Part shown: in pieces, positions 1-64,000 of the stretch
How the letters are laid out: every line of letters begins with the position of its first letter
How positions within the stretch are numbered: the stretch's first letter is position 1
Assembly (NCBI GenBank): GCA_964500465.1
Contig: CAZCNB010000003.1
Coordinates: forward strand, 13,882-77,881
Source of the DNA: an uncultured Candidatus Saccharibacteria bacterium
GTDB taxonomy: Bacteria > Patescibacteriota > Minisyncoccia > Phycocordibacterales > UBA9973
DNA length: 64,000 nt
Direction: 5' to 3'
Notes under the pieces: generated by a model
Database searches by the model: none
Seen by the model: only the letters and a program-made list of their open reading frames with translations
Told to the model about the DNA's origin: nothing
Translations under genes and position numbers: made by a program

Positions 1-664
1 GTCTTGCATGGTTAATATCTCTTGCATCACCATTCCCTATTATTTTTGTTTTTACACCCATTTTGTTTCTAATTTCTACTACCTCCTTTACATGTTCCCA
101 TCTAGCAGGAACTAGAGACATCTCCTTTCTTGTACGTGCATGTATTGTAAGCGCTGCTATATCTTGAGAAAGTAAAAATGGAATCCATTCATCTATTTGA
201 ACTTTATTATAACCAACACGAGTTTTTACAGACACAGGAATATCACAGCCAGCGTCTTTTATCCCATCTTTAACTGCCTGTATTATGATACCTGCCATTT
301 TTGGATTTTTTATCATAGCAGCTCCTGCTCCTTGTTTTTCTATCGATCGATCTGGGCAACCCATATTTATATCTATACCATCAAAACCAAGTAAGGCTAC
401 AAATTTTGATGCCTCGCGCATTTTATCTGGATGAGAAGAAAACAATTGAGCAACTATAGGCCTTTCGCCTTCAGTAAACATGAGATCGTATTTCAATACT
501 TCACGACCTTTACTTGCAAGTCCATCTGCTGATACAAATTCAGTCCAAGTAACATCTGGTTTTCCATACTTAGAGATAATACGACGAAAAGCGGCATCAG
601 TGACATCAGCCATTGGTGCCAAAACAAAGAACGGTTTTGGTAGTTTTTCCCAGAAGTTATTCAT
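1..664 (-). CDS. tRNA-dihydrouridine synthase (Dus family), C-terminus runs off window start
   Basis: Reverse-strand translation begins MNNFWEKLPKPFFVLAPMADVTDAAFRRIISKYG..., the Dus FMN-binding N-terminus (APMAD, later GCP). No stop before position 1, so the gene is partial. Confidence 0.75.
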   Translation of the reverse strand, partial: MNNFWEKLPKPFFVLAPMADVTDAAFRRIISKYGKPDVTWTEFVSADGLASKGREVLKYDLMFTEGERPIVAQLFSSHPDKMREASKFVALLGFDGIDINMGCPDRSIEKQGAGAAMIKNPKMAGIIIQAVKDGIKDAGCDIPVSVKTRVGYNKVQIDEWIPFLLSQDIAALTIHARTRKEMSLVPARWEHVKEVVEIRNKMGVKTKIIGNGDARDINHAR

Positions 665-672
665 TTTAAATA

Positions 673-1536
673 TTATTGAAATTTATATAAAACCTTATTT
701 TTAAATCTCATATCTATATATAAAAGATTAGTATACTTAGAATTAATTTCGCTTGCAAATGATTCTTGTGACATAGCGAGTGCGAAATTTTCTGAAAGCT
801 TTTCCAAGTCATCTTCTGTCTTAAAAATTATTTTAGGGTTAGTAGAATTAATTTCGTGATCAAGATATAAAGAACTATTACCTTCTTCATCTATAATCAA
901 GTGTGTTGGCTTTAACTTAAATTTAATAACGTTATCTATTAATCTTACATAGGAGTAGAATTTTTCTGATGGTAAAAATTTCTGCCCGAGAGGATTATTT
1001 ACATCGGAAATAGGACCATAGTATTTAAAATATATATTCCCTGAAAAATATGGGGCTCTATCAAATATATATCCGTCATCATTGATAAAGTAACAATTTT
1101 CACCAATATCGTATTCAGTTTCAGGTATATTTTCCCCACAATAAAGCCCAGTACCGGAACGCTCAGATATATCTAAATTCAGTGTATTTATATTACTAAG
1201 GTAAATAGATAATTTATCTATTCTGGTAAAATTGCTGGTTAAGTGTTTATATATTCTTTCTTTTGGATATAAAAATATATTCCTCTTATCAAAGAGTTTA
1301 AAATATTTACCAGAAATATAACTATTCACATTTTCTTCAATATCAGTGGAGTTAATAATTCGTGTACCAGTAATAACTATTTTATTTATTGTAACTCTAT
1401 GATTTGAAGAAAAATAACCGAGAGCGTAAACAATTGATAAAATTAATATTATTAACAGTGCAGACAACCTAATCCTGCGCGCACGAGCTTTGCGCTTCAT
1501 ATCTTCTACGCGCGGTGATGTCAAAATATCTTTCAT
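673..1536 (-). CDS. FtsQ/DivIB-like cell-division protein (N-terminal TM anchor plus POTRA-like region)
   Basis: Basic N-terminus, then one TM helix (LSALLIILILSIVYALGYF). The extracytoplasmic part has a POTRA-like pattern (RVTINKIVITGTRIINSTDIEENV ... DKLSIYLSNINTLNLDISER). Confidence 0.55.
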   Translation of the reverse strand: MKDILTSPRVEDMKRKARARRIRLSALLIILILSIVYALGYFSSNHRVTINKIVITGTRIINSTDIEENVNSYISGKYFKLFDKRNIFLYPKERIYKHLTSNFTRIDKLSIYLSNINTLNLDISERSGTGLYCGENIPETEYDIGENCYFINDDGYIFDRAPYFSGNIYFKYYGPISDVNNPLGQKFLPSEKFYSYVRLIDNVIKFKLKPTHLIIDEEGNSSLYLDHEINSTNPKIIFKTEDDLEKLSENFALAMSQESFASEINSKYTNLLYIDMRFKNKVLYKFQ

Positions 1537-1545
1537 GGTTTGTAG

Positions 1546-2808
1546 CTAGCGAATTACCTCTTTGCCAAAATACTTTTGTAGAACTTCTGGAATTTTTATA
1601 CTACCATCTTCTTGTTGAAAGTTTTCTATCATTGAAACCAAGATACGAGGTGTAGGTATAGCGGTACAATTCAAAGAGTGAGTATATCTAACCTTACCTT
1701 CTTCATCTCTATATCTTATTCCTAGACGCCTAGTTTGAAAATCATGGAAATAAGAAGCAGACGATATTTCTCGGTATTTTTCTTCTTTAGGGATCCAAAG
1801 ATTAGTATCGTACATTCTAACTTTTGCAAAACCCATGTCTCCAGTACAAGCATCTACGACTTGATACGGGATTCCTAGTGACTGTATAAATTCTTCAGTG
1901 TTTTTCTGAATTTCTTCATGATGCTTTACTGACTCTTCATGACTACCCTCGCACAAAATAACTTGTTCAAATTTATAGAACTCATGTACGCGAATTAAAC
2001 CTTTTATATCCTTGGTATGACTTCCAGCTTCTAAACGAAAACAGGGAGAAAAACCCAACATCTTTATAGGTAATTGATTTTTATTTAGAATCTCATCCAT
2101 ATACATACCCATAAGAGGAACTTCTGAAGTTCCAACAAAATAAGTATCATCTTGTGCTTTATATATATCTGCTTCGCCTTGTGGAATAAATGCGCAACCT
2201 AGGAGTGGTTCTCGCTTTGTGTTTATTGGGGGTATTATCGGATTGAAACCTCTACCGCCCCAGAAATCTAAAGCATAATTCCATATAGCAAAACATAACC
2301 TAACACCATCTCCAGTCAAAAAATAACCACGAAAACCATGGACCTTGGTACCACGTTCAATATCTAACATTCCCAACTTTGTCATTATTTCTATATGATC
2401 TTTTGGTTCAAAAGAAAATTTAGTTTTTTCACCCCAAGTTCTTATTTCAATGTTATCATCTTCAGATTGTCCAAGTGGAGAAGTTGGTTCAGGAATATTT
2501 GGAACAAGTAGCATCATTCCTTGCCATTCTTTTATAACGTCACGAAGAAGATCTTCTTTTTCTTTGAGTTCTTCTTTAACTATTCGCATCTCCTCTATCA
2601 TCTGAGATCTAACAACTTGATCAACGTTTCCACCCATGGAGTTACTTACTTTATTTTGTTCACTACGTAAAAATTCTACTCGAGCAAGAATTTCTAATCT
2701 TTTATCATCTAAAGCAATCAACTGATCAAGGTCAATACTGAGATGCTTTTTCTCTACTGCTTCTTTGACTATATCCTTATTTTCTCGAATAAATTTGATA
2801 TCTAACAT
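1546..2808 (-). CDS. serS: seryl-tRNA synthetase
   Basis: N-terminal coiled-coil arm and a class II core (TGDGVRLCFAIWNYALDF, GTSEVPLMGMYMDEIL, RLEAGSHTKD...). Length 420 aa. Confidence 0.9.
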   Translation of the reverse strand: MLDIKFIRENKDIVKEAVEKKHLSIDLDQLIALDDKRLEILARVEFLRSEQNKVSNSMGGNVDQVVRSQMIEEMRIVKEELKEKEDLLRDVIKEWQGMMLLVPNIPEPTSPLGQSEDDNIEIRTWGEKTKFSFEPKDHIEIMTKLGMLDIERGTKVHGFRGYFLTGDGVRLCFAIWNYALDFWGGRGFNPIIPPINTKREPLLGCAFIPQGEADIYKAQDDTYFVGTSEVPLMGMYMDEILNKNQLPIKMLGFSPCFRLEAGSHTKDIKGLIRVHEFYKFEQVILCEGSHEESVKHHEEIQKNTEEFIQSLGIPYQVVDACTGDMGFAKVRMYDTNLWIPKEEKYREISSASYFHDFQTRRLGIRYRDEEGKVRYTHSLNCTAIPTPRILVSMIENFQQEDGSIKIPEVLQKYFGKEVIR

Positions 2809-2856
2809 ATGGTTCCAGTATATAAAAAAATGCTAGAATAGACAAATAGATAATTT

Positions 2857-3720
2857 ATGGATTTGATTATAAAATTAAAACCAGAAAAATTCCCTAAACC
2901 ACTGACTGAAATACCTCAACCACCCAAAGAATTGTACATACGTGGAACCTTACCTCCATCTGACTATACTTACCTTACTATTGTAGGATCTAGGAAATAC
3001 ACATCTTACGGAAAAGAAGTTTGTGAGAAACTCATAAAAGGATTAAAAGATTATCCTATAATTATAGTTTCAGGGCTCGCACTTGGAATAGATTCTATAG
3101 TCCACAGATCAGCATTGTCCAATGGACTTATAACTCTTGCTATGCCTGGATCTGGTGTAGATAACAAAGTTATTTATCCAAGAACGAATATGAATCTTGC
3201 AGAGGATATAATAAGAAACGGCGGATGTATCATGTCAGAGTTTCCACCAACAATGAAAGCAGAATTATATACATTTCCTAAAAGAAATAGGCTGATGGCA
3301 GGAATATCAAAAGCAACTCTTATAATAGAAGCGGTAGAAAAATCTGGAACTTTAATAACTGCAAGGATGGCCCTTGATTATAATCGTGATGTACTAGCAG
3401 TTCCGGGATCAATATTTTCTAATTCTTCATCGGGTACCAATAGATTGATAAGGCAAGGTGCAACACCAATAACAAATAGTAACGAATTGCTGGAAGCGTT
3501 GGGTTTTGAGGTTAATAATGAAACAAGTGAATCAGTAGATAGATATAAAGAATGTGGTAAAGATGAATTAAAAATTATTTCACTTTTAGATGAACCTATG
3601 GAAAGAAATGAATTGATAAGAGCATCTGGAATGGAAATATCTGAAGCTAGTGCGCTTCTTTCTATAATGGAAATAAAAGAACTAATTAAAGAGGAGCTTG
3701 GAGAAATAAGAAAGGTTTGA
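2857..3720 (+). CDS. dprA: DNA processing protein DprA/Smf
   Basis: IVGSRKYTSYGKEV...IIVSGLALGIDSIVHRSAL...AVPGSIF Rossmann-like DprA core. Sits immediately upstream of topA, the conserved dprA-topA pairing. Confidence 0.85.
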   Translation: MDLIIKLKPEKFPKPLTEIPQPPKELYIRGTLPPSDYTYLTIVGSRKYTSYGKEVCEKLIKGLKDYPIIIVSGLALGIDSIVHRSALSNGLITLAMPGSGVDNKVIYPRTNMNLAEDIIRNGGCIMSEFPPTMKAELYTFPKRNRLMAGISKATLIIEAVEKSGTLITARMALDYNRDVLAVPGSIFSNSSSGTNRLIRQGATPITNSNELLEALGFEVNNETSESVDRYKECGKDELKIISLLDEPMERNELIRASGMEISEASALLSIMEIKELIKEELGEIRKV

Positions 3721-3740
3721 TTTGCAAAAAAAATTAATTG

Positions 3741-5993
3741 ATGTTACTAATTAAGGCAATGACAAAATTATTGATTGTAGAATCTCCATCAAAGGCAAAA
3801 ACTATTGAGAAATATCTCGATGGAGCTTTTACTGTACGTGCTTCAGTTGGACATATAAGAGATCTTCCTAAATCAAATAAGCAAGCTATAGATATAGAAG
3901 CTGGATTTGTTCCGCATTACGAAATATCAAAAGGTAAAGAAAAAGTAGTAAGTGAATTGAAACATTTAGCAGAAAAATCTTCAGAAATTATGCTCGCTAC
4001 CGACCCAGATCGCGAAGGCGAAGCTATATCTTGGCATTTAAAAGAAATATTAAATAATGATAAAAAAATAAAAGGTAAAATAAAACGAGTTACTTTTCAT
4101 GAAATTACCAAAGAAGCTGTGGAGGAAGCTTTAAAAAGCCCTCGTAATATTGATGATAATTTGGTAAAAGCCCAAGAAGCACGTAGAGTTTTAGATAGGC
4201 TTGTAGGTTATGATTTATCTGGAATAATTTGGAAAAAAGTAAGATATGGACTATCTGCTGGAAGAGTTCAATCCCCTGCTCTTCGTATAATAATGGAGCG
4301 TGAACGTGAGATAAGAGCATTCGTTCCAGAAAAATATTTTATTCTTGAAGGATTATTTGAGACTAAAAAGAAAGAAAAAATAACACTATCTTGCACAGAA
4401 GAGCCTCGTGATGAAAAAGTTGTAAAAAAAATATTAGAACTTGGAAAGCAAGAGAAGTGGTTCGTAAAAGATTTAAAAACATCAGAACAAAAAAGAAGCC
4501 CTAGGGCTCCTTTTACAACTTCTACGTTGCAACAAACAGCAAGTACTAGACTTGGTTTTTCACCTTCTCGAACAATGCAAGTGGCACAGAAACTGTATGA
4601 ACAAGGATTTATTACTTATATGAGAACTGACAGCACAAATCTAGCAACTGTTGCACAATCACAAATAAAAAAAATCATTGAAAGTAAATATGGTAAAGAC
4701 CAAGTTGAGATAAGATCATATAAAACAAAATCAAAAAATGCTCAGGAAGCTCATGAAGCAATACGTCCAACTCACGTAGAATCAATGAACGAAGGATCCA
4801 CAGACGAACAAAAAAGATTATATAGACTTATCTGGGAACGTACAGTAGCATCACAAATGGTAGATGCTAAGTTAATGAAGACAAAAATCACAGCAAATAT
4901 AAAACAGGGAGATGTGCCTGATTTTGTCGCAAATGGTTCGCGAGTGATTTCTCTGGGATGGCTTCTGTGTGATACAGAAGCAAGAGGTGATGATGTAGAA
5001 CTTCCACTAGTTGAAATTGGTGAAGAGTTAAAACTACTTGAATTAAAAGATATAGAAAAATTTACTGAACCTCCAAATAGATATACTGAAGCAGGGTTGG
5101 TTAAAGAACTTGAAGCTCGTGGTATAGGCAGACCTAGTACTTACGCTTCAATAATGAAGACAATTGAAGAACGTGGTTACGTAAACAAAGAAGGAAGGAC
5201 TCTTTTCCCCACTGATACTGGAGATGTTGTCTCAAGTTTCTTAGAACAAAACTTTGCTGAATATATTAGTGACACATTCACAGCTGAAATGGAAGATGAA
5301 TTGGATGAAATATCTCGTGGAGAGAGAGAATATGTAAAAACTTTAAAAGATTTCTACACACCTTTCAAAAAAGAACTTAAAGAAAAAGACAAGTTGGCAA
5401 AAGCAACTAACATGGGTGAAGCTCCTCCTGATATGCTATGCCCTAAATGTAAATCGCCTATGATTATAAAACTTGCTCGTAATGGCAAATTTTATTCTTG
5501 TTCAAAATACCCTGATTGTGACGGAGCACGTACAATAGAAGGAAATGTACTCGAAGGACCAAAAGAGACCGGGGAAATGTGTCCACTTTGTGGAGATAAA
5601 AAAGGAAAATCTGGAGGAGGAAAACTAGTTATTCGCGAAAGACGTGATGGTACTGGCACATTCATATCTTGCTCAAGATATCCTAAATGTAAATTTATAA
5701 AACAAGATGAAGAAGAGTTAAAAAGAAAAATGACAGATGTAACTTGTCCTGTGTGTGGCAAAGGAAAAATGACGGAACGTCGTGGTAGATTTGGAATATT
5801 TTATTCATGTAGTAATTATCCAGATTGTAAAAATGCTATAAAAGCAAAACCAACCGGTAGAATATGTGAGCTTTGTGGATCACTTATGATGGAAGGTACG
5901 AAAACAATTCCAGAGAGATGTTCGAACAGAATGTGCAAAATGCATAATCCGCATAAACTAGGTGAAAATCTAAAGAATAATAAGAAAAAATAA
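3741..5993 (+). CDS. topA: DNA topoisomerase I with C-terminal Cys4 zinc-ribbon repeats
   Basis: Toprim start LLIVESPSKAKTIEKYL, active-site region QKLYEQGFITYMRTDST, and four CxxC...CxxC zinc ribbons at the C-terminus. The ORF track begins at TTG 3738; the first ATG is 3741 and an alternative ATG lies at 3759. Confidence 0.9.
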   Translation: MLLIKAMTKLLIVESPSKAKTIEKYLDGAFTVRASVGHIRDLPKSNKQAIDIEAGFVPHYEISKGKEKVVSELKHLAEKSSEIMLATDPDREGEAISWHLKEILNNDKKIKGKIKRVTFHEITKEAVEEALKSPRNIDDNLVKAQEARRVLDRLVGYDLSGIIWKKVRYGLSAGRVQSPALRIIMEREREIRAFVPEKYFILEGLFETKKKEKITLSCTEEPRDEKVVKKILELGKQEKWFVKDLKTSEQKRSPRAPFTTSTLQQTASTRLGFSPSRTMQVAQKLYEQGFITYMRTDSTNLATVAQSQIKKIIESKYGKDQVEIRSYKTKSKNAQEAHEAIRPTHVESMNEGSTDEQKRLYRLIWERTVASQMVDAKLMKTKITANIKQGDVPDFVANGSRVISLGWLLCDTEARGDDVELPLVEIGEELKLLELKDIEKFTEPPNRYTEAGLVKELEARGIGRPSTYASIMKTIEERGYVNKEGRTLFPTDTGDVVSSFLEQNFAEYISDTFTAEMEDELDEISRGEREYVKTLKDFYTPFKKELKEKDKLAKATNMGEAPPDMLCPKCKSPMIIKLARNGKFYSCSKYPDCDGARTIEGNVLEGPKETGEMCPLCGDKKGKSGGGKLVIRERRDGTGTFISCSRYPKCKFIKQDEEELKRKMTDVTCPVCGKGKMTERRGRFGIFYSCSNYPDCKNAIKAKPTGRICELCGSLMMEGTKTIPERCSNRMCKMHNPHKLGENLKNNKKK

Positions 5994-6034
5994 AAGAACT
6001 TTCGGAAAATTAAGCGTTAGGATATACTTAATAT

Positions 6035-7510
6035 ATGCCTAATATTAACGAAATATTTTCATCTATTCCTGATATTACAGCGAGAGGTAAAACACTTCTA
6101 GAAAAGGCTTATAAATTCGCACAAAAAGCTCATGATGGACAACTTCGTAAAAGTGGTGAACCTTATTTTATTCATGTTTTTAAAACTGCAAAGAATCTAG
6201 CTGATCTAGGAATGAGTCCAACTGTTATAACGGCAGGTTTTTTGCATGATGTCCTTGAAGACACAAAGACAACAGAAGAAGAATTAACCAAAGAATTCAA
6301 TCAAGAAATCGTTTCTCTTGTTAAAGGGGTAACAAAATTAGGTACAGTAAAATATAAAGGCATAGAAAGAAATGTGGAGAATTTAAGAAGGTTTTTTGTT
6401 TCAATGACTGAAGATCTAAGAGTACTAGTAATTAAACTTGCAGATAGATTGCATAATATAGAAACACTCGAGCATGTACGTCCTGATAAGCAAAAACGTA
6501 TCGCACTTGAAACACTAGAAGTTTATGCACCATTAGCAAATCGTTTGTCTATGGGTAAACTAAAGGGCCGTCTTGAAGATGCAGCTTTTAAATTTGCTTA
6601 CCCAAAAGAATATGAAGAAGTTAAAGCGCTTTTGATTAGCAAAAAAGAAGTAGAAGAAAAATATTTATTTGAAGTTAAAGATGCTCTGATAGAAAAACTT
6701 AAAAAAGATAGGATAAAAAATACTCACGTAGATTACAGACAGAAACATCTATACTCACTTTGGAGAAAACTAAAAAAGTACGACATGGATATAAGTAAGG
6801 TGTATGATATTTTAGCTCTACGTGTGATAGTAGAATCAGTTGCAGATTGCTATCACGTACTTGGTCTTATACATGGAGAATGGACTCCTTTACCAAATAG
6901 ATTCAAAGACTATATTGCAACTCCAAAGATTAATGGTTACAGAAGTCTTCACACTACTGTCTTCACTGGTACTGGTGGAATAGTTGAAATACAAATAAGA
7001 ACATATGATATGCATCGTGAAGCTGAATACGGAGTTGCAGCACACTTTGCATACAAAGAAAAGAAGGAAAATAAAAATATAGACCTTGAACAATTCGACT
7101 GGGTAAACCAGCTTCGTAACTTAAACCTTGAATCTGAAGATAAAAAAGAATCTCCTGAAGAATTTCTAAAAAATATTAAGATGGATTTCTTTAAAGATAG
7201 GGTTTTTGTGTTTACTCCAAAAGGAGATATTATAGACTTACCAGAGGATTCTAGTGTTATAGATTTTGCTTATGCTATACATACCGACATAGGGAATCAC
7301 GCTCAGAGTGCAAAAATAAATGGCAAGAATGTGGCACTTCATACTAAACTCCATACAAATGACATAGTTGAAATCCAAGTCAATAAAAATACGAACCCAT
7401 CTTCTAAATGGCTTGATCACGCTAAATCCGGACTTGCAAGAAAACACATAAACAACTATTTAAAATCTAATAGCTTATTATCGAAGTTTCTATCTTTTGG
7501 GAAAAACTAG
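6035..7510 (+). CDS. minimal Rel/SpoT-family (p)ppGpp synthetase/hydrolase (HD + synthetase + TGS only)
   Basis: HD motif FLHDVLEDT, synthetase motifs (YRSLHTTV, DYIATPK), and a TGS domain (VFVFTPKGDIIDLPEDSSVIDFAYAIHTDIG). Only 491 aa, so the helical/ACT C-terminal regulatory region is absent. Confidence 0.85.
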   Translation: MPNINEIFSSIPDITARGKTLLEKAYKFAQKAHDGQLRKSGEPYFIHVFKTAKNLADLGMSPTVITAGFLHDVLEDTKTTEEELTKEFNQEIVSLVKGVTKLGTVKYKGIERNVENLRRFFVSMTEDLRVLVIKLADRLHNIETLEHVRPDKQKRIALETLEVYAPLANRLSMGKLKGRLEDAAFKFAYPKEYEEVKALLISKKEVEEKYLFEVKDALIEKLKKDRIKNTHVDYRQKHLYSLWRKLKKYDMDISKVYDILALRVIVESVADCYHVLGLIHGEWTPLPNRFKDYIATPKINGYRSLHTTVFTGTGGIVEIQIRTYDMHREAEYGVAAHFAYKEKKENKNIDLEQFDWVNQLRNLNLESEDKKESPEEFLKNIKMDFFKDRVFVFTPKGDIIDLPEDSSVIDFAYAIHTDIGNHAQSAKINGKNVALHTKLHTNDIVEIQVNKNTNPSSKWLDHAKSGLARKHINNYLKSNSLLSKFLSFGKN

Positions 7511-8511
7511 ATTGAGAAGTTTTTAATACTGTACAAATCTTCTTCTGATTGAGCCTTTTCTTCAGGAGTCTGGTCATCGAGCATAGCAATCTCCTCTTTA
7601 TCTACAATAACTACATTCGTATCATTCTTTTGACTTTCTGATTTAGTAGCGATAAATCTTTCCATCATTTCATCAGGGCTTTTACCTTGGTTTGATTTAA
7701 TAAGATCAAGTATCATATGCAGATCATCGTTTGAGAAGAAATCTATTGTAATTTGACCACCATTTTCTCTACGATCAATATGAACTCTGGTCCCAAGAGT
7801 TTCTTGTAACTTATCTTCCATTTCTGCAATTTCTGGATCGGGCATGTATTCTTTCTTACGAATTCTATCAGTTGCTATTCTGCGAGCATACTTTTCTGCA
7901 TCGCGAACAGTCATCTTTTTCCATACTATTTCTTTAAACAATACCATTTGTTCTTCTGGCCTATCTGATAACATAAGTATTGGTCGTGTATGACCTTCAG
8001 TAATTTTACCTTCAGATAACGCATCTAAAATTTCCTGAGGAAGTGCAAGTAGTCTTAAAGTGTTTGAAACATGTTCTCGACTTTTACCTACTTTCTGACC
8101 AATTTGACCATGTGTAAATTTAAATTCTTCAACAAAACGGAAAAAAGCTCTCGCACGTTCAACCGGATTTAAATCTTCTCTTTGTAAATTCTCGATTATG
8201 GCAAGTTCAAGTTTTGCCATATTGTCATCTCCCACACGAATGATTACTGGAACTTGTTCAAGGTTAGCCAATTTGGATGCCCGTAGTCTTCGCTCCCCTG
8301 CTATAAGTTCATACTCTACTCCTATACCTCCATCTTCTTTTGTTACTTCTATTCTAGACACTGTTAGAGGTTGCAGAACTCCGTATTGTCGAATTGAATC
8401 AGAAAGATCCCTGAGACGAGCTTCATCGAATTCTCGACGTGGTTGAAAAGGATTTGGTTTGATTTTTTCAACATCAACCCAAAAAATTGAATTACTATAT
8501 AACTGTGACAT
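7507..8511 (-). CDS. parB: ParB/Spo0J-family partition protein with acidic C-terminal tail
   Basis: ParB box LQPLTVSRIE...YELIAGERRLRASKLANLEQVPVIIR and an HTH region. No parA is adjacent. Confidence 0.85.
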   Translation of the reverse strand: MSQLYSNSIFWVDVEKIKPNPFQPRREFDEARLRDLSDSIRQYGVLQPLTVSRIEVTKEDGGIGVEYELIAGERRLRASKLANLEQVPVIIRVGDDNMAKLELAIIENLQREDLNPVERARAFFRFVEEFKFTHGQIGQKVGKSREHVSNTLRLLALPQEILDALSEGKITEGHTRPILMLSDRPEEQMVLFKEIVWKKMTVRDAEKYARRIATDRIRKKEYMPDPEIAEMEDKLQETLGTRVHIDRRENGGQITIDFFSNDDLHMILDLIKSNQGKSPDEMMERFIATKSESQKNDTNVVIVDKEEIAMLDDQTPEEKAQSEEDLYSIKNFSI

Positions 8512-8578
8512 GAAGGTATTTTATCATATTTAGAATCTATTGAAAAATTAAAGAAAAACATGTATACTCATCTCTATC

Positions 8579-8661
8579 GCGTCGGTGGTAGAGTGGTCAA
8601 TTACAACAGACTGTAAATCTGTCGGCTTCGGCCTACGGAGGTTCGAATCCTCCCCGGCGCA
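8579..8661 (+). tRNA. tRNA-Tyr (anticodon GTA), type II with long variable arm
   Basis: Acceptor gcgtcgg/ccggcgc, anticodon loop ctGTAaa, variable arm cggcttcggcctac, T-arm ggaggttcgaatcctcc, ~83 nt. CCA is not encoded. Confidence 0.8.
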
Positions 8662-8670
8662 CAGTATAAT

Positions 8671-8697
8671 AAAAAACTCCCTTTAGGGAGTTTTTTA
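8671..8697. terminator. bidirectional rho-independent terminator between tRNA-Tyr (+) and clpB (-)
   Basis: aaaaaactccc-ttta-gggagtttttt: a GC-containing stem flanked by an A-run and a T-run. Confidence 0.8.
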
Positions 8698-11394
8698 TTA
8701 TTTGTTATAAGGGCTAGGTTTTGAAACCTTTATATTTGATTTTATCTTTTTCTTTTTCATTTCAATCGAAAGCTCACTTCCTTTCATTCCTACCTCAACA
8801 ACATCACCTTTCTTTACACCTTTACTTATTATAAAAGATGCTATTGGATTCAAAATTTTATCTTGAATTAATCTTCCAAGAGGTCTTGCTCCATAATGCG
8901 GATTATAGCCTTCCTTTGCTAGATATTCTAATGCATCACTTGATACAATAAGTTCAATATTTTTATTCATTAGTCTTTCTCTAACAACCTCTATCTTAAT
9001 ATCAACAATGCTACGTATAACATTCATAGGTAGAATATCAAAGACGATAATATCATCTAGACGATTTAAGAACTCTGGTCGGAAATGATCCTTTAAACTT
9101 GATAGAACCTTGTCTTTAGTAGCTTTATACTCTTCTTCTTTTGAGTTGTTGGTAAAACCAATTGACTCCATCTTTTCAATGTAATTCGAACCGATATTTG
9201 AAGTAAGTATTATTATCGTATTTTTGAAGTTTACAATGCGACCCTTTGAATCAGTAAGTCTTCCTTCATCAAGAACTTGGAGGAGTACGTTAAATACTTC
9301 CGGGTGTGCCTTTTCTATTTCATCGAAAAGTATCACTGAATACGGTCTGTGACGAACAGATTCTGTTAGATTACCTGATTCATCATAACCAACATAACCA
9401 GGTGGCGAACCAATAAGCTTAGATACGCTATGACGCTCCATGTATTCACTCATATCTACTCGTATAAGCGCCTTATCGTCATTAAACATAAATCCTGCGA
9501 GAGCCTTGGTTAGTTCGGTTTTACCAACTCCTGTTGGGCCTAAAAATATAAATGAACCAATTGGCTTGTTTGGATCAGATATTCCGGCACGTGATCTTCG
9601 AACAACATTAGATATTTTTTCTATTGCTTCATCTTGCCCTACAACTCTCTTCTTAAGTTCATTTTCCATATTTGCAAGTTTTTCTCTTTCTTCTTCTAGC
9701 ATTTTCACTAATGGAATACCGGTCCAGCGAGAAACAACTTCTGCAACATCTTCTGCTGTTATATCTTCTTTTAGAATTCTTCTTGATTTTTGAAGCTTCT
9801 TTAAACGAGATAACTTTGACTCTAATTTAACCTCAAGAGCAGGTATTTCTCCATAACGAATTTCCGCAGCACGAGCAAGGTCTGATCTCATTTCAGCATT
9901 CTCCCCTTCAATACGAAGAGATTCTAATTCTTTTTTAATAGAACGGATTTCAACCACTGTTTCTTTTTCATTTTTCCACTTTAGTTCTAATTCTTTGGTT
10001 TTTTCTTTTAAATTAGCAATTTCTTTATCTATATCTTTTACGCGCGTTTTAGCATCCTTATGTTCTTCAGATTTTATAGATGCACGGGCAATTTCTTTGA
10101 GCAATGCTTCTTTTTCAATTTCGAAACGCATTATCTTTCTATGTGCATCTTCAAGAACTGGAGGCTTATTTTCAAGTGAGATACGAAGAGCTGAAGCAGC
10201 TTCATCTATTAAATCTACTGCCTTGTCAGGAAGATACCTATTTGTTATGTAACGTGTTGAAAGATTTACTGCAGAAATTATTGCATCATCTGTAATTCTA
10301 ACACCGTGGAATAATTCATATTTTTCTTTTAATCCACGAAGTATTGCGATGGCATCATCGGAACTAGGTTCATCAATAAATATTGGTTGGAAACGACGAG
10401 CAAGGGCTGGGTCTTTTTCTATATGTTTTTGGTATTCCTTTAGAGTTGTAGCGCCAATTGCACGAAGCTCGCCTCGAGCAAGAGCTGGTTTTAGCATATT
10501 TGAAGCATCTAGTGAACCTTCTGCAGAACCTGCACCAACAATAGTGTGTATCTCATCTATAAATAGAATAATTTTTCCTTCTGACTTTTCAATTTCCTTC
10601 ATAATTCCACGAAGACGTTCTTCGAACTCACCTCTGTATTTTGTACCAGCCAAAAGTAGACCTAAATCAAGAGCCACTATTTCTTTTTCGCGTAAACTTT
10701 CTGGAACATCATTCTTTGCGATTCTCTGTGCGAGAGCTTCGGCTACAGCAGTTTTTCCAGTACCGGCTTCTCCGATTAATATAGGATTGTTTTTTGTACG
10801 TCTTGAAAGAATCTGCATCATGCGCATTATTTCAGTATCACGACCAATAACTGGATCGAGCTTATCAGAACGTGCAAGGTCAGTTAAATTTCGAGTAAAC
10901 TTTGTAAGTAATTTTGGTTTTTTTGCTGATGTTGATTCGTTTACATTTTCACTTCTAAATACTTCGAGGATATTTAGTACTTGTTCTTTTTCAATTTTAA
11001 ACTTACCCAAAAACTCTCTGGCTTCACCGGGTGTTTCAAGAAGTGAAACAAATAAATGCTCAGTTGAAACAAACTCATCTTTCAAGGCAGAAGCGACTTT
11101 GCTAGAATTTTCTATGGCTGACGCAAGGTCAGGAGTAAGATAAAGTTGATAAGATGGAGAAAGAGTATTTCTATTCTCAGGAGATTCAATCATCTCAACC
11201 AAGTTATCCGTCATGAGCATTGTATCTATATCCATTCGATCAAGTATAGATATAACAAGCGAATCCTCTTGAATGAGTAAGGCTGTTAGTAAATGTAGTG
11301 CATTTACATGATTCTGGCCACGCTCAATTGCAAGCTCGTGAGCCTTTCGGATCGCCTCCTTTGCTTTAGTTGTAAAGTGGTTAAATGGTGGCAT
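8698..11394 (-). CDS. clpB: ATP-dependent chaperone ClpB (two AAA+ modules with long coiled-coil M-domain)
   Basis: Clp N-domain, Walker A GEAGTGKT and GPTGVGKT, a long coiled-coil middle domain, and a C-terminal Lys-rich extension. Confidence 0.9.
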
Positions 11395-11414
11395 ATATAT
11401 TATATATAAAACGA

Positions 11415-11957
11415 TTATTGCTTATTGTCAACTTCTCCATTTTCCTTCTTGTCTGTATCATCTGTTTTCTTTTTTTGAGAAATTTTTAGGATAGCAAAAC
11501 CATTAGAGAACTTTTTAATCACTGTTGCATTGAAATCAGTTTTATTAAGAATTACTTTATAATTTTCTTTATCACTCAATACACTTGAATCAACCAATAC
11601 TAAACCGACATCAGAAATTATAACGCCTTGTCCTATTGGTTTTGGTTCCTCGATAGAAGGATTACCTGGAAGCTGTACTGCAACTGCATCCTCTTGGTAA
11701 ATAGAAACAATTGCATCTCCATCTCCAAAAGTTACAGCATTTTTTGATGAATCTTTTTCACTACTTACACTTGGTGCTGGAACAGTTGTGACTTTTTCTA
11801 TAGTGCGTTGTATGACGTTATTTATAGTCTGTGGAACAGTTTTAGGCATCTGTTGCATTATAGAAACAGTTATAATTCCAGTTGCAATAGAAACAACAAA
11901 TGTAATAAGCAGTGTAAGTAATACTAATTGTGTTTTGTTTAGCTCTTTTATATCCAT
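11415..11957 (-). CDS. hypothetical membrane-anchored protein
   Basis: N-terminal TM ([21 protein letters not shown]). The central segment [51 protein letters not shown] resembles the first beta-barrel lobe of an HtrA/trypsin fold, with VDSSV in the place that normally carries the catalytic His. Confidence 0.45.
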
Positions 11958-11984
11958 AGATCTATTATATCATAGCAGTCAAAT

Positions 11985-13199
11985 CTATTTCCACTTGGAA
12001 TATTTAGTTAAAATAAGTTTGATTGCATTAAACAAATTATCAATATCAGTTCTTTTAGTTTCTCTTCCAAGGGTTATTCTAATAGAACCTTCAACTGAGT
12101 TTTGCTTTAGACCTTTTGCATTACGAATAGCAGATATAACATAAGATTCATCTGGGTCATCACTTTTACATGCACTCTTTGATGATACCTCTATACCCCT
12201 TGCATCAAGTTCAACAACTAGAAGTTCACTAGGTATTTCTGAAATAGAAATATTTATATTGTTTGGTAGTCTTTTTTCTTTACTCCCATTCAATAAAAAT
12301 TGATATCGACCAATCTTACCAGACAAAGAAAGAAGTTTTTTTATACCATAATCACGAATACTTGTAAGTCTCTTAAATTCTTTTAATTTTACTTTCTCAG
12401 TTATCTCTAAAGCCTTGGTTAATCCAACTATTGATAAAAGATTTTCAGTTCCAGAACGTAAACAACTCTCTTGTCCACCTCCGTAATATATTGGTTCTAA
12501 GCTTATATTTCTCCTCTTATACAAAACCCCTATTCCTTTAGGGCCGTATATTTTAGAACTATTAAATGACATCAAATCTACCCCAAGTTTATCGACATTC
12601 GAAATATCTAGATAATTTATAGCCTGACAAGCATCTGTGTGAAATATTGGAAATATAGAATTATTTTTTTTTCTGACATATCTAATAGTTTTTGCTATAT
12701 CAACTATTGGTTCTATTGTTCCAATTTCATTGTTGGCATAAGAAACCGAAACAAGTATTGTATTTGACTTTAATGAATCTCTAATATTATTGGGGTTAAT
12801 TATCCCAAACTCATCGGGATTAATATATGTAACTTCGGCGTAATTATTTTTTTCAAGCATTCTACAATTCTCAAGTACAGAAGGGTGCTCTATAGAAGTT
12901 GTAATTATATGGGGTATTTTTTTACCCTTGTATTTATATATCGTACCTAAAATAGCAATAGCAACACTCTCAGTTCCTGATCCTGTAAAAATTATCTCGT
13001 CTGAGTGCGCATTAATAAATTTTGCTATTTTTTCTCTATTGCTTTCTATGACACTCCTAACTAGTACACCACTTTTGTGTATAGCACTTGGATTGGCAAA
13101 AAAACTTCGAAAAGAATCCATTGATTTTTGCACACTAACATCAACTGGAGTTGCAGAAGCATAATCAAGATATATTAATTTTTTATCATTTTTAGCCAT
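11985..13199 (-). CDS. cysteine desulfurase (class V aminotransferase, NifS/IscS-like)
   Basis: YLDYASATPVD, TSIEHPSV, HTDACQA, and a PLP-lysine region SFNSSKIYGPKGIGVLY. Confidence 0.85.
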   Translation of the reverse strand: MAKNDKKLIYLDYASATPVDVSVQKSMDSFRSFFANPSAIHKSGVLVRSVIESNREKIAKFINAHSDEIIFTGSGTESVAIAILGTIYKYKGKKIPHIITTSIEHPSVLENCRMLEKNNYAEVTYINPDEFGIINPNNIRDSLKSNTILVSVSYANNEIGTIEPIVDIAKTIRYVRKKNNSIFPIFHTDACQAINYLDISNVDKLGVDLMSFNSSKIYGPKGIGVLYKRRNISLEPIYYGGGQESCLRSGTENLLSIVGLTKALEITEKVKLKEFKRLTSIRDYGIKKLLSLSGKIGRYQFLLNGSKEKRLPNNINISISEIPSELLVVELDARGIEVSSKSACKSDDPDESYVISAIRNAKGLKQNSVEGSIRITLGRETKRTDIDNLFNAIKLILTKYSKWK

Positions 13200-13269
13200 A
13201 AAATATATACATTATCACTATATCACAGCATTGTAAAAAGACTAGAATTCATATATACTCTCGTAAGTT

Positions 13270-13713
13270 ATGAATACAATCATTCTAATTTACATATTAT
13301 CCTTTGTCGTAATATTACTCCTAGTATGGGTAATAGTAGTCGAGAGAAGGTTAAGAAGATTTTTTCTAGGCAAAAATGCAGAGAGTTTAGAAACACTAAT
13401 GGTAGACGTTTCAAAACAGGTTGAAAACTTAAAAAACACACAATTAGAAATAAATAAACATCTTGAAACAGTAGACAAAAGATTGAATAAATCGATACGC
13501 AGAATTGAAACAGTAAGATTTAATCCATTCTTAGATGCCGGAAGTAATCAAAGTTTTGCTATTTCTTTTTTGAATGATGAAGGAGATGGGGTTATTATTT
13601 CTAGCCTTTATGCAAGAGATAGGATGAGTATATTTGCAAAACCAATAACATCTGGAAAGTCAGAATTTGAATTATCAACAGAAGAAAAAGAAGTGCTTAG
13701 AAAATCTAAATAA
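13270..13713 (+). CDS. small membrane-anchored protein (tentatively DUF4446-like)
   Basis: N-terminal TM, then a coiled coil and the motif VRFNPFLDAGSNQSFAISFLNDEGDGVIISSLYARD. Family assignment is from memory only. Confidence 0.5.
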   Translation: MNTIILIYILSFVVILLLVWVIVVERRLRRFFLGKNAESLETLMVDVSKQVENLKNTQLEINKHLETVDKRLNKSIRRIETVRFNPFLDAGSNQSFAISFLNDEGDGVIISSLYARDRMSIFAKPITSGKSEFELSTEEKEVLRKSK

Positions 13714-15225
13714 ATGAATACCCAAAACCAAAAACAAAATACTGTTGAGCGTTCCCCTGTCGTTGTTGTGATGGGTCATGTTGATCACGGAAAATCGACA
13801 CTTTTAGACTATATTCGTAAATCAAATATAGTTGAAGCTGAAGCAGGAGGAATAACACAACATATAAGCGCTTACGAAGTAAGTCATAAGGATGAAAATG
13901 GCGAAAATAAAATGATAACTTTTTTGGATACACCTGGACACGAAGCATTTTCAAAAATGAGAACCCGTGGTGCAACAACTTCAGATATTGCAATTTTAGT
14001 TGTATCTGCAGAAGATAGTGTAAAAGCACAGACTCTTGAAGCTTATAACACGATAATTGAAAGCAAAATACCTTATATAGTTGCAATAAACAAAATAGAT
14101 AAACCGAATGCAAATATAGAAAAAGTAAAAATGGACTTAGTTGAAAAAGGAATATATCTTGAAGGTATGGGTGGAGATATACCATTTGTTCCTATCTCTG
14201 CTAAGAATGGTAGTGGTGTAAGTGAACTACTGGATATGATTCTATTAGTTTCTATGATGCATACTTTTGTAGGTGAAAGAGATATTCCTGCTAAGGGTAT
14301 AATAATAGAAGCTAATCGTGAACCAAAACGTGGCATATCAGCTACTGGTATTATAAAAAATGGAACGTTAAAAAATGGCATGTTCGTGGCATGTGGCAGT
14401 GCTATGGTAACTACAAGAATACTTGAGAACTTCTTAGGTAAACCTATAAAAGAGGCTTCTTTTTCATCCCCTATTAAACTTATTGGTTTTGACGCAATGC
14501 CTGAGGTTGGAAGTGAATTTGTATCTTTCAAAACCAAAAAAGAAGCTGAGGCTTATATAGAAGAATTTAAAGAAAACAAACTATCTCCTAAAAACGAAGA
14601 TTTTAAAAATAATGAAGCAGAAAAAATAATACCTATTCTTATAAAGGCAGATGTTGCTGGGACAATTGAAGCTATTGAAAAAGAAGTTAGTAAATTAAAT
14701 TGTAAAGAAATATCTTTTAAAATAATCAGCGGAGGTGTTGGTGCAATAAACGAATCGGACTTAAAGATGGCAAGTATAAATAAAGACACTTTGGTTATTG
14801 GATTTAATACAAAGATAGATAATGGGGCTCGAGATCTAAATGAGCAACTAAAAGTAAATATTGAAACGTTCGATATAATTTACAAACTAGTTGATAGATT
14901 GAAGGAAGTAATAGAAGAAAGGAAACCTCGACAAGAACAAGTCGAAGTAATAGGTGCAGTTAAGATACTAAAAACTTTTAGTGCAACAAAAGACAAACAG
15001 GTCGTAGGTGGAAAAGTCACAACTGGCAGAATTACAGACAATAGTAACGTCAGGATAATGCGAAGAGATTTCGAAATTGGTCGAGGTAAAATTGTTGGAT
15101 TACAAACCAATAAGATAAGAACGAGAGAAGTCCTAGAAGATACTGATTGTGGCATATTAGTAGAATCTAAAATAGACATAGCATCTGGAGATGTATTAGA
15201 AGCTTTTATTATGACTGTTAAATAA
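13714..15225 (+). CDS. infB: translation initiation factor IF-2 (short form, G-domain onward)
   Basis: G1 GHVDHGKSTLLD, G3 DTPGHEAF, G4 NKID, and IF-2 domains II-IV through the C-terminus. Only 503 aa, so there is no N-terminal extension. Confidence 0.9.
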   Translation: MNTQNQKQNTVERSPVVVVMGHVDHGKSTLLDYIRKSNIVEAEAGGITQHISAYEVSHKDENGENKMITFLDTPGHEAFSKMRTRGATTSDIAILVVSAEDSVKAQTLEAYNTIIESKIPYIVAINKIDKPNANIEKVKMDLVEKGIYLEGMGGDIPFVPISAKNGSGVSELLDMILLVSMMHTFVGERDIPAKGIIIEANREPKRGISATGIIKNGTLKNGMFVACGSAMVTTRILENFLGKPIKEASFSSPIKLIGFDAMPEVGSEFVSFKTKKEAEAYIEEFKENKLSPKNEDFKNNEAEKIIPILIKADVAGTIEAIEKEVSKLNCKEISFKIISGGVGAINESDLKMASINKDTLVIGFNTKIDNGARDLNEQLKVNIETFDIIYKLVDRLKEVIEERKPRQEQVEVIGAVKILKTFSATKDKQVVGGKVTTGRITDNSNVRIMRRDFEIGRGKIVGLQTNKIRTREVLEDTDCGILVESKIDIASGDVLEAFIMTVK

Positions 15226-15226
15226 A

Positions 15227-15559
15227 ATGGATAAAAAAGAATTTAGGGGTGAAAAAATTGCAGAACGTATAAAAGAATTGTCTGCATTATATATAGAAAA
15301 AGAATCTAGTAACACCTCGCTAATTACAGTAACTAGAGTATTGATATCTCCTGATAACAAAAATGCAACAATAATGATAAGTGTTTTACCTCGCGAAAAA
15401 GAAAATGCAGCTTATGGTTTTATTAAGAGGAATCTCGGAAATCTAAGAAAACATATAACTAAAAATCTTAAAATAAATCCTATTCCCTTCTTAGATGTTA
15501 AGATAGACGAGGGTGAAAAGAATAGACAAAAAATTGACGAATTGCTTCTGAAAAGTTAG
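15227..15559 (+). CDS. rbfA: ribosome-binding factor A
   Basis: 110-aa KH-like protein directly after infB in the conserved infB-rbfA order (RIKELSALYIEKE...ITVTRVLISPDNKNATI). Confidence 0.7.
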   Translation: MDKKEFRGEKIAERIKELSALYIEKESSNTSLITVTRVLISPDNKNATIMISVLPREKENAAYGFIKRNLGNLRKHITKNLKINPIPFLDVKIDEGEKNRQKIDELLLKS

Positions 15560-15571
15560 GATACGAGATAT

Positions 15572-15643
15572 GGCGTGGTGGCGAAGTGGTAACGCTGCGG
15601 TCTGCAAAACCGCCATTCGTGGGTTCGATTCCCACCCACGCCT
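15572..15643 (+). tRNA. tRNA-Cys (anticodon GCA)
   Basis: Acceptor ggcgtgg/ccacgcc with discriminator t, anticodon loop ctGCAaa, T-arm gtgggttcgattcccac. Confidence 0.8.
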
Positions 15644-15730
15644 CAAGGGCGCTGGAACATGCAAACTACTTTGCATGTGTGTGGAAATCGAAAGGTTTTT
15701 ATTTATCTAAGATATAAAAACACCCGCGGC

Positions 15731-15758
15731 GGTAGGCCGAGATTCCCACCCACGCCTC
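15731..15758 (+). repeat. duplicated 3' fragment of tRNA-Cys (18-nt exact copy gattcccacccacgcctc plus a degenerate upstream match), followed by a hairpin and T-run
   Basis: 15741-15758 is identical to 15627-15644 (T-arm 3' half, acceptor 3' strand and discriminator). It is followed by atgcgat-taa-tcgcat-ttttgtttt. Confidence 0.6.
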
Positions 15759-15795
15759 CATGCGATTAATCGCATTTTGTTTTAAAAATAGATAT

Positions 15796-15877
15796 GCCCA
15801 GGTGGCGGAATTGGTATACGCGCTAGTCTTAGGAACTAGTGGAGCAATCCTTGGAGGTTCAAGTCCTCTCCTGGGCA
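15796..15877 (+). tRNA. tRNA-Leu (anticodon TAG), type II
   Basis: Acceptor gcccagg/cctgggc with discriminator a, anticodon stem ctagt/actag around the loop ctTAGga, long variable arm, T-arm aggttcaagtcct. Confidence 0.8.
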
Positions 15878-15887
15878 CAATTAATAT

Positions 15888-15920
15888 AAAAACAGCCGTG
15901 TAACTCCGGCTGTTTTTATA
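15888..15920 (+). terminator. rho-independent terminator after the tRNA cluster
   Basis: aaaaacagccg-tgtaactc-cggctgttttt. Confidence 0.8.
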
Positions 15921-16142
15921 TTGACTGGTATTAAGTATATATGTTAGTTTAAAATAAAATAGATCTAAAAACTCAAAACCAAACTTATTATGCAAACAAG
16001 AAACACTACTTCGTTGCTTGTACTGTGGGGTAATAAAATACTCCTATTACCCTCTAAAGCCGGTAACAGTACCTCGGGTCAAGTTGACCCTCCTTCATGT
16101 TCCCTTTCGTTCAACTCTGAACAAGAAAGGATTCAACATGTA

Positions 16143-16430
16143 ATGAATAAACTGCTATCAGAAGCGGCGGCAAAAAATTTCTCAAACTTCTTTGAAAAGC
16201 TCAGGAATCCAATAAAATTCTCGCACAAAGATGAATTGGGAGAAAAGCTTTTCACAGGATACGTGGCTGTTATAAAAAAAGATTCGATACCCAATGAAAA
16301 CTTTATGGTGGATGAATCGGAAATCTGGGAAGAAATAACCGACATACATCAAGGCACAAGTACACTTATTATAACCCCTATGTTCAAGAGGGCTATATCT
16401 GAGCTCATTGGTGGCTACATAGCGGCATAA
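16143..16430 (+). CDS. hypothetical small protein (96 aa from ATG 16143; the ORF track extends it to 15990)
   Basis: ATG 16143 is preceded by aaggattcaac (SD-like). The 5' extension back to 15990 translates to low-complexity sequence and overlaps a hairpin-rich stretch, so I treat it as leader RNA. Confidence 0.4.
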   Translation: MNKLLSEAAAKNFSNFFEKLRNPIKFSHKDELGEKLFTGYVAVIKKDSIPNENFMVDESEIWEEITDIHQGTSTLIITPMFKRAISELIGGYIAA

Positions 16431-16519
16431 AAAACTGATAAGTAAGTGATATGGTTACTGGTCCGCCAGTAACCATTTTTTATTTGCAAAATTGCCTCAA
16501 ATATAGTAGTATTAACCCT

Positions 16520-16753
16520 ATGACGATTATTGCTAACGTATTACCATATATACAGATTATACTGTCTATTATTTTGGTTGTCGCAATTCTACTTCAACAA
16601 TCAAGCGCAGGACTTGGTGGCGCTCTTGGAGGTGGAGATGGTGGTGGTTTATATCACACTAGACGTGGCTTCGAAAAATTCCTATTTATTACAACTATTA
16701 TAGTTGGTATCCTATTTGCTGCTTCTGCATTTATTGCAATACTCGTTAAATAG
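16520..16753 (+). CDS. secG: preprotein translocase subunit SecG
   Basis: Two TM helices separated by a Gly-rich loop (LLQQSSAGLGGALGGGDGGG...RRGFEKFL). Internal ATG 16520 gives the usual ~77 aa; the ORF track starts at 16451. Confidence 0.7.
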   Translation: MTIIANVLPYIQIILSIILVVAILLQQSSAGLGGALGGGDGGGLYHTRRGFEKFLFITTIIVGILFAASAFIAILVK

Positions 16754-16785
16754 ATAAGTAAAAACTTGATAACAAAAGTGCAAAT

Positions 16786-18609
16786 ATGCATAATTTTCTC
16801 ACATTTATAAAAGAATTTCGCATGCCTAAAAAACAGGAGTTACTTGATGCTAGATCCTCTTTTTCTAGGAAGGAGCTTTCTACATTTATTACCTTTGTAG
16901 TTATATCTATAATAAGTATGATAATAATTGTAAGTAAAGTTAACAATTCTTTCATGGTAGAGGTACCAGCAAGTGGGGGCAAAATAACTGAAGGAATAAT
17001 TGGTATGCCAACTTTAGTTAACCCTGTACTTGCTTTAACTGATGCAGACAAAGATCTTACATCTCTAGTTTACAGTGGACTGATGAGGAAAACTCCAGGT
17101 GGAGACTTTATAAATGATATATCAGATTCATACACTGTATCTCCAGATGGAATGACTTACACATTTTCAATAAAAGATAATGCGAGATTTCAAGATGGTG
17201 TAAAAATAACAGCTGATGATGTAATATTTACAATAGAAAAAATAAAAGACCCTTTAATAAAAAGCCCAAGAAAAATAGGATGGGATGGTGTAAGTGTAAG
17301 TAAAAAAGATGATAAAACTGTAGTATTTACATTGAAACAACCATACATATCTTTTTTAGACAACACTACAATAGGAATACTACCAATGCATGTTTGGAAA
17401 AACGTGACACCTGCTGAATTCAATCTCTCAACATTAAACAATATAAGAGCTATTGGTTCTGGACCTTACAAAATTGACTCTGTATCAAAAAATAAAGATG
17501 GTGTCCCAGAAAAGTATAATCTAAAAAAATTTAAAGACTTCTTGCTTGGAGAACCTAATATAGAATATTTAAACATAGTTTCATATTCAAATGAAAAAGA
17601 ACTAATCGACGCACTTTTATCAAACACAATAAATCAAGCAAGTGGTATATCACCTGAAAATGCTCAAAAAATAGTATCTTACGGCTATAAAATAAATACC
17701 GCAAACTTACCTAGAATATTTGGATTGTTCTTTAATAGTAATCACAACAAAATCTTACAAGATAAAGACGTAGTTAAAGCGTTTGATAAAGCACTTAACA
17801 GGCAGGAAATTATAGATAAAGCTTTGAGTGGTTACGCAAGCGCAATACACGATCCTATACCTGATACAATAAAAAAAGACACTTTTGTTAAAGAATATAC
17901 AACATCAGGAATAGAAGAGGCTAGAGAAATTTTAGAAAAATCTGGTTGGAAGCAAGGAGTTGACGGCATAAGATCAAAAGGAGGTTCAACAACAGTAACA
18001 AAAACCAAAAAGGTTGGAAAGAAAACTGTTACAGAGAAAGTAACAGTAAACAATGGACCTGTGACAAGACTTGCATTTTCTATGACGACTGGAGATACAC
18101 CAGAGCTAAAAAATATAGCAAATTTGATAAAGGAACAACTTGAAAAATTAGGCGCTAGTATTGAAATAAAAATATATGAAACAGGACCATTAAATAATAT
18201 TATTAGATCACGTGAGTATGAAGCTTTATTTTTCGGACAAATTGTTAACCACGAGTCTGATTTGTTTTCATTCTGGCATTCAAGTCAAAAAAATGATCCG
18301 GGGTTAAACATAGCAATGTATAACAATAAAAACGTAGATGCTATATTAGAATCGGCTCAAAAAATACTTAAACCAGAAGATAGATTGAGTAAATACAACG
18401 ACTTTTTAAAGGAATTTGATAATGACGTACCAGCTTTACTTATATATTCACCAAAATACTTAAATGCAACATCATTAAAACTTAATAATATAAATTTAGG
18501 AACATTAACAATACCGTCGGACCGTTTCTTATCAATTTACAAATGGTATGCTGATACAGATAAAATTTGGAAAATTTTTGCAAAATCGTATACCAAAAAC
18601 ACAGAATAA
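16786..18609 (+). CDS. ABC-transporter family-5 (peptide/nickel-type) substrate-binding protein with N-terminal TM anchor; orphan
   Basis: SBP_bac_5-like region (LVYSGLMRKTPGGDFINDISDSYTVSPDGMTYTFSIKDNARFQDGVKITADDV). No permease or ATPase genes are adjacent. The true start may be Met-13 at 16822. Confidence 0.7.
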   Translation: MHNFLTFIKEFRMPKKQELLDARSSFSRKELSTFITFVVISIISMIIIVSKVNNSFMVEVPASGGKITEGIIGMPTLVNPVLALTDADKDLTSLVYSGLMRKTPGGDFINDISDSYTVSPDGMTYTFSIKDNARFQDGVKITADDVIFTIEKIKDPLIKSPRKIGWDGVSVSKKDDKTVVFTLKQPYISFLDNTTIGILPMHVWKNVTPAEFNLSTLNNIRAIGSGPYKIDSVSKNKDGVPEKYNLKKFKDFLLGEPNIEYLNIVSYSNEKELIDALLSNTINQASGISPENAQKIVSYGYKINTANLPRIFGLFFNSNHNKILQDKDVVKAFDKALNRQEIIDKALSGYASAIHDPIPDTIKKDTFVKEYTTSGIEEAREILEKSGWKQGVDGIRSKGGSTTVTKTKKVGKKTVTEKVTVNNGPVTRLAFSMTTGDTPELKNIANLIKEQLEKLGASIEIKIYETGPLNNIIRSREYEALFFGQIVNHESDLFSFWHSSQKNDPGLNIAMYNNKNVDAILESAQKILKPEDRLSKYNDFLKEFDNDVPALLIYSPKYLNATSLKLNNINLGTLTIPSDRFLSIYKWYADTDKIWKIFAKSYTKNTE

Positions 18610-18615
18610 AAATAT

Positions 18616-20586
18616 ATGAATCAAACACACTCAAGTGGAAAACCAAGGAATAACCGTTTCCACAACAAACAAAGCACTGTGCGTACAATGCACAAGCCCA
18701 ATACCGTAACACATCATACTTCTTCAAGTAATACTAAAAATCACAGTAATATTAAACCTAGAACTAATTCTACGACAAATAGAGGGAGCAGAGGTAGTTA
18801 TCAATATGGTAGTAATAAAGGTGGTAGGAGGCCAAAACCCCAAGCCCAACCAGAAGGTACATCTCAAATTGTTCAAAAGAGGAAAACTCACTTAATTCCC
18901 CCACCAGCACAAGGTGTGGTTAGAATTATTCCACTTGGAGGAGTAGAAGAAATAGGAAAAAATATGACTGCTATTGAAATTGGTAACGATATAATAGTTA
19001 TCGATGCTGGAATGCAATTTAAAACAGAAGATACTCCTGGCATAGATTATATAATTCCAAATACAACATATTTAGAAGAAAGGAAGGAAAAAATTCGAGC
19101 AATGATTGTAACTCATGGACACTTAGATCACATAGGAGGAATACCACTTGTAATGAGTAGAATTGGTAACCCACCACTATATTCTAGAAATCTATCTATA
19201 TTGTTGATGAAAAAAAGACAAGAGGAATTTCCTCACCTACCACCTTTAAATATACAGGTGGTTGAAAAAGATTCAGTAATATACGCAGGTGAAATGAGAA
19301 TCAGATTCTTTGGAGTAACGCACACAGTCCCTGACTCAATGGGAATAATTGTAGAAACTCCATATGGATCAATAGTAACCCCAGGAGATTACAAACTTGA
19401 TCAAATAGACGGAAAAGTAACAGACGAAGAAGAAAAAGAGTATGCATTTTTTGATAAAGAAAAAGTACTATGTCTTTTAACTGACTCTACAAATGTTGAA
19501 AATGAAGGTTATGCTGTGCCTGAAGTAAGAGTACATGAGGGACTAGATAAACTAATTAAACAGTGCTCTGGACGAATAATCATTGCTGCATTCGCTTCAC
19601 ACATAACAAGATTGGTTAAAATTGTTGAGATAGCAGAAGGACTAGGTAAAAAAGTAGTATTAGACGGTAGATCACTTAAAACAAATATGGAGGTTTGTGA
19701 ACAAGCTGGATTATTTAAACCAAAGAAAGGAACAATAATTCCGGTAGAAGAAGTAGATAACTATCCCCCTAATAAAGTAATAGTATTAATGACAGGTGCA
19801 CAAGGTGAAGAATTTGCATCTCTAAATCGTGCGGCAAACAAAACTCACAAAAAATTTACTATAAGAAAAGGAGATACTATTATTCTTTCCGCATCTATCG
19901 TCCCTGGAAACGAGATATCTGTCCAACATTTAAAAGACAATTTGGCTCGTCACGGAGTACGCATAATAAGTTATCGTACATCTGAAGAAACAATACACGC
20001 TACTGGTCACGGGAACCAAGAAGATATCAAATGGCTACACAAGAAAACTCACCCTAGATTCTTCATACCAATACATGGTTGGCACTCAATGCTGGTCAGA
20101 CATAAGGAACTAGCAATGTCTCTTGGAATGTCAGAAGAAAATATTGTTGTACCAGATAACGGCTCAATAATTGAAATAACTGACAATGGAGAGAAGATTA
20201 CTGTTAGAAAAGAGAAGGCACCTTCAGGACCTATGATGGTTGACGGGTTCTCTGTTGGTGATGAACAAGATGTGGTTATAAGAGATAGGCAAATGCTTGC
20301 TCAAGACGGAATGTTTGTACTTATTGCAACAATAGACTCAACTAACGGCAAACTTAGAAAATCACCGGATATAATATCACGTGGATTCATATATCTAAAA
20401 GAGAATCAAGAATTATTACACCAAGTAAGACTGATCATTAAAAAGACAATAGAAGACGGAACTCGAGGTATGAATCCTATAAACTTTGATGTTATCAAAA
20501 CTAACCTGGGTGATAATATTTCAAAATTCCTATACCAAAAAACAGCTAAGAGACCACTTGTTATACCAGTATTACTAAGTGTATAA
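18616..20586 (+). CDS. rnj: ribonuclease J (metallo-beta-lactamase/beta-CASP) with ~100-aa low-complexity basic N-terminal extension
   Basis: HxHxDH motif VTHGHLDHIGGIP, a beta-CASP region and the RNase J C-terminal domain. The N-terminus is rich in S/T/N/K/R/H. Confidence 0.85.
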   Translation: MNQTHSSGKPRNNRFHNKQSTVRTMHKPNTVTHHTSSSNTKNHSNIKPRTNSTTNRGSRGSYQYGSNKGGRRPKPQAQPEGTSQIVQKRKTHLIPPPAQGVVRIIPLGGVEEIGKNMTAIEIGNDIIVIDAGMQFKTEDTPGIDYIIPNTTYLEERKEKIRAMIVTHGHLDHIGGIPLVMSRIGNPPLYSRNLSILLMKKRQEEFPHLPPLNIQVVEKDSVIYAGEMRIRFFGVTHTVPDSMGIIVETPYGSIVTPGDYKLDQIDGKVTDEEEKEYAFFDKEKVLCLLTDSTNVENEGYAVPEVRVHEGLDKLIKQCSGRIIIAAFASHITRLVKIVEIAEGLGKKVVLDGRSLKTNMEVCEQAGLFKPKKGTIIPVEEVDNYPPNKVIVLMTGAQGEEFASLNRAANKTHKKFTIRKGDTIILSASIVPGNEISVQHLKDNLARHGVRIISYRTSEETIHATGHGNQEDIKWLHKKTHPRFFIPIHGWHSMLVRHKELAMSLGMSEENIVVPDNGSIIEITDNGEKITVRKEKAPSGPMMVDGFSVGDEQDVVIRDRQMLAQDGMFVLIATIDSTNGKLRKSPDIISRGFIYLKENQELLHQVRLIIKKTIEDGTRGMNPINFDVIKTNLGDNISKFLYQKTAKRPLVIPVLLSV

Positions 20587-20589
20587 AGT

Positions 20590-21771
20590 ATGAAATTATC
20601 CAAAATAAACAGAATGTACGTTCTATCATTCCTGTTCACACTACACATATCATTATCTGCATATGTTAATTCTACTTTTCTAATAAATTTCATAAGCGAG
20701 AAATATGTAGGTCTTCTATACACAGCTGGATCTTTAGTAACTTTAATAGTGCTTGCAAAAAGTGCTGGGATTCTGAAAAACTTAGGAAATCGTAAATTGG
20801 TAATATGGCTACTGATAGTAAACATGATCTCTTTAGTTGGTCTTATAACATCTACAAATCCGTATATTATTGGACCTTCTTTTGTAGGATTTATAACAAC
20901 AAATGTATTGGTTTTTTTCTGCATAGATATATTTATAGAACACTTTGGTGACCCAAAAACCATAGGAAAAATAAGGGGTCTTTACTTAACAATAACAAGT
21001 ATTGCTTGGATGATATCCCCTCTTATAACTGGATTTCTAGTTACAAAAGGTGGATACACACTTATATATATGGTTGCACTACTGACAACACTTCTTGCGT
21101 CATTTGTACTTATTTTATCTGTAAAAAAATTTAAGGATAGGACCTATATAAAAACACCTTTTATTCAAGCATATAAATATTTAAAAACAAATCCGCACAT
21201 GCTTGCTGTAACTTTAATAAATTTCATACTTCAGTTTTTCTTTGCATGGATGATAGTTTACACACCAATATACTTAAATAAACATATTGGCTTCGGATGG
21301 GATCAAATAGGGGTTATATTTACTTTTATGTTAGCGCCTTTTGTAATATTGGGACTACCGGTAGGATTACTTATAGATAAATATCATGTAAAAAAAAGAA
21401 ATTTATTATTCATTGGTCTTTTGATAATGTCTTTAGCCACATATTCAATAACTCAAACAACAACCCTAGATCTAAAAGTTTGGGCTTTGATACTTTTTTT
21501 CACAAGAGTAGGAGCGAGTATTGTTGAAACGACCTCTGAAATATACTTCTTCACTCATGTAAAAGAAGAAGAGGCCTATTTACTTGGAATATTTAGAGAT
21601 ATGACTCCACTTGCGTACGTAATTGCACCAATTCTTGGAAGTTTGGTATTTACATTCTTACCATTTAAATCTCTATTTATAATACTTAGTATTCTTGTTT
21701 TGTTAGGAATTTATTATGTAACAAAATTAAAACACTCCCATGGACCAACAATATCCAATGAGAATAAATAA
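20590..21771 (+). CDS. MFS-type transporter (about 12 TM helices)
   Basis: Hydropathy shows ~12 helices in a 6+6 arrangement with a central basic loop (KKFKDRTYIK). Confidence 0.6.
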   Translation: MKLSKINRMYVLSFLFTLHISLSAYVNSTFLINFISEKYVGLLYTAGSLVTLIVLAKSAGILKNLGNRKLVIWLLIVNMISLVGLITSTNPYIIGPSFVGFITTNVLVFFCIDIFIEHFGDPKTIGKIRGLYLTITSIAWMISPLITGFLVTKGGYTLIYMVALLTTLLASFVLILSVKKFKDRTYIKTPFIQAYKYLKTNPHMLAVTLINFILQFFFAWMIVYTPIYLNKHIGFGWDQIGVIFTFMLAPFVILGLPVGLLIDKYHVKKRNLLFIGLLIMSLATYSITQTTTLDLKVWALILFFTRVGASIVETTSEIYFFTHVKEEEAYLLGIFRDMTPLAYVIAPILGSLVFTFLPFKSLFIILSILVLLGIYYVTKLKHSHGPTISNENK

Positions 21772-22444
21772 ATATTTGGCTCTAAAAAATTACGCAACTC
21801 GTACAGGTGCTGATGATTTAGTAAAAAAAGGATTAGTTACAATAAATAATCGTAAGGCAATTCTAGGCGATAAAGTAAATAAAGATGATAAGGTTGTAGT
21901 AAGCACAAGTGCAAAAGAAAATAAATATGTTTACTATGCCTACAATAAAGCTATGGGTATATCTACAAATCCTGACCCGAAGAGTAAAGATATTTTAAAA
22001 GTAACTAAGTTTCCAACAAAAGTGTTCCCTATTGGGAGACTCGACAAAGATTCACATGGACTTATTATCATGACTAATGATGGTCGTGTAACAGATAGAC
22101 TTCTTTCTCCTAAATATGTCCACGAAAAAGAATATGTAGTAAAAGTAGAACCAGCTTTTTCTGATAAATTCATTGAGCTAATGGGAAATGGAGTAAAATT
22201 CGATGGATTTATAAGTAAAAAATGTAAGGTTTGGAGAAAAAATAAAGACACATTTCATATAATTTTAACTGAGGGTAAAAAGCGTCAAATTCGTCGCATG
22301 TGTGAAGCACTTCATCATAAAGTTATCGACTTGCGCAGAATACGTATTATGAATATAGAAATAGGTAAAATACCTTTTGGAGGATACGAAGAAATAAAAG
22401 GAAAAGAATTAGAAACATTATTAAAATCTCTGGGTCTAAGATAA
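21740..22444 (+). CDS. pseudouridine synthase, RsuA/RluB family (S4 domain + catalytic domain)
   Basis: S4 RINKYLALKNYATRTGADDLVKKGLVTING, then the catalytic-Asp motif GRLDKDSHGLIIMTNDG. The likely true start is ATG 21758 (MRINKYL). Confidence 0.85.
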   Translation: MDQQYPMRINKYLALKNYATRTGADDLVKKGLVTINNRKAILGDKVNKDDKVVVSTSAKENKYVYYAYNKAMGISTNPDPKSKDILKVTKFPTKVFPIGRLDKDSHGLIIMTNDGRVTDRLLSPKYVHEKEYVVKVEPAFSDKFIELMGNGVKFDGFISKKCKVWRKNKDTFHIILTEGKKRQIRRMCEALHHKVIDLRRIRIMNIEIGKIPFGGYEEIKGKELETLLKSLGLR

Positions 22445-22472
22445 AACCCCCTTACTTTAAGGGGGTTTTATC
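22443..22472. terminator. bidirectional rho-independent terminator
   Basis: aaaaccccctta-ctt-taagggggtttt between convergent genes. Confidence 0.85.
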
Positions 22473-24431
22473 TTAATTACCTGAATTAATTTTTTCTTGA
22501 CTTGTAGCGCTAAACACTCCATCAGGTGTAATACCTTTTGATTTTTGCCAAGCTTTAACTTTTAAAGCAGTACCTTTACCATAAATACCATCAGCTTTTA
22601 TTCCTAGTTTTTTCTGGAGGGATTTAACATCATCACCTTTGGAGCCTATCTTGAGAGTTCTTTTTGGAGTAAATGGAGTTTCCATTATTTCATCATCTTT
22701 TTGTCCAGCTGTTAGTATTTTGAAATAGGAATCAGACATATCATTTTCTCCAGTTGTAGTATTAGTATTCCACCAATATACAACTACTCTATAGTAGTTA
22801 CTACCTATGGTTTTAGTAAAGTTAGGGAGAGTAAAATCTGCACTTCCTGAACTTGCTAACACACTTCCTCCAACATCATTTACTAAAATAGTAACTGGAC
22901 TACCATTCTCATCAGCAGGTGCCTGTGTTTGTCCATCTTTTTGGAGATGCTCAAGAGTTACCCCTACATGTTGACCCATTGGAGCATTTGGACAACTCCA
23001 TTTAACAGTGATTTTCTGTCCAGCTTTATAAATTTCACCACCATTAGGTGATAGCAGCTTGAATTTAGAACTATTAGGGTTTTTGGTACAAACCGTTGGA
23101 ATTATTCCAGTATCATTTATACTAAAGTTATTATCACTATAATCTTCAACTATTTGCTGAGTAGATGTGCCAGCTTGACCTCCAATTAGTACATTTACAA
23201 GAATTTTATAGTGGTTACCTCCATATATATTTTGATAATGTTTTGGCAATGTACTATTAAATGTAGGTGGTGCAATAAAACTATATTCATAAACATTTTC
23301 ACTTCCGTTTGAAGATATAAGTTTTGCATAATTAAGTGCTGGAGAACTTCCAAAGAGTGATAGTGTCTGCCAATCGGCGATACGGTCATCCATGACTGCT
23401 ACGAGGGTATCCGGATTTTGTTTTATGTTATTAGTTTTCCATTTTATAGTTATTTTATCGCCAGAAGCATAAGACTCTCCCCCATTTGGAGAAATCACAA
23501 CTATTGAAGGAATATTATTATCAATAACTCCTTGTACACACTTTGTTGTCACTACTGCTAGTGTATGTGGTCCACCGGTGTTATATTTTTCACGCCAAGT
23601 GGTAATTGTTTCGTTCTTATAATCTTCTACTGAAGTTGTTTTAGGATAAAACTTCTGGCAGTATTCAAGTTTCCTATCTCCATATCCTTCGCTTCCCCAT
23701 TGTTGATACGTACCTGCACCAGATACTCCATCAGGATCTGTAAGCCACTCACCATTTGATCCAATATGTTGATTTACCTTTCCATACCACATAGCTATGC
23801 GGGGAGTAAAATCGTTAGTAGGAGGGTAAATTATAGTATCAACAACACATTTTATAGTCATTACAGACAGAGGGTAAGGTCCACCAGTATTACCTGCTTC
23901 ACGCCAACCGTTTATCATTTCATTTGTATAATCTGAAACTGATGTAGTATTTGGATACCATTTTTTACAATATGTAAGTTTATCTAGATTAGCTCCTGAA
24001 GTTCCATCGGGGTCAGTTAGCCAATTTCCAGTAGAATCAACATGTTGATTCACCTTACCCCACCAATAAGCAATGCGTGGTGTTTTGTCCAGAGAAATCT
24101 TATCTTGTACACACTTGTCTGAGACAACAGTATTTGTATATCCACTTTGTTCATAGGATATGGCTCTACGCCAAGTATCTATAGTTTCTGACTGATAAGG
24201 AACAACTGAAATAGTATTGGGGTACCATTTTCTACAATATGCTAATTTGTCTAAATTAGCTCCAGATGTTCCATCTGGATCAGATTGCCATGCCCCATAC
24301 GCATCTATATGCTGATTTACCTTTCCATACCAATACATTATGCGAGAAGTAGTATCTGGTATATTAGCTTGCGCATGACCAGCCATTAGAAGAGATCCTA
24401 GAAAAACAAAACCTAAAAGTACTTTTTTCAT
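22473..24431 (-). CDS. secreted cell-wall-binding protein: signal peptide, 3 tandem ~95-aa repeats, two Ig-like SPNGGE domains, C-terminal peptidoglycan-binding domain
   Basis: Signal peptide MKKVLLGFVFLGSLLMAGHAQA. Three repeats follow, each beginning RI(M/A)YW(Y/W)GKVNQH...W(Q/L)(S/T)DPDG(T/V)SGA...(Y/E)YC(R/K/Q)K(W/F)YP(N/K)T(I/T)SV...W(R)(R/E)...KC(V). Two Ig-like modules are present (ISPNGGESYASGDKITIKWKT and LSPNGGEIYKAGQKITVKWSCPN). The C-terminus reads LKIGSKGDDVKSLQKKLGIKADGIYGKGTALKVKAWQKSKGITPDG, as in PG_binding_1. Confidence 0.7.
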   Translation of the reverse strand: MKKVLLGFVFLGSLLMAGHAQANIPDTTSRIMYWYGKVNQHIDAYGAWQSDPDGTSGANLDKLAYCRKWYPNTISVVPYQSETIDTWRRAISYEQSGYTNTVVSDKCVQDKISLDKTPRIAYWWGKVNQHVDSTGNWLTDPDGTSGANLDKLTYCKKWYPNTTSVSDYTNEMINGWREAGNTGGPYPLSVMTIKCVVDTIIYPPTNDFTPRIAMWYGKVNQHIGSNGEWLTDPDGVSGAGTYQQWGSEGYGDRKLEYCQKFYPKTTSVEDYKNETITTWREKYNTGGPHTLAVVTTKCVQGVIDNNIPSIVVISPNGGESYASGDKITIKWKTNNIKQNPDTLVAVMDDRIADWQTLSLFGSSPALNYAKLISSNGSENVYEYSFIAPPTFNSTLPKHYQNIYGGNHYKILVNVLIGGQAGTSTQQIVEDYSDNNFSINDTGIIPTVCTKNPNSSKFKLLSPNGGEIYKAGQKITVKWSCPNAPMGQHVGVTLEHLQKDGQTQAPADENGSPVTILVNDVGGSVLASSGSADFTLPNFTKTIGSNYYRVVVYWWNTNTTTGENDMSDSYFKILTAGQKDDEIMETPFTPKRTLKIGSKGDDVKSLQKKLGIKADGIYGKGTALKVKAWQKSKGITPDGVFSATSQEKINSGN

Positions 24432-24503
24432 AATAAAATGATAGATTTATTCCTTTAAATTGATACATGTTAATGTTAGCATCTACAATGTTTTCGTCAA
24501 TAA

Positions 24504-24531
24504 AAAATGCCCTTTTATAGGGCGTTTTTTA
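24504..24531 (-). terminator. rho-independent terminator downstream of rpsR
   Basis: aaaaaatgccc-ttttata-gggcgtttttt. Confidence 0.75.
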
Positions 24532-24732
24532 TTATTTTGCTATGTAAGGCAGAAGTCCCATAAAGCGGGCACGTTTGATAGCTAGAGATAGCTTTCTTTG
24601 ATTCTTAGCTGTAACGTCAGTACGATTGCGAGACATCATGCGAGCAGATGGTGCAAGGAATTTTCTTAATAGATCAACATCTTTATAATCTATATGTTTT
24701 ATATTGTTTGATGAAAAATAATCTTGTTTCAT
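24532..24732 (-). CDS. rpsR: 30S ribosomal protein S18
   Basis: 66 aa, IDYKDVDLLRKFL...RMMSRNRT...QRKLSLAIKRARFMGLLPY. Last gene of the rpsF-ssb-rpsR operon. Confidence 0.9.
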   Translation of the reverse strand: MKQDYFSSNNIKHIDYKDVDLLRKFLAPSARMMSRNRTDVTAKNQRKLSLAIKRARFMGLLPYIAK

Positions 24733-24764
24733 AATTTATTTTATTCTTTAATTCTTATTAATTT

Positions 24765-25217
24765 CTAAAAAGGGATATCTTCGGCGTTGATTTGCTCTTC
24801 TGGATATTCAATTGTATCTAGTTCATCTTCTTCGGGAGTACCTGCTTGGGATGAATTATCTTTTTTAGGAGATGATGAACTTCCACCATTACCAGATCCA
24901 AATTGTACTCTATCTGCTATGACTTCGGTGCGGTATTTCTTTGTACCAGTAGCAGCATCATCCCAACTTCGAGTCTGCATGCGACCTTCAATCATTACCT
25001 GTGAGCCTTTCTTCATATATTGGGCAACAGTCTCTGCTTGGCGACCAAATACTACTATGTTGTGATAGTCAGCAGCTTCCTGACGAGCACCATTTTTGTC
25101 TTTCCAAACACGGTTTGTTGCTACAGAAAAGCTACAAACTTTAATTCCAGAAGGAATAGCTTTAAGCTCTGGATCGCGGGTTAGATTCCCTATTATTAAT
25201 GCTTTATTTAGATACAT
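24765..25217 (-). CDS. ssb: single-stranded DNA-binding protein
   Basis: OB fold (LNKALIIGNLTRDPEL...), a Gly/Ser-rich linker and an acidic tail ending DIPF. Confidence 0.9.
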   Translation of the reverse strand: MYLNKALIIGNLTRDPELKAIPSGIKVCSFSVATNRVWKDKNGARQEAADYHNIVVFGRQAETVAQYMKKGSQVMIEGRMQTRSWDDAATGTKKYRTEVIADRVQFGSGNGGSSSSPKKDNSSQAGTPEEDELDTIEYPEEQINAEDIPF

Positions 25218-25250
25218 ATGTTTAAAATAGTTAGACTATTAATATACCTA

Positions 25251-25763
25251 TTATACTACAAGAGCATCAATTTCCTGATCAATTGTTTCTTCGTTTATTG
25301 GAGCAACTTCTTCTTTTGGAGTAAACTTTTTCTTTGATCCTTCTGTCTTACTAAATGTACGCTTAGGAGACATAGTATTTTCGCGAACAGTTTTTATCAA
25401 AAGATATCTAACAAGTTTTTCATTCCTATCTAACATGTCTTTTATAACCTTCGCTTCAGTTGGTGTACATTCAAATTTTACCCAACCAAAGTATCCATAA
25501 GAAAACTTCTGTTTCTTATTAGCAATAGATCGAGACATTTCATAAGCAAGCTCAATCATTTTAGGATATTCATCTGAGATAAATGTCACCCCATTTTCAA
25601 GAAGTGTATCTTTAAATGCTGTAACTTCTGCTCCTAATCCTTCCTCTGCTATGGTAGGTACCATTATGTAACCTACCTCGTAAATACCTGTTTTTACTTC
25701 TTCTTTATTTTCGACTTCTGCACTCTTACTTAGTTTTGTTTTTGCCATTGATAAAGTGCGCAA
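25251..25763 (-). CDS. rpsF: 30S ribosomal protein S6 with N- and C-terminal extensions
   Basis: S6 core (IYEVGYIMVP...LAYEM...VRYLL) in the conserved position upstream of ssb and rpsR. Confidence 0.75.
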   Translation of the reverse strand: MRTLSMAKTKLSKSAEVENKEEVKTGIYEVGYIMVPTIAEEGLGAEVTAFKDTLLENGVTFISDEYPKMIELAYEMSRSIANKKQKFSYGYFGWVKFECTPTEAKVIKDMLDRNEKLVRYLLIKTVRENTMSPKRTFSKTEGSKKKFTPKEEVAPINEETIDQEIDALVV

Positions 25764-25901
25764 ATGCGCAATAATTCTAATTTATAATAATGTTCCATTA
25801 TGGACCTATGTGTACCGACTTCAGGGTCGGGACAAATGAAACGTTCAAATATACTAACAAATATAAGGCTTTTTGTCAAAAAATGAAATTTCCAATATAA
25901 G

Positions 25902-26762
25902 TTATATTTTCCAGACTCTTTTTGCATTGGAAATAAGAGTTTCAGAAACTTTCTCTAAGGGCAACTCTTTGATTTCTGAAATACGTTTTACTACTTCTGA
26001 CACGTAAATAGGTTCGTTGCGCTTTCCTCTGTGTGGAGTTGGGGTTACATATGGAGAATCAGTTTCCGACATTATCATTTCAATTGGAGTATTTTTTATT
26101 ATTTCATCATAATTTTTAGTAAACGTTATAACTCCAGTAAAAGATAGAGTAAAACCAAAATCAACAAAGTTTTTGGCATCTTCTACATTTCCTGCAAAAA
26201 AATGTACGTCTCCTTTTACTTTTGAATATTTCTTCAGAATATCTAGTGCATCAGAATATGCATTCAACTCTTTATTCTCTGGATTATTACGAATATGTAG
26301 CATTAAAGGTTTACCTACTTCATTTGCTATCTCAATCTGACCAATAAAAGCTTGTTTTTGTTTCTCTATAGACTCAGTATCACATCTGTAATAATCGAGT
26401 CCGCATTCACCTACTCCAACTACTTTTGGCTCACGGAGAAGCTCTAAATATTTTTCTTTATCGAAAAATTCACCCCGTGATGTGAATTCTGCTCCACCCT
26501 CGCCAAGCTCCTTCTCATCATGGAATGACGCACCTGTATGAATAGGATGTAACCCTATAATTGCATATACCCCTTCTTCATATTGATTAGCAAGTTCAAC
26601 TGCTTTCTTTGATGTATCTATCTGAGTACCTACATTTATAATCCAAGTATTATTTCCCAAAGCACGCTTAATAACACTATCTCGATCTTCATCAAATGCC
26701 TTAAAATTTACATGTGAATGTATATCTATATATTTTGGATTCATGCTAATCTTTTCTTGCAA
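25902..26762 (-). CDS. TatD-family metal-dependent hydrolase/DNase
   Basis: IDIHSHVNF, GLHPIH, GECGLDYY, HIR, and a DxH region. Adjacent to metG as in many bacteria. Confidence 0.8.
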   Translation of the reverse strand: MQEKISMNPKYIDIHSHVNFKAFDEDRDSVIKRALGNNTWIINVGTQIDTSKKAVELANQYEEGVYAIIGLHPIHTGASFHDEKELGEGGAEFTSRGEFFDKEKYLELLREPKVVGVGECGLDYYRCDTESIEKQKQAFIGQIEIANEVGKPLMLHIRNNPENKELNAYSDALDILKKYSKVKGDVHFFAGNVEDAKNFVDFGFTLSFTGVITFTKNYDEIIKNTPIEMIMSETDSPYVTPTPHRGKRNEPIYVSEVVKRISEIKELPLEKVSETLISNAKRVWKI

Positions 26763-28188
26763 ATAAAGGTTGGTCTGGTTTTTTGTTTTCTTTAATTAGG
26801 TTTTTTAATTTTATATTTGTCTCTGGCATTATGGGATTAAGCATTCTAGCAATTGTGTATAATCTGATAACCATTTCTGAAATTAATTCTTTTCCCTTTG
26901 ATTCATTAATTTTTATAACCTTAAACGGTTCTGTTTCTTGAATATACTTATCTAGTTTTTCGATTTCTATCCAAATATAATCGGTAGCTTTTTTAATATC
27001 AAATGTATCTAAAATCTCAAAAAATTCTTTCGGTATGGACATGTCTGGTATTTCTGGACAGTTTTCTAGATATTTTTCCGACAATGTAAGTATCCTACTT
27101 GATAGATTACCAATACCGTTTGCAAGTCCAGAGTTGTATGAATCTTTGAATCTTTCGATTGTAAATGGGCTATCTTCAAAAGAAGATACTTCACGAAGCA
27201 GAAAGTACCGGAGAGCGTCAGTTCCATACTCATTTACAATATCTCTAGGATCAACTACATTGCCAAGTGTTTTTGACATTTTAATACCACCTTCTCCTGT
27301 AATAAAACCATTCACAACTATCTGATTTGAATTAGGCACACCTGCAGCCATGAGCATCGCTTGCCACATTGCAGATTGAAAACGAGTGTTATCTTTACCG
27401 CAGTATTGTGTAGGTGTACCTTCTACCCAATATTTTTTGAAGTCACCATTTTCGTCTGGCCAACCTAGGGTATTTATATAATTCGTAAGTGCATCAAACC
27501 ATACATACATTACATGCATAGGATCGCCTGGTACTTCTATACCCCATGGCATTTTACTTTTTAGACGAGATATAGAGAAATCTTGTAAACCTCTCTCAAC
27601 AAATGCTTTTATTTCATTAAACCTAAATTCAGGTATAACAAAATTCGGATTCTTTTTATAAAAATCTAATAATTTATCTCCAAATTCGCTATACTTGAAA
27701 AAATAATTTTCTTCCTCGATTATCTCAAGTGGTCTTCCTGGATGGTCCGGACACTCACCTTTTTCATTAAGATCAGAATCAGTTTTTTCGCTTTCGCATC
27801 CAACACAATACTTTGCTTGATATATTTTTTTATAAATATAACCATTATTGTAAACTTTCTGCCAAAACTCTTGAGCTCCCTTTACGTGATTCTCATCAGT
27901 TGTACGAATAAAATGGACGTCTTCACTTATACCAAACATTTTTAATTGCTCTTTAAATGTAGTGAATCCTTGGTCTACAAAATCTTGTGGGGCTAAATTG
28001 TTTTCTTTGGCTTTTTCAAAAATCTTTACTCCATGCTCGTCAGTACCCGTATTGAAAAATACATCGTATCCTACAAGTTTTTTATATCTTGCAATCGCGT
28101 CAGCTCGAACGAACTCAAGCGCATGCCCCATATGAAGCGGTGCATTAACATATGGAAGTGTAGTGGTTAAATAGAAATTTTTACTCAT
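26746..28188 (-). CDS. metG: methionyl-tRNA synthetase (short form, no C-terminal tRNA-binding domain)
   Basis: HMGH (PYVNAPLHMGHALE), zinc knuckle CxxC...C in CP, KMSKS (KMSKTLGN). Length 480 aa. Confidence 0.9.
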   Translation of the reverse strand: MSKNFYLTTTLPYVNAPLHMGHALEFVRADAIARYKKLVGYDVFFNTGTDEHGVKIFEKAKENNLAPQDFVDQGFTTFKEQLKMFGISEDVHFIRTTDENHVKGAQEFWQKVYNNGYIYKKIYQAKYCVGCESEKTDSDLNEKGECPDHPGRPLEIIEEENYFFKYSEFGDKLLDFYKKNPNFVIPEFRFNEIKAFVERGLQDFSISRLKSKMPWGIEVPGDPMHVMYVWFDALTNYINTLGWPDENGDFKKYWVEGTPTQYCGKDNTRFQSAMWQAMLMAAGVPNSNQIVVNGFITGEGGIKMSKTLGNVVDPRDIVNEYGTDALRYFLLREVSSFEDSPFTIERFKDSYNSGLANGIGNLSSRILTLSEKYLENCPEIPDMSIPKEFFEILDTFDIKKATDYIWIEIEKLDKYIQETEPFKVIKINESKGKELISEMVIRLYTIARMLNPIMPETNIKLKNLIKENKKPDQPLFARKD

Positions 28189-28190
28189 AG

Positions 28191-29255
28191 TTAAAGATTG
28201 CGAGCGATTTTTTTCTTCTCTACATCATTTATAAACTCAAGTAAACATACAGCACAAGGTATAGCAAGCACTACACCCCAGAATCCAGCAAGTGTACCAC
28301 CAATAAGTATTGCAAGAATAACAACAAGTGGTGAAATTCCTATAACTTTCTTAACTATCAAAGGATATATTAAGTAATTTTCAAATTGGTGAAGTATAAA
28401 ATACAAAAATAAAGTTAGGAAAGCAACAGTTATACTTCCATTTAAGTATGCAAACACCATAGCTGGTATAACTACCAAAAATAGACCGAATGGTATTAGT
28501 TCGGAAAATGCTGTAGCAATTGCAAGTATAAATGAATATTTGACTCCTAAAATGGTAAGGCCTAGATAAGCAAGGACTCCTATTATTAATCCTAGTAGCA
28601 TTTGGCCCTGGATCCATAGACCAATCTTTCTTTCAGTACGCCTCCACAGATCAATAACATATTCTTCACTACTATCAGGTGTTACGATTCTAAGAAAACC
28701 TTCAATTCCCTTTTCTTGTATAGAAAAGTAAAAAGATATTATCAAAATTAGACCTAAGTTTAACATTCCACCGAAAGCCTGACCAAAAATATCAAAGAAT
28801 CCACCAGATAAACTAGAAACTAAATTTTGGGTATTTTTTATTATTTCAGCGAGAGATCCATTATGAGAAATTGTACTAACAACACTTTTAGCACCAGTTA
28901 TAGTATCTGTTTGGAAAGTATTTAATATACTGTTATTTGGTACATAGTGACCTAATGAGTTAACCAATAAAGACATTTCCTGGATGAAAACTGGAACAAA
29001 TACGTAAGCAAGGCCAACAAAAACACCTATTGTCAGTATATAAATAATAAAAACAGCAAAAGTTCTATTTTTTACGTATTTTTTAAGCTTATATGAAGCG
29101 CCTCCAATAAAAGACGCAATAACTATAGAAGTAAGTATTATAAGTACAACGTCTATAAGTTTAACCAATGCAAAAACTAGAACACCCAAAAGGGCGACTC
29201 TAACTAAAGTACTGGTTGAAATATTAATGGTTGTTTTTTGAGGAATTTCTGACAT
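28191..29255 (-). CDS. AI-2E/PerM-family membrane transport protein
   Basis: ~8 TM helices with an AI-2E-like topology and a conserved central segment. Confidence 0.65.
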   Translation of the reverse strand: MSEIPQKTTINISTSTLVRVALLGVLVFALVKLIDVVLIILTSIVIASFIGGASYKLKKYVKNRTFAVFIIYILTIGVFVGLAYVFVPVFIQEMSLLVNSLGHYVPNNSILNTFQTDTITGAKSVVSTISHNGSLAEIIKNTQNLVSSLSGGFFDIFGQAFGGMLNLGLILIISFYFSIQEKGIEGFLRIVTPDSSEEYVIDLWRRTERKIGLWIQGQMLLGLIIGVLAYLGLTILGVKYSFILAIATAFSELIPFGLFLVVIPAMVFAYLNGSITVAFLTLFLYFILHQFENYLIYPLIVKKVIGISPLVVILAILIGGTLAGFWGVVLAIPCAVCLLEFINDVEKKKIARNL

Positions 29256-29287
29256 ATCCCTATAATAACATAGGAGGCTTACTCTTA

Positions 29288-30559
29288 CTAGAATTTCAAA
29301 ATGTCTATAAAATCAGATTTTTGTTTAAACGGACCAATTATAGATAAATTGAGTTTGGAAGTCACAAATATACTTTTTGCTATTTTCATAATATCTTTAG
29401 ATGTAACTTTGTTGATCGATTTAATTTTTTCATCTAAAGTTTTGAGTTCCCTTTTCATAAGTTCTTGAGAACCATAGAAACTAGCTATATCATCGGTTGC
29501 TTCAAGTGAGAGCTTCATATTACCTATGAGCATTGACTTAACTTTCGATAATTCTTTCGGAGAAACCTCTTCTTTTGTTAATCTTAGGCACTCTTTAAGA
29601 ATTGCACTGAGTACTTCCTTGGTCCGAGAATTATTTACTCCTGCGGATATCTGAAAACTACCATGATCAAGTGATGGATCATTAAAAGATCTTACATAAT
29701 AAGCTACTCCCATTTCTTCTCTAAGCTTTATAAAAAGTCGTGAACTCATTCCAGCTCCTAGTACACCAGAGAGAACTGAAAGCACAGGATTTCTTTTATC
29801 AAACATAGAAAATGACCTGACTCCCAAAACAAAATGTGTTTGGTCTGTATCTTTGTATTTCACAACCACACTTGGTTTTGTTTGTTTATCAATTGTCTTT
29901 TTTTTACCAACTTTTTTGCCTGTGTGAATATTGCCAAAATGTTTGCTAACTTCTTTATAAACTTCACCATTACTTACACTGCCAGCAACTACAATCACAG
30001 TACTACTTGATACATAATGTGATTTCTTGTACTTAACAAAGTCATCTCGTGTCATATTATTTACATTTTCTTTTGTGCCTGCAATATTTCTTCCAGCCGG
30101 CTGGTCACCATATAAAACTTCTCCAAATAAATCTTGGACATGGCGATTAGGCATATCTTCGTACATATTTATCTCCTCTATTATTACACCTTTTTCTTTC
30201 TCAATTTCGGCCTCGGGAAAAGTTGAATTTAGATATATATCAGAAATTATTTCAAAAATTTTCTTGAAATTCTTGGAATCACTTTTTGCATAATACCCTG
30301 TCATCTCGTGATCCGTAAAAGCATTGTATTGGGCTCCAAGAGAATCTAGTTCATGAGATATTGATTGAGCAGTAGGCCGTTTTATGGTCCCTTTAAAACA
30401 CATATGTTCTAGAAAATGAGAAATTCCGTTGATACTTTTTTCTTCGTAATCACTACCAGTTCCAACTAATACTAAAACAGTTACTGTTGGATTGTCTTTC
30501 ATCGGAATAGTAACAACACGTAGGCCGTTTTTTAATGTTTTCTTATTTGGTTTTTGCAT
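29288..30559 (-). CDS. M16-family (pitrilysin-like) zinc peptidase
   Basis: Inverted zinc motif HFLEHMCFKGT near the N-terminus, and a downstream Glu. Length 423 aa. Confidence 0.8.
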   Translation of the reverse strand: MQKPNKKTLKNGLRVVTIPMKDNPTVTVLVLVGTGSDYEEKSINGISHFLEHMCFKGTIKRPTAQSISHELDSLGAQYNAFTDHEMTGYYAKSDSKNFKKIFEIISDIYLNSTFPEAEIEKEKGVIIEEINMYEDMPNRHVQDLFGEVLYGDQPAGRNIAGTKENVNNMTRDDFVKYKKSHYVSSSTVIVVAGSVSNGEVYKEVSKHFGNIHTGKKVGKKKTIDKQTKPSVVVKYKDTDQTHFVLGVRSFSMFDKRNPVLSVLSGVLGAGMSSRLFIKLREEMGVAYYVRSFNDPSLDHGSFQISAGVNNSRTKEVLSAILKECLRLTKEEVSPKELSKVKSMLIGNMKLSLEATDDIASFYGSQELMKRELKTLDEKIKSINKVTSKDIMKIAKSIFVTSKLNLSIIGPFKQKSDFIDILKF

Positions 30560-30560
30560 A

Positions 30561-31859
30561 CTAAGCTAACTTTTCTTTAATATAATCAATAATTTCAGTC
30601 TTTTTTATTCTATCTTGTGATCCGGTATCTCTATCGCGTATAGTTACTGAATCATCATTTAAGGTATCATAATCGATAACCACACACCACGGTGTACCTA
30701 TCTCGTCTTGTCTCCTGTAACGTTTACCAATATTTCCATTATCATCCCACATAACTCTTCCAAACTCTCCTTTTAGCATTCCATAAACTATTCGAGCTTG
30801 ATCTACTAATTCTGGTTTGTTTTTTACAAGAGGAGAAACTGCACATATAATAGGAGCGACATTAGGTTTGAAGGCAAGATAGCTTCTAGTTTCATTGTTT
30901 TGTTCATCTTCTTTGTACGCTGAAAGAAGAAGTGCAAGTAGCATACGATCTACTCCCATTGATGGCTCAATTACATGTGGAACTATCTTTTCTTTCATTT
31001 CTTCGTCAATATATTCAAGTTTATGATTTTCTAAATCGAAACTTCCTCTGTAAGCAAGACCAAATAATTCTTTTTGACCAAAAGGATATTCGAATTCAAA
31101 ATCAATTGTGCGCTTAGAATAATGGGCTCTATCTCCATCACCTATTTCGATTTCATGGACTAGATTCATATCAAGACCAAGCTCTTCAACAAATTCTGTA
31201 ACCACATCTTTCCAGTATGTAAAATATTTATCCCAATCTTCTGACCTTATAAAATATTCTATTTCCATTTGTTCGAACTCACGGACACGAAAGATAAAAT
31301 CTCTAGGTGTAATCTCGTTTCTAAATGCTTTACCTATCTGAGCAATACCGAACGGTAACTTTGGATGGAAAGAATCAACAACATTTTTAAAATTTACAAA
31401 TACTCCTTGAGCAGTTTCAGGGCGAAGATATACCGTAGCAGACGAATCTTCCATAGCTCCGATTTGAGTTTTAAACATCATATTGAATTGGCGAGATTCA
31501 CCAAGATTACCATCGCAGTCAGGACATTTTTTGGGATCTTCTAGTTGATCAGCTCTAAATCTGTGGTGGCATTTACTACATTCAACAAGTGGATCTGAAA
31601 ACCCAGCAACATGCCCAGATGCTTCCCATACTTTTGAATTCATCAAAATAGCGGCATCAACTTCATACATATCTGCACGTGAAGATACAAACTTTTTTCT
31701 CCATAAATCTTTTATATTGTTCTTTAAAGCTACTCCGAGAGGTCCGTAGTCCCAAGTTCCTCCAAGGCCTCCATATATCTCAGAACCTTGGTATATAAAA
31801 CCTCTCCTCTTCGCAAGAGAAGCAATCTTATCCATTAAGTTTTCTTGTGATTTATCCAT
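30561..31859 (-). CDS. glyS: glycyl-tRNA synthetase, dimeric class II (archaeal/eukaryote-like) type
   Basis: RRGFIYQGSEIYGGLGGTWDYGPLG, class II motifs, C-terminal anticodon-binding domain. Confidence 0.9.
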   Translation of the reverse strand: MDKSQENLMDKIASLAKRRGFIYQGSEIYGGLGGTWDYGPLGVALKNNIKDLWRKKFVSSRADMYEVDAAILMNSKVWEASGHVAGFSDPLVECSKCHHRFRADQLEDPKKCPDCDGNLGESRQFNMMFKTQIGAMEDSSATVYLRPETAQGVFVNFKNVVDSFHPKLPFGIAQIGKAFRNEITPRDFIFRVREFEQMEIEYFIRSEDWDKYFTYWKDVVTEFVEELGLDMNLVHEIEIGDGDRAHYSKRTIDFEFEYPFGQKELFGLAYRGSFDLENHKLEYIDEEMKEKIVPHVIEPSMGVDRMLLALLLSAYKEDEQNNETRSYLAFKPNVAPIICAVSPLVKNKPELVDQARIVYGMLKGEFGRVMWDDNGNIGKRYRRQDEIGTPWCVVIDYDTLNDDSVTIRDRDTGSQDRIKKTEIIDYIKEKLA

Positions 31860-31862
31860 ATA

Positions 31863-33767
31863 CTATTGTATAACACGTTCTTGCCCAGGTTTAAAGTATG
31901 GGTCATCTCGTAATAATGTTGTAATAGGACCACGCTTACTTTTTACTGTTGTATTTGTAAACATGTCTGTACCAGAAAGATACACATCTTTCATAAGCTG
32001 TGGAACACTTCCGATTTGAGAACTTGAAGGAGAAAGTGATAGAGTAAACGTAACTTCACGATTTCCATCTATTCCAGTATTAGGTCTAACAGTTCCTATA
32101 TCCCATAGAACTTCGTGTGTGACATCATTGTAAGACACTTTTTCTTTACCATCTCCAACAGCTCCTACCCATCTAATATATATAGGTAGAGAAGATCTAG
32201 CTTGAGCTTGATTTATGGTATTAGCTGAATTTGAAAGTGTCCAGGTTACATTATATCTTGTTTCATTTTCAGCTTTTGGTGGAATAGGACCTGACAGAGC
32301 CGATGCAGATGATGCAATCTGGAAATCCGAAGTTAACTTAACAATCTTTTTTGTAAAATCATCTACACTACTTGAAGAACCTTCAGAAGGTTGTTTACCT
32401 CTAATACTTACTTGTAATACCACTTGCGGTTCTTTAATAGAATTACGAGAACCGACAAGAGAGACCGGTTTAAAATTAAATCCAACAACACCACTTGCTC
32501 CTGGCTCTATAGAAGCAAGTTCTGGAATAGTATTTTTATCCCAAACAATCTGATTATTTGCAGAGTCATAGAACCCTTCAAGTGGATTTACTTCACTTTT
32601 ATCAAAAACATTCCCAGAAAATCCTAAGATGATTTGAGCATCAGTTATTCGAGTTTGTAAGTTATTTGACCAAGCAATTTCTCCATCAACTTGTTCACCT
32701 CCTGAAGCTGTATATGTAGGCAGATCTTGGCCACCAACCAAAATACGAGCTTCTAAGAATGGCTTAGTAAGTGATATTGTTTTCAAGAGTGAGTTATAAA
32801 CAACATTTACTACAGATTGATCACTAGGGCTTGTAGTACCAGCATAAACATGGAAAACTTGTTCATCACCATCTTGACCTATCAAACGCCCTTTTATATC
32901 TATAGAAATAGGATTAGTTTGAGTTAACCCATCAAGGTTCCATATAGTATTACCAAAAGAAGGAGCTGGGGTTGCACTTTCAAAGGCAAAGTTATTTGGA
33001 TATGTTACCTGAAGCATAGTTGCACCTTCTGGAAGAGTAGTATTTAACGTTACTTTTACCTTAAAAGAAATAACCTGATCCGAAGTAGCTGTATCTGGAG
33101 CTTCTACGATTAGTGAAAGTGGGGCGGAGCTTATTGATACAGGGTAATCTTTTTCTTTTGCAAATATTGCATTTGATCCCTCTGGATGATATTCGAGTGT
33201 AACCTTAATGTTTCTAATCGATTTTTCTTCTCCAAAAAGTGTAACTTTCTTACTAAGCGTTACACTTGAACCCTTTTTAATTAAACCAATATTTTCACGA
33301 GGAAGGCGGACCATATCGTTCGGATTATCACTTGCGCCACGTGGATATTCTACAACTAAGTTAGCAAGTTCCAAATTTGCATTGTTGCGATTTGTTATCT
33401 CTATCTGTAACGGTAATTCATCTCCCCCTTTTGTAAATGCATTACCTAAAACTTTTATATCGATATTTTCATTTGAAACAGACACTCCACCATTTAGAAA
33501 CATGTATGTAGAAAAAAGTATCGCTCCAATAAAGAATATTAGTGCAACAAAAAAGAATTTCTTAAACACAGAGGTATGAGGTTTTTTAGTAGAAGTATTT
33601 GGTAATGTATTATCAGAACTTTCAGATTCACCATGCCAACTAGTTGGTACTGGATGAGCAACAGGATGGAGAGTTCCTGCATGAGGACGATTAGTGACTT
33701 TATCTTCACGATCATAAAGTCTTCGCTTAATATCTTCTATTCGACTCCTATATTCATTTTCTGCCAT
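31863..33767 (-). CDS. hypothetical type-II membrane protein with large extracytoplasmic beta-rich domain
   Basis: A ~70-aa cytoplasmic N-terminus (charged, His/Pro-rich), one TM (FFFVALIFFIGAILFSTYMF), then ~540 aa rich in T/S/N/V with no motifs I recognise. Confidence 0.5.
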   Translation of the reverse strand: MAENEYRSRIEDIKRRLYDREDKVTNRPHAGTLHPVAHPVPTSWHGESESSDNTLPNTSTKKPHTSVFKKFFFVALIFFIGAILFSTYMFLNGGVSVSNENIDIKVLGNAFTKGGDELPLQIEITNRNNANLELANLVVEYPRGASDNPNDMVRLPRENIGLIKKGSSVTLSKKVTLFGEEKSIRNIKVTLEYHPEGSNAIFAKEKDYPVSISSAPLSLIVEAPDTATSDQVISFKVKVTLNTTLPEGATMLQVTYPNNFAFESATPAPSFGNTIWNLDGLTQTNPISIDIKGRLIGQDGDEQVFHVYAGTTSPSDQSVVNVVYNSLLKTISLTKPFLEARILVGGQDLPTYTASGGEQVDGEIAWSNNLQTRITDAQIILGFSGNVFDKSEVNPLEGFYDSANNQIVWDKNTIPELASIEPGASGVVGFNFKPVSLVGSRNSIKEPQVVLQVSIRGKQPSEGSSSSVDDFTKKIVKLTSDFQIASSASALSGPIPPKAENETRYNVTWTLSNSANTINQAQARSSLPIYIRWVGAVGDGKEKVSYNDVTHEVLWDIGTVRPNTGIDGNREVTFTLSLSPSSSQIGSVPQLMKDVYLSGTDMFTNTTVKSKRGPITTLLRDDPYFKPGQERVIQ

Positions 33768-33798
33768 ATGTTATAAGAACTATTATACCACAAGAGTT

Positions 33799-34383
33799 TT
33801 AAAGACCGCTCTCACTCATAGCCTTGTTTATATAGGCTATTATAGATTTACGCTCCCTTAGAAGGCTTTCGACTTTGATTTTCTCGAAAGGAAGCGATAA
33901 GTACTCGCCTAATATATCAGATTCGCCCACATACCCAAGTGTGTTCATAATTCGCAAAACTAAATGTAGTTCTAGTGCTTCCCTTTTTTCAATAGAAATT
34001 TGCTCATCATCCATCAGATATAGAGATTGAATGAAGTCATCAAAAATTTTCTCATTTGATTCTTCTCCATCACAAAGTCTTTCTATAAGTTTACTAATCC
34101 GAGCAATAAGAAGAATTGATTGCTTATCTCTACGAGCGTAGGAAAATGAATTAATATTACTTGCAGAAGTAACTCTCCAAAGATCCCTACCCCGTACAAG
34201 ATCTACTTTTACATATGAAAAATCTTGCAAAGCAAAGCGGAGTTTTGACTTGTTGAGTCTTACACCTTGTGCGGCGCACCTGATCAACCCCATCTCACGA
34301 GTATAAATTGATAGCATCTTATTAGCCTCACCCATATTGCGAGAACCTAATATAAAACCATGAGTGTGATAAATATGGTGCAT
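33799..34383 (-). CDS. recO: DNA repair protein RecO (short form)
   Basis: N-terminal OB-fold pattern (THGFILGSRNMGEANKMLSIYTREMGLIRCAAQGVR...LQDFSYVKVDL). Confidence 0.6.
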   Translation of the reverse strand: MHHIYHTHGFILGSRNMGEANKMLSIYTREMGLIRCAAQGVRLNKSKLRFALQDFSYVKVDLVRGRDLWRVTSASNINSFSYARRDKQSILLIARISKLIERLCDGEESNEKIFDDFIQSLYLMDDEQISIEKREALELHLVLRIMNTLGYVGESDILGEYLSLPFEKIKVESLLRERKSIIAYINKAMSESGL

Positions 34384-34955
34384 TATTCTTTTATCATTTT
34401 TAATAAAGCTTCTAATGCTTCTGGAAGTTCATACCAACCAGAAGAACCGTTTAGATGTCCACCATTTTTTATTGGTATAAGTTGACAAGATAAATTTCTT
34501 GAAAGTTCTTGTGCTTGTTCGAAAGGTACGGCTGTATCATTATCGCCATGAATCACAAAAAAATTATTGCATATTTTTTTTATATGTTCATAATTAAACT
34601 CTTTTTCATAGAAGTGATTTATTGGGATATATCTATCTTTGCCTGGAATTGGATGTATTATCCCTGAAACCAAAACAGCACCACCAATTTTTAATTCAGG
34701 ATATAATGTCTCTAAATAATTTAAAACAGCAGGAACTCCAAGAGAATGCCCAACCAAATATACATCTTCACTCGGAATTCCAATACTATTTTTTATTGTT
34801 TCAACCCATTCATCTTTGATTGGTTTTTCATCTATCATTGGCATAGCAAGAGCGCATGCCCATATTTCTTCACGCGCAAGCTTCCCCATCAACCAAGGTC
34901 TCCAACCTCCATTTGGTTCTCCTCCATAACCATGTATCAAAAATACCTTTTTCAT
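34383..34955 (-). CDS. alpha/beta-hydrolase, YdeN/RBBP9-like serine hydrolase
   Basis: VFLIHGYGGEPNGGWRPWL, nucleophile elbow VGHSLG, C-terminal D...H. Confidence 0.7.
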   Translation of the reverse strand: MKKVFLIHGYGGEPNGGWRPWLMGKLAREEIWACALAMPMIDEKPIKDEWVETIKNSIGIPSEDVYLVGHSLGVPAVLNYLETLYPELKIGGAVLVSGIIHPIPGKDRYIPINHFYEKEFNYEHIKKICNNFFVIHGDNDTAVPFEQAQELSRNLSCQLIPIKNGGHLNGSSGWYELPEALEALLKMIKE

Positions 34956-35344
34956 AAACTTGTTTTAAGAAAATTATCTAATTCTTCTAGATCTTTTTTA
35001 TTTTCATCATATAAGTAACTATTAATACCGGCTAATTGAGCACTTTTTACTGCTTCTATGTCATGCTCAAAATAGATTACATCTTCTGGTTTCAAGTTGT
35101 ATTCTGCAAGAAAAATTTCAAAATATTTTGGGTCAATTTTATCTGGATTATGCTTAAGTGTAAAAAACTCGTATGGCAGATTATTTAAACCATATAACTC
35201 AAATTTATCATCACTTGCATTAGTAAGAACTATCTTTTTATTTGGATACTTTTCTAATAATTCATACATGTTATTATTAAGCTCAAATTTATCTCCAACT
35301 TTTAAAATAAAAGTATATACTGCATCTACTAATATTATCTTCAT
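34952..35344 (-). CDS. HAD-superfamily-like small protein with degenerate motif I
   Basis: MKIILVDAVYT (DxV instead of DxD), KIVLTNAS, K, EHDIEAVKSAQLAG. Probably an inactive or divergent paralog of the neighbouring HAD gene. Confidence 0.4.
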   Translation of the reverse strand: MKIILVDAVYTFILKVGDKFELNNNMYELLEKYPNKKIVLTNASDDKFELYGLNNLPYEFFTLKHNPDKIDPKYFEIFLAEYNLKPEDVIYFEHDIEAVKSAQLAGINSYLYDENKKDLEELDNFLKTSL

Positions 35345-35345
35345 T

Positions 35346-35969
35346 CTATGATTTTAACACATTTTCTATAGCTTGAACCAACTCTCCTGGATTATCGATA
35401 ATAGCCATTGGTCTCCCTTTTTCCATATGTTTACTACTATGTAATCCCCAAGTTACACCTATTGAAGATATATTACATTCATTGGCTTCTTTTATGTCTC
35501 CCAAGGTATCAGTAATAAAAATACAATCTTGTGGTAATGCTTTATATTGATCTAAAATCATACCAATTTTAATTACCTTACTTTTATGTATATCCGCACC
35601 ATATATATCCGAGAAAAAATCAAGAGTTTTCTCTCTTTCTAAAAAACTTTTTATAAAATCACTCCTAGTAGAAGAAACAATAACTAGGGTGTAATTTTCT
35701 GATAGGGTTTTTATAGAATTAAAAAGTGATTCATGTATATTGGTTTTTTCTAGATTATTCTGGTACTGTTCATAAAAATCTTTTGGGTGAATATGCTCAC
35801 CTTTTGTAACTGCATTATTGTATCCATCATGAAAATTTCCATTAGATAATGCTTGAAAAGATTCCCAAGAAAAATCTGGATTTACATCCTTGTGGATTTT
35901 ATATGAGTACTCAATAGTATTTGCAAGTACCCCATCAAAATCAAACATCACTATTTTTTTATTTTTCAT
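35346..35969 (-). CDS. HAD-superfamily phosphatase
   Basis: Motif I FDFDGVL, motif II VIVSST, and the motif III/IV region FITDTLGDIKEA. Confidence 0.8.
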   Translation of the reverse strand: MKNKKIVMFDFDGVLANTIEYSYKIHKDVNPDFSWESFQALSNGNFHDGYNNAVTKGEHIHPKDFYEQYQNNLEKTNIHESLFNSIKTLSENYTLVIVSSTRSDFIKSFLEREKTLDFFSDIYGADIHKSKVIKIGMILDQYKALPQDCIFITDTLGDIKEANECNISSIGVTWGLHSSKHMEKGRPMAIIDNPGELVQAIENVLKS

Positions 35970-35970
35970 C

Positions 35971-38900
35971 TTAAGATATTGTTATAGTAAAGATCAGTTC
36001 ATCGATCTTTACTTCTACCCCACTATTTTCAGCTATATCAATCCGCTCTGCGCCTACAATTTTCAAAAGTTCGTCTTTCCAAGTATTGATCAAATCCTGT
36101 CCATCTACACTTGTTGCAATTTTTAGAGTTACTACATCGCTTGGATTTAACCCTTTTTCTTTTCGCATATCTTGAATAGCTCTTATGAGTTCACGATATT
36201 GTCCCTCTTTTTTCAAATCAAGAGTTATATGAGCATCCAACACAACAGGACCATCTATAGATTCATTATAAATAACTTCTTTTATATTTAACTCATCTTT
36301 AACAATCTCTACAAAAGGGTCATTCAAAACATAGCTCTTTACGCTTAGAGACTTTAAGGGTTGGCGAACTTTGATACCTGCTTTCTGACGAGCTTCAAGC
36401 CCTAGGGTTACCACATGACGAACGATACTCATTTCTGAAATTATATTTTCATCAATCTGCTCTACCTTAGGCCAATCTGAAAGGTGCACACTTTCAACAT
36501 CTTTACTATTTTTTAACTTTTGCCAAATACTCTCTGCTATAAAAGGAGTAAACGGAGCCATAAGTTTAACTGTTGTTTTTATAACTTTATATAAAGTTTC
36601 TTTTGCATCCTTATCTCCATCTTTTAATCTTTCTCTTGAGCGACGAAGATACCATGTAGAAAGATCTTCTATAAATAGATCAAACGGTCTTGTGGAAAGT
36701 GACATGTCATACATTTCCATATTTTTTGTAACTTCGTCTATAAGTTGTCCTAATCGAGCATTTATCCATCTGTCCAAAACATTTTCACTTTTACTTTCTC
36801 CACTATTCTCAAAATTAGTATCTCGATACAATTCGTAGAATGTTACTACGTTTTCAAAGCGAGAAATTATTTTACTTGCAATATCTTGGACTGATTTTTC
36901 AGAGAAATTTACATCTTCCCCTTTCATTACAGGACAAGACATTAAGTAGAAACGTAGTGCGTCTACCCCATATTTATCGAAAAGTATCCATGGATCAGGA
37001 AAATTGTTTTTAGATTTAGACATTTTCTGACCATCTTCAGCCAAAATTGTTCCAGTTGTAACAATATTTTCAAATGGTGCTTTTCCAAACAAAATAGTTG
37101 AAATTGTGTGAGTATAGTAAAACCATGTCCTCGTCTGAGCTATATATTCTGCCACAAATCCTGCTGGGAAATTGGTTTTTTGCCAATCTTCCCTTTCGAA
37201 TGGGAAATGATCTTGAGCGAAAGGCATTGAACCAGATTCAAACCAACAGTCTATAACCTCAGGAATACGGTAATATTCTTCTCCATCTTTTTCAATAGGG
37301 ACAAAATCAATATACGGCCTATGAAAATCTAGATCGTAGTCTTTGTTATGAGGAAAATACGTAAAAGGCAATTCTTGTACTTGCGCATTATTAAGATAGT
37401 TGTAATTCTCTTTATTTCTGATTAGTTCAAGCGTCTCTTCTATGCTAAATAAAGATGCGCCAGCTATCATAAGCCATGCGGGGCCTCCATGGGTAACTAT
37501 TAGAATTTTTTTATTTTTATATTGTTCTTCAAGTTGGAATAAAAAACTCATCGCTCGGCGCTTAACATCTAGATAAGACTCGTTCCCCTCTGGAGCATTT
37601 GCAAAATTTTCAACTGTTTTTGGATAAAGAGTATGATACTCTGCCCATGTACGACCTTCATACATAGGTAGAGATATCTCATGAAGTCGATCATCGAGAA
37701 TTATTTGCTCATCAGATAGACCTAAAATATCTTGAACTATTTTTGTTGTTTCCCTTGTACGATTAAACGGAGAAGTAATTATAAGATCTATGCCTTTATC
37801 TTTCATATCAAGAGCACTGGCGCGCACTTGTTCTTGTCCTTTTTCTGTAAGGTGACTACCGCTGTTTGTAACAGTATTTACAACATTTTTTACATTATGA
37901 TTTGTCTCACCATGGCGCATCACAAAATAAGTATTGCCAGATTTTTTGGTATGAGCTTTTAATTCTTCATTAGATTTTATAAACAAAATTTCACCAGCCT
38001 TATTTTTCCAAATAGGAAGTGGGCTTGCCCAATAACGATTACGGGATATAGTCCAATCTGGAGCACTTTCCATGGTATTTTTGAATCTGCCTTCTTTTAA
38101 GTGAGATGGTATCCAATTCATGGATTTGGCACTTGAAAGCATTTCATCTTTTGATTTTTGAATATTCACAAACCACGAAGGAAGTGCGTAGTACAAAAGT
38201 GGCGTATCGCATCTATAACAATGAGGATATGAGTGTATTATTTTTTCTTTTGCAAAAAGAGCACCTGCGTGAGCAAGGTATTTGATAATGGCTATATCAG
38301 TAGATTGATGATCTTCTTTTGGCTTTGCTTTCATTCCTATAAAATCTGTGACAATATTTGAAAACACTCCATTGTGTTCAACATGGCGTATAAAAGATAT
38401 ATGATTCTCTTCCGCGAGTTTCATGTCTTCTTCTCCGAATGCTGGAGCTTCATGAGCAATACCTGTTCCTTTATCTATAGTTACAAAATCGGCATGCCAA
38501 ACTCTCCATATATTATTTTTACCCGGAATATCAATATCTTTGTAATAAGTAAACACTGGCTCATATGTAAGACCTGTAAGCTCATGCCCTTCAACTTTTT
38601 TTACAAATTCTGGATTTACAAACTTATCTTTTAACTTTTCATATGATTCAGGAGTTAAAATCAATATTTCTTTTCCAGTTTCAGGGGTATGAGATATAAA
38701 TACGTAAGAAAGATTATTGTTTACTGCGATTGCGGTATTGCCTGGTAGTGTCCATGGAGTCGTGGTCCAAGCCAAAAGATATGTTGGAATTTCAGAATCT
38801 ATATTTAATTTAAATTTTACATAAACAGATATATCTGTTATATCTTTATAGCTGTTATCCATAGCAATTTCAGAATTTGCTATTGGTGTCTCACAACGTG

Positions 38901-39483
38901 GACAATATGCGAGAACCCTAACACCTTCATATAGAAGACCTTTTTTATTCATTTCACCAAGCGCCCACCATACACTCTCTATAAAAGAGTTATCCATTGT
39001 TTTGTAAGAATTTTCAAAATCAACCCAGCGACCGATTCGATCTACTGTTTTTTTCCATTCAGAAACATATGTTAAAACTTTACTACGAGCATGCTCAGTG
39101 AATTTTTCAACACCAAACTTTTCTATTTCCTTTTTACCAGAAATACCTAGATCTTTTTCCACTATATTCTCAATAGGTAATCCATGACAATCCCAACCCC
39201 AACGACGTGGTACTCTGAAACCTCTCATAGTCTGATAGCGACCAATAACATCTTTGGCAGTGGAACCAAGTATGTGACCATAGTGAGGAAGTCCAGTTGC
39301 AAATGGTGGTCCATCGTAGAAAACGTAATTTCCTTTTGGAGCATCTTTATCTAAACTTTTTTTGAAAGTATCATTCTCCTTCCAGAAATTTAAAATTTCT
39401 TCTTCGCGAATTGCAATGGAAGATTTTTTATTATCTATTTCTTTTGAATATCCTTTTGTTGGTTTTTCTTCGTTTCCTTGCAT
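35971..39483 (-). CDS. ileS: isoleucyl-tRNA synthetase, type 2 (eukaryote/archaeal-like), carrying an inserted histidine-phosphatase (PGAM-like) domain
   Basis: YDGPPFATGLPHYGHIL (HIGH region), a CP1 editing domain, WTISRNRYWASPLPIW, IDCWFESGSMPFAQ, and KMSKSKNN. Between the ISRNRYW segment and CWFESG lies ~170 aa with RHGET...SPFNRTRETT...VTHGG. The ORF-track start 39558 overlaps the leader terminator; ATG 39483 is the likely start. Confidence 0.85.
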   Translation of the reverse strand: MQGNEEKPTKGYSKEIDNKKSSIAIREEEILNFWKENDTFKKSLDKDAPKGNYVFYDGPPFATGLPHYGHILGSTAKDVIGRYQTMRGFRVPRRWGWDCHGLPIENIVEKDLGISGKKEIEKFGVEKFTEHARSKVLTYVSEWKKTVDRIGRWVDFENSYKTMDNSFIESVWWALGEMNKKGLLYEGVRVLAYCPRCETPIANSEIAMDNSYKDITDISVYVKFKLNIDSEIPTYLLAWTTTPWTLPGNTAIAVNNNLSYVFISHTPETGKEILILTPESYEKLKDKFVNPEFVKKVEGHELTGLTYEPVFTYYKDIDIPGKNNIWRVWHADFVTIDKGTGIAHEAPAFGEEDMKLAEENHISFIRHVEHNGVFSNIVTDFIGMKAKPKEDHQSTDIAIIKYLAHAGALFAKEKIIHSYPHCYRCDTPLLYYALPSWFVNIQKSKDEMLSSAKSMNWIPSHLKEGRFKNTMESAPDWTISRNRYWASPLPIWKNKAGEILFIKSNEELKAHTKKSGNTYFVMRHGETNHNVKNVVNTVTNSGSHLTEKGQEQVRASALDMKDKGIDLIITSPFNRTRETTKIVQDILGLSDEQIILDDRLHEISLPMYEGRTWAEYHTLYPKTVENFANAPEGNESYLDVKRRAMSFLFQLEEQYKNKKILIVTHGGPAWLMIAGASLFSIEETLELIRNKENYNYLNNAQVQELPFTYFPHNKDYDLDFHRPYIDFVPIEKDGEEYYRIPEVIDCWFESGSMPFAQDHFPFEREDWQKTNFPAGFVAEYIAQTRTWFYYTHTISTILFGKAPFENIVTTGTILAEDGQKMSKSKNNFPDPWILFDKYGVDALRFYLMSCPVMKGEDVNFSEKSVQDIASKIISRFENVVTFYELYRDTNFENSGESKSENVLDRWINARLGQLIDEVTKNMEMYDMSLSTRPFDLFIEDLSTWYLRRSRERLKDGDKDAKETLYKVIKTTVKLMAPFTPFIAESIWQKLKNSKDVESVHLSDWPKVEQIDENIISEMSIVRHVVTLGLEARQKAGIKVRQPLKSLSVKSYVLNDPFVEIVKDELNIKEVIYNESIDGPVVLDAHITLDLKKEGQYRELIRAIQDMRKEKGLNPSDVVTLKIATSVDGQDLINTWKDELLKIVGAERIDIAENSGVEVKIDELIFTITIS

Positions 39484-39700
39484 ATATAAAATAAAAACTC
39501 GTCCGCGTACAACAATTATAATAATTGCTATACAAGGACGAGTTTCTCGTGGTACCACCTTGCTTACTTCTCATTTTGTAGGGCTCTACTTCCAAAAAGG
39601 TTTCTTCCCCAAGCTCCAGAGTGATATCTCTTTCATCGCTTATATTTAAAGATTACTATATAAAACACATTTTTGCAAAGCTTGCATTTTATTTATCAAA
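39484..39700 (-). promoter_or_regulatory. T-box riboswitch leader of ileS (antiterminator, terminator, upstream stem region)
   Basis: On the mRNA strand the antiterminator reads CAAGG-UGGUACC-ACGAG-AAA-CUCGU-CCUUG, with the 7-nt bulge UGGUACC inside the T-box sequence AAGCAAGGUGGUACCACGAG. An overlapping terminator AAACUCGUCC...GGACGAGUUUUUAUUUU ends ~8 nt before the ATG. The upstream leader contains GAUAUCA, a candidate AUC specifier. Confidence 0.75.
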
Positions 39701-40123
39701 TATATAATATGAATTTGACATTGTAACTTACCTGAGGGGCTAACTAATATTTACAGTTTCCACTGTTTTGTGAAGTCGGTGAAAACGGAACGTGCTCACA
39801 CCGAAACTACATAAAAATTAATTTAGTACACCTCTAGGGAGACAATGGGCCAATGACCTGAGGAAGGTTATTGGCTCTATTTTTTTACTTGCATTATTTC
39901 TAAAAAGAAGTAGTATACAAACCAAGCTGAACCTTCTCCTGTTTTTAGGTGAATATGAAGGGTTATCCTAATGCAGTCTATGATCTCGGAAAAGTCCTTC
40001 GCAATGAAAAACCGAGGTATCTACTTGCATAGATTGTCTCCTAAAGACAATGTGCTCAGCCAGATGCTACATTGGCCCGGTGATGCGTACCCAAAAAGTA
40101 CGTTGACCCGGGCATTTTTTATT

Positions 40124-41848
40124 TTACATTTTCTCTGGAGTTTTTACTCCTAGGAGGTAGAGACCATTTTTCATAGTTTGGTAAAATGCTTCAACTATAG
40201 ATATACGATATGGAGCAAAAGGATCATTTTTATTTACTATAATAGTGTTACCATAGAAAGTATTAAACGCGCTTGCAAGCTCAGTTAGATATGTAGATAT
40301 GTGATGAGGTTCAAGAGTAAGATAAGATCTTTCTACGATTTCAGGGAATTGGTAAATCATTTTCTCAAGATTTGTAATTTCTATTGGTACATCTTTGTAT
40401 GATACACAAATACCTTCTAATTCCCCTTTTTTGATAATAGAATTTGCTCGGACTGCTGTGTATTGAAGATATGGACCAGAATCTCCTTCAAAAGATATAG
40501 ACTTTTCAAAATCATAAATAATATCCGAACCAAGTGAAGATTTAAGAATTGAATATTTTAGAGCTGATACTCCTACAATTTCAGATATTTCTTTTTTCTC
40601 TTCATCATTTAGTTCACGATCTTTTACTTTTTCATAAACTACTTCCATAGAATCATTTAATAGGGATTCACCTGTAACAACATTACCCTTTCTTGAAGAC
40701 ATCTTGCCCGAAGCAAGGCGCATCATCCCGTGAGTAATATGCTTCATGCGAGATTCATAATCAGGGTGAATAAGTGATACTGCTTTTTGAACAACTTTCA
40801 TATACTCACCTTGCTCTATTGCCGTCGTGATGATAGAAATATCTGGATTTTCTTTTTCAAATTTAGTAACAGTCAATCCAACTTCTTTTGTTTCATAGAG
40901 TGGTATCCCAAGTGAAGTGATAAATACACGGGTATGTAACTTGGGGTCATAGTTCTCTGCGTGAAATACAATAGCACCATCACTCTCTGTAAATACATTG
41001 CCAATATTTTCTCGGACAATTTTTTCTCCTATTGGAGCCATTTCACTTTCGAAGAAATAGTAGTTAAACTTTGTACCTAATTTCTTGTATATTTCTTCAA
41101 ATGCACGGAGTGTAATATCTCGACCCCAATCATATATTTTATTTATCTCATTATCAGATCTACTGTAGACTTTTTTGTTTATTTCATCGATTTGTATTTT
41201 AATAGCTTCACTATCTTCATATGCAGTTGCACCTTTTGAATAACATTCCCCTATCCAAAGAGCAAGTTCACTTGCAGGATCTGTTTTTAAAATATTTTCA
41301 TTATATGCTCCATCAGAAAGCCAAAGAATCCCATAAATAGCTTTTGCAACATGTAGGCCTACATCCCCTTGGTAATTTGCACGCACAGTATTTGCACCAG
41401 AGTATTCGACAATTCTAGAAATAGACTCGCCAATTGCGTTACTCATGAGGTGGCCAATATGAAAAGGTTTGAAAGGATTTGGCTGAGTATATTCAACCAT
41501 TACTTTTTTGCCAGATAAAAGATTATTATTTCCCCAGTTTTCTTTTTGTTTAAGAACTTCTTTTATACTATCTACAAAAAACTCATGTGATAAATAGAAA
41601 TTTATAAAACCAGCACCAGCAACTTCTATCTTTGATATTTCTTTTAGATTCTCTTTTTCAATTTCAGTTTTAATCTTTTCAGCAAGTTCTCTTGGACTTG
41701 TTCCTAGTTTTTTGGCATGTGCCATAGCAACATTGGTCGAATAATCACCATTATTTAAATCAGCTGGATGTTCAAGCGAAACATTCTGGGCTTCTATCCC
41801 AAGATTGCTTAAAGCATTTTTTATTAAAATTTCTATCTTTCTTTTCAT
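40124..41848 (-). CDS. argS: arginyl-tRNA synthetase
   Basis: HIGH region (PFHIGHLMSNAIG), catalytic core, C-terminal DALR anticodon-binding domain. The ORF track starts at 41890, overlapping dut; ATG 41848 abuts the dut stop. Confidence 0.9.
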   Translation of the reverse strand: MKRKIEILIKNALSNLGIEAQNVSLEHPADLNNGDYSTNVAMAHAKKLGTSPRELAEKIKTEIEKENLKEISKIEVAGAGFINFYLSHEFFVDSIKEVLKQKENWGNNNLLSGKKVMVEYTQPNPFKPFHIGHLMSNAIGESISRIVEYSGANTVRANYQGDVGLHVAKAIYGILWLSDGAYNENILKTDPASELALWIGECYSKGATAYEDSEAIKIQIDEINKKVYSRSDNEINKIYDWGRDITLRAFEEIYKKLGTKFNYYFFESEMAPIGEKIVRENIGNVFTESDGAIVFHAENYDPKLHTRVFITSLGIPLYETKEVGLTVTKFEKENPDISIITTAIEQGEYMKVVQKAVSLIHPDYESRMKHITHGMMRLASGKMSSRKGNVVTGESLLNDSMEVVYEKVKDRELNDEEKKEISEIVGVSALKYSILKSSLGSDIIYDFEKSISFEGDSGPYLQYTAVRANSIIKKGELEGICVSYKDVPIEITNLEKMIYQFPEIVERSYLTLEPHHISTYLTELASAFNTFYGNTIIVNKNDPFAPYRISIVEAFYQTMKNGLYLLGVKTPEKM

Positions 41849-41849
41849 A

Positions 41850-42278
41850 TTATTTATGACCAGTTGAACCAAAGCCTCCTCTGCTCTCATCTTTCATTTT
41901 ATCAACTTCTTCCCACTCTCCTATATCTACTCTTACAAAAGCGCCTTGGCCGATTCGTTCACCTTTTTCTATCTTAACATCATTGTCAGTCAAATTATAA
42001 ACCTGTAACAAAATCTCATCTTGCTCACCATGGTAATCGTTGTCTATATATCCAGTAGTCACAAGTAAACCCTTTTTCTTTAGAGTACTAGAGCGATCTT
42101 TTATCTCAAGCATATAACCTTTTGGAATTTCAATTATTACATTAGTAGGCAATCTCTCTAATCCTCTTGGCTTGATTACAGCATCAACACGTGAGTATAA
42201 ATCAAAAGCAACAGCACCAGATGTCTGATATTCAGGTAGTGGTAATGTATTATCGATTCTTTTAATATTTACTTTCAT
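41850..42278 (-). CDS. dut: dUTP pyrophosphatase
   Basis: Five dUTPase motifs, including the C-terminal RGGFGSTG. Confidence 0.9.
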   Translation of the reverse strand: MKVNIKRIDNTLPLPEYQTSGAVAFDLYSRVDAVIKPRGLERLPTNVIIEIPKGYMLEIKDRSSTLKKKGLLVTTGYIDNDYHGEQDEILLQVYNLTDNDVKIEKGERIGQGAFVRVDIGEWEEVDKMKDESRGGFGSTGHK

Positions 42279-42769
42279 TTTATTTCTAAAAAGAATTCTT
42301 TTAATAATTCTAGCGCATGAACGAAATCCTCTGGTTTTGTGTTAAGTAAGTTTTTTAATTCTTCTTTTGAAAACCACTTTACTTGCTCGAGTTCATTTTC
42401 TTGAATCTTAAATTTTGTATCCTTGGATATTTGCAGATTGTAAAAATAACAAAATTTGCTACCAGTTCGTGAGGTGTATAAAATTTTTTTAATTGGTTTG
42501 AGCGTAACACCTGTAATACCTAATTCTTCTTCTAATTCTTTATATGCATTGCTTTCATAAGTTTCCCCTTCTTCTACAGTACCTGCAACCCCAGGGCCCC
42601 ACAAACCAGGACTATGTTTCTTCTTAAATGATCTTTGAGCCATCAATATATTGTCGTTTCCATCTGTAATCCAAATAGCAGTAATGCGAACAATTTCGCC
42701 AGCTATTACATCATTTCTATCTTTATATTCTATTACTTCATCTTGATCATTTACTATCGGAATCTTCAT
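42275..42769 (-). CDS. NUDIX hydrolase
   Basis: Nudix box GTVEEGETYESNAYKELEEELGI. Confidence 0.8.
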   Translation of the reverse strand: MKIPIVNDQDEVIEYKDRNDVIAGEIVRITAIWITDGNDNILMAQRSFKKKHSPGLWGPGVAGTVEEGETYESNAYKELEEELGITGVTLKPIKKILYTSRTGSKFCYFYNLQISKDTKFKIQENELEQVKWFSKEELKNLLNTKPEDFVHALELLKEFFLEIK

Positions 42770-42805
42770 TAAATAAATATATCATGAATAGAGCTGTGAG
42801 TTTAT

Positions 42806-42834
42806 TTGACACAGTAGGTTTTAAATGATATAAT
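42806..42834 (+). promoter_or_regulatory. consensus sigma70-type promoter (TTGACA-17-TGnTATAAT) on the plus strand
   Basis: TTGACA 42806-42811, a 17-nt spacer, TG at 42826-42827, TATAAT 42829-42834. Confidence 0.6.
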
Positions 42835-42907
42835 GTAAAGAAATTTTTTATTGTTTTCCAAAGAAGATAGAAATCTGTCTTTTTCGGTAAAAAATAAAGA
42901 ATCTGTT

Positions 42908-43021
42908 ATGGGAAGAGTAAAAACAAAAGCCCGTTTAGATGCCGACCAAGATGGCTCTCGCCGTCGTAATGGATACACTCCGTATCCAAAAAAAATAAGG
43001 CACAGAAAGGGCAAGAGATGA
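42908..43021 (+). CDS. 37-aa highly basic peptide ORF (MGRVKTKARLDADQDGSRRRNGYTPYPKKIRHRKGKR), antisense context
   Basis: ATG 65 nt downstream of the consensus promoter, TGA stop, then a weak hairpin and a T-run (ggctagccgtaaggtaatgcctttt atttttt). Sits between convergently transcribed minus-strand tmk and NUDIX genes. No recognisable family. Confidence 0.35.
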   Translation: MGRVKTKARLDADQDGSRRRNGYTPYPKKIRHRKGKR

Positions 43022-43054
43022 CAACAATAGAGGCTAGCCGTAAGGTAATGCCTT

Positions 43055-43750
43055 TTATTTTTTAAGTAATATTTTCACTTTTTTATAAATTTCTTCGTGT
43101 ATATCTTCCCTAGTACGAACATTTTTACCGTCCGCACAATCTATTTTTTTAAAATATTTTAAAGTTTTTGAAAGCCATAGGGCGCTTTCACGAGAATTCT
43201 TTTGAAATTCTTTGTCAACTTCATGCACATCACTTCTACCCCCAGTATAGTTTCTCTTAGAGGTTGCATTTCTTTCCTTCATCATTTTAATAGAGACTTC
43301 AAGTGGGACGGATAAATATAAAACTACATCTGGTCTAGGGATTTTAAAAACTTTATGCTCCATAATATCGAGCCACTTTATAAATTCAGCTCTCTTTTTT
43401 GCATTTTTTATTTTTCCTCCTTGGTGAATTTGATTTGCAGAAACATATCTATTTGCAATTACCAGATACCCTTTCGCAAGCCAACCTTCGATCTCTTTTG
43501 ATGATTCCCATCTGTCAGCGGCGTAGAGTACCGATGCAATCTTTGGATGAACTTTTACAAAATTATAATATTGCTCAGAAAGGCAGTGGCCAATAAACTT
43601 ACCGAAAAAGTTTTTATAATATTCTGGAAAATCTACATTCTTTATTTTATATCCTTCCTTCTTTAGTCTTTCAGAAAGTAGAGCAACCTGTGTAGCTTTA
43701 CCACTTCCATCTGTACCATCTATAACTATAAATTTCCCCTTTTTTACCAT
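43055..43750 (-). CDS. tmk: thymidylate (dTMP) kinase
   Basis: P-loop FIVIDGTDGSGKATQ, DRW motif region (AADRWESS), LID. Confidence 0.85.
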   Translation of the reverse strand: MVKKGKFIVIDGTDGSGKATQVALLSERLKKEGYKIKNVDFPEYYKNFFGKFIGHCLSEQYYNFVKVHPKIASVLYAADRWESSKEIEGWLAKGYLVIANRYVSANQIHQGGKIKNAKKRAEFIKWLDIMEHKVFKIPRPDVVLYLSVPLEVSIKMMKERNATSKRNYTGGRSDVHEVDKEFQKNSRESALWLSKTLKYFKKIDCADGKNVRTREDIHEEIYKKVKILLKK

Positions 43751-43847
43751 AAAGCCATTATATAGGAGTAGTTTAAATAAGCCAAAATATCTTTATTTAC
43801 TTTATTTGAAATAGTGGTAATATGTCGATAAATCAAAACTAAAGTAT

Positions 43848-44411
43848 ATGATAGACAAACAACTAGAGTTGGGTGTCTGTCTGATACTCAACCAAGCACA
43901 AAGCCTTTTTCAAAAAAAGACTCAGGACTATGGAACTATATCTTGGCGAATTCTCAGAATGATATCATTGGCTGATCAGCTTTTCATAAAAGCTAAACGT
44001 ATTGGCGAAATATCAACTGGTATACAAAAAGTTACTGGTCCTGGTAATGACATAGAAAGTGAGTTCATAGGACTTATAAACTATGCTGTAATTGGAATGA
44101 TACAAAATAGGTTTGAAGAGTTACAGCCAGGGGAAAAACCTATGCCTGCAGAAGAAGCAATAAGTAACTACTCAGATATAGCTGACAAATTCTATAGTTA
44201 TTTCAAAAACCAACACGCTTACCTTGCAGATAAAATCCAAGGATATAGCACAAAAAAGTTCTCTGAAAAACTACAGATAAAATGCCAGAGGATTAAATAC
44301 ATATCCAAAATAAAAAATGAAGGTGCGCGCAAGATTGTTTTATTCGGTGCCTTTATGGAAATATTATTTTGGTCAACAGTTGGCCACGTAGCCTACAAAT
44401 CCACGCAATGA
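43848..44411 (+). CDS. hypothetical protein in the nucleotide-metabolism cluster
   Basis: 187 aa, soluble, with no catalytic motif I can name. The DYGTISWRILRMISLADQLFIKAKRI segment resembles a family I recall flanking thymidylate-metabolism genes (DUF1599-like; uncertain). Confidence 0.4.
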   Translation: MIDKQLELGVCLILNQAQSLFQKKTQDYGTISWRILRMISLADQLFIKAKRIGEISTGIQKVTGPGNDIESEFIGLINYAVIGMIQNRFEELQPGEKPMPAEEAISNYSDIADKFYSYFKNQHAYLADKIQGYSTKKFSEKLQIKCQRIKYISKIKNEGARKIVLFGAFMEILFWSTVGHVAYKSTQ

Positions 44412-44438
44412 TTCTAAATAAATCAACGCGTGGTATTT

Positions 44439-44871
44439 TTATTTCTTATCGTAGTAATTTTTACCTGTTTTATATGCATCTATCGCATGAGTACAGAAAC
44501 TAAATACCGGTGGAGGAATATTATCTATATCGCACCATTCCCAATTCTCACGTTTTTCTGGTTCCATAACTTTTGGTTCACCACTCTCCCAATCTGCAGT
44601 AAGTTCTATATTAACATAATGATGTGGTTCATAGGCAGTTACATTTTCAACTGCTAAAAATCTAACATTTTTAATAGTTACCCCCGGCTTCTTCTAAAGT
44701 CTCACGCTTTGCACAATCTTCAAATGATTCTCCGAAATCTAGATGCCCTCCTGGGAATGCATATTCACCCGCCCCATGTGAACCCTTACGTCTTCCCATA
44801 AGAACTTTTCCATCTTTGAAGATCATTATCCCAACACCTACTCTAATTTTTCCAAGATCGTTATTACTCAT
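44439..44871 (-). pseudogene. NUDIX hydrolase interrupted by a -1/+1 frameshift at a C5 run
   Basis: Frame A gives [66 protein letters not shown]. The adjacent frame continues the fold from 44680 ([60 protein letters not shown]...DKK*). The junction is at tacccccggc around 44670-44680, inside the Nudix box. Confidence 0.65.
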
Positions 44872-44872
44872 T

Positions 44873-45286
44873 TTACTCTTTAAAAATACTTTCTAAAATT
44901 TTTTTTATATCTTCTCTAGTTTCATAAGGAAATATTTCGCAGTGTGGACTGCCAACTATCATAGATGATACCCTTTTGCCCGGAGTATTATGATATAAAC
45001 AACAAATCCTTTTATTTAAATTCTCAGCATATGATATCTCATACCCAACACCAAGCGAAGGTGTAGTAATATCGGCTATTATTATTTCTGAATCTTTTAT
45101 TAGTGCAACATCTCGATCATATATCTCTTTATCTGTCATACCAACAGTCCCATAGCTTGTCAGATTTTTATCTGAAACAAACTCTGTGAGAACTTCACCG
45201 TATCCTTGCAAAAGTCCTACGATATATTCATACCATTCTTGATGTTCTCTACCTCCTTTGATTGACCCTGAAAAATATATTTTCAT
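44873..45286 (-). CDS. 2'-deoxynucleoside 5'-phosphate N-hydrolase (DNPH1/Rcl-like; nucleoside 2-deoxyribosyltransferase superfamily)
   Basis: [23 protein letters not shown]...[28 protein letters not shown] aligns with DNPH1 (YFCGSIRGGR...[10 protein letters not shown]...NKRILCLF). Confidence 0.75.
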
Positions 45287-45289
45287 AAA

Positions 45290-45757
45290 TTATTTATCAC
45301 TTAGTTCTTTTAAGGCTTCTTCTGCGTAAAATTTAATATTTGGAACCAAATCCATAATTTGTAAATCTTCCATTGTTGCCCATTTTATTTCTGATCCTTT
45401 TTCGTGTTCAAGAATAGAATCTGATATAACATCGGTATTTGATTTAGCAAAATACACATGCACCAGGTGCTCATGAGTATCATTCACTCTATGGCGACCT
45501 AGATATTGCGGGGGCATGATTATCTTGAAATCTTTCTCTCCTAAATCAGGAACAGGTTTACCTATAAGCTCTATATCAAGCCCAACTTCTTCTTTAACTT
45601 CACGAATTGCTGCTTCTATCGGATCTTCATCAAGTTCAATATGACCACCTACTGAACACCAGACATTGTATTTGTCATGCATACGAAGAAGGACTTTGTC
45701 TTTGTAGACGATAAATACTTCTACTGTAAAATCTATTTTTTCGTGAATGTGGGGCAT
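45290..45757 (-). CDS. NUDIX hydrolase
   Basis: GGHIELDEDPIEAAIREVKEEVGL. Confidence 0.8.
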   Translation of the reverse strand: MPHIHEKIDFTVEVFIVYKDKVLLRMHDKYNVWCSVGGHIELDEDPIEAAIREVKEEVGLDIELIGKPVPDLGEKDFKIIMPPQYLGRHRVNDTHEHLVHVYFAKSNTDVISDSILEHEKGSEIKWATMEDLQIMDLVPNIKFYAEEALKELSDK

Positions 45758-45758
45758 G

Positions 45759-46157
45759 TTATTTAATTAGCTTAATAACTTCTTTAAAATATATATCCAT
45801 CGGTTCTAATTTTTCGATTTCTTCTATTGAAAACCATCCATATTGATCGTGTTCATCGCTGATAACTACTTCTCCATCTGCTTCACCTATATAAGTAAGT
45901 CTTAAAACATGTCTACCTTCTACACGTAGTATATCTTGAGCTTCGATCAATTTTGGTTTTCCATTTATTTCAAGACCAGTTTCTTCCATTACCTCCCTTT
46001 TTAGATTGTCTACCAGAGTGCTTCCCGGATCAATCCGTCCGCCGACTATATCCCATTTTGCTCCAACCTCTGGATACTTTTCTGCCGAACGTCTAACAAG
46101 GAGATATTTTCCTTCTTTATTCTTCAGCAAAATTTTTACACCAACTTGGAGATCCAT
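45759..46157 (-). CDS. NUDIX hydrolase
   Basis: GGRIDPGSTLVDNLKREVMEETGL. Confidence 0.8.
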   Translation of the reverse strand: MDLQVGVKILLKNKEGKYLLVRRSAEKYPEVGAKWDIVGGRIDPGSTLVDNLKREVMEETGLEINGKPKLIEAQDILRVEGRHVLRLTYIGEADGEVVISDEHDQYGWFSIEEIEKLEPMDIYFKEVIKLIK

Positions 46158-46158
46158 G

Positions 46159-47337
46159 CTATTTCTTTCCTTTTAAAATTTTATCGATCTTGTGAGCGAT
46201 CTTTTTCATATCCTTTTCTTTCTTGCCAATTGTGGTTTCTGCACAAGTACCAAGACGAATTCCCGATGGATCCATTACAGAACGAGGGTCTCCTGGAATT
46301 GTATTCATATTTACTATAATCCCAGCTTTCTCTAGTCTTTTACTTGCTTCACTACCAGAAACACCTTTGCCGTTCATCCATGTATCCATAAGGATTAGAT
46401 GGGAATCTGTACCTCCAGAGATAATATGCCATCCAAGTTTTTGAAGTTCGTTTGCAAGAGTTTGAGCATTTTTAACAACTTGTTTTGCATACTTTTTGAA
46501 AGCCGGAGTATCTGCTTCCTTCAGTGCAATTGCAACAGCTGCGATATTGTTCTCATGCGGACCACCAAATAGCCCTGGTATTACCATCTTATCTAACTTT
46601 TTATCAAATTCTCGAGAATCTTTTTTTACAAATAGAAGTGCTTGCCTCGGACCACGAAGAGATTTGTGAGTTGTTGTCATTACAGAATCTGCATATGGAA
46701 ATGGTGATGGATATACTCCTCCCGCAACCAAACCTGCGAAGTGTGACATATCTACGTGAAGAAGTGCACCACATTTATCTGCAATCGCACGAAACTTTTT
46801 AAAATCTACAGTTCTTGGATATGCAGTAAATCCTGCAACAATAATATCTGGACGTTCAACTTGAGCAAGTGACTCGAGTGCTTTGTAATCAATAATTTCT
46901 GATTTAGGATCAAGTTCAAATTGAAGTGGTTTCCAAAGTTTACCTGTCATAGAAAGAGGGTGGCCGTGAGTAAGGTGCCCGCCAGAAGTTAACTTCATGC
47001 CCATTATTTTTCCACCTAGTGGAACTAGTGCTGAGTAAAGTGCAAAGTTTGCAGGACTACCCGAAAGAAGTTGCGCATTTACATGCCAATTTTCTTTTTT
47101 AAGTTTGAAAAGTTTTAGTGCACGATCAATACAAAGTTGTTCAACTTTATCGATAACTTCATTCCCGCCATAGTATCTACGACCCGGGTAACCTTCTGCG
47201 TATTTGTTTGTAAGTTTGGAGCCGAGAGCTTTTAATACATCATCGGAAACATAGTTTTCAGAGGCAATAAGATTGATAACACTTTTCTGTCTTTTTTCTT
47301 CTGCTTTTATTAATTTTTCTACTTGTTTGTCTTTCAT
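46159..47337 (-). CDS. glyA: serine hydroxymethyltransferase
   Basis: LIASENYVS, YAEGYPGRRYYGG, and the PLP-lysine region TTTHKSLRGPR. Confidence 0.9.
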   Translation of the reverse strand: MKDKQVEKLIKAEEKRQKSVINLIASENYVSDDVLKALGSKLTNKYAEGYPGRRYYGGNEVIDKVEQLCIDRALKLFKLKKENWHVNAQLLSGSPANFALYSALVPLGGKIMGMKLTSGGHLTHGHPLSMTGKLWKPLQFELDPKSEIIDYKALESLAQVERPDIIVAGFTAYPRTVDFKKFRAIADKCGALLHVDMSHFAGLVAGGVYPSPFPYADSVMTTTHKSLRGPRQALLFVKKDSREFDKKLDKMVIPGLFGGPHENNIAAVAIALKEADTPAFKKYAKQVVKNAQTLANELQKLGWHIISGGTDSHLILMDTWMNGKGVSGSEASKRLEKAGIIVNMNTIPGDPRSVMDPSGIRLGTCAETTIGKKEKDMKKIAHKIDKILKGKK

Positions 47338-47441
47338 AGTTTAAATAGCGCGTTGCGCATTAGTTTGGTAAATTTAGGATTTTGGAGTTAGATCATATAT
47401 TTTAAAGCTTTTTAATGAACTTATTTTAGCACGTTTGAATT

Positions 47442-48188
47442 TTATAAGAAAATTAGCTTAAAAGCTGTTCCAAGTATAAGAATTCCTATGATTGGCTTCA
47501 ACCAAGCGTTTCCTTTTTTGATAGAAAAAGCAGTTCCAAGATAGCCTCCTACCATCATTCCAAAAAACATTATAATTGCATACTTATAATTAATTAATCC
47601 AGAGATTGCAAATACAACAACTGAACTTATTATGCTTAATAAAAGAGGAATACGAGTAACTGCCTTACCTTGAAGAAGAGTAAATCCATAACCTCGGGTA
47701 CGTACGTAGATATCAATAAAACCTGATCCAGGACTAAAGAAGCCAGACCAAGCTTGAGAAATAAAGTATGCAACATGAGAAAGTATTCTACGTTTACCTG
47801 TAGCCCTATTAGCTTTTAAACCTAAATCCTTTTGAATAAAAAACAATGGAAGTATAATTAACAAAATAAATCCAATTAATTTTTCAAGGACATCAGGTTT
47901 AATTGACACAACAATACGACTTCCTATTACTGATGCTGGTACACTTATAAGTGTAAGAATAATTACATCTCTTTTTAAAACACCCATATTGTTACTTTTT
48001 GCGAAACGTATAATATTACCAATCTTAGCCCCAACATCTCCAAAATTTAATGTACCTAGAGCAATGTGTGGGGGTATACCTATAAATAGAAGCGCAGAAA
48101 CCCCTACTAATCCTGACCCAGCAGCAACACTGCCAATAAAGGAAGCAACAAGACCTGAGATAAAAATAAATATTTCTGTATAAAACAT
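47442..48188 (-). CDS. TauE/SafE-family (DUF81) membrane exporter
   Basis: ~8 TM helices with Gly-rich repeats (AAGSGLVGVSALLFIG). Confidence 0.65.
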   Translation of the reverse strand: MFYTEIFIFISGLVASFIGSVAAGSGLVGVSALLFIGIPPHIALGTLNFGDVGAKIGNIIRFAKSNNMGVLKRDVIILTLISVPASVIGSRIVVSIKPDVLEKLIGFILLIILPLFFIQKDLGLKANRATGKRRILSHVAYFISQAWSGFFSPGSGFIDIYVRTRGYGFTLLQGKAVTRIPLLLSIISSVVVFAISGLINYKYAIIMFFGMMVGGYLGTAFSIKKGNAWLKPIIGILILGTAFKLIFL

Positions 48189-48282
48189 TTCTAGTTTTCA
48201 AGAAATCAAATAATAGAGCAGACTCCTTAATTCATTGATTTTAGCATGTTGAACAAGAAAGCAAAAACTGTATAATGGGGTT

Positions 48283-49248
48283 ATGAAAACCTACGAATAT
48301 GATAAAAATCCAGACAAAGAATACCTATCTTTAATGAAGCATATATTAGAGAATGGTGTAGATCGTGAAGAACGTACTGGTGTAGGAACTCGTAGTGTGT
48401 TTGGACACCAAGTAAGATTTGATTTATCTAAAGGATTCCCTCTTTTAACAACTAAAAAAGTTTTTATGCGTGGAATAATTCATGAGCTTCTTTGGTTCTT
48501 AACTGGAGATACAAATATAAAATACCTTGTACGTAACGATGTAAAAATTTGGAACGAGTGGGCCTTTCAAGTTTACTTAGAAAAAAATGACCTTACTAAA
48601 ACATTACCACGCTATTCACCAGAGTGGACAGAAAAACTAGAATGGTTTGTACAACAAATAAAAGAGAGTGATGAGTTCGCAAGTGCTTGGGGCGAACTCG
48701 GTCCGATATATGGTAAACAGTGGAGGGATTGGGAAACCCCAAAAGGAGGGCACATCGATCAGATCCAGAATATTATTGATATGTTAAAAAATGATCCTTC
48801 ATCTCGTAGGATAATTGTAAGTGGTTGGAATGTTGGAGAAATATATGACTTAATACACGATCATAATCATGCTCCACCTCCATGCCACTCTCTATTTCAA
48901 TTCCATGTATTAAATGGCAAATTATCACTTCAACTTTACCAAAGAAGTGCTGACTACTTTTTAGGAGTACCGTTTAATATTGCTTCTTACTCTCTTCTAC
49001 TTATGATGGTAGCGCAAGTTACTGGATATGAAGTTGGTGAATTTGTATGGACTGGAGCAGATGTACACTTATATCTAAATCATCTTGATCAAGCTAAATT
49101 ACAGATTTCTAGAGAAAATGATATTCGCCCTTCCCCAACTATGAAAATAAATCCTAATGTTAAAAATATATTTGATTTCAAGTTCGAAGATTTTGAACTA
49201 GTGGATTATAACCCTCATGATGCTATCAAAGCACCTATTGCTGTATAA
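48283..49248 (+). CDS. thyA: thymidylate synthase (ThyA, long Lactobacillus-type with insert)
   Basis: [21 protein letters not shown], the catalytic Cys in [11 protein letters not shown], and dUMP-specific [12 protein letters not shown]. Near-collinear with L. casei TS, including its ~50-aa insert. Confidence 0.9.
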
Positions 49249-49251
49249 AAT

Positions 49252-49764
49252 ATGATTCTTTCTTTAATTGCTGCAGTTGCAAAAAATGGTGTAATCGGAG
49301 GTAGTAATACCCTTCTTTGGAATATAACTGAAGATCTAAAACACTTCAAAGAAAAAACTTCAGGTCACACAGTTATAATGGGAAGAAAAACATTTGAAAG
49401 TATTGGTCGCCCACTTCCAAACAGAAAAAATATAGTTATTACGCGAGATTTAAATTATTTTCAACCAGGAATAGACATTGTTAGCTCACTCGATGAAGCT
49501 TTAAGGATAGCATCACTTGAACAAGGGCGTGGGTTTGAAGAAAACCAAGATGAAGTTGAAGTATTTATCATTGGCGGAGGAGAAATATATAGGCAAGGAA
49601 TAGACAGAGCCAATAAATTATATATTACAGAAGTTCATCAAGATTTTGAAGGTGACACAAGATTTCCCAATATAGATAAAAGCAAATGGAGAGAAACATT
49701 TCGAAAAGATTATCTAGATGCACCAATTCCCTATTCGTTCGTAGAATATAAAAAATCCGCTTAG
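49252..49764 (+). CDS. folA: dihydrofolate reductase
   Basis: ILSLIAAVAKNGVIGGSNTLLW, GRKTFESIGRPLPNR. Confidence 0.85.
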   Translation: MILSLIAAVAKNGVIGGSNTLLWNITEDLKHFKEKTSGHTVIMGRKTFESIGRPLPNRKNIVITRDLNYFQPGIDIVSSLDEALRIASLEQGRGFEENQDEVEVFIIGGGEIYRQGIDRANKLYITEVHQDFEGDTRFPNIDKSKWRETFRKDYLDAPIPYSFVEYKKSA

Positions 49765-49782
49765 CACTAAGCGGATTTTTTA
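49752..49782. terminator. bidirectional rho-independent terminator overlapping the folA stop
   Basis: aaaaatccgctta-gcac-taagcggattttt. Confidence 0.8.
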
Positions 49783-50109
49783 TGGATCAATATCAGTTTT
49801 TTCTCTTATAAATATATCTTTTCCATCTGGAGATTTAATCTTTTTATATCTACGATTTTTATTTACTTCTATTTTGCGGACAAGTTCTTTTTCAAGATCA
49901 TATCCAAGTATTTCGCACATACCAAGTAAAAAAACTGCTACATCTGCAAACTCTTCAGCAACACCATCTTGATTTTTATTGAATTTTGAAAATGCTTCAG
50001 AAAGCTCTTCATGAGCACGGCAAAATTCAAGGGCAACGTCAGTAGTATTGAACCCTTTTTCAAGTTTATTACGCATCACTTCTTTTTGTAATTCTTTTAG
50101 GTCAACCAT
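49780..50109 (-). CDS. MazG-like nucleotide pyrophosphohydrolase (small all-alpha NTP-PPase)
   Basis: 109 aa with EExxE/D motifs (RAHEELSEAFSKF...AEEFADVAVFLLGM). Confidence 0.7.
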   Translation of the reverse strand: MVDLKELQKEVMRNKLEKGFNTTDVALEFCRAHEELSEAFSKFNKNQDGVAEEFADVAVFLLGMCEILGYDLEKELVRKIEVNKNRRYKKIKSPDGKDIFIREKTDIDP

Positions 50110-50113
50110 ATAT

Positions 50114-50593
50114 TTATTTCATATTACTCTTATATTTTCGTAAATTTACTTTTGCTAATTTGAACATCCTGACAGAAGCTTTGTCAGATGGTGTATTTGC
50201 GTATTTATTGTCTTCATATATAACTTCTTTAATACCATTTTGAATTATTGTTTTAGCACACTCATTGCAAGGAAATAAAGTAGAGTATAATTTACAGTTT
50301 TTAGTAGAGTTGTTTGCATTATATATTGCATTTTCTTCGGCATGACAAATATAAGCGTATTTTGTATCTTCTAGGCTTCCTTCTTTTCCCCAGGGTAAAT
50401 CTGTATTTTTTATTCCTCTAGGAAAGCCATTATATCCTAAACCAACAACAATATTATTTTGATCCACAATTACAGAACCTACTTGAGTAGAAGGATCTTT
50501 AGATCTGCCTGATATGACATGAGCCATGCGCATAAATGTCTCATCCCAAGATGTTGCTTTTCTAGGAGTAACCTTTTTGACTGATTTCTTCAT
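50114..50593 (-). CDS. dCMP deaminase (cytidine/deoxycytidylate deaminase zinc-binding family)
   Basis: HAEENAI ... PCNECAKTI zinc ligands. Size and context fit dCMP deaminase feeding ThyA. Confidence 0.85.
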   Translation of the reverse strand: MKKSVKKVTPRKATSWDETFMRMAHVISGRSKDPSTQVGSVIVDQNNIVVGLGYNGFPRGIKNTDLPWGKEGSLEDTKYAYICHAEENAIYNANNSTKNCKLYSTLFPCNECAKTIIQNGIKEVIYEDNKYANTPSDKASVRMFKLAKVNLRKYKSNMK

Positions 50594-50631
50594 AGGCTAA
50601 ATATACTCCCAATAAATACTAAATACAACTA

Positions 50632-51939
50632 TTATAGATTATCAGGTGCAGCTTCCAGTCTTAGAGTTACATTTTTCTCTATCCCTTTTGAAAGGACTCT
50701 AAATGTTACATAATCTCCAACCTTCTTATCTCTAATCAAATTGGCGAAACTTTGATCTTGGTCAATTTTTGTTCCATCTATCTCGAGGATTATGTCATTC
50801 TCAACTATACCTGCTTTATCAGCTGGAGAACCAGGTACTACAGCCAAATCTGCTTGATTCGTTCCTCGTTGAACCAAAACTCCATAATCTACGCTAAGAT
50901 TATTTTTTGCTTTAATATCAGCATTAACAGGTATATATCGAACACCCACATATGGTCTTACAATTTTACCGGTACTTTTAACTGAGTTTATTGCACTTTT
51001 TACACTATTTATCGGCAAAGCAAATCCAACATTAGACGAACCTTGAACCACTGCAACATTTATGCCAATAACATCTCCATGAATATTGAGTAATGGTCCT
51101 CCAGAATTACCTGGATTAATAGCAGCATCGGTCTGTATAACTTTATCAAGCCTCTCAGATTGACCCATGCCATTACCAGCTACCACTGAACGAGAAAGCC
51201 CTGAGACAACACCAACAGAAACAGTGTTTTTAAATTCTCCAAGTGCATTACCAATAGCAATTACCGTCTCACCAACATCTAAAGTATCAGAATCTGCTAG
51301 GTTTAAATATGGTAAGTCGCTAGCGTTAATTTTTACTAATGCTACATCAAGTACTCCGTCACGAGCTAGAACTTTTGCAGTGTATTTTTTACCATTGTTA
51401 AGTTGTACTTCATATATAGCATTAGTATCAGCTACAACGTGTTTATTTGTAACAATCATTCCGTCTGGTGAAATCAAAAATCCAGAACCACTTCCTATTT
51501 GTTTCCTTTCAGTACCATTTTGCTTATATATTGGTGTTTGGAAAAATCCTGGGAATAGTCCGCCGAATGGATCGCTACTTTGATCGTATGTAACATCATA
51601 TTTAGGAACATCTTTGCTTACAATAATAGACACGACTGCTGGTTTTGCCTTTTTTACTGAGCTAACAACTGTATCCTCAGTGTGAACCACTACTTCTTCT
51701 CTTGTAGGGCTTGCGGTTTCATTTGGCTTTGGATCAAATACTAAATTGTTAGTAGGAGAAAATTGGGCCGAATAATTTTTTGCTAAAACTTTAAAAATCT
51801 GATCTCGATAATGCCAAGCAATTAAGGCTATTAATGCTAAGGTTATTATTATAGTTATAAAACTTACAACAACTGCTCTAACAACAGGATCTTTAAACAT
51901 TTTATTAATCTTTTCTTTGTTTAGATTTGAGTTTTGCAT
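50632..51939 (-). CDS. HtrA/DegP-family serine protease with N-terminal TM anchor and C-terminal PDZ domain
   Basis: Catalytic His (VTNKHVV) and Asp, GNSGGPLLN around the catalytic Ser, and a PDZ domain. Confidence 0.85.
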   Translation of the reverse strand: MQNSNLNKEKINKMFKDPVVRAVVVSFITIIITLALIALIAWHYRDQIFKVLAKNYSAQFSPTNNLVFDPKPNETASPTREEVVVHTEDTVVSSVKKAKPAVVSIIVSKDVPKYDVTYDQSSDPFGGLFPGFFQTPIYKQNGTERKQIGSGSGFLISPDGMIVTNKHVVADTNAIYEVQLNNGKKYTAKVLARDGVLDVALVKINASDLPYLNLADSDTLDVGETVIAIGNALGEFKNTVSVGVVSGLSRSVVAGNGMGQSERLDKVIQTDAAINPGNSGGPLLNIHGDVIGINVAVVQGSSNVGFALPINSVKSAINSVKSTGKIVRPYVGVRYIPVNADIKAKNNLSVDYGVLVQRGTNQADLAVVPGSPADKAGIVENDIILEIDGTKIDQDQSFANLIRDKKVGDYVTFRVLSKGIEKNVTLRLEAAPDNL

Positions 51940-51997
51940 ATGTTTTTATAATTACCTATATAATAAATATTAAAAAAACCACATTAATTGTCAATAT

Positions 51998-52627
51998 TTA
52001 TCTAACTACGAAAAAACCAAGTATCATAGCAGTAAAATTCATAATTGTATGTGATATAGAAATCATAATTAGATTTGGATACTTATAATACATGAGCGCA
52101 AATCCTAATCCCCCAATAAATGTAAGTGGTAAAATAATGTCGGTATTTATATATATAATGTGTATCAGAGCAAAAAGTGAAGCATTTAATAAAATAATAA
52201 AAGGTACATTATTAAAGGCTTTTATTAACATACGCATTAGTATTCCCCTAAACACTATTTCTTGTAAAACACTTATTGGGATGAACAAAAGCAAGAATCT
52301 TACATCTTCCCACCATTCGTAAACTTGCCGAGTTTCTATCTGGGGAAACGCTTCAGATAACAAGAAAAGACTTATAACACCAACAACAGTAAATATAAAA
52401 TATGGGAAGAAATCTTTTAGAAATTTTTTTTGTAATCCCATATCGGCATAAGTCCATCCAGATCTCTTTATGATTCCATAAAGAAGTAACGAAACAAAAA
52501 AAAGCATTGTGACTCTAAACTCTCCGGGTACAACACCATAAAAAAGAAGCAGAATAGGGACTATATATAGATATAGTATTTGCACTATTACTAACTCTTT
52601 TTCTCGAATCCTTGGAGTATCCATCAC
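51998..52627 (-). CDS. CPBP-family (CAAX/Abi) intramembrane metalloprotease
   Basis: EEIVFRG motif, FALIHIIY, and a downstream H on TM helices. Confidence 0.7.
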   Translation of the reverse strand: MMDTPRIREKELVIVQILYLYIVPILLLFYGVVPGEFRVTMLFFVSLLLYGIIKRSGWTYADMGLQKKFLKDFFPYFIFTVVGVISLFLLSEAFPQIETRQVYEWWEDVRFLLLFIPISVLQEIVFRGILMRMLIKAFNNVPFIILLNASLFALIHIIYINTDIILPLTFIGGLGFALMYYKYPNLIMISISHTIMNFTAMILGFFVVR

Positions 52628-52646
52628 TCTACTATACTATATAGAT

Positions 52647-54293
52647 ATGTTGAGGCCAAAATATATACTAATTTTACTTATATATCTTTCTTTATTTTAT
52701 AGCGCTTATGGATTTAACGTAGAATACGGTACAGTTATATCCACGAATAAAAACAGTGTTATGGTACAGCAATCGAGTATAGGAAAGAAAACAAATTATA
52801 TATGTAATATAGTTAAGCTAAGTTGTGAAAAAACTAATAAATTTGTCTTAGATGGTGAAAAAACATCTATTATAAATAGTGACTTAAAAAAAGAGCTAAG
52901 TAATAAGAAAGCTCATCACGTTACTATATCTCCTTCTAGAAATTTTCTATCATACTATTTACCTTCTACTAATGAAAGAAATATTAGCGCTTTTATTATT
53001 AAGGATATAAATCTAAATCAAGATTATGAATTAAGTGAATCAAGAACTTATTGGGATTTGGTGGTTGATTTAAATAAAATATTTGAATTTTCACCAGATA
53101 GTAGTTCTCTAATATATTTGGATGATATAGATGGATATATGTCACTATACAAAGTGGATATAAAAGGTCTAAGGGACTCTAAGATAACCAGCACAAAAAT
53201 ACAAACAAGCGCTTACACTATAAATGATTTTGTTTTCTACAACGAAGATACAATATATTATGTTGGGAATGATAAGCATAATCCATATCAATGGTCTTTA
53301 TATGAGCTTGATTTAAAAACTGGGAAAGACAAGATTGTCGAAAAAGATGTATCTTATGTAGATAGGTTAAGAAAAGTGGGATCTGTAATTGTATTTAACG
53401 GTCTACAAAGTATTGGTTATGGTCCAAAAGTTTACAACCCTAAAAGTAAAAAAGTTTATTCTTTTAGAATTCCAAGTGTAAATCCAAAAAAATCTCTAAA
53501 TAATGAAGAGGTTGTAAAAATTGGCGATATGACAGGTATTCTTATGCCGCCAAAACAAGTAAAAAAAGACAGAGCATATCCACTTATTGTCTGGCTTCAT
53601 GGTGGACCAGTTAGACAAGCAAGCCTTGGGTATCATCCATATAATAGTTACGGAGTTTATGATTCAATACTAAAATTATTACAAAAAAATAATTTTATAA
53701 TATTAAAACTAGATTATAGAGGTAGCATTGGTTTTGGTAGAAAATATTCTGAAGCAATAAAAGGTTCTGTTGGTAAAGGAGACGTTTTAGATGTGTTAAA
53801 TGGAGTAGACTATATAAAAAGTAAGTTTAAAACAAATGAAGTATATCTTATGGGCAATAGCTATGGTGGGTATTTATCTCTAAAATCTCTAGTTGAACGT
53901 CCTGATGTATTTAATGGTGTAGTGTCCATAAACGGAGTTACAGATTGGGAAAGTTTGATAGTCAAAATGCAAAATTCAATATTTAATGCTGAATTTGACG
54001 GACTTCCCGACTTCAATAATCGTATATTGTATGATCAAGCTTCTATATTTAATAACTTAGATAAGATTGGTAACCAAAAAATTTATATAATTGCTGGAGT
54101 AGCAGATCGTACTGTTCCCTATTGGCAAGCAACTGACTTATACGAAAAGTTAAAAACTGCTAATAAAAACGTAAAGCTCATTTCATACAAAGGAGAAGGC
54201 CATGTATATAAACAAAAGAAAACTATAAAAAATCTCTGCGCTGAATTGTTTAATTTCGTAGGGATGAAAGTTGATTCTGAATGTAATAAGTAG
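52647..54293 (+). CDS. S9-family serine peptidase (prolyl oligopeptidase/dipeptidyl-peptidase-like) with N-terminal signal/anchor and beta-propeller
   Basis: C-terminal alpha/beta-hydrolase region WLHGGP, LDYRGSIGFG, nucleophile GNSYGG, and a later D/H. Confidence 0.75.
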   Translation: MLRPKYILILLIYLSLFYSAYGFNVEYGTVISTNKNSVMVQQSSIGKKTNYICNIVKLSCEKTNKFVLDGEKTSIINSDLKKELSNKKAHHVTISPSRNFLSYYLPSTNERNISAFIIKDINLNQDYELSESRTYWDLVVDLNKIFEFSPDSSSLIYLDDIDGYMSLYKVDIKGLRDSKITSTKIQTSAYTINDFVFYNEDTIYYVGNDKHNPYQWSLYELDLKTGKDKIVEKDVSYVDRLRKVGSVIVFNGLQSIGYGPKVYNPKSKKVYSFRIPSVNPKKSLNNEEVVKIGDMTGILMPPKQVKKDRAYPLIVWLHGGPVRQASLGYHPYNSYGVYDSILKLLQKNNFIILKLDYRGSIGFGRKYSEAIKGSVGKGDVLDVLNGVDYIKSKFKTNEVYLMGNSYGGYLSLKSLVERPDVFNGVVSINGVTDWESLIVKMQNSIFNAEFDGLPDFNNRILYDQASIFNNLDKIGNQKIYIIAGVADRTVPYWQATDLYEKLKTANKNVKLISYKGEGHVYKQKKTIKNLCAELFNFVGMKVDSECNK

Positions 54294-54328
54294 ATTTATT
54301 ATATATAGTGAGTTAAAATATATTTGTA

Positions 54329-54877
54329 ATGTTAAAAGCTAAAAATAGTGGTTTTACAGTTTTAGAACTCCTAGTTGTTATTGCAATAATAGGCATACTT
54401 ACTAGTGTTATCATGGTCTCACTCAATAATGCAAAAGTAAAAGCTGAAAATGTAAAAGCTGTCCTTGAAATAAAAGGATTGCGAAACGCTATGACAATGC
54501 TAGAAAATGACACTGGCAAATGGCCAAATGGTTGCCCAATTGATCAAGTGTCAAACCCTGAAGTTGATCTTACAAACGCAAATGCTGGATTGTTGTCTGT
54601 TCCAAGTGTATTTTCATCAGGATCTTGCAGTTGGAATGCAGGAGACATAGCAAAATGGAAAGGTCCATATACACAATCCGCAACTGACCAATGGAATAAT
54701 GCTTACGTGTTTGATCCTGACTACCATATATGTGAAAATTCAATCGATACTAGCTATCCTGTTGTTGTAACTTACGGAAGAAACGGTACTCAAGATTATC
54801 CTACAGATAACGCAAGCTCTGGTGGAGCATGCAATCTAGTAGATACTGATGATATATATGTAAAACTAATTAATTAG
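54329..54877 (+). CDS. type IV pilin/pseudopilin-like protein (prepilin N-terminal cleavage/methylation domain)
   Basis: KNSG|FTVLELLVVIAIIGILTSV class III signal, then a globular domain with paired Cys. Confidence 0.8.
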   Translation: MLKAKNSGFTVLELLVVIAIIGILTSVIMVSLNNAKVKAENVKAVLEIKGLRNAMTMLENDTGKWPNGCPIDQVSNPEVDLTNANAGLLSVPSVFSSGSCSWNAGDIAKWKGPYTQSATDQWNNAYVFDPDYHICENSIDTSYPVVVTYGRNGTQDYPTDNASSGGACNLVDTDDIYVKLIN

Positions 54878-54880
54878 TAA

Positions 54881-56353
54881 TTACTTCTCTAAATCTAAAA
54901 TATCATCTATGCGAATTTGTTCTACAAATTCAGGTACATGAGAAACTAATATCATAGCTCCCTCATACTCATCTAATGCTTTGGCTATTACAGGTAGGTG
55001 TCTGAAATTTATATGATTAGTTGGTTCGTCTAGAATGAGTAGTCCTGGCTTAAGTAAAACTAAACTAGCAAAAGCAACTAAACCTTTCTGCCCTTCTGAT
55101 AGACTACCGATGCGAGTTTTTATAACATCGCTTGTTATTAAAAATGAAGAAGCGATAGAACGAATTTTTTCTTCATCGACTCTTCCTGTAACTTGCCTAC
55201 TTATATCTGATAATGACTCTAAAACGGTCTGTTCAAAATCAAGCGTAGAAAAATCCTGTCTGTAGTAGCCAACTCTTACCCCTTTAGTAACTAATGCACC
55301 CTCTGCTGTACCTTTCGCTATTGACTCAAGTAACGTACTTTTTCCTATGCCATTCGGTCCAGAGAGCAGTAAGTGCTTATTTTTACGAAGCGATAAATTT
55401 ATTTTTCTTTTTACGGGTTTACCCTTTTTTAGCACAGAAATAGATGAGAATGAAAGTATGTCTCCTATTAAATCTCCTTGGAACGGAATTGTGAAATTTT
55501 TGATTGTTTTATCTTCTTTTCGAACATCTACTTTTTCTTCTTCTAACTCCTCTGCTAAGTCACGCATTCTTTTTGCAACTGCACGAAGATTTCCTCCTTT
55601 CATAGCAAAAGCATTTGCTTGATCTTTTTTTGCTTGAATTTCTTTTGACAAAAGTGCATTTTTTCTATTCTCCTTCTCCATGCGAACCTCTATTTGATTC
55701 CTAACATCTGTATAATTACCCACATATTGTTCAATTTTTTTAGTATAAACATCTAAATATAGAACAGCATCAGTAAAAGCATTTAGAAACGTAGCATCAT
55801 GCGAGATGACAATAACAGTCTTTTTATAATTTACTAGAAATTCAGTTAAGTGCGCTATTCCACTCTTATCAAGATTATTTGTAGGCTCATCAAGCAATAG
55901 GACATCTGGCTCTTGAATAAGAGCAGATGCTAAAAGAAGCCTTGCCTGTTGTCCTCCTGAAAAAGATCTAATAATCCTATCGTGAACATGTGTATGGCCT
56001 TTTAAATTTACGACTTCAAGAACATCATCTATGCGAGGATCAATATCATAAACTTTATTTTTGAAACATTTCTGGAAAAATTCACGAACCGTCAGATCCA
56101 GTTCATCTCTAGGTATTACCTGGCGAGATAATGCAATGGTTGTTCTTTGTGCAATATGTATCTGGCCATTTTCTGGATGATGTATTCCAGTGATTAACCC
56201 AAACAAAGTACTCTTACCCGCCCCGTTTTGGCCCATTATAGTCACCTTCATTCCTTTTCTAATAGAAAAATCAACCGTATCTAGTATCGGTTTGTTGTGG
56301 CCATATTCAAATGAAACTTTTTCGAATCTTATTACTACCTCTCCGTGAGCCAT
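54881..56353 (-). CDS. ABC-F family ATPase (two tandem ABC domains, no TMD)
   Basis: Two Walker A motifs (GQNGAGKST, GPNGIGKST), two signature motifs (FSGGQQ, LSEGQKG), and an inter-domain linker. Confidence 0.8.
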   Translation of the reverse strand: MAHGEVVIRFEKVSFEYGHNKPILDTVDFSIRKGMKVTIMGQNGAGKSTLFGLITGIHHPENGQIHIAQRTTIALSRQVIPRDELDLTVREFFQKCFKNKVYDIDPRIDDVLEVVNLKGHTHVHDRIIRSFSGGQQARLLLASALIQEPDVLLLDEPTNNLDKSGIAHLTEFLVNYKKTVIVISHDATFLNAFTDAVLYLDVYTKKIEQYVGNYTDVRNQIEVRMEKENRKNALLSKEIQAKKDQANAFAMKGGNLRAVAKRMRDLAEELEEEKVDVRKEDKTIKNFTIPFQGDLIGDILSFSSISVLKKGKPVKRKINLSLRKNKHLLLSGPNGIGKSTLLESIAKGTAEGALVTKGVRVGYYRQDFSTLDFEQTVLESLSDISRQVTGRVDEEKIRSIASSFLITSDVIKTRIGSLSEGQKGLVAFASLVLLKPGLLILDEPTNHINFRHLPVIAKALDEYEGAMILVSHVPEFVEQIRIDDILDLEK

Positions 56354-56391
56354 AGTTTTCTATATTAACTTATCATTAAGAAATATGCTAA

Positions 56392-56763
56392 TTATTTCAA
56401 TAGTAATTTAACTTTTTGAACATCGTCACTTATCTGTGTAGCGAGTTCAAGTGCATTATCAAACATCTTAACGTCTCTAATTTTCTCTACAATATCTATT
56501 TCTATATCTTTACCATATGTAACAGGAACATTTCCATCTGTAACATCTATTAGGTGAACTTCTAGAGATTTTTCGCTCAAATCAAAGGTTGGTATAGGAC
56601 CATAATGTAATGCACCTTTGAAAGTTTGGTCATCTACTACTACCCATGTAGCGTAAACTCCATTATCAAAATGGAAATCTCCTGGAATTATAAGGTTCAC
56701 AGTAGGAAAACCTATTTTTCTTCCCCTTCCAACTCCTTTAATTTGTTTTGTTCGATAAATCAT
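56392..56763 (-). CDS. monofunctional riboflavin kinase
   Basis: GRGRKIGFPTVNL, EVHLID, with no FMN-adenylyltransferase domain. Confidence 0.75.
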   Translation of the reverse strand: MIYRTKQIKGVGRGRKIGFPTVNLIIPGDFHFDNGVYATWVVVDDQTFKGALHYGPIPTFDLSEKSLEVHLIDVTDGNVPVTYGKDIEIDIVEKIRDVKMFDNALELATQISDDVQKVKLLLK

Positions 56764-57652
56764 AAGACTGTAAGCGACCTATTCTATAAATTGAAAATAC
56801 TAATAATATAACAGCTATCCATTGAGAAAACGATAAAGTGGTCTTGTAAAGAATTGCGTCTATCAATATAGCTATAAATGGAAAAGTTAATTCAAGAATT
56901 GTAGATATGTGCACTGGTGTCTTTGATAGACCTTTATAATATATCAGAAGCGCAACCATTCCGGTAGACACTGCAATTAAAGCAAACAAACCAAACTGCA
57001 CTCCAGTTGGTGTTGAGAGAGATTCACTGTAACCCATAAATAAAATAACAATAAGAGCTAAAAAACTAGTAAATAAAAATCTATAAAAAGTACTAACCTT
57101 AAAAGATATTTTATTTAAAATCAATTTTGAAAATGTAGTTGAACTTCCCCAGGCCAGAGCTGCGCCAAGCGCGTATAGAGCAGCTATAATTGTACCTTCT
57201 CCAGTAGAAAAACTTACGTGGCCGTTTGGAAAGGTAACAAAATATGCAGAAATGAGAGCAATAATGGCCCATTTTATATATTTTTGATTGAATTTTTCTT
57301 TCAAAAAAATAGAAGCAGTAGTTATGGCAAATATAGGTTGAAGTTTCTGAATGAGGAACACAACAGAAAAAGATATGAAATGTACTTTGAGTAATGCAGT
57401 TGTAAACCAGAGTGTTCCAAGAAGACCACTCAAAAAAGCTACGAGCAATAATAATAAAATTTCTCTTTTAGTTATTTTTTCTTTTTTTAGACTTTTTAGA
57501 ACGAAAGGTATTAATATGACTAAACCTATTAAATGTTCGAAGAATATTATTGTTATCGGTGGTAAACTATATAAATTTCTGCGAATAACTCCATCGAGAG
57601 CCCATAGTACCGCTGCAACTATTATAAGTATAGGTCCATTTATATTTTTCAT
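56738..57652 (-). CDS. EamA/DMT-superfamily transporter (10 TM)
   Basis: Two EamA-like 5-TM repeats. Confidence 0.65.
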   Translation of the reverse strand: MKNINGPILIIVAAVLWALDGVIRRNLYSLPPITIIFFEHLIGLVILIPFVLKSLKKEKITKREILLLLLVAFLSGLLGTLWFTTALLKVHFISFSVVFLIQKLQPIFAITTASIFLKEKFNQKYIKWAIIALISAYFVTFPNGHVSFSTGEGTIIAALYALGAALAWGSSTTFSKLILNKISFKVSTFYRFLFTSFLALIVILFMGYSESLSTPTGVQFGLFALIAVSTGMVALLIYYKGLSKTPVHISTILELTFPFIAILIDAILYKTTLSFSQWIAVILLVFSIYRIGRLQSYDLSNKTN

Positions 57653-58273
57653 TTACTTTTTTCGATTTAGGTAAGTTGGGTGTTCTTCTGCAACTTGTGC
57701 AATATGATTGGCGTATCTTGAAAGAGCAAATAATACACTAGATAATCTATTCATATAAGAGATTGTATTTGGTCCAATTTTTCTAATACCTTCATCAAGC
57801 ACAGATACTATACTTCTCTCAGATCGACGAGCTAGAGTTCTTGATACATCAAGACTTGCACTTGCAACTGTGCCACCAGAAATAGTAAACGATGTAATCG
57901 GTGGGAGAATATCTCCAATGCTGTTTATTAAATTCTCAATTTTGGTAACTTCATTTTTGGGAACTGTCATATCAGACCCTGCGAGTTCCGCCTGAATAAT
58001 AAAAAGTACTTGCTGAATATGGTCTATAGTTTCACTATAAGTTATCGATTTTGATTTTATTTTTATCTTAAATTCTTCTTTGCTTGTATAAACCTTAACT
58101 AATCCTAGATAAGCGTTAAGTTCATCTACTGATCCAAGCGCTTCAATAACGTTAGCGCTTTTAGATACACGATGTTGTTTACAGTTAAAGAGTGTAGTTG
58201 TACCCTTATCTCCAAAACCAGTATAGAGTATATTTTTCTCTCTTTTCAAATGTTTTTTTGGGCCTTTTTTCAT
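57653..58273 (-). CDS. PduO-type ATP:cob(I)alamin adenosyltransferase (MMAB-like)
   Basis: LYTGFGDKGTTTLFNCKQHRVSKSANVIEALGSVDELNAYLGLV, a helical bundle. Confidence 0.75.
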   Translation of the reverse strand: MKKGPKKHLKREKNILYTGFGDKGTTTLFNCKQHRVSKSANVIEALGSVDELNAYLGLVKVYTSKEEFKIKIKSKSITYSETIDHIQQVLFIIQAELAGSDMTVPKNEVTKIENLINSIGDILPPITSFTISGGTVASASLDVSRTLARRSERSIVSVLDEGIRKIGPNTISYMNRLSSVLFALSRYANHIAQVAEEHPTYLNRKK

Positions 58274-58371
58274 ATTTTGAGTATATCATATAAATAACTC
58301 GCGATAATGTCTTAATATTGTTATACTATAAGTAGTGAGTAAAATTATAAGACTTAATCGAATAAAATATT

Positions 58372-59241
58372 ATGAAATTTAGTTTTGAAGGAGGAAGAAA
58401 AAAAATACTAACTACCATTGGACTATTAACTGCTGCTGCGCCAGCAATAGGTCAAGGACCGAACGTTGAGAAGAGTGCGGAAAGGGAATTCGCTAATAAT
58501 AAAAATACTGTTGTATACAAGATAGGTGGTGTTAATAATGGTGGCGAGAGAAAAGTAAAAGAAGTACCCCAAGGATACGTTAAGGATCGTGTTGAAGGAA
58601 ATAAAACATTCTATAAAAAAACTATCGATGGTGGTAAATTAAAACTCGCTAAACCTGGTGATGGAAAAGAAAGTCCCGCGTATAAAAAATGGTTGATAGA
58701 TATGCTACAAAGTGGTACTTCCCCTCAGGAATTAGCAAATATGAAATATATATCCCCAGAAGCAATTCCTGAGTATCAACAATATTATAAGGAACCTGAA
58801 GTGGATGTAGTTTACACAGAAAAAGATGAATCAAAAGAAGTAGATCCTTTTGCTGCTTTCTCTAAAATGGGTGAAAGATTATTTGGACCTGATCGACATG
58901 CAATTGCTGATATGTACACTGCAACAAGAGATAGTAAGGACATTAAAGATGCTGGATTACTAAACACTGGTAACCCAGATCAATACGTTTTACTCAGGTT
59001 CATTGATGGTAATACCGGAAAAGCTACTGGTAAATTGCTAATGTTAGAAGCTTCTAGAGTTCAAGAATTTTTTGGTACTACTACTACTGCCAAATCAACT
59101 GAAGCGTTTAACAAGTTGATGAATGAAGCTGAAGAATTTACAAAATCTTATAAAAAAGGTAATACAACGTATCAGTATTCTCCAGAAGAATTAGTGAAAG
59201 GAGAGAATTTGGGTTCTAATGATGTAGCTGTTAAAAAATAA
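58372..59241 (+). CDS. hypothetical secreted protein
   Basis: Hydrophobic N-terminal segment (ILTTIGLLTAAAPAIG), then a Lys/Glu-rich soluble domain with no known motifs. Followed by a strong terminator. Confidence 0.5.
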   Translation: MKFSFEGGRKKILTTIGLLTAAAPAIGQGPNVEKSAEREFANNKNTVVYKIGGVNNGGERKVKEVPQGYVKDRVEGNKTFYKKTIDGGKLKLAKPGDGKESPAYKKWLIDMLQSGTSPQELANMKYISPEAIPEYQQYYKEPEVDVVYTEKDESKEVDPFAAFSKMGERLFGPDRHAIADMYTATRDSKDIKDAGLLNTGNPDQYVLLRFIDGNTGKATGKLLMLEASRVQEFFGTTTTAKSTEAFNKLMNEAEEFTKSYKKGNTTYQYSPEELVKGENLGSNDVAVKK

Positions 59242-59250
59242 AGATTCTTA

Positions 59251-59278
59251 AAAAATCCCCTAGTAAGGGGATTTTTTA
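59251..59278 (+). terminator. rho-independent terminator
   Basis: aaaaatcccct-agta-aggggatttttt. Confidence 0.85.
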
Positions 59279-59451
59279 AGAATTGATACTTATATTGACT
59301 TTTAGTGCTAAATATGTTAATAAGAGGTCAATTAAAGTACCTTACAAACATTGATTTGTAGAGTGTCTTTCGTCTTCCCTGCGATAATTCGTTGGAAAAA
59401 CGAAAGATATTCAATTATTTTAACCAATAAAACAAATCAATTACACAGTTT

Positions 59452-60318
59452 ATGAAAAAAATGATGATTTTAGCGACATTGGTTCTGGTATATGCCACTA
59501 CCTTCGCACAGAAAAAAGAAAAGGTGGAAAAAGATATTCCCACCTATTACGGTAAAATCCGCCTTATGACCAACTGGGAGAAGAAAGACAGCCTCAATCC
59601 CGGAAAAAACGCTGAACTCTCTGCAAACGGTGTTTACGGCGGATTCGCCTACGACCTTACTATTACCCAACCTTTTGATAACAAAAGGAACTGGGGCCTG
59701 CGCCAAATGAAAACCGTAACTCTGGGTTACGGGATAAACAAAAAAATTTCCTACGGTCAAAGAGTTCTGGACGACAAATCCTACCACCTGGCTGCCGGCA
59801 TTGGACCTACCCTTATGCTTACCCCGAAACCTGACAGTGTGAAGAAAAAAAACAATAATGACATGTTCCTGGGAGCCACAATATTCGCCGATATTATAGG
59901 TGAACAATCCGGAGTGGAAGCAGATGCCAAGCTAATGTATGTTTTTCTCCCCGCTAACAACGACACAGTATGGAGTGAAAATGTATTCTCGCCTGAAATA
60001 CAGGTAAAAAAATTTTTCGGTGGAATATTCGGCATATCCGCCGGATGGAGAATGCTTTTCTACTCTACAAGTGAACGCCAGGTACAAGGCAGGCCTTATC
60101 ACGGCACAGCTATAACTCAAACAAGGTCAGAAATTAGTCTCGGCCTTTGCGCAAAGTTCCGGTCAATTACTTTCATGAGCGGAGTGATAATTCCCCGGGA
60201 AAGATACAAAATTGCAGACAACAGTGGAGCAAGGGCCACAAATTTCTTTGAGGCCAAAACCGGTAAGACTGTTTTGAGTATTGGTTTGCAGATTGATTTC
60301 GCAAACCCTCCGAAATAA
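59452..60318 (+). CDS. outer-membrane beta-barrel-like protein with Bacteroidetes-style signal peptide; GC-rich, probably horizontally acquired
   Basis: Signal MKKMMILATLVLVYATTFAQ. The mature protein has alternating hydrophobic/polar amphipathic beta-strand periodicity. Gene GC is ~47% against a ~32% backbone. Confidence 0.6.
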   Translation: MKKMMILATLVLVYATTFAQKKEKVEKDIPTYYGKIRLMTNWEKKDSLNPGKNAELSANGVYGGFAYDLTITQPFDNKRNWGLRQMKTVTLGYGINKKISYGQRVLDDKSYHLAAGIGPTLMLTPKPDSVKKKNNNDMFLGATIFADIIGEQSGVEADAKLMYVFLPANNDTVWSENVFSPEIQVKKFFGGIFGISAGWRMLFYSTSERQVQGRPYHGTAITQTRSEISLGLCAKFRSITFMSGVIIPRERYKIADNSGARATNFFEAKTGKTVLSIGLQIDFANPPK

Positions 60319-60344
60319 GTTTCATAAACTGTGCCACAAGAACG

Positions 60345-60380
60345 GGCGTACTTCTGAAGAGAAGTGCGCCTATTTTTATT
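60345..60380. terminator. rho-independent terminator between convergent genes
   Basis: ggcgtacttc-tgaaga-gaagtgcgcc-tatttttatt. Confidence 0.7.
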
Positions 60381-60708
60381 GCATTTTATTACTAACGTTT
60401 TCTATTGTCTTTGAAACAACTCTTTTTGTATTATTCCCTATCTTACTTATTAGTTTATAAACAATAAAGAAAAATATTGACGAGAAGAATAAACCTATAA
60501 AGAAAATAATTTTAAAGAAAAGATACGGGCCTCCAAGCAAATTTGTAAAAGAAAGTACAAACAAAAATACAAGCCCTAATAAAAGAATGATAATGGGCAA
60601 TATAAAAATACCCCATATTGCTTCTTTTGTTTGAGAAGACGCAAACCCTGACGGGTTTTCTTTGGCCTCTTTTATTGCCTTACCTATGAAGAAGATTTTC
60701 ATTAACAT
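60376..60708 (-). CDS. small hypothetical membrane protein (2 TM)
   Basis: Two strongly hydrophobic helices. No homology recognised. Confidence 0.4.
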   Translation of the reverse strand: MLMKIFFIGKAIKEAKENPSGFASSQTKEAIWGIFILPIIILLLGLVFLFVLSFTNLLGGPYLFFKIIFFIGLFFSSIFFFIVYKLISKIGNNTKRVVSKTIENVSNKMQ

Positions 60709-60761
60709 GTATTTATATTAACAGATTGGAAACATAAACCATAGCTGATATAATTATCTAT

Positions 60762-61331
60762 ATGAAGAAATTATCCAAAAAGAAAAGTTTTCTAGGCGGA
60801 TTTACACTTATTGAACTAACAATATCAATTGCAATAATAGGTATACTATCTACAATAATTATAGTTTCTCTTAATTCAGCAAGACAGAAAAGTAGAGATG
60901 CAAAGAGGGTAAGAAATATAGAAGAAATCAGAACTGCTATAGAATTATACATAGCAGGGCATGGTAATGCTCCAGATTTGGGAGACTCAAATTGTTCTGT
61001 TGTCGACAATAATGATCCATATATTTACTACTCGTCATGTCATACAAATGATTTCAATGGAACATCACACCCATGGAGTGACTTTGAATCTCAAATTCAA
61101 CCATATATGAAAACAGTTCCAAAAGATCCTTGTGGTCTTGCTTGTTATGACCCATCTGGAAACTATAAATACAGAGGATACTTCACATACACATACCAAG
61201 CACCTGGGACTCTTGCTCCGATAAATAATCCTCCGACGACTACAATAACATCTTCATCTTATAGGATTTATGCTCAAAATCTAGAAAAAGGTAATCCTAA
61301 ATCTTTCGGGTTTGGTCCGGGGTCATTCTAA
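60762..61331 (+). CDS. type IV pilin-like protein (paralog A)
   Basis: KKSFLGG|FTLIELTISIAIIGILSTIIIVSL prepilin signal. Conserved C-terminal module PKDPCGLACYDPSGNY...NLEKGNPKSFGFGPGSF. Confidence 0.8.
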   Translation: MKKLSKKKSFLGGFTLIELTISIAIIGILSTIIIVSLNSARQKSRDAKRVRNIEEIRTAIELYIAGHGNAPDLGDSNCSVVDNNDPYIYYSSCHTNDFNGTSHPWSDFESQIQPYMKTVPKDPCGLACYDPSGNYKYRGYFTYTYQAPGTLAPINNPPTTTITSSSYRIYAQNLEKGNPKSFGFGPGSF

Positions 61332-61395
61332 AACAAAGCAATCAAATGAATATTTTATAATTTGAAATAAGAACTTTAGTTGTTATAATTAGCAT

Positions 61396-61956
61396 ATGAA
61401 AAAGACACTGGGTAAGAGAAATCTAATAGGCGGATTTACACTTATTGAACTAACAATAGCTATAGCAATAATAGGGATACTTTCTACGATAATTATAGTT
61501 TCTCTTAATTCAGCACGACAGAAAGGTAGAGATGCAAAGAGAGTAAGAAATGTACAAGAAATTCAAAAAGCAATTGAGTTATACATAGCAACCAACAACG
61601 CTGCACCAGATTTAGGAGACCCGAATTGTGGCAACCCTGATGCTTATGATAATACATGTTATGCAAATGATTGGGATGGTGGTTCAGGTAAACCCTGGTC
61701 CACTTTAACCACAGCAATTAATCCTTATATGAAGAACGTTCCAAAAGATCCTTGTGGAATTGCCTGCTATGATCCGTCCGGTAATTATAACGAGAGGGGT
61801 TATTTTGAGTATGTATATCAAGCACCAGGGACTTTGTCTTATCTGAATGAATCATTGGCGCCAGGAACAACGACAGTTAATACATATAGAATATTCGCTA
61901 GTAACCTTGAAAAAGGTAATCCTAAATATTTTGGTTATGGTCCTGGATCATTCTAA
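61396..61956 (+). CDS. type IV pilin-like protein (paralog B)
   Basis: KRNLIGG|FTLIELTIAIAIIGILSTIIIVSL prepilin signal. C-terminal PKDPCGIACYDPSGNY...NLEKGNPKYFGYGPGSF. ~60% identical to paralog A. Confidence 0.8.
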   Translation: MKKTLGKRNLIGGFTLIELTIAIAIIGILSTIIIVSLNSARQKGRDAKRVRNVQEIQKAIELYIATNNAAPDLGDPNCGNPDAYDNTCYANDWDGGSGKPWSTLTTAINPYMKNVPKDPCGIACYDPSGNYNERGYFEYVYQAPGTLSYLNESLAPGTTTVNTYRIFASNLEKGNPKYFGYGPGSF

Positions 61957-61959
61957 TAC

Positions 61960-63285
61960 ATGCCTTTAATACATTCTTTTGTTAATATTTTCGCTGGTGG
62001 AAGAAGTGAGGCTAAGGTTTTTTTATTCTTAATTTACCTAGTGACACTTTTTGTAATTTATAAAATTATTACAAATAAAAAACCTTTAAAGAATCTGGAT
62101 TGGAAATGGTTTGGTTTTGGCTTGCTTAGTTTATACTTATATGGATTATTTTTACAAATAGCGTATACAAAAATACTTGGGGTAAAAGTTACAGATTTTA
62201 TAATAACTGGTAATAATGGTGAATTATCTAGTTCTACATTATCGCACACCCATGTAGCCAAAGGATTTATAGGGGTCATACTTTCAAAATTGGGCTACGC
62301 TGACCTTTCAAAAGTTGATGCTGGTGGTGCCTATATAGGACTTATCCCAAATATTCTATTTTATATAGGATCTGTATTACTTATTTTGGTTCTTGTACAA
62401 GCTTTATACTATTTTGCATCATCATACTATTCAAAAATTAATTATCTAAATATCAGGCAAAAATTGTTCTTAATAATAGGATACGGAATATTATCTTTTT
62501 CAATAATAAAAACTGCAATAGACGGGGGTCTATTTAATTATGGATTTTATGTAAGTATTATATTTATATGGGCATTTTACAAACAACAAAAAAACGAATT
62601 GATTAATAAATATTATTACTTATTTACATTTTTTGCTTTATTACTATTAATTATAAACTTATTTCTAATAGACATAGATCCTAGTTTGTCTCTTCTTCTA
62701 GGCGGTATATCAGCGATGATATTGCTTTATGAAATATTACTTTATTTGGGTAAGGAAAAGATCCGACTTCAATTTTTAGTTCCAATAGTATTAATATTTT
62801 TTGGGTCATGGTGGCAAGCAGGAGCACGTGATCTAGATATATATAATTATGGAGAAAATATGATAGAAACTGGACAGAATTTTTATACTTATAATAAAAG
62901 TATTAAAGAAGTAGTAAAAAATAAAGCACAAGGAAATATTAAGATTCACAAAATAGCAACAGATATGGATAAGAATGAAAGTTATTTGCCAATAACAGTT
63001 GCTGGTATAACTTGTATGGAAAAAAGCTATCCACAAGAAGTATCTATGGAGCTACTTACAGATAAACCTATAAATAGAGAAATTGATACTCAAAAAAACT
63101 TTATTTCAATTAAAAATGAAAAATCTGTAGAGCTTGGTGGGTATTGGAAAACCAATTTACATATTTATATGAATCCGTGTTTACCAGAACCCCTCTCTGT
63201 AATAGATGGTATGATTAGAAAATCAGATATAAATAAATACTTTATAATAAATCCAACTTTTTATGATCAAACTAACGTTCTATAA
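61960..63285 (+). CDS. polytopic membrane protein immediately downstream of the pilin pair; function unknown
   Basis: About 9-10 TM helices, then a ~140-aa C-terminal soluble domain. No motif recognised. Confidence 0.45.
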   Translation: MPLIHSFVNIFAGGRSEAKVFLFLIYLVTLFVIYKIITNKKPLKNLDWKWFGFGLLSLYLYGLFLQIAYTKILGVKVTDFIITGNNGELSSSTLSHTHVAKGFIGVILSKLGYADLSKVDAGGAYIGLIPNILFYIGSVLLILVLVQALYYFASSYYSKINYLNIRQKLFLIIGYGILSFSIIKTAIDGGLFNYGFYVSIIFIWAFYKQQKNELINKYYYLFTFFALLLLIINLFLIDIDPSLSLLLGGISAMILLYEILLYLGKEKIRLQFLVPIVLIFFGSWWQAGARDLDIYNYGENMIETGQNFYTYNKSIKEVVKNKAQGNIKIHKIATDMDKNESYLPITVAGITCMEKSYPQEVSMELLTDKPINREIDTQKNFISIKNEKSVELGGYWKTNLHIYMNPCLPEPLSVIDGMIRKSDINKYFIINPTFYDQTNVL

Positions 63286-63766
63286 TTTCATTGTATATAT
63301 TGGAATAACTTGGGGAACCAATATACTTTTTAATTTACTTTACGTAATCAAAAAATATAAACCTGCATATGTGGCAAAAGACAAAGCTATAGATGGTAAT
63401 ATAATGTTCTATGGAAACAGACTAATAGGTGAATCTACTACCCTATTTGGATTTATAATAGCAATACTTGCTTCACTACTTGTATACACAATATTCACCT
63501 CTATATCACTTACAATAATTCCTTTGCTTGTTTACTTAGGACACACTCTTGGTAGTTTTATAAAACGAAGATTTGGATTAGAGGATGGAAAATTTATGCC
63601 ATTCATAGACCATGGAGACTACATGATAACTACTGGTATTATACTTACTTCTTTAGGGTACATATCATTTAAACTTGCTTTAGCAGGTCTAGCTTTTACT
63701 TATGTATTTCATCCAGTTGCATGCTTTATTGCTTTCAAATTAAAATTAAGGCAATACCCTTACTAA
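63263..63766 (+). CDS. CarS/DUF46-like CDP-alcohol cytidylyltransferase-family membrane protein (tentative)
   Basis: 167 aa with ~4-5 TM helices. GSFIKRRFGLEDGKFMPFIDHGDY resembles the CDP-archaeol synthase / CTP-transferase signature (G.F.KRR.G...G...P..DQ.D). Confidence 0.45.
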   Translation: MIKLTFYNFIVYIGITWGTNILFNLLYVIKKYKPAYVAKDKAIDGNIMFYGNRLIGESTTLFGFIIAILASLLVYTIFTSISLTIIPLLVYLGHTLGSFIKRRFGLEDGKFMPFIDHGDYMITTGIILTSLGYISFKLALAGLAFTYVFHPVACFIAFKLKLRQYPY

Positions 63767-63767
63767 A

Positions 63768-64000
63768 ATGTTAGAAGATATAAACAACATTATATTGGTT
63801 TTTGGAGCGCTAGGGGTATTCCTTGCTTTTATAATTGAAGAGGTTTTTGTTTTTATACCATCTGTATTAGTACACATTGGTGCAGGCGCAATTATATTAG
63901 GAGGACATGCTTTAAATCTGGAAGGGGTTGTAAAGTTACTGCTAGTAGTAGCACTTCCTTCTGCACTTGGTGTAACAATAGGTTCCCTCTGGATTTACTT
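63768..64000 (+). CDS. membrane protein, N-terminal part (DedA/YqaA-like?), runs off window end
   Basis: ATG at 63768. At least two TM helices (ILVFGALGVFLAFIIEEVFVFIPS...). No stop before 64000. Confidence 0.4.
   Translation, partial: MLEDINNIILVFGALGVFLAFIIEEVFVFIPSVLVHIGAGAIILGGHALNLEGVVKLLLVVALPSALGVTIGSLWIY

What the first reader, a model, noticed from the sequence alone, without database searches (positions are those of the whole stretch)
59452..60318. GC-rich Bacteroidetes-style outer-membrane beta-barrel gene embedded in a low-GC monoderm-like backbone
GC is ~47% across this ORF, against ~30-33% for flanking genes and spacers. I counted 62/130 G+C in a representative stretch. The product begins with a Bacteroidetes-type signal peptide (MKKMMILATLVLVYATTFAQ) and has the alternating amphipathic strand pattern of an OMP beta-barrel. 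Such a protein is unexpected in a lineage whose other surface proteins here are peptidoglycan-binding, pilin-based or TM-anchored. The flanks, including a native-looking promoter-like TTGACT-17-TAATAA and rho-independent terminators on both sides, are low-GC. This favours horizontal acquisition of a single gene over a chimeric contig join.
Basis: partly seen in the sequence, partly recalled or inferred. Interest (0 to 1): 0.6.

Follow-up and report, generated by a model that had tools for sequence, protein, structure and literature searches.

The report
Porin-like barrel gene in a CPR bacterium
A tiny "candidate phyla radiation" bacterium, from a group thought to lack an outer membrane, carries a well-conserved gene for an exported porin-type beta-barrel whose codon composition is foreign to its genome, so where this barrel sits and what it does is an open question.

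Summary
The ORF at 59452-60318 is real. Its GC is 43.7% (not ~47%) against 33.7% for the window, and it is the GC maximum of the 64 kb. The excess lies at third codon positions: GC3 0.46 versus 0.22±0.04 in 60 other ORFs.

AlphaFold (pLDDT 83) gives a Sec-exported 12-stranded amphipathic beta-barrel. It matches only Gram-negative outer-membrane barrels, and only generically. There is no Pfam, NCBIfam, PDB, PHROG or phage hit.

The backbone is Patescibacteria (Paceibacteria, Nomurabacteria-like). A chimera is excluded, because six independent assemblies reproduce both junctions at 99.6-100% identity.

It is not a recent Bacteroidota import. The 13 detectable relatives whose contexts I examined all lie in Paceibacteria, mostly at the same locus and behind the same promoter motif. 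Close relatives also share a ~122-nt structured leader.

The protein is the fastest-evolving gene of its block (22-46% identity versus 60-95%), yet it is under purifying selection (dN/dS 0.06). GC3 stays at 0.39-0.50 whatever the host GC3.

Best reading: a lineage-specific, exported, pore-forming barrel acting outside the cytoplasmic membrane. The target membrane and the cause of the GC3 signature are unresolved.

The parts
58372..59241 (+). Upstream neighbour 'hyp289': a secreted or anchored hypothetical protein, variable between relatives and of native composition (GC3 0.20).
   Evidence: ORF. No Pfam or NCBIfam family above cut-off. It is 76/45/35/32% identical in L005/L018/L019/L015 and is replaced by an unrelated 518-596 aa protein in L011/L014/L097. 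GC3.
59244..59283 (.). Hairpin with A/T runs on both sides. It is a bidirectional terminator-like site that separates hyp289 from the barrel gene.
   Evidence: 18-bp stem, 5 GC pairs; sequence.
59295..59323 (+). Promoter-like element: -35 TTGACT (59295-59300), 17-nt spacer, TG (59315-59316), -10-like TAATAA (59318-59323).
   Evidence: Sequence. Both blocks are invariant and the spacer is variable in window/L005/L011/L014/L002 (alignment A4). In 100+ loci, exact or near-exact copies of the ATGTTAATAAGAG(GT) motif lie only upstream of barrel genes, including the 22%-identical L097 gene; the three other two-mismatch matches (L011, L025, L026) look like chance. Not scored by the consensus scan.
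59324..59451 (+). 5' leader (~122 nt if transcription starts near 59330) with three predicted hairpins: 59324-59343, 59344-59359 and a long one at 59361-59412. There is no Shine-Dalgarno motif.
   Evidence: Nearly invariant in window/L001/L005/L011/L014 although the CDS is only 35-69% identical. MFE is -35.3 kcal/mol, z = -4.3, with 0 of 200 shuffles as stable. The consensus fold has 33 pairs and no compensatory changes because the sequences are too similar. No Rfam family reaches its gathering score.
59452..60318 (+). CDS of the 288-aa beta-barrel protein. Residues 1-19 are a Sec signal peptide (probable cleavage TFA|QKK), 20-31 a Lys/Glu-rich linker, and 32-285 a 12-stranded barrel.
   Evidence: composition; AF2 pLDDT 83.4, pTM 0.78, all five models 79-83; only OM barrels matched; amphipathic strands; dN/dS 0.064 between L005 and L014 orthologues.
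60344..60381 (+). Intrinsic-terminator-like hairpin (12-bp stem, 6 GC pairs) followed by ATTTTTATTG.
60376..60708 (-). Convergent 110-aa small membrane protein ('TM110'). It usually lies next to the barrel gene. A functional link is unproven.
   Evidence: Present next to the barrel in L001, L004, L005, L011, L014, L018, L020 and L097 at 38-88% identity.

Best explanation
The ORF is a genuine, selectively maintained gene of a Paceibacteria (CPR) bacterium. It encodes a Sec-exported, monomeric 12-stranded transmembrane beta-barrel of the outer-membrane-protein/porin fold class.

Shown:
- It belongs to a small, previously unnamed family that was seen only in a Nomurabacteria-like clade.
- The gene is a self-contained transcription unit: a conserved promoter-like element, a long structured 5' leader (unusual in a genome whose genes are mostly leaderless), the CDS and a terminator. 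It sits in a variable 'surface-protein' slot downstream of EamA and Cob adenosyltransferase.
- The protein diverges far faster than its neighbours but is under purifying selection.
- Its mid-GC codon usage is held steady in all hosts.

Inferred:
- After signal-peptide cleavage at A19|Q20, the barrel folds into a lipid bilayer that is not the cell's own cytoplasmic membrane and forms a small hydrophilic channel.
- Because the gene is accessory (present or absent among close relatives) and the lineage is regarded as monoderm and episymbiotic, the likeliest target is the host cell's outer membrane at the contact site. An unrecognised outer lipid layer of the bacterium itself is the alternative.
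- The GC3 signature is best explained as a property of an allele pool that is exchanged by recombination among Paceibacteria and/or held by gene-specific selection, not by one recent foreign import.
For: Gene is real and not an artefact:
- Six independent assemblies are 99.6-100% identical across both junctions.
- dN/dS is 0.064 (L005-L014) and 0.086 (window-L001).

Fold:
- AF2 with 15 sequences gives pLDDT 83.4 and pTM 0.78, with 12 long strands, short turns at 63-64, 151-154, 190-192 and 237-238, and long loops on the other side.
- Every strand is amphipathic across the family.
- Foldseek against PDB and BFVD returns only OM barrels. The best target-normalised TM-scores are 0.55-0.58, to the 12-stranded NanC and PcoB.

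Lineage:
- The ABC-F neighbour is 68-89% identical to Paceibacterota, Nomurabacteria and Parcubacteria MAGs.
- The window is CPR housekeeping plus type IV pilins. No OM-biogenesis family was seen among the ORFs scanned, roughly 50 of 61.

Fixed locus and conserved regulation:
- synteny; promoter and leader.

Fast evolution and accessory status:
- The barrel is 22-46% identical where ABC-F, flavokinase, EamA, CobAT and TM110 are 57-95%.
- Only 3 of 80 GTDB relatives carry it within 10 kb.
- L015 and L019 keep the hyp289 homologue but lack the barrel.

Composition:
- GC3 is an outlier by z = 3.3-10.6 in every host with background GC3 of 0.28 or less, and is not an outlier in higher-GC3 hosts.
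- The excess is uniform along the CDS. L005 and L014 differ at dS 0.78 yet both keep GC3 ~0.49-0.50, with symmetric S>W (36) and W>S (34) differences.
- The ribosomal protein S6 gene, ssb, three pilin genes, IF2 and ClpB show no such bias (NNC fraction 0.19-0.34 versus 0.70).

Recombination in the block:
- Gene trees are mosaic for EamA, TM110 and the barrel.
- Barrel dS is lower than flank dS in the same genome pair (0.78 versus 1.3-2.1).
Against: - No experiment or expression data. The target membrane is pure inference.
- CPR are reported to lack an outer membrane and its assembly machinery (literature), so there is no known way for such a barrel to be inserted.
- The canonical C-terminal aromatic beta-signal is absent. 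14 of 15 members end with 2-6 polar residues after the last strand.
- Structural matches are generic (TMq 0.42 or less), so no specific channel function can be transferred.
- I could not scan the whole genomes for BamA, Lpt or Lpx genes.
- The recombination-pool explanation of GC3 is not proven. No donor allele in a mid-GC genome closely related to the window's allele was found.
- The leader structure has no covariation support.
Confidence: 0.55

Rival explanations
1. One reading: a recent horizontal acquisition of a single outer-membrane-protein gene from a Bacteroidota (or other diderm) donor into this genome.
For: - GC3 is 0.46 versus 0.22, with foreign codon usage (CTG, GCC, ACC and NNC preferred).
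- The signal peptide is MKK...FAQ.
- The gene is patchily distributed among relatives.
Against: - No homologue outside the clade in 5.8 billion or 1.84 billion proteins, GTDB, viral or JGI scans.
- Every family member whose context was fetched is in a Paceibacteria context. Most are at the same locus with the same promoter motif, even at 22-35% identity. P0014/L096 and L020 sit elsewhere.
- The GC-rich segment equals the CDS exactly, and the promoter, leader and terminator are native and conserved.
- AQ-type signal peptides also occur in natively composed secreted proteins.
- No integrase, transposase or tRNA lies next to the gene.
Confidence: 0.08
2. The gene is vertically inherited, and its high GC3 and NNC codon usage reflect selection for very high or special expression of a major envelope protein, not foreign origin.
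For: - A conserved strong -35, a TG-extended -10-like box, a stable 5' leader (comparable to the mRNA-stabilising ompA leader; from memory) and a strong terminator.
- C-ending codons dominate the two-fold NNY families (0.70 versus ~0.25).
- GC3 is stationary over dS 0.78, and barrel dS is lower than in the flanks, as codon selection would predict.
- The same locus is used in all relatives.
Against: - Native genes expected to be highly expressed (rpsF, ssb, three pilins, IF2, ClpB) show no such bias.
- G-ending CTG, AGG, CGG and GTG also rise, while ATC and GTC do not in the window allele.
- The codon usage is close to uniform rather than strongly optimised: per-codon log-likelihood is -1.11 under uniform usage and -1.26 under the genome's own usage.
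- Translational selection is generally weak in slow-growing, tRNA-poor genomes (general knowledge).
Confidence: 0.2
3. These Paceibacteria are not strictly monoderm. The barrel sits in an outer lipid layer of the bacterium itself.
For: - Canonical OMP topology, signal peptide and lipid-facing hydrophobic faces.
- Purifying selection.
Against: - The gene is accessory. It is absent at the syntenic site in close relatives L015 and L019 and in 77 of 80 related loci.
- There is only one barrel gene, and no OM-biogenesis family was seen among the ORFs scanned, in 64 kb.
- The literature places CPR in a monoderm clade.
- There is no terminal beta-signal.
Confidence: 0.1
4. The product is a soluble secreted beta-barrel (a binding protein or toxin subunit), not a membrane protein.
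For: - No membrane to receive it is known in this lineage.
- The loops carry the most conserved motifs (LP.NN..W, SE.Q).
Against: - One face of all 12 strands is hydrophobic across the family, with aromatic residues at the strand ends.
- All structural neighbours are integral OM barrels.
Confidence: 0.07
5. Assembly artefact: a diderm fragment joined into a CPR contig.
For: The composition steps up at the gene.
Against: - The same gene and both junctions were assembled independently in six samples by different assemblers at 99.6-100% identity.
- Orthologues have the same flanks in at least 8 further samples and in 3 GTDB MAGs.
Confidence: 0.01

Closest known systems
12-stranded Gram-negative outer-membrane channels: NanC/KdgM family (PDB 2wjq), PcoB (7pge), Tsx (1tlw), FapF (5o68)
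   Same: - About 200-280 aa.
- 12 antiparallel amphipathic strands, short turns on one side and long loops on the other, and a polar lumen.
- These are the best structural neighbours (TM-score normalised to the target 0.44-0.61).
   Different: - No sequence similarity (no Pfam or PDB hit at E up to 1-10).
- Overall TM-score normalised to the query is only ~0.4.
- The host lineage is regarded as lacking an outer membrane.
- The last strand is followed by a short polar tail instead of ending in a terminal aromatic residue.
14- to 16-stranded porins (OmpG, CymA, OmpF/OmpC, chitoporin)
   Same: They give the top Foldseek E-values (1e-5 to 1e-6), showing the same fold class.
   Different: They have more strands, and the TM-scores are only 0.2-0.39. 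The general porins are trimeric, while OmpG and CymA are monomeric.
Compositionally atypical, recombining surface-protein loci (for example porin or antigen genes exchanged as alleles between strains; general knowledge)
   Same: - A hypervariable gene between conserved flanks.
- Mosaic gene trees in the block.
- Presence/absence polymorphism.
- Atypical GC.
   Different: Here the atypical composition is confined to the CDS. It persists at deep divergence in hosts of very different GC, and no donor pool has been identified.
ompA-type long structured 5' UTR of a major OMP mRNA (from memory, not tested)
   Same: A long, stable, conserved leader precedes an OMP-like gene.
   Different: There is no sequence or Rfam relationship. 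The function of the leader here is unknown.

Membership tests
Outer-membrane-protein class transmembrane beta-barrel (fold class) | N-terminal Sec signal peptide | tested here: met
   The protein starts MKKMMILATLVLVYATTFA|QKK. Fourteen of 15 members have MKK/MRK, a hydrophobic core and an A/S-Q ending. This was judged by eye and hydropathy; no dedicated predictor was available.
Outer-membrane-protein class transmembrane beta-barrel (fold class) | An even number of antiparallel amphipathic strands forming a closed barrel, with short turns on one side and long loops on the other | tested here: met
   The AF2 model has pLDDT 83.4 and 12 long strands. One face is hydrophobic and one polar in all 12 strands across 15 sequences.
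Outer-membrane-protein class transmembrane beta-barrel (fold class) | Structural similarity to solved OM barrels | tested here: met
Outer-membrane-protein class transmembrane beta-barrel (fold class) | C-terminal beta-signal ending in a terminal aromatic residue (BAM recognition) | tested here: not met
   The last strand ends ...IDF...FKF or ...FTF, but it is followed by 2-6 polar residues in 14 of 15 members. Only P0017 ends in F.
Outer-membrane-protein class transmembrane beta-barrel (fold class) | The organism has an outer membrane and BAM/Omp85 machinery | not testable with these tools
   Only about 64-83 kb of the genome is held. No Omp85, Lpt or Lpx family was seen among the window ORFs scanned. 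The literature treats CPR as monoderm.
Named OMP sequence families (Pfam OMP_b-brl, KdgM, Tsx, Porin families, PorT, DUF3575 etc.; NCBIfam) | Sequence match above the family threshold | tested here: not met
   No Pfam hit at E<=1 for any relevant family in 15 members. No NCBIfam hit, no PDB sequence hit at E<=10, and no PHROG hit.
Recent cross-phylum HGT from Bacteroidota | Closest homologues in the donor phylum | tested here: not met
   Only 4 and 13 hits in 5.8 billion and 1.84 billion proteins. Every context fetched is Paceibacteria.
Recent cross-phylum HGT from Bacteroidota | Absent from the syntenic site in relatives, with foreign flanks or mobility genes | tested here: not met
   The same locus and promoter are used in relatives down to 22% identity. 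The flanks are native and no mobility gene is present.
Compositionally atypical gene (HGT indicator) | GC3 or codon usage outside the genome's range | tested here: met
   GC3 is 0.464 against 0.216±0.038 (z = 6.6). The fit to the genome's own codon usage is worse than to uniform usage.
Known cis-regulatory RNA (Rfam) for the 5' leader | Match at the gathering score | tested here: not met
   The best match scores 25 bits against a gathering score of 72.

The most novel reading that the evidence does not exclude
An episymbiotic CPR bacterium without an outer membrane exports a self-inserting porin. The porin lodges in the outer membrane of its diderm host at the attachment site and opens a conduit for host metabolites. 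The rapid divergence of the gene, its presence/absence pattern and its separately maintained codon signature would then reflect host-range arms races and allele exchange between symbionts. A second, rarer possibility is that a Paceibacteria subclade has an unrecognised outer lipid layer.
Probability: 0.2. Interest if true: 0.9.

Novelty: new variant of a known kind. Interest (0 to 1): 0.62.

Why it matters
Outer-membrane-type beta-barrels are regarded as a signature of two-membrane cells and of their BAM assembly machinery. This is a conserved, purifying-selected, apparently well-expressed barrel family confined to a CPR clade that is thought to be monoderm.

- If the barrel works on the symbiont, it challenges the envelope model for that clade.
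- If it works on the host, it would be a new way for an episymbiont to tap its host, and a concrete molecular handle on CPR-host interaction, which is poorly understood for Paceibacteria.

The gene is also a clean example of a codon-composition anomaly that is stable across deep divergence and across hosts of different GC. The standard 'recent HGT then amelioration' picture does not explain that.

Tried and rejected
Searches that found nothing or were unavailable:
- Pfam, NCBIfam and PHROGs scans of the protein, and a Pfam scan of all 15 family members, gave nothing relevant.
- A PDB sequence search with the family profile gave nothing.
- tblastn against 50,697 phage records gave nothing.
- Pattern scans of GTDB genomes, JGI metagenomes and IMG/VR with the close-family alignment gave no relatives.
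- The broad alignment A2 was too diverse for pattern scans.
- A second word-indexed homology search with the broad profile recovered only 5 proteins. A third, with the divergent L020 barrel, found only itself, so no bridge to a named family was found.
- Rfam at gathering and at permissive thresholds found nothing for the leader.

Ideas considered and rejected:
- The lack of a Shine-Dalgarno motif is not a 'Bacteroidota-like' mark. Only 4 of 61 ORFs in the window have one, and many look leaderless, so this is native behaviour.
- The AQ signal-peptide ending is not a Bacteroidota mark. It is also seen in natively composed secreted proteins.
- A diversity-generating retroelement does not explain the divergence. 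The divergence is spread over the whole protein and no reverse transcriptase is nearby.
- Prophage or mobile-element carriage is unlikely. There are no phage or mobility genes within ±10 kb.
Full report
**1. Observation.**
The ORF 59452-60318 (+) encodes 288 aa beginning MKKMMILATLVLVYATTFAQ.
It is nevertheless the highest-GC 867-nt segment in the 64 kb (window mean 0.337, sd 0.025).
- 100-nt windows jump from 0.27 to 0.43-0.48 at the start codon and fall back to 0.23 after the terminator. The GC-rich segment therefore coincides with the CDS.
- The excess is a third-position effect. GC3 is 0.464 against 0.216±0.038 in 60 other ORFs (z = 6.6). GC1 is identical.
- Codon usage shifts to NNC in the two-fold families (0.70 versus ~0.25) and to CTG, GCC, ACC, CCC and TCC. 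AAA, GAA and ATT/ATA stay preferred.
- The promoter-like TTGACT-17-TAATAA (59295-59323, with TG at 59315-59316) and hairpin terminators on both sides exist.

**2. What the protein is.**
- No Pfam, NCBIfam, PHROG or PDB sequence match exists for it or for any of 15 family members.
- AlphaFold2 with four sequences gave one good model out of five (pLDDT 73). With 15 sequences all five models agree (pLDDT 79-83, pTM 0.78).
- The model has a signal-peptide helix, a short Lys/Glu linker and 12 long antiparallel strands. Tight turns lie at 63-64, 151-154, 190-192 and 237-238, and longer loops lie on the opposite side. This is the classic topology of a 12-stranded outer-membrane barrel.
- Across the family every strand has one hydrophobic and one polar face.
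- Foldseek against PDB and against viral models returns only outer-membrane barrels. The best target-normalised TM-scores are 0.55-0.61, to the 12-stranded NanC and PcoB. Query-normalised scores stay at 0.45 or below, so only the fold class can be transferred, not a function.
- The last strand ends in an aromatic residue but is followed by 2-6 polar residues in 14 of 15 members. The canonical terminal beta-signal is therefore not met.

**3. Whose genome.**
- The window carries CPR-type housekeeping genes. These include a short IF-2, aminoacyl-tRNA synthetases, TopA, ClpB, RNase J, RelA/SpoT, ParB and DprA, along with type IV pilins. No outer-membrane biogenesis family was seen among the ORFs scanned, roughly 50 of the 61.
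- The ABC-F gene 3 kb upstream is 68-89% identical to MAGs labelled Paceibacterota, Nomurabacteria (GW2011_GWE2_34_25) and Parcubacteria RAAC4_OD1_1. Some bulk-submitted records are labelled Saccharibacteria.
- The literature treats CPR as lacking an outer membrane (PMC12102498; bioRxiv 10.1101/2021.05.31.446380).
- Full-text searches found no report of an OMP-type barrel in Patescibacteria.

**4. Not an artefact.**
- The identical allele with the same neighbours was assembled in six further samples by different assemblers. These assemblies are 99.6-100% identical to the window across both junctions.
- Population variants of the protein differ by single residues.

**5. Distribution and locus.**
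- The family is tiny. There are 4 clusters in 5.8 billion proteins and 13 representatives in a profile search of 1.84 billion.
- Every member whose context I fetched is in a Paceibacteria contig. Most lie at the same place: flavokinase(-) / EamA(-) / [Cob adenosyltransferase(-)] / a secreted hypothetical(+) / barrel(+), usually followed by a convergent ~110-aa membrane protein.
- One member (P0014, L096) and the L020 copy are elsewhere.
- Among 80 GTDB relatives fetched through the ABC-F gene, only L014, L018 and L020 carry a barrel within 10 kb.
- L015 and L019 keep the upstream hyp289 homologue but have no barrel.
- The upstream gene itself comes in two unrelated types. The site is therefore a variable surface-protein slot and the barrel is accessory.

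**6. Evolutionary behaviour.**
- The barrel is the most divergent gene of the block. It is 22-46% identical where ABC-F, flavokinase, EamA, CobAT and TM110 are 57-95%.
- It is nonetheless constrained. dN/dS is 0.064 (L005-L014) and 0.086 (window-L001).
- Gene trees in the block conflict. EamA groups window+L014 against L005+L011. TM110 groups window+L014+L011. The barrel groups L005+L014 at 92%.
- Barrel dS in the L005-L014 pair (0.78) is lower than dS in the flanking genes (1.3-2.1). Both observations point to recombination in the region. Codon selection could also lower dS.

**7. The composition puzzle.**
- Barrel GC3 is 0.39-0.50 in all orthologues. Host background GC3 ranges from 0.21 to 0.39. 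The gene is a z = 3.3-10.6 outlier in every host with background GC3 of 0.28 or less, and is unremarkable in higher-GC3 hosts.
- The excess is uniform along the CDS.
- L005 and L014 have exchanged many synonymous sites yet both sit at GC3 ~0.49-0.50, with symmetric S>W (36) and W>S (34) differences.
- By my rough two-state estimate (an inference), decay towards the genomic equilibrium over that dS would need an ancestral GC3 of 0.7 or more. The signature therefore looks maintained rather than fading.
- It is not general expression-linked bias. The ribosomal protein S6 gene, ssb, three pilin genes, IF2 and ClpB are all ordinary.
- The synonymous codon choices fit the genome's own usage worse (-1.26 per codon) than uniform usage (-1.11). 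They fit mid-GC Paceibacteria backgrounds best (-1.06 to -1.13).
- I cannot decide between an allele pool circulating among Paceibacteria and a gene-specific selective force. A single recent import from Bacteroidota is the least compatible reading.

**8. Regulatory anatomy (new).**
- Upstream of the CDS, the -35 block CTTGACTTTT and the block ATATGTTAATAAGAGGT are invariant, with a variable 17-nt spacer between them. The following ~90 nt are almost identical in window, L001, L005, L011 and L014, although the proteins are 35-69% identical.
- The motif ATGTTAATAAGAG recurs upstream of the 53%-identical L002 gene and the 22%-identical L097 gene. In 100+ loci, exact or near-exact copies were found only upstream of barrel genes. 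The only other matches were three two-mismatch sites (L011, L025, L026) that look like chance.
- The leader folds stably (-35.3 kcal/mol, z = -4.3) into three hairpins. The sequences are too similar to give covariation. No Rfam family matches.
- In a genome where only 4 of 61 ORFs have a Shine-Dalgarno motif and many start a few bases after a TATAAT box, a 122-nt conserved leader is exceptional. It suggests specific control or stabilisation of this mRNA.

**9. Mechanism.**
- *Shown:* a real, constrained, self-contained gene for a Sec-signal-bearing 12-strand amphipathic barrel, restricted to a CPR clade.
- *Inferred:* export through Sec, cleavage at A19|Q20, and folding into a bilayer other than the cytoplasmic membrane to form a small hydrophilic channel.
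- Because the gene is accessory, single-copy and fast-evolving in a lineage believed to be monoderm and host-dependent, I favour action at the host interface, namely insertion into a diderm host's outer membrane, over an endogenous outer membrane. This step is speculative (about 0.2-0.3).
- The alternatives are an unrecognised outer layer, a soluble barrel, or expression-driven codon bias in a vertically inherited gene. They are listed with their tests in the rival explanations.

**10. Verdict.**
It is wrong on the Bacteroidota origin and on a recent single transfer.
- The finding is a new, unnamed family of a known fold in an unexpected cellular context, with an unexplained and stable codon signature and a conserved leader.
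- It is worth follow-up, mainly by whole-genome checks for BAM and LPS genes, expression data and a bilayer assay.

Noticed in passing
window 35971-39558 (-): The isoleucyl-tRNA synthetase (1195 aa) has a histidine-phosphatase (His_Phos_1) domain at residues 545-708, between the two halves of the catalytic-domain match.
   Followed up: no
window 22473-24431 (-): A 652-aa secreted protein matches the animal amyloid-precursor N-terminal heparin-binding domain (APP_N, E = 1e-21). It also has a C-terminal peptidoglycan-binding domain, and its signal peptide ends ...GHAQ.
   Followed up: no
window 15990-16430 (+), next to tRNA-Leu 15796-15878: This is the second compositional outlier of the window. 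It is a 146-aa orphan with GC3 0.388 and NNC fraction 0.55, and it has no Pfam or PHROG hit.
   Followed up: partly
whole window (61 ORFs): Only 4 of 61 ORFs have a Shine-Dalgarno-like motif, and many have a TATAAT box 5-10 nt before the start codon. This suggests widespread leaderless mRNAs.
   Followed up: partly
window 56738-60708 and loci L005, L011, L014: Close relatives show mosaic ancestry. EamA has two allele types (81-86% identity within a type, 63-66% between types). TM110 and flavokinase group the genomes differently again.
   Followed up: partly
L011 7986-9776, L014 6462-8018 (-), L097 8264-9874: In some relatives the gene upstream of the barrel is an unrelated 518-596 aa protein instead of the hyp289 type. 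Neither type has a Pfam family.
   Followed up: partly
L015 5721-6422 (+) and L019 5587-6267 (-): Relatives that lack the barrel have, near the same site, a 226-233 aa secreted protein with repeated 'TV.V.G.V.GT' units.
   Followed up: no
loci L014-L093 record titles: Many closest relatives are labelled 'uncultured Candidatus Saccharibacteria' in bulk-submitted MAG records. Equally close ones are labelled Paceibacterota or Nomurabacteria, so the Saccharibacteria labels look unreliable.
   Followed up: no
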